Positions 1-32,018 of a stretch of 32,018 nt of DNA are shown here, in pieces (position 1 is the first letter of the stretch; the number at the start of each line of letters is the position of its first letter). The notes beneath the pieces are model-generated. The model was not told the origin of the DNA and did no database searches. It saw only the letters and a program-made list of their open reading frames with translations. A program made the translations under genes and the position numbers. The stretch is from Candidatus Margulisiibacteriota bacterium (GTDB lineage Bacteria; Margulisbacteria; Marinamargulisbacteria; UBA817): NCBI GenBank assembly GCA_038109885.1, contig JAYNJH010000004.1, positions 1 through 32,018 on the forward strand. The letters run 5' to 3'.

Positions 1-531
1 CCCTTTGTTTGTCACTTTTCTAATTTTAACTTCAACCACTTCTTTTCGGTTCATGATATCGAATAATTCATCCCAAATTAATTCACCACGCGCCTTGGTT
101 TCAGATAATAATGAATACCCCTCTTTGGTTTCTAGCTTCTGAATCATTGCATCAATATCCAAGCCTTCTTCTAAATTTTCTTGTACAGAATCAGACAATT
201 CATTGGTTGGAATAAATCCATCGGACTTATAAGAAAAATCCACTAAAACACCTGATTTTTTGATTGTACGAATCCGCGCCTTTACAATGTCGCCTTCTTT
301 GTAATCCTGCAAATCTTGAGACAAGTGTTTCTCAAACACATCCTCTAAATCAGAAATTCCCTGATCTTTCGCACGCGTTTCGATAGATTCAATCACCTCA
401 TTTTCAATTAAATCCTTCTCAAAATCACTGACTTTACCAATTTTTGTTCCAGTCGTTTCTTGAGGAGTGTCGACAATTTCTGATGTTGTCACATCTGATG
501 GTTCTTGACCATCCACTTGGATATCTTGCAT
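1..531 (-). CDS. rpsA: 30S ribosomal protein S1, first 177 codons (gene continues beyond window start)
   Basis: It is not in the ORF track because it has no stop codon in the window. My reverse-complement translation from the ATG at 531 reads MQDIQVDGQEPSDVTTSEIV...DYKEGDIVKARIRTIKKSGVLVDFSYKSDGFIPTNEL...EGYSLLSETKARGELIWDELF. That is the typical first S1 OB-fold motif and linker of RpsA. AAGGAGG (rc of 538-544) lies 6 nt upstream of the ATG. Confidence 0.8.
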   Translation of the reverse strand, partial: MQDIQVDGQEPSDVTTSEIVDTPQETTGTKIGKVSDFEKDLIENEVIESIETRAKDQGISDLEDVFEKHLSQDLQDYKEGDIVKARIRTIKKSGVLVDFSYKSDGFIPTNELSDSVQENLEEGLDIDAMIQKLETKEGYSLLSETKARGELIWDELFDIMNRKEVVEVKIRKVTNKG

Positions 532-631
532 CCTATACCTCCTTAAAATTCCTTCCCATTTACTAAAATGAGCAAGGTTGATTATATAGGATAGTAATCG
601 AAATAATTTAAAAAGTCCAATAATGGCTCAT

Positions 632-1210
632 TTATTTTTTTCTTAAATTATTGTACTTTTTCAATATATCATCAACATAATTATTCACATGACTCGGCAA
701 TGTATTTTGAGTTTTCTTTGTTTTATTTGGTCCTTGATAATAAGACGCTAACACCAACCGATTTGAATCAGATGTATCCTTCCACATTGTCTTTAACTCT
801 TTGAGGTACTTTACAGTACCTCGAATATTCTGCTTAATATCAAACGGATCTGAAATATTTAATGAATCAAAATTAAAATCTTTAATTTGACCCAAACCTT
901 TTGCACCCGTTTTACTTACTGCCTTTTTTTGAAATGAAGATTCACGACCAATTAATGCTGCAACCAACATAGGGTCTAAATCTTCCTTTGCTGCATATTC
1001 ATCAATCCAATAAGCAATATCTTTAGCTTCACTTGAATCCAAATTTGGATTACTCGTTTTAATAAACGATAATAACTTTGACTTTGATGTTTGAGAAGGT
1101 GAAAAAGCAACCTCAGCTTGTACTGGCTTATATGGCTGTACGGACACTTCATTGGTAGGTGACAAAAATAAAAAAGTAACAAACGCTGAAACAAAAATTA
1201 TCTTAGCCAT
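632..1210 (-). CDS. Secreted lytic murein transglycosylase (SLT domain)
   Basis: 192 aa with an N-terminal hydrophobic signal sequence (MAKIIFVSAFVTFLFLSP). SLT family motifs are present: catalytic Glu-Ser in LIGRESSFQKKAVSKTGAKGLGQI and the downstream ASYYQGP (AYNAG-like) motif. An AAGGTG Shine-Dalgarno precedes the ATG. The gene starts 4 nt after the proS stop. Confidence 0.8.
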   Translation of the reverse strand: MAKIIFVSAFVTFLFLSPTNEVSVQPYKPVQAEVAFSPSQTSKSKLLSFIKTSNPNLDSSEAKDIAYWIDEYAAKEDLDPMLVAALIGRESSFQKKAVSKTGAKGLGQIKDFNFDSLNISDPFDIKQNIRGTVKYLKELKTMWKDTSDSNRLVLASYYQGPNKTKKTQNTLPSHVNNYVDDILKKYNNLRKK

Positions 1211-1213
1211 CGG

Positions 1214-2911
1214 CTATAACACCTTATTAAGTTCATCAAGTCGATCAAGTGAAACCGAACGCAAGTCACCGGTCCTTCGTTGCTTAATCTCAATCGCATT
1301 GGCACTCATCACTTTTCGACCAATCACTATTTGATAAGGAAACCCTATTAAATCAGCATCATTAAATTTTACCCCCGGAGATTCATTACGATCATCAACA
1401 ATGACATCTTTTCCCATTCCCTCAATACGCTGTACAAGTTCAGTTACCAATTGATTCATCTCGTCATCTTTTGGACACAAATGTACTATAACCACATGAA
1501 ATGGTGCCAATGCTTCAGGCCAAATAATGCCTTGTTCATCATGAGATTGTTCAATGGCCGCCGCAATGGTTCGCCCAACACCAATACCATAACATCCCAT
1601 CTGAAAAGACTTGCGCTTTCCATTTGAATCATTAAATTGAGCACCCATAGCATCTGCATACTTTAAGCCCAATTTAAAAACATGACCAACCTCTATACCA
1701 CGCATGGACTCAAGCATTAAGCTGGGGTCAATGGGGCAAGGATCACCCGCCATGGCGTTTTTTAAGTCCGCCCACTCAAACGTTGGAATATCTCGTTCAA
1801 TGCACACATGAATAAAATGCTGGTCGTTTTGATTTGCCCCGGCACAATAATCAGAATGTGTCCCAAGCGAATAATCACACAAAACAGGAACATTATGGCT
1901 TCCCACTGGGCCAATAAATCCAGGAACACAATCCATGAACTGAAGCACTTCTTGATCGGTCGCAAATCGAAATGGCGCCTTAAAATAATTACCAAGTTTA
2001 GATTCATTTAAATCACGATCCCCAGGGATACAAACAAGGTAGGGCTGATCTTCAACCATAATTAACATACTCTTAATGCATTGCTCTAAGGGAGTTTTCA
2101 AAAAAGAGGCCACGTCTGACATGGTTTTTTGATTTGGAGTTTCAACCATTTGAATCGGCACATCTGATACTTTGGCTTGAAAGTCTTGTTGAATAGACTC
2201 ACATGCTTCAATATTCGCCGCAAACCCAGCCGCATTATTTACTAAAACCTCATCCTCCCCAGAAGGGGCAACAACTAAAAATTCAGCTGAGACATCACCG
2301 CCGATTGCCCCGGAGTCAGCAACAGCTTCAACAAAAGTTAAACCACATCGTTCAAAAATGGTTTGATATGCCTTTCTGGCATGTTGATACATATCATCCA
2401 AAGACGCCTCAGAATCATGAAATGAATACGCATCTTTCATCAGAAATTCGCGACATCTCATTAATCCAAAACGAGGACGAATTTCATCACGAAATTTAGT
2501 TTGAATTTGATAAATCAATAATGGTAATTGCTTATATGAATTCACAAAAGATGAAACTAAGTCGGTAATTACTTCTTCATGCGTAGGACCAAAACAAAAC
2601 GAACGTCCTTGGCGATCCTCAAAGCGTAATAGCTCTTTACCATATTGATCCCAACGGCCTGAAGTTTCCCACAATTCAGCCGGAATTGCACAAGGAAGCT
2701 GACATTCAACCCCACCGATGGCATCCATTTCATCACGAATAATGGCATTTAATTTTGAAAAAATCCGAAGACCCAAAGGTAAAATCGAGTAAATACCAGA
2801 AGCTAACTTTTTAATTAAACCTGCACGAACCATTAATTGATGAGAAATTACTTCAGCATCACGAGGCGACTCCTTAACCGTATTGATAAAACAATTACGA
2901 TAATTGTTCAT
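1214..2911 (-). CDS. proS: Prolyl-tRNA synthetase (bacterial type with editing insertion)
   Basis: 565 aa. The N-terminus [37 protein letters not shown] is the canonical ProRS start. Class II motifs are present ([34 protein letters not shown]). The start overlaps the carB stop by 17 nt. Confidence 0.95.
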
Positions 2912-5900
2912 AGTAATCTTGCAATGAGGTTACATTTAATTGAGCCGTTGCAACTTCATTCATTGCCTCAACTGTCGAACGTGCTCCTGCAATTGTCGTA
3001 ATAACGGGAACATTAAGCTTGTAAGACTCTTGACGGATAATTTTATCGTCAAATCGAGATGTCGCTGATGAAGGGGTATTAATGACCATTTGGATGTCAT
3101 TATTTTTAAGTGAATCCAAAATATTGGGGCGCCCCTCATTAACCTTGAAAACCGATTGAACATCAACGCCTTGATCTTGCAAATATTTGGCCGTCCCTTT
3201 GGTCGCAACAATACCAAACCCCATTGATCTAATCAGTAATGCAACAGGCAAAATTTTAGGTTTATCGGAATCCTTAACACTGATGTAAATGGTGCCCTTT
3301 TTGGGAATTAATTGTCCCGCGGCCATTTGTGACTTTAGGTAGGCTATGCCAACCGTTGGGGCAATACCCATTACCTCGCCCGTTGATCTCATTTCAGGAC
3401 CCAATAAGGTATCTACACCTGGAAATCGCTTAAATGGAAATACCGATTCTTTAACTGAAACATGCGAAGGCACCACTTCAGAAATATTTAAATCAGAAAT
3501 GGAATGACCCAACATAACCATTGTCGCCATTTTAGCCCACTGAATTCCGGTTGCCTTAGAAACAAATGGAACGGTTCGCGAAGCACGAGGATTAACTTCA
3601 AGAACATATAAAACATCATTTTGAATTGCATATTGAATATTTAACAAACCAATGACATTTAACTTTTTAGCAATTTTATAAGTCGCCTGTTTAATATCAT
3701 TAAGCAAAGACTCGGTTAACGAAAATGCCGGTAAAACAGATGCCGAATCACCAGAATGAATCCCAGCTTCTTCGATATGCTGCATAATTCCAGCAACCAA
3801 ACAATCTTGGCCATCGGAAAGTGCATCGACATCAATCTCAATAGCATCATCTAAAAATTTATCAATGAGCAGTGGATTTTCGCTGTAATTCACAAAAGAA
3901 GTTTTAATATAGTCGCCCAATTCTTCGTCAGAATAAACTATTTTCATGGCCGCCCCACCCAAAACATATGACGGTCGAACAATTACAGGGTAACCAACCA
4001 TTTGAGCAACTTTGAATGGATCATCGTTGGTTTGAACAATCCCATTAGAGGGCTGTTTTAAATTTAAATCAACAATTAATTTCTGAAAACGATCACGGTC
4101 TTCAGCGATATCAATACTATCTTGGCTAGTACCAAGAATCTTTAATCCACGGGCCTCCAATGTCTTAGCCAAATTAAGTGGGGTTTGTCCACCAAACTGA
4201 ACAATAACCCCTTCAGGTTGTTCACGATGATAAATATGACAAACATCTTCGACGGTTAATGGTTCAAAGTATAAGCGATCTGACGTATCAAAATCGGTTG
4301 AAACCGTTTCTGGATTTGAGTTCACCATAATACTTTCAAAACCTTGATCTCGAATGGCCATCGACGCATGAACACAACAATAATCAAACTCAATCCCCTG
4401 CCCAATTCGATTTGGGCCTCCGCCTAAAATCATAACTTTCTTGGAATCTGAATCTCTCACTTCATCAAACGTTTCATAACTCGAATAATAATATGGGGTT
4501 TTCGCTTCAAATTCTCCAGCACAGGTATCGACTATTTTAAAAGTTGGAATTATTGAGTGTGATTGTCTAAAATCATAAATCTCTTGTTCAGATTTACCCA
4601 AAATATGTGATAATTGGACATCAGAATAACCCAGTTCTTTTGCCCATCGAATCGAAGCTTCATTAAACTCAAATGAATGGGATTCATTAACAAGATCAAC
4701 CAATTGATTAAGAAACCAAGGATCAATCTTTGATAATTGAAACATTTTTTCAACAGTATAGCCACGCTTTATTGCAACTGGCAGTGCAAACAGTCGATCT
4801 GGAGTGGGTGTTACCAACAATTTTTCAAGAGCAGTATCATCCAATTCAAGATTGTCTTTACCATCCAAACCAAAACCAAATCGTTTAATTTCCAATGATC
4901 GACATGCCTTTTGAAATGCCTCTTTAAATGTTCGTCCAATCGCCATAACTTCACCAACTGACTTCATTGAAACACCCAAGTTAGGTTTCGATGCCGGAAA
5001 TTTATCAAAATTAAATCGCGGAATCTTAACAACACAATAATCAAGAGTAGGCTCAAAACTCGCCGGAGTGGTTGTTGTAATGTCATTTTGTAATTCGTCC
5101 AATGTGTACCCCACAGCAAGTTTAGCCGCTAACTTAGCAATTGGGAAACCCGTCGCCTTTGATGCTAGAGCAGAGCTTCGTGAAACTCGCGGATTCATTT
5201 CAATAACAATAACATCACCATTTTCAGGATTCACAGAAAATTGAATATTCGAACCGCCAGTTTCAACACCAATTTCACGAATAATTTTTTTGGCTTGATT
5301 TCTTAGGTCTTGATATTGGGCATCAGTAAGGGTCTGGGCTGGAGCAACAGTAATAGAATCACCCGTATGAACGCCCATTGGGTCAAAGTTTTCAATCGCG
5401 CATACAATAACAACGTTATCATTGCGATCCCGCATAACTTCAAGTTCGTACTCTTTCCAACCCAATATTGATTTTTCTATTAAAACCTCTGAAATCAAAC
5501 TATTATCAATCCCAGCTTTACTAATCTGCTGAACTTCTTCCAGATTGTAGGCAATACCACCACCCGTTCCACCCAAAGTAAATGCTGGCCGAATGACACA
5601 TGGGAAGCCGATATCTTGAGCCACTCGAACGGCCCCCTCAATGGTATTGGCCGACTTTGACTCAGGCACATTACAACCTATCTTCTCCATTGCGGCTTTA
5701 AATTTATCGCGATCTTCGGCTTTATCAATAATCTCTTCTGTTGCACCAATCAACTCAACATTATACGTTGATAAAACACCTTGCTTGGATGCCTCCATTG
5801 CTAGGTTCAGCCCAGTTTGTCCACCCAATGTGGGTAAAATAGCACATGGACGCTCCTTTTGAATCACTTTTTCTAACATTTCAACAGTCAACGGTTCAAC

Positions 5901-6095
5901 GTAAGTTGCATCTGCTACTGAGGGGTCCGTCATAATCGTTGCAGGGTTTGAATTAATCAAAACAACCTCGTAACCATCTTCACGAAGAGCTTTACAAGCT
6001 TGTGTACCAGAGTAATCAAACTCACATGCCTGACCAATAATAATCGGACCAGAACCAATCAATAAAATCTTTTTAATATCATCACGACGTGGCAT
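2895..6095 (-). CDS. carB: Carbamoyl-phosphate synthase large subunit
   Basis: 1066 aa. The start [37 protein letters not shown] is canonical. The ATP-grasp halves are duplicated, with the second at [27 protein letters not shown]-terminal MGS-like domain is present. Confidence 0.97.
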
Positions 6096-6151
6096 AACGT
6101 TGAATCAAATCCTTTCTTTTAAAGAATAACCATCGATATCCAATGGCTGTT

Positions 6152-7555
6152 TTATTGGGTAACTTCATATTTTATTAACTCACTTACATCTACAGGGTAA
6201 TCGCCAGTAAAACAGTGATCCGTAAATTGAGGGATGGCATCATTTCGTTGATCAAACCCCATGGCCTTATACGTTCCTTGCAAACTCAAAAAGAATAACG
6301 ATGTCGCCCCCACCATCTTAGTCATTTCTTCTAATGAATGCTTTGATGCAAGCAATTCGTTGTAATCCGGTGTATCGATACCATAAAAATCAGGATGCTT
6401 GATTGGTGGAGAAGAAATTCCTAAATGAACTTCTTTGGCACCCGCATCAAAAATCATCCTTACGACTTTATTGGCCGTTGTGCCTCGAACAAGAGAGTCG
6501 TCAATTAAAACAACGCGCTTACCAACAATCGATGACTTATTTACACTATGTTTTAATTTAACACCAAACTGACGGATTGACTGAGATGGCTCAATAAATG
6601 TTCGCCCAATGTAGTGGTTTCGTATAATACCTAATTCAAAAGGAATATTTGATGCTTGAGAAAACCCTAACGCCGCGGGAATTCCTGAATCAGGGATTGG
6701 GACAATCACATCTGCAGCAAAATCATTCTCAATGGCCAATTGTTGGCCTAAATTCTTACGATAAGTATACACCGTCTCCCCATCAATAAGACTGTCTGGA
6801 CGAGCAAAATAAATTCGCTCAAAAATGCACTGGCGTTCATCATGCGCTGTTGACAATAAGATGCTCTCAAGCCCATCATCCGTAATTACAACCATCTCAC
6901 CATTTTTAACATCTCGAATATAAGACGCACCAATAATATCAAGCGCACATGTCTCCGAAGCTAAAACATATGCCCCATCTTTTTGGCCAAGAACCAATGG
7001 CCGAATACCAAATGGATCCCGAATCCCAATCATTTTTTTATTTGTCATTATAATTAACGAATACGCGCCCTGTATTTTTGACAATGCATCACTTATTTTA
7101 TCTAAAGTCTTTTTCTTAGTTGAACGAGCAACCAATTGAAGAATAACCTCTGTATCAGATGTGGTTTGAAAAATGGACCCTCGCGCTACCAATTGCTGCT
7201 TCAACGAAATTGTATTCGTTAAATTACCATTATGTGCGCAAGCAAACCCACCCGCCGCCAAGTTTGCAAACAACGGCTGAATATTTTCTTGAATTGAATC
7301 CCCTGTGGTTGAATATCGAACATGACCTATGGCTGATCGCCCAGGAAGTTTCTCTAATGTTTCAGCATTATTAAAGTTATCACCAACCAATCCAGAACGT
7401 TTAACCGAATGAAAACGCTGGCCATCAAAACTTACGATTCCAGCGCCTTCTTGACCACGATGTTGCAATGAATGCAAGCCAAGGGCAGTTAAAACCGCCG
7501 CCTCATCAATACCAAAAATACCAAAAACACCACATTTATGTTTTATATCATGCAT
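6152..7555 (-). CDS. purF: Amidophosphoribosyltransferase (glutamine PRPP amidotransferase)
   Basis: 467 aa. An N-terminal nucleophile Cys follows a short propeptide (MHDIKHKCGVFGIFG). The PRTase motif VVLIDDSLVRGTT is present. A C-terminal Cys pattern (HCFTGDYP) is consistent with the Fe-S type. The start overlaps the carA stop by 8 nt. Confidence 0.95.
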   Translation of the reverse strand: MHDIKHKCGVFGIFGIDEAAVLTALGLHSLQHRGQEGAGIVSFDGQRFHSVKRSGLVGDNFNNAETLEKLPGRSAIGHVRYSTTGDSIQENIQPLFANLAAGGFACAHNGNLTNTISLKQQLVARGSIFQTTSDTEVILQLVARSTKKKTLDKISDALSKIQGAYSLIIMTNKKMIGIRDPFGIRPLVLGQKDGAYVLASETCALDIIGASYIRDVKNGEMVVITDDGLESILLSTAHDERQCIFERIYFARPDSLIDGETVYTYRKNLGQQLAIENDFAADVIVPIPDSGIPAALGFSQASNIPFELGIIRNHYIGRTFIEPSQSIRQFGVKLKHSVNKSSIVGKRVVLIDDSLVRGTTANKVVRMIFDAGAKEVHLGISSPPIKHPDFYGIDTPDYNELLASKHSLEEMTKMVGATSLFFLSLQGTYKAMGFDQRNDAIPQFTDHCFTGDYPVDVSELIKYEVTQ

Positions 7556-8651
7556 GAACGTGTGAGGTTTCCATCATTTGAACAAATTGATCAAATAAAT
7601 AATCTGAATCACAAGGCCCTGGAGCGGCTTCAGGATGATATTGAACTGAAAACAGTGGATATCGATTATGCTTAAACCCTTCATTTGTACCATCATACAA
7701 GTTCACATGAGTAACTGTAACATCTTCACCTAAGGAAGAAACATCAACACAAAAACCATGATTTTGAGAGGTAATCTCAACTCGACCTGTTTGGATATTT
7801 TTAACCGGATGATTGATCCCATGATGACCAAACTTTAATTTATACGTCTTAGCACCCAGCGCATGCGCAATCAACTGATGCCCTAAACAAATACCAAAAA
7901 TAGGAACCCGACCCAAGTTTGAACGAATAAGGTTTACAGCAGTTTCAACCGGCTCCGGGTCTCCCGGGCCAATTGAAATAAACAATCCATGAAAATCTGT
8001 TTCATTCAATATTTTTTCAGCTTCATTAATCGGCAAAACAACACATTCACATCCTCTTTGCTCAAAATGACGTAATATATTGTATTTCACACCACAATCT
8101 AACACCGCTAATTTAAACTTTTTATTCCCCGTTAATTTTTGCCATTCATAGGCTTCACTCGTCGTCACCGTCTCAGCAAGGTTAAGACCAGACATTTTAG
8201 GGAATTGCCCCAACTTTTTCAAAAGCATTTCTTTTGAAATCGACAAATCAGAGGTAATCACTACTCGTTGAGCACCATGCGCTCGAACATGCAGGGTAAT
8301 GGCTCGCGTATCAAAGCGCTCAACACCTACACGGCCATGCTCATCTAAATAATCCTTTAATGTCTTAACACTTTGCCAGTTACTAGGCGTATCAACGTAT
8401 TCTTTGCATAAAAGAGCATTCAAATAAATTGAACTGGACTCATTATCAGCCAAATTAATTCCATAATTACCAATCATAGGGTATGTCATAACCACACATT
8501 GATTGGAATAAGATGGGTCGGTTAAAACCTCTTGGTAACCTGACATGGCTGTATTAAAAACAATTTCACCATAGACATCTTTCGGAGTCGTAAAATAACG
8601 TCCAAAAAACTCAGTACCATCTTCAAAAAGCAATCTAGCCTGCAATGTCAT
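7548..8651 (-). CDS. carA: Carbamoyl-phosphate synthase small (glutaminase) subunit
   Basis: 367 aa. The N-terminus ARLLFEDGTEFFGRYF is CarA-like. The class I amidotransferase triad context is present (PIFGICLGHQL ... QYHPEA). Confidence 0.95.
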   Translation of the reverse strand: MTLQARLLFEDGTEFFGRYFTTPKDVYGEIVFNTAMSGYQEVLTDPSYSNQCVVMTYPMIGNYGINLADNESSSIYLNALLCKEYVDTPSNWQSVKTLKDYLDEHGRVGVERFDTRAITLHVRAHGAQRVVITSDLSISKEMLLKKLGQFPKMSGLNLAETVTTSEAYEWQKLTGNKKFKLAVLDCGVKYNILRHFEQRGCECVVLPINEAEKILNETDFHGLFISIGPGDPEPVETAVNLIRSNLGRVPIFGICLGHQLIAHALGAKTYKLKFGHHGINHPVKNIQTGRVEITSQNHGFCVDVSSLGEDVTVTHVNLYDGTNEGFKHNRYPLFSVQYHPEAAPGPCDSDYLFDQFVQMMETSHVHA

Positions 8652-8719
8652 ACTGAGATTAAATGATACCAGAGAGATATTATTAAAGAAAGAGAAATAG
8701 TAAATTATTTTAGACGAAT

Positions 8720-8875
8720 TTACTGACCTGTCTTTGGAACATAATAATAAAACTCATTAGAGTTTAAAGAAAAAGATTCATTTACCCATGAATTTCGAAT
8801 GGCGTCCGCCCCAGTTTGTTGAACAAATACCTGCATTAATCCAAAAACAAAAAAACCAATTAGCAATGCTTTCAT
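8720..8875 (-). CDS. Hypothetical small secreted or membrane peptide (51 aa), not in the ORF track
   Basis: My translation is MKALLIGFFVFGLMQVFVQQTGADAIRNSWVNESFSLNSNEFYYYVPKTGQ*. The N-terminus is signal-peptide-like. A strong GGGGAGGGTG Shine-Dalgarno ends about 3 nt before the ATG (rc of 8879-8888). I recognise no homology. Confidence 0.3.
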   Translation of the reverse strand: MKALLIGFFVFGLMQVFVQQTGADAIRNSWVNESFSLNSNEFYYYVPKTGQ

Positions 8876-8978
8876 TTCACCCTCCCCTTGTCTAAATATC
8901 GTTATGTCACATCATAAAATTTCATTGATTTTTTTCATAAATATTGACCAAAAAACAAAAGGTTCCTAGGCTGAATAA

Positions 8979-9704
8979 GTGAGTTCAACAGAAATGCCAC
9001 TAACTGCCCATTTAAATGAGTTACGTAAACGACTTATCATTTGTGTTGCGTTTATTACCTTTTCCACTGTAATCTGCTACTTCAATTATTCACCCATAGC
9101 CAATTTTTTTATCACGCCATTTAAGTCAGTATCTATTTTCGGGGGAAGTATTAATGTGAATACGATTTATGAAGGCTTTTTTGTCAAATTAAAACTGTCT
9201 TTCATTTCAGGCGTTCTTTTTAGCATACCAATCCTATTATATCAGTTCTGCCGATTCATATTACCTGGGCTAAAGTCCAACGAAAAAAAATGGCTTTTTA
9301 TTATACTTATCATAAGTAGTTGTTTAAGTATGACCAGTACGTACATGGGATACACAATTGTTTTTCCATACATTGTATCCTTTTTATTAACCAATGAGTT
9401 TATTCCATCAAATATAAATGTATTACTAAATTATCAACAAAATTTAAGCTACATTATTTCCTTTTTAATTGGAAGCCTCCTGATTTTTCAAAGCCCAATA
9501 ATTTTAAGCATCTTACTTGCAAAAAACATGATCACTCGAAAGTTTTTATGGAAAAATAGTCGTTGGTTCATCTTAGGAATTGTTATTGTATCTGCAATGA
9601 TTACACCACCTGATATTATATCACAGTTAACACTAAGCATTCCTTTAATCTTATGCTATTTTAGCTGCATTCTAATCGCAAAATTTATGAAGTGGGGCCA
9701 TTAG
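8979..9704 (+). CDS. tatC: Sec-independent (Tat) translocase subunit TatC
   Basis: 241 aa. The TatC N-terminal signature LTAHLNELRKRLI is followed by six hydrophobic segments. The track start is GTG 8979, and ATG 8994 is an alternative. A possible promoter is TTGACC (8944-8949), a 17 nt spacer, then TAGGCT (8967-8972), with no Shine-Dalgarno. Confidence 0.85.
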   Translation: MSSTEMPLTAHLNELRKRLIICVAFITFSTVICYFNYSPIANFFITPFKSVSIFGGSINVNTIYEGFFVKLKLSFISGVLFSIPILLYQFCRFILPGLKSNEKKWLFIILIISSCLSMTSTYMGYTIVFPYIVSFLLTNEFIPSNINVLLNYQQNLSYIISFLIGSLLIFQSPIILSILLAKNMITRKFLWKNSRWFILGIVIVSAMITPPDIISQLTLSIPLILCYFSCILIAKFMKWGH

Positions 9705-9705
9705 A

Positions 9706-9873
9706 ATGCTTGGTATCAGCTTCCCCGAACTTTTTACAATCGTTATTATTGCAATGGTTATCATTCCTCCGAAAGATTTTCCTAAAATCATCCGGTTTAG
9801 TTTAAAAACATATCAAAAAGCCCAAAAACTTTACTATCAACTATTAAGAGAAATTAACTTACTGGGAAAATAA
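9706..9873 (+). CDS. tatA: TatA/TatB-family Tat translocase subunit (55 aa), not in the ORF track
   Basis: My translation is MLGISFPELFTIVIIAMVIIPPKDFPKIIRFSLKTYQKAQKLYYQLLREINLLGK*. It matches the family pattern M-x-G-I-x-x-x-E-L, then a TM helix, a hinge (here IPP instead of FGP), K-x-x-P, and an amphipathic helix. It starts 1 nt after the tatC stop. Confidence 0.7.
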   Translation: MLGISFPELFTIVIIAMVIIPPKDFPKIIRFSLKTYQKAQKLYYQLLREINLLGK

Positions 9874-9881
9874 TTTTAGCT

Positions 9882-10253
9882 TTATCCATTAATTGCTAAA
9901 CAAATGAATCGGTTTTCAATATATTTCTCTATGAAATTCAAATCCACGTAGCTGACTAAAGCGTCATCCATAAGCAAAAATTGGTTATAAGATATTCGCT
10001 TGATACAGGTGTAATGCCCGCTAAAATTATTGGAGCTAGACTGCTGAGTCGAGCTTAAACCTGAAGAAAAAACTACAGCAAATTCTAATGTCTCCAACTT
10101 AATTTCAAAGTGTTGAAGATTATAGAGTCCATTAGATCCCTGAATCACTTTACAAAAATAATTTTGATTACCAGAAAGGCTTTTGTAAGTTGTGGTCTTA
10201 TTTTGCTCAAGGTTTTCAAATTCAATCCCCTCATATGAAGTCTTTTCACCAAA
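9882..10253 (-). pseudogene. Detached C-terminal (His-box) half of a USP/UCH (peptidase C19)-like domain, in a different frame from the upstream ORF
   Basis: The frame is open from 10253, directly after a TGA at 10254-10256. It reads FGEKTSYEGIEFENLEQNKTTTYKSLSGNQNYFCKVIQGSNGLYNLQ...AVVFSSG...NNFSGHYTCIKRISYNQFLLMDDALVSYV...RFICLAING*. SGHY...F.L.DD..V is the USP His box (His codon 10014-10016). There is no ATG in this frame before the track's GTG at 10148, and no Shine-Dalgarno. Confidence 0.6.
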
Positions 10254-10257
10254 TCAC

Positions 10258-17125: not shown

Positions 17126-17238
17126 AGATTACGATCCCAAGCCATTTTATCTTCCCTAATATTTGGCATATAAATTCTATGTATAGAACGTAATCTCATC
17201 ACACACCTGGCGGCCCCCTGGCCGCCACTTTACTTTAT
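17126..17238 (+). ncRNA. Candidate small structured RNA (about 110 nt) bounded by the promoter-like element and the GC hairpin
   Basis: An 8-bp long-range pairing joins AGATTACG (17126-17133) to CGTAATCT (17189-17196) and closes a domain of about 55 nt. It is followed by a perfect 8-bp GC-rich hairpin (17208-17227) and CTTTACTTTAT. I recognise no known family. Confidence 0.2.
17208..17227 (+). terminator. GC-rich hairpin, probable intrinsic terminator for plus-strand transcription (mazG operon and/or the candidate sRNA)
   Basis: TGGCGGCC-ccct-GGCCGCCA is a perfect 8-bp stem with a 4-nt loop, followed by a moderately T-rich CTTTACTTTAT. It stands out strongly against the AT-rich background. 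Confidence 0.45.
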
Positions 17239-17273
17239 AGAGGATAATTATCATTGGGTTTCCAAATAATAAA

Positions 17274-17314
17274 ATACGGCCCTGCACATTCAAACGTTAA
17301 ATGTCGGACCGTAT
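17274..17314 (-). terminator. Imperfect long hairpin followed by a T-rich run, probable terminator of gltA
   Basis: The arm at 17274-17290 pairs with the arm at 17300-17314 (ATACGG/CCGTAT outer stem, ACATT/AATGT inner stem, with one mismatch and bulges, and a 9-nt loop). On the minus strand it is followed by TTTTATTATTT. It begins 14 nt after the gltA stop. Confidence 0.45.
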
Positions 17315-17327
17315 ATTAAATTGGATT

Positions 17328-18614
17328 TTAGATATTAATAAATTTATATGCAGGCCGAATGACGCGTCGTCCTGAAAGAATCTCTTCAATGCGATGGGAA
17401 CACCAACCGGCCGTTCGTGCCATCGCAAATAATGGGGTATAAATATCAACGGGAATATTCAGACAATCATAAACAAACCCCGAAAAGAAATCGACGTTGG
17501 GTGCAATAACCTTTGTTGAGCCCTTTACAGCATGAAAGGCTTTTGGCCCCTCTTCCTCAATTAAACAATATAACTTAAACTCTGAACGTCGATCCACTTT
17601 TTCAGCCAAAACACTCGCTTTAGACTTTAAAATCAATGCGCGAGGGTCTGATTTAGTGTATACAGCATGACCCAACCCATAGATCTTCCCTGAATTATCA
17701 TAGGCTTCTTTTCTTACGATTTTTTCCAGATACGCACGAACTTCCTCGCGACTTTCCCAATCACTTACATGGGCCTTAATATCAGACATCATATCCATCA
17801 CTTTTTTATTAGCAGCACCATGCAATGGCCCCTTCAACGAGCCCAATGCCGCCGTGATTGTACCATAAATATCAGATGCCGAAGATGTCACCACATAAGT
17901 TGTAAACGATGAATTATTTCCACCACCATGCTCAGCATGAAGCAATAAAGCTAAATCCAAAATATCAACCTCAAATGCCGAGGGCTTTACCCCTTGACGA
18001 AGCATGTACAATAATCCTTCAGCCGTATTCATTCCAGGTTCCGGAACAATTAATTTCGGGTTTGTCTCATATGCCAATAAATACGAATACGCAACAATAA
18101 CGGGTAATTTTGATAAAATCATTAAACTTTTAATAAAGTTTTCATACGGATCAATCGTCTCAGGGTGACCATCTAATGTATACAATGCCGATACAACCGT
18201 TTGTAGTTTGTTCATTATGTTTTTGGATGGAATCGCCCGAATTAGATGATCAATAAACTCTCGAGATAAACTGCGATGATGCGACAAAAACTGCTGCAAT
18301 TGATGCATCTCATCTTTACTTGGGCCTCGACCCGTCAATAATAAGAATAACGTGTACTCAAAACGTGATTTCCCATCCGTTTCAGCAACTAAATCCTCAA
18401 TCAAGTGACCGCGATACTTTAATACCCCTTCAACAGGCTCTCGAACACCATTATTTTGGGTGACCCCAACCACTGATGATATACGGCTTAACCCGGCCAA
18501 AACACCACTACCATCGGCATTTCTTAACCCACGCTTTACATCCAATTCTTCATACACTTGATTTGAAATTGTATTGGACTCAATAATCTCGTTCCTTAAA
18601 TGATCAAATTCCAT
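17328..18614 (-). CDS. gltA: Citrate synthase (or citrate/2-methylcitrate synthase family)
   Basis: Active-site regions are LLHAEHGGGNNSSFT, IYGLGHAVY and PNVDFFSG. I prefer ATG 18614 (MEFDHLRNE...), which has a GAGGGAG Shine-Dalgarno about 5 nt upstream. The track's earlier start at 18647 would overlap the preceding gene. Confidence 0.9.
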   Translation of the reverse strand: MEFDHLRNEIIESNTISNQVYEELDVKRGLRNADGSGVLAGLSRISSVVGVTQNNGVREPVEGVLKYRGHLIEDLVAETDGKSRFEYTLFLLLTGRGPSKDEMHQLQQFLSHHRSLSREFIDHLIRAIPSKNIMNKLQTVVSALYTLDGHPETIDPYENFIKSLMILSKLPVIVAYSYLLAYETNPKLIVPEPGMNTAEGLLYMLRQGVKPSAFEVDILDLALLLHAEHGGGNNSSFTTYVVTSSASDIYGTITAALGSLKGPLHGAANKKVMDMMSDIKAHVSDWESREEVRAYLEKIVRKEAYDNSGKIYGLGHAVYTKSDPRALILKSKASVLAEKVDRRSEFKLYCLIEEEGPKAFHAVKGSTKVIAPNVDFFSGFVYDCLNIPVDIYTPLFAMARTAGWCSHRIEEILSGRRVIRPAYKFINI

Positions 18615-18627
18615 GGCTCTCCCTCTT

Positions 18628-21600
18628 CTATTTCCTGGTTTTATCATACAATCTTAATGCATAAAAACCAACGGCAATTCCCAAAATAATTACACCAAAA
18701 ATCTGGAAAATTCCCAACCATATCCCTACATAATTAATTTGATTTATGTAGCGCCCCATCACCTTCAATTGCTTATCTATCATTTGATATTGATACAAGT
18801 TATTTTGAACCATTGTGTCCAAAGCTTTCTTTTTTAACCTTAGTGAGTCATCCAACATGGCTATTTGACCATTAAGTTGAACCAATAAGCGATCAAAGTT
18901 CTCTAGGCTAGGGATCGTTGTTTGAGAAATATCCAGTTGCAATCCATCTGTTTTCTGAACTAAAAACTTAAGCGCTGAATAGGCAACCCCATCCGCATCT
19001 GATGCCGTAATAAATCGCTCGTCTTCACCAATCTTAAAGGCCCCCTTGAATTGCTGAGCCATCGGACCAATATGTGCTACACCTCGATTAAATACATATT
19101 CCCAACGTGATATATTTAATGCCATTAAACTCTCAAAAATCATGCGGTGATCAACTGGCATAAACTGAGTCTTCAAATTTCGATCAGACACCATGCTCCA
19201 ACCACCCCCTTCTGGCGTAGCCGAAACCACCATTCCAGCACCCGTATGAATATGAACCCCATTCGGCGCATTTAAAACCACAGAATCATTTGCAGCAACA
19301 TCGATCCCCTGAATCGATGCATTTAATACTACATTTTGATCACCCAAAACTTGAACATGATCACCAATAACGAGGTTCGCATTCCCTTTAATACGATTAT
19401 AATCACCTAATACTCGCTGATGATTACCATTAATTTCAATATCATTGACACCTAAGGTATAATTTTCATCCCCAGTTACCGATCCCCTTTGACTTGATAT
19501 AAGTGAATTACGATGACCCTTGAGTGTTAATTTTTGAACGGATGCCAATTGATTCTCTTGACCAAACATTCTGAGTTCCGTTGCCCCATCCACCGAATTC
19601 GATTTCCCATAAATCATCGAATCCTTCACATCTTGAATAAAAACGTGATTACCATTTAAATCTAAACTCGTTGCATTATGAATAAAAGCAGTATCAATGC
19701 GCCCCTTAAAATCCGAAACTCGATTCATGTAGATATCATCACCAACCAAATCCAAACGATTACCAAATCTTAATCGATGCTTCCCACCACGAATATGCGC
19801 ATTTTCAACCTGAACATAATCGCCCAACTCAGCATTAATTTCACTATCAGAAATAAAATCAAAGGCACTTTGATTCGCCATAATTCGAGATTTTTTGACA
19901 TCCTGAACCTGCAATTGCGATCCTTGAATCCTTGCAAGTTCAGCTTGCTGAATTGTTAAATCTTGACCATCAATCCAACTATTATCGCTACGATAAATCA
20001 CTGAATCGCTGACTTGAATTGATGATGATGCCACCTGCCCCAAAAAAACATCATTAAGCTGTAATTGATTTTCACCTGAAGCAACCGGCATGCCAATTCC
20101 AAACGCTGACTGTCGAACCACACGCCAAGATGTCCCATTATAAAATCGAAACCCAGTACTATCATATTCCATGGTACCAGCCAAAGGCGCCGAGTTAATT
20201 GAATCGCCTATCGTAATAGCGGAACCTAAATCAAACTGATGCTGCGAATTTCCTAAAGAAGTTGAAATCGCCATTGGCGAATGCAAATAAAGCTGATTGG
20301 CCCCATCACCAAACATAAACTCACCAGAGCCTTTAAGCTCAAAATCAATGGACTTGGACGAATTTTCAATACTTAATTTTACGGGGTTTGCCCCCTCATC
20401 TTTAATTCGGACATCCGCACTAACATCCAAACTTCCAACTTCTAGGGTATAAGAAAAATCACGTTCAATCTGAATCAAATTAGGACTATCATAAATCCCC
20501 AAATTGGATTTATCATCCAAATAAATATTCGTAGATGAATTAAATGACCCCGCCCCCAAGGTAATAATCCGGTGAGATAATAAACTAGACAACCCCGTCC
20601 CACCATTCGCTAGTGACAACTGGCCTGAGAATAATTCACTTGTAATTTCACCTGATTTTATTTTTGACGAAGTAACTTGATTATTTGGGATATGATTTGC
20701 AAGAATTATCTGATCTTTAATATGTGAAGTTCCGATGGACCGATCTGTAAAATTAATCGATGCAACACGGTAATCCTGAAGATTTTCTGAATAAACACTA
20801 TTATTGTCAACCACATCAGAGTTGAAAAACTGATCTGGAATGTAATCATTAATGTTATTATCTTTTAAGATATTAAAGGACAACGAATTTTTCATAATAT
20901 TACTTGAGCCAATGGCATTTGGAGAAATTGTATCCGCATTAAAAATGCCAGTAACAAATCGTGAAATCTCCAACTGGTTTTCCGCAAAATGTGTCAATCG
21001 AACTGAATTAGGGTAAATATTTCTTGATGAAATCACCGCCCCATCCAAATGAATTGATGAAATCATTTTAGCTGCAAAGTCTTTTTCAAGTTGACCAACA
21101 TTCGTTAAATCTTCTCCATTTCCTTGTAAAGTTCCATAAAGTATTTTTAAATTTTCAGGCGTCCATTCCATAACACGCTGGTTGTCTTTAATATGAATGG
21201 AATTTGCTTTTAATAAGTCATTACCTAAGAAGAATTGATTAATCGAAAACAGAGTTGCATTTAACGTTGTTGCCCGTAAGCCCCCATCAAAATGAGCCGA
21301 CCCCTCGACATGAAATTGATGAACAGGAAAATCAAGTCCAATGCCAATACGATAATTTTGACTAACCAATTGAATATTCTCACCATAATCAAACCAACGA
21401 GAAGCCTCAAAAGTAAGTGGTCCATATAAAAGGTCCACCCACTCTTTGGGATGCTTAATTCGTAATGAATCAGATTCCCAACGTATCGAACCTGTAACTT
21501 CAGTTTCTTCATAAGCCAACTTAATTGCACCATTCACATCAACATGAGTTTTGGGTTCTTCAATGCCTATACCAATATATTTCTTATCTCGATCAATCTT

Positions 21601-22008
21601 AAAAATATGCGGAAATCGCGTCTCCCAACCAAACTCAGAAAATAAAGATCGGTAAGAGTATAATTCTGTTAACAACGGAATCTCAGCCGTCTCAGCACCA
21701 ACCGAGATCACCAGCTTTAACTTTTTACGATGAAGCATATACGCATTCAGTGCTGGCACTGAATTCATAACCAATACCAAATTCCCATCTGAAATCGAAT
21801 AATTATCGTAATCTTCAAACCAAATTCGCTCACGAGTAACCGAGTCGTATATTCGAGCCCTGACATTAAAGTTTCCATTATAAAGACCTTGATCATTTGA
21901 TAAAATCATCTCCACAGTCATTTGAGATGGAACTTCAATAATCTTTTCCTCAGCAATACTAAAAATACTAAGAACTAAAATAAAAAATACGGCGACAAGC
22001 TTTTTCAT
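18628..22008 (-). CDS. Fibre paralogue C: secreted tail-fibre-like protein with an S74 intramolecular-chaperone autoprocessing domain, coiled coil and C-terminal TM anchor
   Basis: 1126 aa.
- Signal peptide: MKKLVAVFFILVLSIFSIA|EE.
- Landmarks: YIGIGIEEPKTHVDVNGAIKL (about aa 144), Ile/Val-periodic pseudo-repeats about aa 320-460, LANGGTGLSS (GGT 469-471).
- Beta-helix-type repeats, e.g. INGNHQRVLGDYNRIKGNANLVIGDHVQVLGDQNVVL.
- S74 module: MVSDRNLKTQFMPVD...WEYVFNRGVAHIGPMAQQF...SDADGVAYSALKFLV (Ser codon 19186-19188, Lys at +5).
- About 70 heptad-rich residues, then a TM helix VGIWLGIFQIFGVIILGIAVGFYAL (18655-18729) and a basic tail RLYDKTRK. Confidence 0.8.
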   Translation of the reverse strand: MKKLVAVFFILVLSIFSIAEEKIIEVPSQMTVEMILSNDQGLYNGNFNVRARIYDSVTRERIWFEDYDNYSISDGNLVLVMNSVPALNAYMLHRKKLKLVISVGAETAEIPLLTELYSYRSLFSEFGWETRFPHIFKIDRDKKYIGIGIEEPKTHVDVNGAIKLAYEETEVTGSIRWESDSLRIKHPKEWVDLLYGPLTFEASRWFDYGENIQLVSQNYRIGIGLDFPVHQFHVEGSAHFDGGLRATTLNATLFSINQFFLGNDLLKANSIHIKDNQRVMEWTPENLKILYGTLQGNGEDLTNVGQLEKDFAAKMISSIHLDGAVISSRNIYPNSVRLTHFAENQLEISRFVTGIFNADTISPNAIGSSNIMKNSLSFNILKDNNINDYIPDQFFNSDVVDNNSVYSENLQDYRVASINFTDRSIGTSHIKDQIILANHIPNNQVTSSKIKSGEITSELFSGQLSLANGGTGLSSLLSHRIITLGAGSFNSSTNIYLDDKSNLGIYDSPNLIQIERDFSYTLEVGSLDVSADVRIKDEGANPVKLSIENSSKSIDFELKGSGEFMFGDGANQLYLHSPMAISTSLGNSQHQFDLGSAITIGDSINSAPLAGTMEYDSTGFRFYNGTSWRVVRQSAFGIGMPVASGENQLQLNDVFLGQVASSSIQVSDSVIYRSDNSWIDGQDLTIQQAELARIQGSQLQVQDVKKSRIMANQSAFDFISDSEINAELGDYVQVENAHIRGGKHRLRFGNRLDLVGDDIYMNRVSDFKGRIDTAFIHNATSLDLNGNHVFIQDVKDSMIYGKSNSVDGATELRMFGQENQLASVQKLTLKGHRNSLISSQRGSVTGDENYTLGVNDIEINGNHQRVLGDYNRIKGNANLVIGDHVQVLGDQNVVLNASIQGIDVAANDSVVLNAPNGVHIHTGAGMVVSATPEGGGWSMVSDRNLKTQFMPVDHRMIFESLMALNISRWEYVFNRGVAHIGPMAQQFKGAFKIGEDERFITASDADGVAYSALKFLVQKTDGLQLDISQTTIPSLENFDRLLVQLNGQIAMLDDSLRLKKKALDTMVQNNLYQYQMIDKQLKVMGRYINQINYVGIWLGIFQIFGVIILGIAVGFYALRLYDKTRK

Positions 22009-25000
22009 TTCAGACCCTCCATACGCTGCTGAAGTTTACCCATTTGATGAGTTAATGATTCAATTTCTTGCGATTGCAATGTTTCCTTCTGATGAATTTT
22101 ATTATATTCACCTGTTAATTTTCGATCGGATTCATTTAATTCATTAAGATGTTCAATCATCATTTTCGAGTTCACCACTAACTTATCTGAAGAATTTAAA
22201 ACATCAACTTTCAAAGCCTGATAATTATCCTGATCTTGAACAATCGTTTGATAATAATTTCCTAAACCTTTAATTGAACCTAGAATAACACCGTCCATAT
22301 CAACGGTTTGAATATATTTATTAGATCGGCCAAGGCCAAATACCTTATAAAAATCCTGGGCCATTGGACCAATATGCTGAACATAATGTTGCCCCTTATA
22401 ACGCCATTCCATAATATCTAATTGTAATGCTTTATTTAAAATCTCGTTTGGATTTAAACCTTCAATATTGGTTTTGATAGATTGATCAGAAATTGATGAC
22501 CAACTGCCGGCATTGGCCCCCAAACGCGCCACCAAAACACCTTCTTTGAGAACATTAAATCCACCAAGCGCATGAAAAGAAATGCTCTGATCAATGGTTA
22601 AGTCAGAATCCAAATTAGTTCCAATAGATATAATATGATCACCATCAATGGTGGCATCATGATAACCTATAGCCGTATTATTTTGTCCCAGAATGATGGG
22701 TGCACCATGGCCAATATGACGATGCTTTTCCCCCATATAAACACCCTGCCCATGCACCACGGTATGCTGACGCCCCACCACCGTTGCCCCATCTGAAAAA
22801 CCAACATGATGCCCAAAGCCATAAGTGACAAGATCTCTTGCATGACGAATCGTGTTTTCATACCCTAGAATTACAGCATTCTGAATATGACGAATACGAT
22901 TACGCTGATTTAGTACAACCGTATTATTAGCAAAATAGAGTTGATGCCCATAACCAGAAACATCGCCATTTGTAACAAATGACAAATCATGACCTTCGCC
23001 ATTGATTAACGATGCATCCAATTGATGAAGCGTTAAATGATTTCCCTGCACAGACGAGTTGTTAATAAATTCGGCCGCATTATAATCCCCTTTAAGTTGC
23101 GATGAATAAACTTGACTTGCATGACAAGCTTGACCTTGAATAAAACTATTAAACACTCTATTCAACCGACCAAGATGACAATTTATATATGATTGATCTA
23201 ATTGCATCGCATGAATTTTTTGGCCACGAATCATTGAATCCTGCACCATTTCAACACGATTGCTTAGCCCAGAGAGGTGGGTATTTTTAATTCCAGACAC
23301 CAAATGAGATTCCCCCTCAACACGTGAGTCTTGACCTAATAAAATACGTGAACTGTTGGAATGGTTATCCAAACCGGCAATAAAAAATGAGCCCGATGTC
23401 ATATTATCCTCATTATTAAATTCAAGCTGTGTAATCCCTGACGCCAAAACCAGTTTAAATTTATTTTGAGCCTTTGAATAAAACATTGTTCCTGGCTTTG
23501 GTGAAGAAATGGATGTATCCCCCAATAAAACACCACCTTGAATCGATAACTTTTGAGTGCCTGGCTGTCGTCGAATGCCTAAATGACCATCCGCATGGTT
23601 CATAACCAATATTTGTCGGGATTTTAATTGATCTAAAATCTCAAAGTTTCCCGTAGAGGTTAATCCTAAATACCAGCGACCAATATCATTTTCAATGGCA
23701 AGCCCAGACGCGGCATTGGCTTGAGATTTCATTTTAACAGCTGTTTTCCCTGCTTGATTAAGAATATCTAAATCAAACTCAGGAGATGCATTATTAATGC
23801 CCAACCCATTGGCATTTAACACAACTTTAGGGGCACTAATCATTTGATTGGATGAAACAACAATGAGTCCCCCAACTGTAGAAAACCCTGTTTGATTGGT
23901 ACCTCCCTTATCGATGGGAATAATTGCATTCAAATGAGAAAAAGATAACGCTCCGGGTTGAAAATCAGTTGCCAAAATATCATTATCCTTAATTAGCACA
24001 GAAGTAATTGCATCATCTTTAATAATACCGTGGCGATCGACCATTGGCGTGGCATAATCCTCTGAAATTAAGGTCCCATCTTTAATTTTAGTATAATCAA
24101 TATTTTGAGCCCCAATATTACGGCTCACAACCGCATCATCTTTGAATAAATAAATTGTTAATTCAAAATTTGAAGCCAAATTTGATGAAACAATGGATTC
24201 TCGTTTAATTTCATTATCCGTCACAATTAAAGGCTTGAAGTATGCATTTGTTAATTTAAAATCATCGGTTAAATGTAATCTTTTAATGCTTGCGTCATTT
24301 AAGGCTGAATTCCCAACAGCATTGGCGGCAATTTGAACATGGGTAATTGCTAAATCTGCAATTTCATTATTTTGAATGCCATTAATCTTTAGTGATGGCG
24401 CGCTTACATGAGTCACCCCATGCCCTTTACCAATCAATTTCCCCGAGACTTTTAACCCATCATTTGCATTTATATAATTGGAGGCATTTAATGTCACTGA
24501 CCGAACCGTTAATTCAGCATCTTTAGAGACCCCATAATTATTTAATAAGTTTAGATGACCTGCCGCAGTCAATGGCCCATCCAAACGAACCCCACGTTCA
24601 ACAAATACATCCCCGCCAACCGTCAAAGTGGCCTTATTGGTTTTTGTTGCAATTCGAACAAATGTATCCTTTACAAAAAATGCCGGAATGGTATTACTTT
24701 GATTATTTGTCCATTTACTATCATAGCCATCCGCAGGACTCACGTCTAAATATTTCCAAACGTCATTATGACGCCCCTCCAATCGATTATTTCGCCATCG
24801 GATTGTACCCAACTCATCAATACTTGGATGATCACCCACACGCATCGCACCACCAACTTCAAGTCGAACTGAAGGCGTTGGGTTTTTAATATTAATACCG
24901 ATCCGCTCAGCAATTAAGTTGGTATGAAAAACACCCTCCATATGAATTGCATTCACAATATCCGCCGCATGAGAAAATAAACTAAATGGAATTGACTTCA

Positions 25001-25313
25001 TTGGCAACGCTATTTTTTCAGTACCAATTGTCAAAATCAGCTGAACCCCTTCGTCATAAAACCAATGGGTTTTAATTTCATTAAGATGACCAATTTCGAA
25101 CGATGTTCGCCCTTTAAAAAATTGAGCCGTATGTGTTTCTTGCCAACGAATTTCATTTTTGGGAGACAATAATTGAACCGTTACTGACTTTTTACCATCA
25201 ATTAAAATGCCATCTTCAGCTAAAACAACCTCTAAAAAGCTGGTAATTGTTGCCGCAGAAATCGGAGAAACAAGCATTACAAAAAGCATAAAAATCACCA
25301 ATATTCGTCTCAT
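22005..25313 (-). CDS. Fibre paralogue B: secreted tail-fibre-like protein with an S74 domain and C-terminal coiled coil but no TM anchor
   Basis: 1102 aa.
- Signal peptide: MRRILVIFMLFVMLVSPISA|A.
- Landmarks: RIGINIKNPTPSVRLEVGGAMRV (about aa 137), IDKGGTNQTGF (GGT 470-472).
- His-rich beta-helix-type repeats about aa 650-895.
- S74 module: SSISDQSIKTNIEGL...WRYKGQHYVQHIGPMAQDF...VDMDGVILGSIKGL (Ser codon 22488-22490).
- It ends in a heptad-rich ...HQMGKLQQRMEGLK with no hydrophobic segment.
- ATGA overlaps occur at both ends (25310-25313 and 22005-22008). Confidence 0.8.
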   Translation of the reverse strand: MRRILVIFMLFVMLVSPISAATITSFLEVVLAEDGILIDGKKSVTVQLLSPKNEIRWQETHTAQFFKGRTSFEIGHLNEIKTHWFYDEGVQLILTIGTEKIALPMKSIPFSLFSHAADIVNAIHMEGVFHTNLIAERIGINIKNPTPSVRLEVGGAMRVGDHPSIDELGTIRWRNNRLEGRHNDVWKYLDVSPADGYDSKWTNNQSNTIPAFFVKDTFVRIATKTNKATLTVGGDVFVERGVRLDGPLTAAGHLNLLNNYGVSKDAELTVRSVTLNASNYINANDGLKVSGKLIGKGHGVTHVSAPSLKINGIQNNEIADLAITHVQIAANAVGNSALNDASIKRLHLTDDFKLTNAYFKPLIVTDNEIKRESIVSSNLASNFELTIYLFKDDAVVSRNIGAQNIDYTKIKDGTLISEDYATPMVDRHGIIKDDAITSVLIKDNDILATDFQPGALSFSHLNAIIPIDKGGTNQTGFSTVGGLIVVSSNQMISAPKVVLNANGLGINNASPEFDLDILNQAGKTAVKMKSQANAASGLAIENDIGRWYLGLTSTGNFEILDQLKSRQILVMNHADGHLGIRRQPGTQKLSIQGGVLLGDTSISSPKPGTMFYSKAQNKFKLVLASGITQLEFNNEDNMTSGSFFIAGLDNHSNSSRILLGQDSRVEGESHLVSGIKNTHLSGLSNRVEMVQDSMIRGQKIHAMQLDQSYINCHLGRLNRVFNSFIQGQACHASQVYSSQLKGDYNAAEFINNSSVQGNHLTLHQLDASLINGEGHDLSFVTNGDVSGYGHQLYFANNTVVLNQRNRIRHIQNAVILGYENTIRHARDLVTYGFGHHVGFSDGATVVGRQHTVVHGQGVYMGEKHRHIGHGAPIILGQNNTAIGYHDATIDGDHIISIGTNLDSDLTIDQSISFHALGGFNVLKEGVLVARLGANAGSWSSISDQSIKTNIEGLNPNEILNKALQLDIMEWRYKGQHYVQHIGPMAQDFYKVFGLGRSNKYIQTVDMDGVILGSIKGLGNYYQTIVQDQDNYQALKVDVLNSSDKLVVNSKMMIEHLNELNESDRKLTGEYNKIHQKETLQSQEIESLTHQMGKLQQRMEGLK

Positions 25314-32018: not shown

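What the first reader, a model, noticed from the sequence alone, without database searches (positions are those of the whole stretch)
18631..19188. S74 autoproteolytic chaperone module is followed by a coiled coil and a C-terminal TM anchor: membrane-tethered, self-shedding fibre
In phage endosialidases and tailspikes the S74 intramolecular chaperone is the extreme C-terminus. It cuts itself off through a Ser-Lys dyad with the Lys at +5. All three proteins keep this dyad: SDRNLK, SDQSIK and SDESMK.

In paralogue C the domain begins at Ser codon 19186-19188. It is followed by about 70 heptad-rich residues, a hydrophobic helix (18655-18729) and a basic tail RLYDKTRK. Paralogue A is the same, with Ser at 25886-25888, TM at 25346-25393 and tail KIKQRIQERKS.

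Combined with the N-terminal Sec signal peptide, this predicts a type I topology. The whole fibre lies outside the cytoplasmic membrane and is held there only through the part that self-cleavage removes.

My inference is that the membrane-anchored coiled coil gathers three unfolded, Sec-exported C-termini to nucleate trimerisation. S74 cleavage would then release the mature fibre from its anchor. I am not aware that this biogenesis logic has been described.
Basis: partly seen in the sequence, partly recalled or inferred. Interest (0 to 1): 0.75.

Follow-up and report, generated by a model that had tools for sequence, protein, structure and literature searches.

The report
Membrane-anchored self-cleaving bacterial fibre precursors
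Three neighbouring genes of an uncultured marine bacterium (Marinamargulisbacteria) encode long exported fibre proteins ending in a self-cutting folding module, and in two of the three this module is followed by a membrane anchor; this layout is known from the animal protein MYRF, but I found no description of it in bacteria.

Summary
Genes A, B and C all carry a Pfam Peptidase_S74 domain above threshold, with SDxxxK at the stated codons. In A and C a heptad-periodic helix, a hydrophobic helix and a basic tail follow it. B has the helix but no anchor, which the title glosses over.

An AlphaFold model of the C module (pLDDT 87.6) matches the MyRF ICA domain best, then the phage chaperones.

Context is housekeeping, not prophage. 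The A-B-C triplet is conserved in five Marinamargulis loci, always in this order and with ATGA overlaps in most of them.

- A type I precursor whose self-cleavage separates the fibre from an anchor stub is the best reading.
- The logic is already described for eukaryotic MYRF.
- Signal-peptide-bearing S74 fibres are already known in Bdellovibrio (MAT family). There the N-terminal domain is thought to keep the fibre on the cell, so "self-shedding" is doubtful.
- The host is probably diderm, so release would be into the periplasm.

New here: in a GTDB sample the anchor follows S74 in 10 of 12 ORFs from monoderm Chloroflexota and in 0 of 75 others. That fits a role in holding unfolded chains.

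Verdict: new variant of a known kind, moderate interest.

The parts
25310..28690 (-). Gene A: 1126-aa fibre precursor. Layout: signal-like N-terminus, N-domain, fibre, S74, coiled coil, TM.
   Evidence: ORF. Pfam S74. TM. Orthologues in L001, L004 and L085 (partial, cut by the contig end).
22005..25313 (-). Gene B: 1102-aa fibre precursor with S74 and a coiled-coil tail but no TM.
   Evidence: B-type orthologues (P0030, P0032, P0047, P0065, L1_B, L4_B) also lack a TM.
18628..22008 (-). Gene C: 1126-aa fibre precursor. It holds the finding's region, 18631-19188.
   Evidence: It is 100% identical to P0001, an NCBI MAG of Candidatus Margulisiibacteriota named 'tail fiber domain-containing protein'.
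21952..22008 (-). C: predicted Sec signal peptide, aa 1-19 (MKKLVAVFFILVLSIFSIA|EEK).
   Evidence: Hydropathy. n/h/c regions and a S-I-A site read directly from the sequence. No Cys. No signal-peptide predictor was available.
21613..21951 (-). C: conserved N-terminal beta-rich domain, aa 20-132. It is shared with S74 fibres of many phyla.
   Evidence: HMM hits (40 of 87 S74 ORFs). Alignment A4. 442 database hits. No Pfam model exists.
19186..19188 (-). C: Ser941, the predicted nucleophile and cleavage site.
   Evidence: Ser, Asp and Lys are nearly invariant in the 34-sequence alignment A3. It aligns with the MyRF S587 position, which is Ala in the crystal construct.
19171..19173 (-). C: Lys946, the predicted general base at +5.
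   Evidence: The dyad is defined in PMC3742443 and PMC8326128.
18922..19188 (-). C: S74/ICA core, aa 941-1029 (helix, beta-hairpin, helix, long helix).
   Evidence: AF2 model (pLDDT mostly 89-96 here). Foldseek best match is 7dc3, MyRF ICA, with probability 1.0 and TM-score 0.51 normalised to the target; next come 3gud and 3gw6.
18739..18906 (-). C: extension helix, aa 1035-1090 (~8 heptads), between the S74 core and the membrane.
   Evidence: AF2 helix 105-160 of the module. Heptad periodicity p=0.0035.
18655..18729 (-). C: predicted transmembrane helix, aa 1094-1118.
   Evidence: KD maximum 2.34. AF2 helix 163-195 with pLDDT 88-97. Conserved in P0002-P0007 with an LGFY.L[KR]LY motif.
18631..18654 (-). 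C: basic cytoplasmic tail, RLYDKTRK.
25886..25888 (-). A: Ser935 of SDESMK, the predicted cleavage site.
25346..25393 (-). A: predicted TM helix, aa 1100-1115 (LIVFFFVGVLCGLIGF).
   Evidence: A-type orthologues keep a TM (P0028, P0048, P0116, L1_A, L4_A).
25313..25345 (-). A: basic tail, KIKQRIQERKS.
22488..22490 (-). B: Ser942 of SDQSIK.
22008..22256 (-). B: heptad-periodic C-terminal tail, aa 1020-1102. It ends without a TM.
   Evidence: p=0.001..
25310..25313 (-). ATGA stop/start overlap of A and B, with AGGAG ~10 nt upstream (translational coupling).
   Evidence: The same overlap occurs in L001-L004 and L085.
22005..22008 (-). ATGA stop/start overlap of B and C, with GGAGGG ~10 nt upstream.
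   Evidence: The same overlap occurs in L001-L004.

Best explanation
A, B and C are chromosomal, Sec-exported trimeric fibre proteins of the MAT-like kind. Their layout is signal peptide, conserved N-terminal domain, ~800-aa beta-rich stalk, then a C-terminal S74/ICA intramolecular-chaperone autoprotease.

In A and C the ICA module is prolonged by a ~56-residue coiled-coil helix that runs into a single TM helix and a short basic tail. The proposed pathway has six steps.
1. The chain is threaded through Sec. The TM acts as a stop-transfer signal.
2. After signal-peptide removal the precursor is a type I inner-membrane protein tethered by its C-terminus.
3. Three tethered C-termini meet by two-dimensional diffusion and zip up through the coiled coil and ICA helices.
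4. The ICA trimer templates folding of the upstream triple beta-helix.
5. The assembled Ser-Lys dyad cuts in front of Ser941 (C) or Ser935 (A).
6. A ~185-190-aa chaperone stub stays in the membrane. The mature fibre is freed from it, into the periplasm, to be held or moved on by its N-terminal domain.

This is the MYRF logic on the other face of the membrane.

Shown here: the domains, motifs, predicted fold, hydrophobic anchor, their conservation and their phyletic pattern.

Inferred: topology, cleavage, the role of the anchor and the fate of the fibre.
For: - S74 scores above the Pfam threshold in all three proteins.
- Ser, Asp and Lys(+5) are nearly invariant in alignment A3.
- The AF2 model has pLDDT 87.6 and shows S74 core, then helix 105-160, then TM helix 163-195.
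- The best structural matches are the MyRF ICA 7dc3, then GA-1 3gud and endoNF 3gw6. The profile also hits 7dc3 at the cleavage motif with E=0.009.
- Heptad periodicity is significant.
- The TM plus basic tail is conserved in all A-type and C-type orthologues at 40-60% identity.
- No prophage or eCIS genes lie around the triplet; the neighbours are nadB, citrate synthase, nadA, tatC, carAB and proS.
- Chloroflexota proteins have the same overall layout (signal peptide, N-domain, S74, coiled coil, linker, TM, basic tail), though their coiled coil is shorter and a flexible linker precedes the TM.
- In the GTDB sample the TM follows S74 in 10 of 12 Chloroflexota ORFs and 0 of 75 others. Chloroflexi are a monoderm clade. 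This fits an anchor that stops unfolded chains from diffusing away.
- Precedents: the MYRF mechanism (PMC3742443, PMC8326128) and S74 cleavage of the exported Bdellovibrio fibre Bd3182, blocked by S782A (PMC10769870).
Against: - There is no experimental data of any kind for these proteins.
- Signal peptide and TM rest on hydropathy and motif reading only.
- Local charge does not discriminate the two sides of the TM: 3-4 K/R on either side.
- B and all B-type orthologues fold, presumably, without an anchor.
- Marinamargulisbacteria appear to be diderm. The 'monoderm' rationale therefore does not explain this lineage, and a released ~50-nm fibre would still have to cross or be placed in the outer membrane by an unknown route.
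- The S74 fibres of Bdellovibrio, also a diderm, need no anchor.
Confidence: 0.6

Rival explanations
1. Heterotrimer. A, B and C co-assemble 1:1:1 into one fibre. The trimer is tethered by the anchors of A and C, and B rides along. The anchor and coiled-coil extensions then serve chain selection and register as much as concentration.
For: - The triplet occurs in the same order in five loci from several lineages.
- ATGA overlaps with SD-like sequences sit at both junctions.
- The paralogues are only ~20% identical, yet landmarks sit at the same residue numbers: the GGT motif at 469-475, the Ser at 935-948, and a GGT-to-Ser distance of 462-477.
- B keeps the long coiled-coil extension (tail 160 aa against ~115 aa typical) although it has no TM. 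It ends about where the TM of A and C begins.
Against: - All characterised S74/ICA proteins (endoNF, T5 pb1, MYRF, Bd3182) are homotrimers (PMC8326128, PMC10769870).
- Tandem paralogous fibre genes are common without co-assembly.
- Equal lengths could reflect a shared length constraint.
Confidence: 0.2
2. Regulated storage and release, in the strict MYRF sense. The anchor parks an assembly-competent precursor on the membrane. Cleavage is held back by the juxtamembrane helix or a partner until a signal arrives. The point of the anchor would then be timing, not folding.
For: - In MYRF, cleavage is inhibited by TMEM98 and by the juxtamembrane region or PAN-1 (abstracts of PMC7153906 and PMC12803276).
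- For Bd3182, cleavage appears late in the predatory cycle (supplement of PMC10769870).
- The extension helix is long and conserved.
Against: - No partner gene is conserved next to the triplet.
- Phage and Bd3182 S74 domains cleave spontaneously on trimerisation in E. coli.
- The Chloroflexota versions have a short coiled coil and a flexible linker rather than a conserved juxtamembrane element.
Confidence: 0.12
3. The C-terminal hydrophobic helix plus basic tail is a sorting signal for a dedicated processing enzyme (sortase-, exosortase- or rhombosortase-like). Alternatively it is only a disposal handle that keeps the spent chaperone at the membrane for proteolysis. Either way it plays no part in trimerisation.
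For: - A TM with a basic tail at the extreme C-terminus of an exported protein is the format of LPXTG, PEP-CTERM and MYXO-CTERM signals.
- Two Chloroflexota tails give sub-threshold MYXO-CTERM hits, 17.1 and 14 bits against a cut-off of 20.
Against: - The Margulis tails hit no sorting-domain model.
- No conserved signature motif precedes the TM.
- No sortase- or exosortase-like gene lies in the window.
- S74 already provides the cut.
Confidence: 0.05
4. No cleavage. The proteins are permanent inner-membrane-anchored periplasmic fibres, and the S74 module serves only as a trimerisation domain.
For: A diderm host offers no obvious route for a released fibre to reach the surface.
Against: - Ser, Asp and Lys(+5) are conserved across all paralogues and orthologues.
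- Every tested S74/ICA domain with the dyad cleaves (PMC3742443, PMC8326128, PMC10769870).
Confidence: 0.03

Closest known systems
MYRF (myelin regulatory factor) and its ICA domain
   Same: - Domain order: beta-helical stalk, ICA/S74, C-terminal trimeric coiled coil, juxtamembrane stretch, single TM.
- Trimerisation-dependent Ser-Lys(+5) self-cleavage frees the N-terminal trimer from the membrane-bound stub (PMC3742443, PMC8326128).
- It is the best structural match of the module (7dc3) and a marginal profile match at the cleavage motif.
   Different: - MYRF is eukaryotic, has no signal peptide and is a type II ER protein. Its ICA and cargo lie in the cytosol and a large luminal domain follows the TM.
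- Its cargo is an Ndt80-type DNA-binding domain, not a fibre.
- Here the module lies outside the cytoplasm, the protein ends 8-11 residues after the TM, and the core motif is HxGPMAQDF.
- No specific ancestry between the two was shown.
Bdellovibrio MAT (mosaic adhesive trimer) fibres, S74 subgroup (e.g. Bd3182)
   Same: - Chromosomal bacterial genes of ~1000 aa.
- Signal peptide followed by a conserved beta-rich N-terminal domain.
- Long trimeric fibre with a C-terminal S74 carrying SDxxxK.
- Several paralogues per genome.
- Self-cleavage was demonstrated for Bd3182 (PMC10769870).
   Different: - The paper mentions no TM or membrane anchor after S74 (0 occurrences in the text and in the supplements that were searchable).
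- Bd3182 632-922 behaves as a soluble protein.
- Homology of the N-domain to the Bdellovibrio one could not be tested here because no Bdellovibrio sequence was in reach.
Phage C-terminal intramolecular chaperone domains (endosialidase K1F endoNF, GA-1 neck appendage, T5 pb1)
   Same: The fold and the Ser-Lys dyad are shared. The function is to template a triple beta-helix and then cut itself off.
   Different: The phage domains are cytoplasmic, with no signal peptide, and form the extreme C-terminus with no TM. The proteins here sit in a housekeeping context with no phage genes.
Chloroflexota (Anaerolineae/Thermoflexales) S74 proteins with a C-terminal TM (e.g. P0148/MDL1895389.1 cluster, L022, L049, L079)
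   Same: The layout is signal peptide, N-domain, fibre, S74, coiled coil, TM, basic tail.
   Different: - They are shorter, at 500-850 aa.
- The coiled coil is short and is followed by a Pro/Gly/Ser linker before the TM.
- The host is monoderm.
- They are uncharacterised and annotated only as 'tail fiber domain-containing' or hypothetical.
Transmembrane collagens (types XIII, XVII, XXIII, XXV). This comparison comes from my own knowledge and was not checked here.
   Same: A membrane anchor with an adjacent coiled coil nucleates trimerisation of a long triple-stranded rod. The rod is then shed by proteolysis.
   Different: They are type II proteins with an N-terminal anchor. They are shed by furin or ADAM proteases, not by self-cleavage. 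There is no homology.

Membership tests
Peptidase S74 / ICA intramolecular chaperone autoprotease (PF13884) | Sequence match to the family model above the curated threshold | tested here: met
   27.5, 41.1 and 25.5 bits against a gathering cut-off of 22.
Peptidase S74 / ICA intramolecular chaperone autoprotease (PF13884) | Catalytic Ser with Lys at +5 (SDxxxK) | tested here: met
   SDRNLK, SDQSIK and SDESMK. The residues are nearly invariant in A3 and present in 143 of 150 nearest relatives.
Peptidase S74 / ICA intramolecular chaperone autoprotease (PF13884) | ICA fold, including the C-terminal helix that forms the trimeric coiled coil | tested here: met
   AF2 pLDDT 87.6. Foldseek top hits are 7dc3, 3gud and 3gw6. 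This is a monomer model only, so the trimer was not modelled.
Peptidase S74 / ICA intramolecular chaperone autoprotease (PF13884) | Trimerisation-dependent self-cleavage | not testable with these tools
   Needs expression of wild type and S-to-A or K-to-A mutants.
MYRF-type membrane-tethered ICA proteins | ICA domain followed in the same chain by a single TM helix, so that cleavage separates the cargo from the anchor | tested here: met
   Met for A and C by hydropathy and by the AF2 helix. Not met for B.
MYRF-type membrane-tethered ICA proteins | Type II topology with the ICA and cargo in the cytosol, plus an Ndt80-like DNA-binding domain | tested here: not met
   An N-terminal signal-like sequence predicts an exported ICA. 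There is no Ndt80 or other DNA-binding hit. The proteins work like MYRF but are not members of its family.
MAT (mosaic adhesive trimer) fibre family of Bdellovibrio | Signal peptide followed by a conserved beta-rich N-terminal domain of ~130 aa | tested here: inconclusive
   A conserved ~105-130-aa N-domain follows the signal-like sequence and is shared with S74 proteins of many phyla. Homology to the Bdellovibrio domain itself could not be tested.
MAT (mosaic adhesive trimer) fibre family of Bdellovibrio | ~1000-aa trimeric fibre ending in S74 or another tip domain | tested here: met
   Lengths are 1102-1126 aa with S74 near the C-terminus. There are beta-roll-like (LbR_Ice_bind, below threshold) and phage tail-fibre repeat hits. 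The trimeric state was not tested.
MAT (mosaic adhesive trimer) fibre family of Bdellovibrio | Location on the cell surface | not testable with these tools
   Needs microscopy or fractionation.
C-terminal sorting signals (LPXTG, PEP-CTERM, MYXO-CTERM, GlyGly-CTERM and similar) | Signature motif just before the TM helix and basic tail; match to the NCBIfam sorting-domain models | tested here: not met
   The Margulis tails hit no sorting model even at E<=10. Two Chloroflexota tails give sub-threshold MYXO-CTERM hits only.
Phage or prophage tail fibre / eCIS tail fibre | Encoded among phage or contractile-injection structural genes; no export signal | tested here: not met
   The neighbours are housekeeping genes in the window and in the four other loci (L001-L004, L085). 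Signal-like N-termini are present. PHROG hits are weak and limited to repeats and S74.

The most novel reading that the evidence does not exclude
The three translationally coupled paralogues form a single 1:1:1 heterotrimeric fibre. It is nucleated on the inner membrane by a two-anchor, one-free coiled coil and then cut loose by three S74 sites. More broadly, the S74-coiled-coil-TM cassette would be a recurrent bacterial device for assembling trimeric fibres outside the cytoplasm. It would be the rule in monoderm Chloroflexota and present in Marinamargulisbacteria, and would be a prokaryotic counterpart of the MYRF release mechanism.
Probability: 0.2. Interest if true: 0.75.

Novelty: new variant of a known kind. 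Interest (0 to 1): 0.5.

Why it matters
S74/ICA domains are the textbook case of a chaperone that folds a trimeric beta-helix and then removes itself. How such fibres assemble after Sec export is not known, even for the Bdellovibrio MAT adhesins. After export the chains emerge unfolded, one at a time, and can diffuse away.

A membrane-anchored version gives a concrete, testable answer for two lineages. It also shows that the tether-trimerise-cut-release principle, so far tied to one eukaryotic transcription factor, exists in bacteria on the outer face of the membrane.

The phyletic pattern turns the idea into a comparative hypothesis about cell-envelope type. The anchor is common in monoderm Chloroflexota and absent in the sampled diderm phyla. 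Marinamargulisbacteria are an informative exception.

The conserved A-B-C triplet would be the first heterotrimeric S74 fibre, if that reading is right.

Practically, the anchor stub could be used to display or release engineered trimers from bacterial membranes.

Tried and rejected
1. **Exact look-up of protein C in the contig index.** It was not on record. The organism was instead identified through P0001 and the orthologue contigs.
2. **Single-sequence AF2 of the module.** The S74 core was not modelled, with pLDDT <50 for residues 1-103. I repeated it with a 34-sequence alignment.
3. **Profile searches of PDB sequences with the 3-sequence alignments.** These gave only coiled-coil noise or nothing. 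The 34-sequence profile gave a marginal MyRF hit among coiled-coil noise. Fold comparison was needed.
4. **Word-indexed homology search with the C-terminal module and with the N-domain.** It returned mostly short, unnamed fragments. It was of no use for taxonomy, and no Bdellovibrio MAT sequence was obtained, so direct MAT homology stays untested.
5. **NCBIfam on the whole proteins and on the tails.** No family and no sorting signal was found. I rejected the sorting-signal reading for the Margulis proteins.
6. **Prophage or eCIS origin.** Rejected from the gene context and the export signals.
7. **Tat export of B, suggested by its MRR start.** Rejected because the B orthologues start MRIL or MRLL, without the twin arginine.
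8. **MYRF's ICA-TM descending specifically from this bacterial group.** Not supported. The relation is at fold level, with about 16% identity over the aligned residues and a marginal profile hit. It was not pursued.
9. **Promoter and terminator scan of the triplet.** The promoter count was no better than shuffles (45 found, 46.3 expected). Terminator-like sites were about twice the shuffle mean (14 found, 7.6 expected), and I did not check them one by one against the gene junctions.
10. **Literature searches** for PF13884, Peptidase_S74, and 'intramolecular chaperone' with transmembrane or signal peptide. They found MYRF and MAT but no bacterial S74+TM description. Subscription journals are not covered.


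Full report
**What is in the sequence**

The finding lies at the 3' end of the last of three tandem genes on the minus strand.
- A: 25310-28690, 1126 aa.
- B: 22005-25313, 1102 aa.
- C: 18628-22008, 1126 aa.

Protein C is 100% identical to an NCBI MAG protein of Candidatus Margulisiibacteriota named 'tail fiber domain-containing protein'. Its closest relatives (40-47% identity) come from marine metagenomes and from a Marinamargulisbacteria single-cell genome.

The rest of the window is housekeeping. It holds proS, carB, purF, carA, tatC, nadA, an HslU/ClpX-like ATPase, a YggS-like gene, sepF, mazG, citrate synthase, nadB, a HAD hydrolase and ispG. There is no phage or contractile-injection gene.

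**Check of the observation**

- Pfam Peptidase_S74 (PF13884) scores above its gathering threshold in all three proteins.
- The SDxxxK motifs and their codons are exactly as stated.
- The hydrophobic segments and basic tails of C (aa 1094-1118, then RLYDKTRK) and A (aa 1100-1115, then KIKQRIQERKS) are at the stated coordinates.
- The stretch between the S74 core and the TM has significant 3.5-residue hydrophobic periodicity in all three.
- Each protein begins with a basic, hydrophobic, small-x-Ala sequence without Cys. This looks like a Sec/SPase I signal, but I could only judge it by eye and by hydropathy.

**Structure**

With a 34-sequence alignment, AlphaFold2 models the 196-residue module of C at mean pLDDT 87.6.
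- The core is helix, beta-hairpin, helix, long helix (aa 941-1029).
- A short Pro-containing break follows.
- Then comes one 56-residue helix (aa 1035-1090).
- After a two-residue kink, a 33-residue helix covers the TM and tail.

Foldseek against the PDB puts the MyRF ICA domain first (7dc3, probability 1.0, TM-score 0.51 normalised to the target). The GA-1 (3gud) and endosialidase (3gw6) intramolecular chaperones follow. A profile of the alignment also reaches 7dc3 at the cleavage motif, E=0.009.

In MyRF that helix is the main driver of trimerisation (PMC8326128). The real addition is about 56 residues of helix plus the anchor. This agrees with tail lengths: 185-191 aa from the Ser here, against 100-130 aa in most relatives.

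**Conservation**

All C-type orthologues (P0002-P0007 and others) keep the TM and a basic tail, with a recognisable LGFY.L[KR]LY end. All A-type orthologues keep a TM. All B-type orthologues lack it.

The triplet lies in the order A-B-C between nadB and citrate synthase in five loci of several lineages: the window, L001-L003, L004 and L085. ATGA stop/start overlaps sit at the gene junctions, at both junctions in the window and L001-L004 and at the A-B junction in L085. SD-like sequences sit about 10 nt upstream in the window.

Orthologues are 43-60% identical, but the paralogues only ~20%. Internal landmarks nevertheless sit at nearly the same residue numbers in A, B and C.

**How widespread is it?**

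An exhaustive HMM search with the S74 core finds 16,280 clusters. About 30 of the best 150 have a hydrophobic segment at the C-terminus. These are the Marinamargulis A and C types plus a second group. The named members of that group come from Anaerolineae, phylum Chloroflexota.

A scan of one genome per GTDB species for HxGPMAQDF found at least 594 loci in many phyla. Among the best 80 loci there are 87 complete ORFs.
- A TM follows S74 in 10 of the 12 Chloroflexota ORFs.
- It follows S74 in none of the 75 others. These come mainly from Verrucomicrobiota, Eremiobacterota, Acidobacteriota, Planctomycetota, Zixibacteria and Proteobacteria.

The Chloroflexota proteins also carry a signal-like start and the same N-terminal domain. 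That domain (consensus ..NYQG.L.D..G.P...) has no Pfam model. It occurs in 40 of the 87 ORFs.

Chloroflexi are treated as a monoderm clade (10.1101/2021.05.31.446380). Margulisbacteria have OmpM homologues. A Marinamargulis symbiont shows presumed outer-membrane vesicles (PMC6784892). A related locus also encodes a secretin, PF00263 at 114.8 bits. The host of the window is therefore most probably diderm.

**What is already known**

1. MYRF is made as a type II ER membrane protein. Its ICA domain lies between the cargo and the TM. It trimerises through the ICA coiled coil and cuts at S587/K592 only when trimeric. The N-terminal trimer then leaves the membrane (PMC3742443, PMC8326128).
2. Bdellovibrio MAT fibres are ~1000-aa chromosomal proteins. 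They have a signal peptide, a conserved ~130-aa N-terminal domain and a trimeric fibre, and 13 of 21 have a terminal S74 with SDxxxK. Cleavage at S782 was shown for Bd3182. The N-terminal domain is proposed to bind a surface element of the cell (PMC10769870).

The MAT paper and the supplements I could search do not mention a TM. Searches for PF13884, Peptidase_S74 and related terms found no bacterial S74+TM description.

**Most likely mechanism**

A and C are type I inner-membrane precursors. The TM stops transfer and holds the C-terminus. Three chains meet in the plane of the membrane and zip through the coiled coil and ICA helices. The beta-helical stalk folds on this template. The dyad then cuts in front of the Ser.

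The ~185-190-aa stub stays in the membrane. The mature fibre is free of the membrane but probably still cell-associated through its N-terminal domain.

I give this chain of events about 0.6. The cleavage and stub part is more certain than the claim that the anchor nucleates trimerisation. The Chloroflexota pattern supports the nucleation idea. The anchor-free paralogue B, the anchor-free S74 fibres of diderm Bdellovibrio and the diderm host speak against it being a general need.

**Rivals**

- A 1:1:1 A/B/C heterotrimer (about 0.2). It would explain the coupled triplet, the equal landmark positions and why B keeps the long extension without a TM.
- MYRF-like regulated release (about 0.12).
- A sorting or disposal signal (about 0.05). 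No model or motif supports it.
- A permanently anchored, uncleaved fibre (about 0.03). The conserved dyad argues against it.

**Verdict**

This is neither a new kind of system nor quite a known one. It is a bacterial, extracytoplasmic variant of the MYRF-type tethered ICA, built on a MAT-like fibre.

The extra results are the lineage pattern of the anchor and the conserved, coupled A-B-C triplet. Interest is moderate (0.5). The most novel reading still open is the heterotrimer together with a general anchor-assisted assembly device. It has a probability of about 0.2 and would deserve about 0.75.

Noticed in passing
window 18628-28690 (also L001 3316-13393, L004 3292-13402, L085 2-8333): The three fibre genes are ancient paralogues (~20% identity). 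They are kept as an A-B-C triplet with ATGA overlaps. Internal landmarks sit at the same residue numbers in all three: the GGT motif at 469-475 and the cleavage Ser at 935-948. This suggests co-assembly or a strict length constraint.
   Followed up: partly
L022, L025, L035, L043, L046, L049, L056, L075, L079 (Chloroflexota loci): The S74 + coiled coil + linker + TM + basic tail layout is the rule in Anaerolineae and Thermoflexales. It occurs in 10 of 12 Chloroflexota ORFs and in none of 75 ORFs from other phyla in the same sample. Two of the tails give sub-threshold MYXO-CTERM hits.
   Followed up: partly
proteins P0010-P0022 and P0027 from the exhaustive S74 search: The best-scoring relatives carry two or three S74 modules in one chain. 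Examples are P0010 (1221 aa, Ser at 495 and 1104), P0018 (4164 aa) and P0027 (4928 aa). They may be poly-fibres that cut themselves into several pieces.
   Followed up: no
L001 15281-21597 (same in L002, L003): About 2-8 kb downstream of gene C lies a run of seven genes with no significant Pfam hit. It ends in a short (301-aa) secretin, PF00263 at E=4e-33. It could be a small pilus- or secretion-type outer-membrane channel. The cluster is not next to the triplet in the window or in L004.
   Followed up: partly
window 21613-21951, 24920-25253, 28280-28615 (-): A ~105-130-aa domain directly after the signal peptide has no Pfam model. It is shared by S74 proteins of many phyla (442 database hits). 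It is probably the counterpart of the 'invariable N-terminal domain' of Bdellovibrio MAT fibres.
   Followed up: partly
window 18628-18647: The end of gene C overlaps the longest citrate-synthase ORF by 20 nt, and the same is true in L004. In L001 and L085 the citrate-synthase gene is called 10-16 nt downstream instead. The true start may therefore be the second Met (MEFDHL...).
   Followed up: no
window 10258-12438 (-): A 726-aa ORF with a TTG start has only a just-sub-threshold PP2C_2 hit (23.9 bits against 24). It is otherwise unannotated.
   Followed up: no
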